Below, one piece after another: positions 1 to 32,281 of a stretch of DNA of 32,281 bases (positions are counted from its first letter, which is position 1; each line of letters starts with the position of its first letter). A program made the translations under genes and the position numbers. The notes beneath the pieces are model-generated. The model ran no database searches. It was not told the origin of the DNA and saw nothing but the letters and a program-made list of their open reading frames with translations. Origin of the DNA: Salpingoeca rosetta (lineage: Eukaryota; Protista; Choanoflagellata); the NCBI GenBank assembly GCA_033442325.1, contig JAWQFM010000004.1, forward strand, positions 969,494-1,001,774, in the 5' to 3' direction.

Positions 1-21388: not shown

Positions 21389-22276
21389 TCAGCATAGGGC
21401 GAGGCGGCTGGCCAGCTCATTGAAGCGCTGGCGGACGCGCTTGTCGTACAGGCCCGTCGCCCTCTTCCTCCTCCTCCTCTGCTGCTCCTGCTGCTGCTGT
21501 CGTTGCTGCTGTTGTTGATCGGTCTCGGCACTGCGGTTGAAGTCGTGTTGGCCGACATCACCGTTGTCCGCCATGGCGATGCGCTGCAGCCAATAGCGCC
21601 AGATCCGCCGCGACATGCGCGGTGCGTGCGTGTCGGGGTGACAGCCTTGCTGCTGCTGAAACACGAGCACGTTCACGTACAGCCGGCCGTCTTGGCTGCT
21701 GCGCGCGCACACGGTTGCGTCTGCGCGCATCGTGGGCATGTAGTAGAACACAAACTCGTCCATGCTCAGAAACGTGAGCACGCGCGTGACCAGCGTGGAC
21801 ACGACCACATACAACGCACGCGTGTGTTGCGCCACAGCCGCTGTTGTCTCTGCACTGCTGTCCCCAACACGACACTCAGCCGGGACATGCAAGTCCACGG
21901 TCACATCCTGCGCCGAGCTGGTCATGTCACTCTTGCAGCCTGAAAGGGGCAAGCACGTGCCATTACGTGTGCGTGTGTTCAGTTGTGAGTGCATGTGTGT
22001 TTGCATGTGTATTTGCACGTGCCATTACGTGTGCGTGTGCGTTGAGGTTCAGGTGTGACATGCAAATGCTGACAAACATGGAAGAAGAAGAAAGCATGCC
22101 AGGTGCCCCCCCCACACACACCTGCGATTGGGATGGGCGCGAGTCCCTGGCTAATCTGGTTTGCGATGGTGACGGCAATGTCTGGAAGCTGCAGCTGCAC
22201 GCGGGGCGTCTCGACGCTCGCGACAAAGTGGTCCATCTCCTTCACCCGCTCCCCGCCCATCTGGCACATTGTGGTG

Positions 22277-22332
<56 letters not shown>

Positions 22333-22981
22333 GTTGATTGAACATGAGACGATGCGCTAGATTCCACGGCACCACGGGACAGAGAAGCAGAAGAAGAAGA
22401 AGAAGAAGAAGAAGAAGAAGACAGGTAAACAGGAGCCAAGCATGCCAACCCGTTGTCCAAGTACTTTGTGTGTGTTGCGGAGTTTGGCGCCGACAGCCGC
22501 GGTTTCAAACATGACCGACGCGGTCACGTGCTCTGCGAGCTGCACACCACATGTCGAAGTGAGTGAGAGAGCGAGTGTGTGTGTATGTAGGATGGGATGG
22601 TTTTGCCAGGACTGCGTGCGTGAAGGAACACCATCCTTCAAGGCCGTCAACCAATGGATGAGCATTGCGTACGTGTGACACGACCACACGCAAGCCAGCA
22701 AGCTAGCGTGTCACGTCAACCACCACAAGACGCACCTTTGTTGGTTGTTTGCCTGCAGGCAATGGGACGTCGATGGTTCTGTCCTGGTCAATAAAGCACT
22801 CCTTCTCCAGCCCATCGAGAGAGTAGCCGCGATCTCTGCTGTTGGGATTCACGCGCGTCAGCTCCCGCGACGTGTGCTGCGGAGACGACACGTGTTCATG
22901 TGAGAAGGGGTGCGACATCAATTGGTGCGTTTGTAGTTGGAGCTCAAACTTGCTGAGAAGGACTTGTCAACGGCGCAAGCG

Positions 22982-23052
<71 letters not shown>

Positions 23053-23065
23053 AAACACAAACACA

Positions 23066-23116
<51 letters not shown>

Positions 23117-23277
23117 CGTCTCGTGTACTGGGTTCCGGCGCCTAGCCATCGTGGGATCGCGGACCGATATGAGCGGCTCTGACGGACGGTAACCCCCAAT
23201 CACTTGAGAACACAATCCCCGTTTTAACGTCCAGGCCTAAGATCACACACACACACACACACACTAACACAACACAC

Positions 23278-23323
<46 letters not shown>

Positions 23324-23534
23324 ATCTGCCCATCCATGCTCGATCCTCTCACCTTGACGCGGTCCTTGAGCGAGACCTTCTCGTGCAGCGGCTGCTGTCG
23401 TGGACCGACGGGCCGGTTGGCCTGGCGCACGTACTCCTGCCATGCCTGTCCACGGTAGTAGATGCTGGCCGTGGTGGTGGCAGTGCAGTTGTGGTGTTGG
23501 TGGTGGTGATCAGGGTGATGTTACGGCAACAGAG

Positions 23535-23596
<62 letters not shown>

Positions 23597-23626
23597 ACAC
23601 ACACATACATACATGCATACATACAT

Positions 23627-23680
<54 letters not shown>

Positions 23681-25132
23681 GTACATACACACACGCATAC
23701 ACACACACACAGCGGCAGCAGCCATACCCCGAGTCTGGCTTGTCGGGCCTCTGCACGGCGGTGTCCTGGTGGTGGTCCTCGCGTGCACCGGCAATGCGGC
23801 CGTCAGCTCCAACGCGAACGTTCGGCAGTGGGGGAGATGACGGCTGTGTTCCATCGCTTGCACCGCCCTGAGGCGTGTGGTGCTGCTGGCCATGCTGTGG
23901 TGGCAGACCATCGTCCGTGCCTGTGCTCTGGTCGTTGTCCTCATGTGCACCACTGTCATCACCGCCACCACCGTCGCTTGGTGTGTGCACGTTGGGCGGC
24001 TTGTTCGGGTGGGCGTTTGCTTGGCGGTGGCCGTGCTTGTGTCCGTTTGCAGGTGACGCGGGTGGTGTTGGATGGGAGGTGTTGTGTGGTGCATATTTGC
24101 CGGGTGCATTGTCGTGGTGCTGTGGCGTGACGTTGATGCCGACACGAGCCGCCAGCTGCTGCAGATACGCCTGCTTCTCGTGTATGCCGCGCAGGGCCTT
24201 CTGCAGGTGCTCTGTGGGCACGAGAAATGATCCGGAGAAGTTGCGGTCGCCCACGTGCAGCGCCATGTGGTCAACACACGTCAGCTTCTGCTGGTGCTCC
24301 GGCCCAATCTCCAGGCGGCAGTAGTCGTGCAGTGTGCCGCCCTGTTGTGCTTGTGGCTGTTGGTTTGGCCGATGTGGTTGTTGTGGTTGTTGTGGTTGTT
24401 GTGGAGGTTGTTGTGGTGGTTGTTGTGGTGGTTGCGGTTGATGTGTGTGTTGTGGTGGCGGCGTCGTTGCTGGTGTTGGTACATCGTGAGATGACGCGGC
24501 GCTTGGTGTTGTCGGAGGCGTTGCCTCCTGCTTGATCCTGTGTGACTGATGTGGTTGTGGCGACTTGGATGGAGATGCAGGGATGTCTGTGGATGACTGT
24601 TCGTGGTACGACGCGGGCCGTGTAGGACGGGAAGTCGCCTCTTGGTATGGAGGTGGTGGGCCAGTGTGTGAGCTGGTGCCGCCCACCGCAGGGTGGTGTT
24701 GTTGTTGTTGTTGTTGCTGCTGAAAGCGAAGTGCAGCGCGTAGCTTGTTGCAGCGCTCTGTGTACTGGTCTCTGGCCTTGATAAAGTCCTGGCGTCTTGC
24801 TGGAACAGCGTTTGATCGAATCAGTGCCGATAGCGTCGACACCGCTTCCTCATACAGTCGCAGCGCCTCCCTTTAGAGAGGTGGGCAGATGTGCAGGCGC
24901 GTGAGGAAACGAATGCGATCGTGGTGCAGGAAGGAGGGGGGAGATTGTCAACACGGCATTGGACACGCAGAGAGATCGAGAGATCGAGAGATCGAGAGAG
25001 ACAGAGAGAGAGAGTGTGTGTGTGTGGAGGGGGGTTGAAGGCGGAAGGAGGAGGGCACAAAGGGAGGACGGAGAGAGGGAGGCAGGAAGAGACGCACTTG
25101 TTAAGTTGTTAACACACACACACACACATACA

Positions 25133-25201
<69 letters not shown>

Positions 25202-25295
25202 CACAGAGCACAGAGCAGCCGTACCTGTGTTGGCCCTGGTTGTCCAGCTGGATGGCCCGTGTGACGACGGCACGGCATTGTACGGCCCTGTCCAT
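21389..25295 (-). CDS. multi-exon protein with N-terminal MIT domain, long Pro/Gln/His low-complexity region and unassigned C-terminal domain (may be more than one gene)
   Basis: [24 protein letters not shown] / [19 protein letters not shown]...[17 protein letters not shown] fits the MIT consensus (AvqlD..g....AL.lY..av......Y..R.e.L). Downstream coding-like exons continue to ...[10 protein letters not shown] at 21389. The internal exon structure is not fully resolved. Confidence 0.6.
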
Positions 25296-25464
25296 CTTCA
25301 CTTGTTGTCGATGAGATGAGATGAGACGAGAGAGGCAGGAGAAGAAGTGGGCAGCGGGGCGTAGGAAGGACACAACCTTCTCCTCGTCCTTGTCGTCAAC
25401 TTCAAGCGGGTGGTGAATGATGACTCATCAATCCATCCCCCCAATACCAAACAAAGCAGCCGTG

Positions 25465-26013
25465 ATGAAGGTGTGCGTTGTGGTGACTGGCGCGTCACGT
25501 GGGTTTGGGCGTGCAGTGGCGGAAACGCTGTGTGAAGGCTGGCACACCGCAGGGCATGCTGTGGACGCCATCATTACAGCTCGATCCACAGCTTCCTTGA
25601 AAAGCGTACAGGAGCAACTGAAGCCACACACAACGCGTGAGTGTACGCGTGTGTTTCTGTGAGTGTGGATGTGCGTGTGTGGATGTGTCAGTGGATTTGG
25701 TGTGAGTGGATGCGGTGTGAGTGGCTCACCATGACTCTTGTCTCGCTTTCACCCTTCCATTCTGACTCTTGCGCGTGCACGCCCTCCTCACACCCTCACT
25801 CTGGCTCTCTCACTTAGGTGTGGTGGCGCTTGGTGGTGATTTGGGAAACGCACAGGATGTCAAGACTCTCACACAGCGCCTGCTCGAAGAGGTATGATGT
25901 GATGTGCACCATGGTGCGAAGTCGTGACTATTCATCTTGCACTGGTGGTCCTTCTCTTATGAACAACACAAATACACGTGTATGCATACGCATGCGCATG
26001 CAAACACAGTTAT

Positions 26014-26084
<71 letters not shown>

Positions 26085-27250
26085 CCAGACAAGTGCGAGC
26101 GACTATGACCGGTTGGTGGTGGTGAACAACGCCGGTACGCTCGGCGACATCAGCAAGCACGTGGCAGACTACGACAGCCTGGACGAGATGCACCAATTCA
26201 TGATGACCAACATCACATCCGAGTTCTTCATCACGTGAGTCACAGCAATGAGGCATCTGGAAACGTTGAATGTGCTGTGCGTGCGCGCGATTGGCTCGTC
26301 ATGCACACACAATACGCACACACATGCGCATTTGTCTTCTTGATCGCCTCTCTTCCTCTGCGCTTGTGCGCACCTTTGTTCTTTGCCCCCTTCAACACTC
26401 GCACTTCCATTTCGTTCCTTGACTCACTTCAGCACTATTCTTCCACGATGTTAACCACCATCACCATCACCACAGGTCCTCGTTCATGAAGGCGGCGAAG
26501 GCGTCCAACAAGCACGTGCGCATTGTGAACGTGTCTTCGCTGCTGGCGGTGCAGGCGCACGGTGGCTTTGCCCTCTACTGCGCATCCCGTGCAGCCCGCG
26601 ATATGTACACCGCCGTCGCCGCCAAAGAGGTGTGCTGTGTGAGTGTGTGTCTGTGTGTGAATATGTCTGTGTGTGTGTCTGCGTGCAAGTGTGCGTGTGT
26701 GTGTTTGAAGATTGTGTCCCTTCACACTCACGTGAATACGTTAATGTGTTCGTTCCGTTACCCCCCCCCCTTGCGCCCTGCCACACGGTTCAGGCTGCTG
26801 GCACGGGCACGGTGCTGCTGTCGTATGCGCCGGGACCGCTGGATACGGATATGCAGGCCGACATTCGCGAACGACTGGCGAATGACGAGCTCCGAGCCGC
26901 GTTTGCAGACATGAAGGCAAAGGTGTGCTCGCGTTTGCACTTGCATTGGTGGTGGAAGGAAAGGCGGGGTTGGTCATGATGCTGTTGTGCTTTCAGCGTA
27001 GGGTGGAGTGTTTGGCTGCCGACTTCCATCACATACACACATGCTCTTTCTCTCTCTCTCTCTCTCCTTCGTCATCCGTACGTGCCCACATGCACACAAC
27101 AACCAACCCCCCCCCCCTCCGCTCTACTGCCACCTCCACGTGAAGGGCACGCTGGTGACGCCTGCGAGCTCTGCGTCGAAGTTGTTTGAGCTGTTGGAGA
27201 GCGACGACTACGAGAGCGGCGCACACATCGACTACTACGACAAAGAGTAG
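25465..27250 (+). CDS. SPR: sepiapterin reductase-like short-chain dehydrogenase (multi-exon)
   Basis: VVVTGASRGFGRAVA, VNNAGTLGDISK, IVNVSSLLAVQAHGGFALYCASRAARDM, LSYAPGPLDTDMQ, and the SPR-typical C-terminus ESGAHIDYYD. Confidence 0.88.
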
Positions 27251-27559
27251 GCCATCATGTGTGACACGTGTGTGTGAGTGTGACGTGTGCGTTGTCATTG
27301 CAAGTGTCGCTGCATCCGCCGTCAGCCCACTCTCATCACGCCCCTCACTCCACTTCACCCCAATCTCCTCACCCAATTCCGGTCCACAGGTACCCCAAGC
27401 GGACGTGAGGCAGCGGCAACGCACCTCCCCTCAGTGCTTCTGTTGTCGTCGTGTTCCAGTCATGTCATTCGATTCACATCAGTACACTCGATTGAATACA
27501 CGCGTGCTGTTTAATTCTGAACAACGACCAATACAACGTGACAACAACCAGCGCAACGT

Positions 27560-28561
27560 TTATATGCTCAACTTTGTGGCAACCTCCCCGGCCAACTCAC
27601 GGCCCTCCGCATCTTCCTCCTTCTCCAATGCTTCACCCTCTTCGCCTTGTTCCTGGTCCTCTTCGCCCTGTTCCTGGCCCTCCTCCCCAACATCACCACC
27701 TTCAACATCCTTCTCTGCGTCACCATCCCCTGCGTCATCATCATTATCATCATCATCGGCTTCATCGGCCCGCGCCGCCTCCTCTTGGCCGAGCTGTGTA
27801 AAGGCGTTGTATGTCATGGTCTTGCGCGACTGCGCCTCCTCCTGCAGCCGCTGGATGTACCTGTTTTGCGTCTCCACCATGTCTGCCGCGTTGTCGCAGG
27901 CCGCATACAGCTCCAGCAGCTCGTTGTTGAGCGAGAAGAAGGCGTGGCCCCACTTGAACTTGCCCAGGAGCTCCTCCGCCTCCTCCTTCAAGCCCACGAT
28001 CCAGCAGCACGCCGCAAACGCCTCCACGCACGACAGCTTCAGTGGGCGGCCGTAGTTGACCGGGTTGGCCGCCACCAAGTACGGCAGCAGCCGGTTGTGG
28101 TACGCGCGCATCTTGTGGAAGGGCACCTTGTCCAGCTCTGCCCAGGAGCAGTCCACGACGGCGATGCCGTTCTCAAGCACAATGTCGCGATCGCGCGGCG
28201 ACACGCACGCCGTCGCATTTGGGCTGAGCACAATGCCGTTGAAGGCGGACCGCGTCCGCAGCTCGCGGCACAGGCGCATGCGAATCAGCTTGCGCCCAGT
28301 GCAGCGGCGCGGGTCACACTGCGCAAAGTCCCACATGGCCAGATCAAGCACGCGCGGCGTGCCATCCTCATCGGTGTGACCCCGCAGCACAATGCCGTCT
28401 GCGTGATGACCTTCCTCTCCGCCGTGCCGATCCCCATCAAGGTCGCCAGGCCGGCCGTCGTGTGCCCACGTTCGGCGTTCCCGCCGTCCACCACCACCAC
28501 CACCACGTCCACCACCACTGCGTCCACCGCCACCGCGTCCGCGGCCTCCTCGCCTGCCCAT
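27560..28561 (-). CDS. TSR3: 18S rRNA aminocarboxypropyltransferase Tsr3; intronless
   Basis: LAMWDFAQCDPRRCTGRKL, AVVDCSWA, RLLPYLVAANPVNYGRPLKLSCVEAFAA, FKWGHAFFSLN, acidic C-tail. Likely start MGRRGGRG at 28561. Confidence 0.96.
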   Translation of the reverse strand: MGRRGGRGRGGGGRSGGGRGGGGGGRRERRTWAHDGRPGDLDGDRHGGEEGHHADGIVLRGHTDEDGTPRVLDLAMWDFAQCDPRRCTGRKLIRMRLCRELRTRSAFNGIVLSPNATACVSPRDRDIVLENGIAVVDCSWAELDKVPFHKMRAYHNRLLPYLVAANPVNYGRPLKLSCVEAFAACCWIVGLKEEAEELLGKFKWGHAFFSLNNELLELYAACDNAADMVETQNRYIQRLQEEAQSRKTMTYNAFTQLGQEEAARADEADDDDNDDDAGDGDAEKDVEGGDVGEEGQEQGEEDQEQGEEGEALEKEEDAEGRELAGEVATKLSI

Positions 28562-29128
28562 CCTCGTCTTTGTGCGCGTGTGCCTGCCTCGTCTTACGGA
28601 AGTTGAATGCAAAAGAAGTGTAAGTGCTTGCGGGGATATTTTCGCTTGACATTTCAGGTTCATATCTTGTGTCATACACTCGCACTCATCACACGCACTG
28701 ACACACACACACACACTCGCACATACACACACACTCGCACATACACACACACTCGCACATACATTCACACACACAGACTCACACACACTCAAACACACAC
28801 ACACACACATTCACGCACACATACACATACAAACTCACACATCACGCCGTCAAGCCGCTCACCTTTGGGTTTTTACGAAGCTGACCGTAGTAGATCAGCA
28901 GGTACCCAACAACCTGTAAAACGGGGGAAGGGAGGGGGTGGGATCAAAGAGAAAAAAACAAGGAAGAAGGGGATAGTAGGGGTGCTTCACATGCGAGCCA
29001 CACGTGCAAGCTGGTGTGTCGTGTGTGTTGTGTGAGTGTTAGGGGAGGGGGGGGGGTATGTGAGTGGGAGTGGGGTGAGAGCGCGAGGAGGTGAGGAGAG
29101 AAAGAAAGGGAGCGCGCTCGTCTGTTCT

Positions 29129-29239
29129 CTGCTGTCGACAATCGTTGGCAACAGCAACCTCGAAAAATCGCAAGTTTGGAAGATTTGTGAAAACCTTCAA
29201 CAAAATTCGGCAAGATCTCGACGATGATGAACGCGTGCA
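29129..29239 (-). ncRNA. candidate Fanzor omega-RNA scaffold 3' part / element right end
   Basis: Non-microsatellite segment directly downstream of the nuclease ORF. It holds two imperfect hairpins (29160-29221 and 29130-29156). Confidence 0.5.
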
Positions 29240-29993
29240 NNNNNNNNNNNNNNNNNNNNNNNNNNNNNNNNNNNNNNNNNNNNNNNNNNNNNNNNNNNNN
29301 NNNNNNNNNNNNNNNNNNNNNNNNNNNNNNNNNNNNNNNNNNNNNNNNNNNNNNNNNNNNNNNNNNNNNNNNNNNNNNNNNNNNNNNNNNNNNNNNNNNN
29401 NNNNNNNNNNNNNNNNNNNNNNNNNNNNNNNNNNNNNNNNNNNNNNNNNNNNNNNNNNNNNNNNNNNNNNNNNNNNNNNNNNNNNNNNNNNNNNNNNNNN
29501 NNNNNNNNNNNNNNNNNNNNNNNNNNNNNNNNNNNNNNNNNNNNNNNNNNNNNNNNNNNNNNNNNNNNNNNNNNNNNNNNNNNNNNNNNNNNNNNNNNNN
29601 NNNNNNNNNNNNNNNNNNNNNNNNNNNNNNNNNNNNNNNNNNNNNNNNNNNNNNNNNNNNNNNNNNNNNNNNNNNNNNNNNNNNNNNNNNNNNNNNNNNN
29701 NNNNNNNNNNNNNNNNNNNNNNNNNNNNNNNNNNNNNNNNNNNNNNNNNNNNNNNNNNNNNNNNNNNNNNNNNNNNNNNNNNNNNNNNNNNNNNNNNNNN
29801 NNNNNNNNNNNNNNNNNNNNNNNNNNNNNNNNNNNNNNNNNNNNNNNNNNNNNNNNNNNNNNNNNNNNNNNNNNNNNNNNNNNNNNNNNNNNNNNNNNNN
29901 NNNNNNNNNNNNNNNNNNNNNNNNNNNNNNNNNNNNNNNNNNNNNNNNNNNNNNNNNNNNNNNNNNNNNNNNNNNNNNNNNNNNNNNNNNNNN
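29240..29993. other. assembly gap (754 N) covering the expected RuvC-II/zinc-finger/RuvC-III region
   Basis: Run of N. Confidence 1.
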
Positions 29994-32281
29994 GGTCACG
30001 CGGTCCCTCACCACGCGCAGCTGCTGCCGGTGCCGCCGTCGCGCGGCTGCCACGTCGCCTTCGCCCCGGGCTTCGCCCTCCTGCACCGCTACTTCCAGGA
30101 GGTCGGCATCAGCACGGATGTCATTGGCGTTCCTGAGAAGCATGCGCAGCTCCTCGATGGCGTCATGCGCGATGGACACGGTCCCAGACGCCGTCCACAG
30201 CGTGAATGGCACGCGGACGCCTGGGTCAATGGACACAACACCGCCACGTCTCTCGCGCAGGAGAGCGTTGCGCTCCTTCATGCGCAGAAGTCGCCGCCGC
30301 TTTCGCAGCCGCCGCCGCCAGTCCAGGTGCGCCGCATGTCGCTCTCGTGCTGCCTGAAACTCTGCCTCTGCTTCCTGTGTCTGCTTGTCTATCGCCTTGG
30401 CCCGTCTCAGCCTCACCCACCGCCTGCGCGCCTCCCTCGCCTCCGCTTGCAACCGCCGTGCCACCTCGCCCATCTTCCGCTCCCTCACACGTGCCTTCTC
30501 CTCCAACGCCTGCATGGCCATGTCCCCGCCGCCATGTTCCTCGCACTTTGCACGTGCCTCTTCCTCCTCCTCCACCTCTTGCAGGCCGTCGTCGCACCCT
30601 GCCAGCACAGGTCTCTCAACCTGGAGCAAGCTTTGCCCGAGCGTTCCCACGTCATCAGGTGCTCCTCGGGTGAAGTTGGAGGCCACACATATGTGGTACC
30701 TCCCCGACGCATCCAATGTGAACCTTGCCTGACCGCGAAAGTCTTTCGCAGCGGGTAGCGGCTCTGCTACACGGAGCTTGTCCACGCACATCACCGCAAA
30801 CATGCCCCTCGTTTGCTTGAGATTCACGGCATCCACGGGGATGGTGTTGCGCGCTGCCTGCCTACTCATGTGGAACTTGAATGTGTCGTTCTCCTCCTGC
30901 CGCTGCTGTTGTGTCTTCAGGGCCGCGTGCTCCTCTGCGAGCGCCCTCCTGCTTGGCCGCGTGCTCCTCTGCGAGCGCCTCCTGCTTGGCCGCGTGCTCC
31001 CTCTGCGAGCGCCTCCTGCTTGGCTGCGTGCTCCTCTGCGAGCGCCTCCTGCTTGGCCGCGTGCTCCTCTGCGAGCGCCTCCTGCTTGGCCGCGTGCTCC
31101 TCTGCGAGCGCCTCCTGCTTGGCCGCGTGCTCCTCTGCGAGCGCCTCCTGCTTGGTCGCGTGCTCCTCTGCGAGCGCCTCCTGCTTGGCTGCGTGCTCCT
31201 CTGCGAGCGCCTCCTGCTTGGCCGCGTGCTCCTCTGCGAGCGCCTCCTTCCGGCTCTTGGCAGCCCTTCTGCAGGCCTGAAACTCCTGTAGCTCATTCAG
31301 AAGCATTGTTTTCAGGGCCTGCAGCGCGTGCAGGAAGTGGCGGTGCTTCGTGTCAGCCACCACCTGCTTGTCCTTCAGGCTGCGCACGGCCCTGTCATGC
31401 TCCACTGGATCGAGGAGGTCGTCCACCACCTCCTGTACCTCGTCTCGCTCGCGCACCGCTGCCTGTAACTCATCATTCAACTTGCGCAGCTGTAGCAACG
31501 ACGCCCTGGCCTTTGCGAGGTCTGGCAGTGGTGGTAGTGGTGGCAGTGGTGGCAGTGGTGGTGAGCTTTGTGTCTGCCCCGACTGGGGTGCCTTTTGCTT
31601 CTGTGTCTGCTTATGCTTCTGCTTCTGCTTCTGCTGTTGTGGCTGTGGTTTGCTCTGTGACGTCTGGCGACAGCTGCGCTTGTCATGGCCCGATTGGCGA
31701 CACACAGTGCACCTGCGCGGCTTGCTCTTTGCCTTCTTTGTCGCAGGGCCAGGGGCATCGTCACTTGGCGCGTCGTCGTCCTGGTGGTCGCCATCCAATT
31801 CGTCATCGCCAAGGTCACCGGCGCCATCGACCTGCGGCAGCTGCAAGGGCGGAAGCATCTTTGCTTTCTTCGACGGCTGCTGCTGGTGTTGTGTGCAGGC
31901 TGTGGTTGAGCCCGTTGGACTGGTATCCTGGCCGCAATCGCCCGAGCACGCCTTGTCGTCCCCCTGGCTTTGCAACCGCAGCAGCAACAACACTGCGGGA
32001 GATACCGGTGAGGAGCCCGGTCTCTTGCTTTGCTTCTTGGGTGGTGGTTGCTTTGACGCTGCGTGTGCCTGGCGATGCGCTGACGCCGCAGGCTGGCGCG
32101 TGCTTGGCTTCTTGGATGGTGGCGGTGGTGGTGGTTGCTTTGGCACTGCGTGTGCCTGTCGATGCGCTGACGACGCAGGCTGGTGCGTGCTTGGCTTCTT
32201 GGATGGTGGTGGTGGTGGTGGTGGCTGCAGAAGTTGCTCAAACTCCTCTTTTAAGTGCTGCTGACGCTGTGCTGCCTCGTC
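29994..32281 (-). CDS. Fanzor2 / IS607-TnpB-like RNA-guided endonuclease (partial: 5' end beyond window, 3' end in gap; two +1 C insertions at ~30945 and ~31000)
   Basis: RuvC-I motif GGVVSIDPGVRVPFTLW (catalytic Asp codon 30225-30227). Upstream WED-like segments FKFHMSRQAARNTIPVD and LRVAEPLP...ARFTLDASGRYHICVA. Downstream helix ...RRRHRQQLRVVRDRVT. The frame is open from 32281, and removing two extra C's joins it to the RuvC frame. Confidence 0.8.
30921..31247 (-). repeat. ~10 tandem 33-bp coding repeats (EALAEEHAAKQ)
   Basis: The + strand unit ctcctctgcgagcgcctcctgcttggccgcgtg repeats contiguously with no spacers. Confidence 0.95.
32043..32226 (-). repeat. 87-bp (29-aa) tandem duplication, QPPPPPPSKKPSTxQPAxSAHRQAHAxxK
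   Basis: gatgcgctgacg recurs at 32074 and 32161 (period 87). Confidence 0.85.

What the first reader, a model, noticed from the sequence alone, without database searches (positions are those of the whole stretch)
29994..32281. Oversized Fanzor2/TnpB-like RNA-guided nuclease in a choanoflagellate-like genome
Seen: the motif VVSIDPGVRVPFTLW, preceded by F.F...+....TIP and E.LP.....RFTLD..GRYHICV segments and followed by a basic helix ending RVVRDRVT at the gap. Established: this order matches the WED-RuvC-I-helix layout of IS607 TnpB/Fanzor2 (consensus vvalDPGvRtf), which are eukaryotic OMEGA nucleases usually about 500 aa. Inference: the reconstructed ORF already has about 760 codons before the gap, lacks its start, and the gap can hold up to about 250 more. 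The protein could therefore be roughly twice the usual size and may be a distinct, possibly domesticated, subfamily.
Basis: partly seen in the sequence, partly recalled or inferred. Interest (0 to 1): 0.92.

Follow-up and report, generated by a model that had tools for sequence, protein, structure and literature searches.

The report
Damaged copy of known Fanzor2 element
This is a gapped, internally damaged copy of SAl-1, a TnpB-like (Fanzor2) RNA-guided nuclease element of the choanoflagellate Salpingoeca rosetta first described in 2013. The new points are that its reading frame is about three times longer than published and that it sits next to an XPG/FEN-type nuclease gene, not a transposase.

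Summary
The motifs are real and lie on the minus strand of window 29994-32281. The gene is a Fanzor2, but not a new one. Its protein and 3' end match SAl-1 of Salpingoeca sp. ATCC 50818 (Bao and Jurka 2013, published as 400 aa).

An ungapped paralog on contig C14 supplies what the window's gap hides:
- Pro at the canonical RuvC-II site, with the relocated Glu;
- a CxxC...CxxxxC zinc finger;
- RuvC-III (RDANAARN).

All of these are intact. The best solved-structure match, by sequence and by fold, is mimivirus Fanzor2 (9B0L).

A TnpB-type N-terminal motif (RKVRIYPS...YNAAV) lies about 620 codons upstream of the WED-C motif, in the same stop-free frame. The conceptual product is about 1,330 aa, against 380-450 aa for compact relatives.

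"Domesticated" is not supported. There are four near-identical copies plus one 3' fragment, and all share a sharp right end. The window copy lacks about 166 nt, which shifts the frame, and it is bounded by assembly gaps.

In passing: each Fanzor2 family examined here has an XPG/FEN-like nuclease gene upstream on the same strand. No serine recombinase was found in the assembly. Other readers of this scan noted the XPG link on other DNA.

The parts
28596..28691 (-). Terminal 96 nt of the element's right end, ending ...TTGCATTCAACTTCCGT at 28596. The host Tsr3-like gene's ATG lies 34 nt further on, on the same strand.
   Evidence: This stretch occurs exactly five times in the genome at 99-100% identity. 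All copies diverge completely right after ...CCGT.
28596..29239 (-). Distal part of the long (about 960 nt) 3' untranslated region: a pyrimidine-rich tract, a 51-nt exon-like piece (28863-28913) and a GT-rich microsatellite.
   Evidence: It is 94% identical to the C14 copy.
29240..29993 (.). Assembly gap (N). By comparison with C14 it hides about 134 codons (RuvC-II, zinc finger, RuvC-III), the stop codon and about 300 nt of 3' untranslated sequence.
29994..30887 (-). Reading-frame piece 2 (298 codons): the C-terminal part of the WED domain, a charged helical insertion of about 150 aa (about 30240-30683), RuvC-I (the D of SIDPG at 30225-30227) and the following helix.
30888..31000 (-). Lesion of the window copy. 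It has a net deficit of about 166 nt relative to C14. This removes the conserved REC/WED segment (...EIRDCTLTDAYARKIADVH...) and shifts the frame. It lies inside or next to the 33-nt repeat array, so misassembly is possible.
30921..31248 (-). Tandem array of 33-nt units, 9.9 copies, encoding the 11-aa repeat EALAEEHAAKQ.
31247..31522 (-). Helical, probably coiled-coil, segment of the REC insertion (DLAKARASLLQLRKLNDEL...).
   Evidence: Related stretches of the model are long helices.
31670..31711 (-). CX2CX4HX4C pattern (CTVCRQSGHDKRSC), zinc-knuckle-like.
   Evidence: This is a pattern match only: Pfam zf-CCHC does not score it.
32040..32226 (-). 87-nt repeat, 2.1 copies, encoding proline-rich units (PPPPPPPSKKPSTHQP.S.AHRQAHA...).
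30917..32281 (-). Reading-frame piece 1 (455 codons), all of it inside the giant REC insertion. It is open at the window end, which coincides with the start of an 11.4-kb assembly gap on contig C4.

Best explanation
The window holds the 3' two-thirds of one copy of SAl-1, a Fanzor2 element of Salpingoeca rosetta. Fanzor2 proteins are eukaryotic TnpB-family RNA-guided nucleases. The family's intact form, read from the paralogs, is a conceptual protein of about 1,330 aa, laid out as follows:
- a lysine-rich and poly-Q N-terminal extension of about 300 aa, probably carrying nuclear import signals;
- a TnpB-type WED/REC start (RKVRIYPS...YNAAV);
- a REC insertion of about 520 aa holding proline-rich repeats, a CCHC-like knuckle, coiled coil and 11-aa repeats;
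- the rest of WED;
- a second helical insertion of about 150 aa;
- a RuvC domain with the rearranged Fanzor active site. In the numbering of the 761-aa C14 frame this is D550, Pro647 at the canonical Glu site, the relocated E699 and D736, plus a zinc finger at C706/C709/C724/C729.

By analogy with tested Fanzor2 enzymes, the protein would bind an RNA transcribed from the element's 3' part and cut matching DNA next to a short motif. This step is inferred, not shown.

The unit shared by the two copies with an assembled 5' side is about 5.9 kb. It runs from ...TAAACTGAGGG to ...CAACTTCCGT and contains only an XPG/FEN-like nuclease gene and the Fanzor gene, with no transposase.

As assembled, the window copy is defective. 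It is missing 166 nt, has a frameshift, and is bounded by gaps.
For: Identity with the published family: the SAl-1 protein and the 3' end of the SAl-1 DNA in the supplements of PMC3627910 match the C14 copy. The species table of that paper lists two Fanzor2 families for Salpingoeca sp. ATCC 50818. The window's gene is on record in GCA_000188695.1.

Family membership:
- Pfam PF07282, E 9.6e-14, over the cut-off.
- Best solved relative by sequence is mimivirus Fanzor2, 9b0l, E 2.9e-12. Its validated D324 and E467 align to the D of SIDPG and the E of CDEAWTSKTC.
- Best Foldseek match is also 9b0l, E 8.6e-10, followed by Cas12f and TnpB.
- D, E, D and four Cys are invariant across 28 relatives.

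Long frame:
- The C29 copy has 983 codons without a stop.
- The N-terminal motif matches the profile of relatives (hhalign probability 94%, E 1.3e-7).
- In the 615 codons between that motif and FKFHMSR there are 0 stops in the linking frame against 15 in each other frame. The chance of no stop is about 6e-8.

Mobility:
- The terminal 96 nt occurs five times, with unrelated flanks after ...CCGT.
- C14 and C29 differ at 13 of 2,056 aligned coding bases, 7 synonymous and 6 not.
Against: - No RNA evidence.
- No single assembled copy is intact over the full length. C14 has a gap and poor sequence at its 5' part. C29 has two 1-nt deletions. C4 and C27 are cut by gaps.
- Pfam does not recognise the N-terminal motif as PF12323.
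- No structured RNA stands out near the stop codon or the right end (z-scores +0.9, -1.4 and +0.8), and there is no Rfam match.
- Substitution-based support for coding in the insertion is weak. The synonymous excess between C27 and C29 is mostly CAA/CAG changes inside poly-Q.
- The left end rests on only two copies.
Confidence: 0.88

Rival explanations
1. The long frame is not one protein. The low-complexity stretch is intron or untranslated sequence, and the real product is a Fanzor2 of ordinary size, about 400-700 aa, as published.
For: The published model is 400 aa in one exon. NCBI's annotation of the window copy calls two short products of 263 and 290 aa. No long gene model was found in the protein collection. 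Repeats of 3, 33 and 81-87 nt can keep a frame open without selection. The substitution test is weak.
Against: A 400-aa product starting at MCVDKLRV would lack the N-terminal WED/REC half that every relative has. The TnpB-type N-terminal motif is in the same frame 620 codons upstream. There are no stops in that frame against 15 in each other frame. An intron of about 1.6 kb that happens to be stop-free and in frame is unlikely.
Confidence: 0.25
2. It is a distinct, domesticated host gene derived from a Fanzor.
For: The protein is very large and has added domains. No transposase is present in the unit or in the assembly.
Against: There are four copies plus a fragment at 93-100% identity, with a common sharp end and unrelated flanks. 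Copies carry frame-breaking lesions. Catalytic residues are intact. It is a published repeat family.
Confidence: 0.05
3. The XPG/FEN-like gene and the Fanzor are one spliced fusion gene, as other first readers of this scan proposed on other DNA.
For: They are on the same strand. In C14, by my manual reading, only about 96 nt separate the XPG-like stop (L005:4079-4081) from the first ATG of the Fanzor frame (L005:4177), and the Fanzor frame is already open upstream of that stop. The pairing recurs in three Fanzor2 families.
Against: My splice reading of the XPG-like gene ends in an in-frame stop. That reading was checked only against the relative P0050. There is no transcript evidence, and the published models are not fusions.
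Confidence: 0.25
4. The window copy's deletion and frameshift are assembly errors in a 33-nt repeat next to gaps, and the real copy is intact.
For: The lesion lies in or next to the tandem array. The copy is flanked by gaps of 754 nt and 11.4 kb. Sequence next to the C14 gap is visibly poor: 80% identity there against 96-99% elsewhere.
Against: The missing segment extends about 60 codons beyond the repeats into unique sequence. Slippage-type misassembly does not readily explain that.
Confidence: 0.35

Closest known systems
SAl-1, a Fanzor2 family of Salpingoeca sp. ATCC 50818 (Bao and Jurka 2013, PMC3627910)
   Same: It is the same element. The published 400-aa protein and the published 3' end of the DNA match the C14 paralog. 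The paper gives three copies with only the right end defined, which fits what I see.
   Different: The paper models a 400-aa single-exon protein starting at an internal Met. Here the frame runs about 1,330 codons and includes a TnpB-type N-terminal motif. I also find a fourth copy, a 3' fragment, a candidate left end and an XPG-like gene inside the unit.
Mimivirus Fanzor2 (ApmFz2/ApmFNuc, PDB 9B0L; Jiang et al. 2023, PMC10530073)
   Same: It is the best solved relative by both sequence and fold. It shares the rearranged active site: a non-acidic residue at the canonical RuvC-II position, and a relocated Glu just before the TSKTC zinc-finger motif.
   Different: ApmFz2 is 520 aa, lies in an IS607 element with a TnpA serine recombinase and defined ends, and has a mapped guide RNA. 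SAl-1 is about 2.5 times longer, has no TnpA, and no guide RNA could be located.
Compact TnpB/Fanzor2 relatives from metagenomes and giant-virus contigs (P0002-P0029)
   Same: They are 36-43% identical over the RuvC half (E down to 1e-43), with shared LLPxFxTSxM, ICDEAYTSKTCGxCG and DRDxxAARNILL motifs and the same N-terminal K.R.YP...YN.CV motif. One (P0011) lies beside a giant-virus major capsid gene. Another (P0019) lies beside a MerR-type fragment typical of IS607 TnpA.
   Different: Most are 380-600 aa, and none of the three contexts read has an XPG-like neighbour. SAl-1 carries two large insertions, of about 520 and about 150 aa, at positions where they have about 50 and about 20 residues.
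ISDra2 TnpB (PDB 8H1J, 8EXA)
   Same: Same WED-REC-RuvC-zinc finger layout and RuvC fold.
   Different: ISDra2 TnpB has the canonical RuvC-II Glu, is about 400 aa, and belongs to a bacterial IS200/IS605 element with a Y1 transposase.

Membership tests
TnpB/Fanzor superfamily | RuvC-I aspartate in a DPG-type motif | tested here: met
   SIDPGVR lies in the window (30195-30239). Its D is invariant in 28 relatives and aligns to D324 of ApmFz2.
TnpB/Fanzor superfamily | [TS][TS]xxC zinc finger (CxxC...CxxC) followed by the RuvC-III RD motif | tested here: met
   These lie in the gap in the window, so they were read in the C14 and C29 paralogs: TSKTCGRCG...CPHDSC...GRDANAARNI. Pfam PF07282 scores 51.7 bits against a cut-off of 26.3. 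The four Cys and the D are invariant.
TnpB/Fanzor superfamily | N-terminal WED strand plus first REC helix (Pfam HTH_OrfB_IS605 region) | tested here: inconclusive
   Profile comparison matches RKVRIYPSRVQRQWLNTYF...YNAAV to the relatives' N-terminus (probability 94%, E 1.3e-7). Pfam PF12323 itself does not score it. This part lies outside the window, in the C29 and C27 copies.
TnpB/Fanzor superfamily | RuvC fold | tested here: met
   In the AlphaFold2 model of the C14 C-terminal 507 aa, the RuvC part has pLDDT 85-97. Foldseek's top hits are Fanzor2, Cas12f and TnpB, with E 8.6e-10 to 1e-6. The WED part was modelled poorly.
TnpB/Fanzor superfamily | A guide (omega) RNA encoded at the 3' end of the element | tested here: inconclusive
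   There is no fold more stable than shuffles near the stop codon, in the 3' untranslated region or at the right end, and no Rfam match.
TnpB/Fanzor superfamily | RNA-guided DNA cleavage | not testable with these tools
   This needs biochemistry.
Fanzor2 clade | Rearranged RuvC-II: Pro or Gly at the canonical Glu position and a conserved Glu about 45 residues downstream | tested here: met
   VVLLPRF (Pro647) and CDEAWTSKTC (E699), 52 residues apart. The E is invariant in 28 relatives and aligns to ApmFz2 E467. The criterion is from PMC10530073.
Fanzor2 clade | Closer to Fanzor2 and IS607-type TnpB than to Fanzor1 | tested here: met
   Fanzor2 9b0l is the top hit by sequence and by fold. The Fanzor1 structure 9cf1 is only rank 49, at E 0.011. 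The family is placed in Fanzor2 by Bao and Jurka. I built no tree.
IS607-type element | TnpA serine recombinase in the element | tested here: not met
   The 5.9-kb unit holds only the XPG-like and Fanzor genes. There is no PF00239 match anywhere in the assembly at E <= 0.1, while 12 of 14 control genomes give one. Assembly gaps limit this negative.
IS607-type element | No terminal inverted repeats and no target-site duplication | tested here: met
   The left end TAAACTGAGGG... and the right end ...CAACTTCCGT are not inverted copies of each other. The flanks of C14 and C29 show no duplication. This rests on two copies only.
SAl-1 family | Sequence identity with the published consensus protein and 3' terminus | tested here: met
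   The published protein, from MCVDKLRV... to ...LAPVPAP, and the DNA ending ...TTGCATTCAACTTCCGT match C14. The window piece is 100% identical to C14 over 297 aa.
Inactivated TnpB derivatives (TldR-like) | Loss of RuvC catalytic residues | tested here: not met
   D550, E699 and D736 are all present in C14 and C29.
XPG/FEN1/EXO1 family (the upstream neighbour gene, outside the window) | XPG_N and XPG_I domains with the acidic active-site residues | tested here: inconclusive
   The SAl-1 neighbour itself scores below cut-off (XPG_I E 0.0039). Its relative P0050 (E 1.3e-10, 35% identity) passes XPG_I at 29.6 bits against 24.9. A low-confidence model of P0050 finds EXO1, FEN1, GEN1 and Rad2 as top folds at E 0.006-0.05. 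Atlas leads are all in the same clan. The neighbours of the other two families pass XPG_N and XPG_I outright.

The most novel reading that the evidence does not exclude
In Salpingoeca rosetta, Fanzor2 has become part of a two-nuclease module that lacks a transposase. An XPG/EXO1-type 5' nuclease gene sits directly upstream of, and is possibly fused to, a giant Fanzor2 with nucleic-acid-binding additions. The module would spread or maintain itself by RNA-guided cutting followed by resection-driven copying from an occupied locus (homing), not by IS607-type recombination.
Probability: 0.2. Interest if true: 0.8.

Novelty: already known. Interest (0 to 1): 0.35.

Why it matters
The element family has been in the literature since 2013, and surveys from 2023 mention choanoflagellate Fanzor2, so the basic call adds nothing new.

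Two things here are not in the searchable literature:
- The protein is probably about 1,330 aa, not 400. That would make it one of the largest Fanzor2 forms, with a zinc-knuckle-like motif and coiled coil inserted in the RNA/DNA-recognition lobe.
- Each Fanzor2 family examined in this genome is paired with an XPG/FEN-type nuclease gene, and no serine recombinase is detectable in the assembly. No paper in the library holds both "Fanzor" and "XPG".

If the pairing is functional, it would bear on an open question: what Fanzors do for their elements in eukaryotes.

Tried and rejected
RNA evidence:
- The look-up of sequencing runs found runs of the organism, including three raw RNA-seq runs.
- Disclosure: one local script alignment (C14 3' region against the C17 locus inside the sandbox) did span the equivalent GT-microsatellite of the C14 paralog.

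Guide RNA: folding near the stop codon, the middle of the 3' untranslated region and the terminal 114 nt gave z-scores of +0.91, -1.43 and +0.76. Rfam gave nothing.

Apparent dispersal of the last 170-bp stretch in more than 40 loci is only GT-rich microsatellite similarity. The unique terminal 96 nt occurs five times.

Segments shared 4-12 kb upstream between some loci partly belong to a multi-copy gene or repeat family. They are separated from the element by large gaps, so I could not decide whether the mobile unit is larger than 5.9 kb.

Other negatives or weak results:
- Pfam on the 983-codon frame gave no TnpB N-terminal domain.
- BLASTP between the SAl-1 XPG-like exons and the C2 XPG-like gene found nothing.
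- The search for a long annotated gene model found none.
- Cluster look-ups gave no organism names.
- Contigs of P0050 and P0051 were too short for context.
- The synonymous/non-synonymous test is suggestive for the RuvC half (7:6 against an expected share of about 22% synonymous). For the insertion it is dominated by poly-Q codon swaps.
- The SAl-1 knuckle is not scored by Pfam zf-CCHC. The SAl-2 knuckle scores 17.7 bits, below the cut-off.
- BLASTP against P0026, an 832-aa relative with its own long proline-rich N-terminal part, shows similarity only in the RuvC half.
Full report
**Observation.**
The gene is on the minus strand.
- FKFHMSRQAARNTIPVD
- EPLPAAKDFRGQARFTLDASGRYHICV
- a charged helical stretch
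- VVSIDPGVRVPFTLW
- a basic helix ending RVVRDRVT at the gap

A second frame, 30917-32281, adds 455 codons and runs off the window end. The gap is N 29240-29993. The window is G000:C4:969494-1001774. Its end coincides with the start of an 11.4-kb gap on that contig.

**What the gap hides.**
The same protein piece recurs on contig C14 (100% identity over 297 aa) and on C29 (96%). The C14 copy is ungapped through the 3' half. After ...RVVRDRV it continues with DHLHRVVANYLVMSFRVVLLPRFGTSRM..., VVICDEAWTSKTCGRCG...CPHDSC...GRDANAARNILL and a stop. So the window's gap hides about 134 codons plus about 300 nt of 3' untranslated sequence.

**Family.**
- Pfam PF07282 (Cas12f1-like TNB domain) scores 51.7 bits against a cut-off of 26.3.
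- The best solved relative by sequence is mimivirus Fanzor2, 9b0l, at E 2.9e-12. Cas12f and TnpB follow.
- An AlphaFold2 model of the C14 C-terminal 507 aa has pLDDT 85-97 over the RuvC part. Its best Foldseek match is again 9b0l, at E 8.6e-10.
- In an alignment with 27 relatives, the invariant residues are D550, E699, D736 and Cys706/709/724/729, in the numbering of the 761-aa C14 frame.
- The canonical RuvC-II position holds Pro647 (VVLLPRF). The invariant Glu lies 52 residues later, just before TSKTC.
- This is the rearranged site described for Fanzors, where ApmFNuc D324 and E467 were validated (PMC10530073). Those two residues align to D550 and E699.
- The enzyme therefore looks catalytically competent, not TldR-like.

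**It is a published family.**
Bao and Jurka 2013 (PMC3627910) list two Fanzor2 families in Salpingoeca sp. ATCC 50818. Their supplements give SAl-1 as three copies with only the right end defined and a 400-aa single-exon protein. They also give the sequences.
- The protein, from MCVDKLRV... to ...LAPVPAP, matches the C14 copy.
- The DNA ends ...TTGCATTCAACTTCCGT, as all copies here do.
- The window's 290-aa product is on record in GCA_000188695.1.
- Saito et al. 2023 also mention Fanzor2 in choanoflagellates.

**Size.**
The C29 copy has a 983-codon stop-free frame. At its residue 310 it contains RKVRIYPSRVQRQWLNTYFAAATEAYNAAV.
- Relatives start their conserved part with the same pattern, K.R.YP...Q...L...G..R..YN.CV.
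- A profile comparison supports the match (probability 94%, E 1.3e-7). Pfam PF12323 does not reach it.
- Between this motif and FKFHMSR lie 615 codons with no stop in the linking frame. Each other frame has 15. About 16 are expected from composition, so the chance of none is about 6e-8.
- Relatives have about 50 residues there. SAl-1 has about 520: proline-rich repeats, an acidic stretch, a CX2CX4HX4C pattern, a coiled-coil-like segment and 8-10 units of EALAEEHAAKQ.
- A second insertion of about 150 charged, helical residues lies between ...YHICV and SIDPG.
- Upstream of the motif the frame stays open for another 300 codons, lysine-rich and poly-Q, back to a first Met.
- Joining C29 up to ...AVNLKQ (932 residues, first Met at 9) with C14 after it (407 residues) gives about 1,331 aa. 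About 1,030 aa of that runs from the TnpB-type start.
- Compact relatives are 380-450 aa.
- So "oversized" is supported at the level of the reading frame. Without transcripts I put about 70% on it being one translated protein.

**Copies.**
There are four copies (C14, C29, C4 = the window, C27) and a 3' fragment of about 460 bp on C17.
- C14 and C29 differ at 13 of 2,056 aligned coding bases, 7 synonymous and 6 not.
- All copies end at ...CAACTTCCGT, and their flanks are unrelated from the next base.
- The 5' side is assembled only in C14 and C29. There the similarity starts at TAAACTGAGGGTTTGA. That gives a unit of about 5.9 kb without inverted ends or target duplication.
- Every copy adjoins assembly gaps.
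- No copy is intact end to end as assembled. C14 has a 100-N gap and poor sequence at its 5' part. C29 has two 1-nt deletions after ...NLKQ. C27 is cut by a gap.
- The window copy has a net deficit of about 166 nt. This removes the conserved ...EIRDCTLTDAYARKIADVH... segment and shifts the frame. Because the lesion touches a 33-nt tandem array next to gaps, misassembly cannot be excluded.

**Not domesticated.**
Several near-identical copies, a shared sharp end, unrelated flanks and frame-breaking lesions in some copies are the marks of a young repeat family, not of a host gene.

**Relatives.**
The RuvC half is 36-43% identical to proteins from metagenomes (E down to 1e-43).
- One (P0011) lies beside a giant-virus major capsid gene and a VLTF3-like gene.
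- Another (P0019) lies beside a MerR-type fragment typical of IS607 TnpA.
- This fits the reported enrichment of Fanzor2 in giant viruses.

**The neighbour gene (outside the window).**
Inside the 5.9-kb unit, about 170 bp after the left end, starts a gene reading MGLTGYG...VIIVDETP...PGEADHQLAAM / intron / ...SSDSDMLLH...ILAGCDV.
- On its own it scores only weakly for XPG_I (E 0.0039). It occurs only at C14 and C29.
- An exhaustive search found two relatives. One of them, P0050, passes Pfam XPG_I over the cut-off and bridges my proposed exon junction.
- A low-confidence model of P0050 finds EXO1, FEN1, GEN1 and Rad2 as best folds, at weak E-values.
- Genome-wide scans show clear XPG_N/XPG_I hits 3-6 kb upstream, on the same strand, of the other TnpB-type hits:
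  - C2: XPG 2274374-2275016, TNB 2277755;
  - C8: XPG 1609760-1610941, TNB 1605078;
  - C12: XPG 275265, TNB 270283;
  - C7: a duplicate of the C2 XPG gene, next to a gap.
- Reading those loci shows that C8 and C12 are the published SAl-2, whose knuckle is CCKCGRLGHSQRQC, and that C2/C7 is a related family.
- No Resolvase domain is found anywhere in the assembly.
- No paper in the library holds both "Fanzor" and "XPG".
- Other first readers of this scan noted XPG-Fanzor pairs or fusions on other DNA of this genome. I had seen the gene before looking those notes up. I tested the pairing, but not the fusion.

**Mechanism.**
Shown:
- a TnpB/Fanzor2 fold with an intact rearranged active site;
- a very long open frame;
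- a multi-copy unit with a defined right end.

Inferred from tested Fanzor2 enzymes:
- the protein binds an RNA made from the element's 3' part and cuts DNA that matches the RNA's flank-derived end.

Not found:
- that RNA.

Speculative:
- the XPG-type nuclease helps process the break so that the element is copied by repair.

**Limits.**
There is no read evidence, no tree, and the left end rests on two copies. Gaps lie beside every copy.

Noticed in passing
L005:2900-4081 (C14:432899-434080); C29:228875-229397; L020:3374-4835 (C2); L021 (C8:1609760-1610941); L022 (C12:275265-275387); L023 (C7:1828473-1829115): An XPG/FEN/EXO1-type nuclease gene lies upstream of, and on the same strand as, each of the three Fanzor2 families read in this genome (SAl-1, SAl-2 and a C2/C7 family). 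In SAl-1 only about 96 nt separate its stop from the first ATG of the Fanzor frame. No paper in the library holds both 'Fanzor' and 'XPG'.
   Followed up: partly
window 28559-28596; L005:8667-8705; C29 and C27 equivalents: In all four full copies the right end lies 21-34 nt upstream of a host gene's start codon, on the same strand. The host genes are Tsr3-like in the window, DapF-like on C29, a signal-peptide protein on C14 and an MG-start protein on C27. This suggests either insertion preference for gene 5' ends or an outward-reading promoter in the right end.
   Followed up: partly
whole assembly G000: No Resolvase (PF00239) match at E <= 0.1 anywhere, so no IS607-type TnpA is assembled in a genome that carries several Fanzor2 families.
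   Followed up: yes
L005:2690-2715 and L008:7585-7610 (minus strand): About 20-40 nt upstream of the candidate left end, the otherwise unrelated flanks of C14 and C29 share a patch TGTCCAC(G/A)CCCA(G/T)GCAA. It could be part of a target site, or the true end could lie further out. With two copies it cannot be decided.
   Followed up: no
C17:404174-404640 (L018:4175-4640, minus strand): A fifth, 5'-truncated copy holding only the last 460 bp or so of the element. Identity rises from 93% to 99% toward the end, and it has the same sharp terminus.
   Followed up: partly
window 28863-28913 (minus strand): Inside the 3' untranslated region, a 51-nt piece (GTTGTTGGGTACC...CCCAAAG) is framed by a polypyrimidine tract plus CAG on one side and GTGAGC on the other, like a small exon. 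It is conserved in all copies, including the C17 fragment.
   Followed up: no
L021:4740-4871 (C8) and window 31670-31711: Both published Salpingoeca Fanzor2 families carry a CX2CX4HX4C motif, but at different places in the protein: inside WED in SAl-2 and inside the REC insertion in SAl-1. Only the SAl-2 one approaches the Pfam zf-CCHC score (17.7 bits against a cut-off of 20.8).
   Followed up: partly
L009:6100-8686 (C14:426099-428685); C27:414236-417039; C4:1013467-1015242: A further 1.8-2.6 kb segment, 93-98% identical, lies 4-9 kb upstream of three of the four copies, beyond assembly gaps. Parts of it resemble exons of a multi-copy gene family. The mobile or duplicated unit may therefore be larger than 5.9 kb.
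   Followed up: partly
L025:8272-11728: One of the closest relatives of the SAl-1 RuvC half (P0011, 575 aa) lies directly after a giant-virus major capsid gene on a 187-kb metagenomic contig.
   Followed up: no
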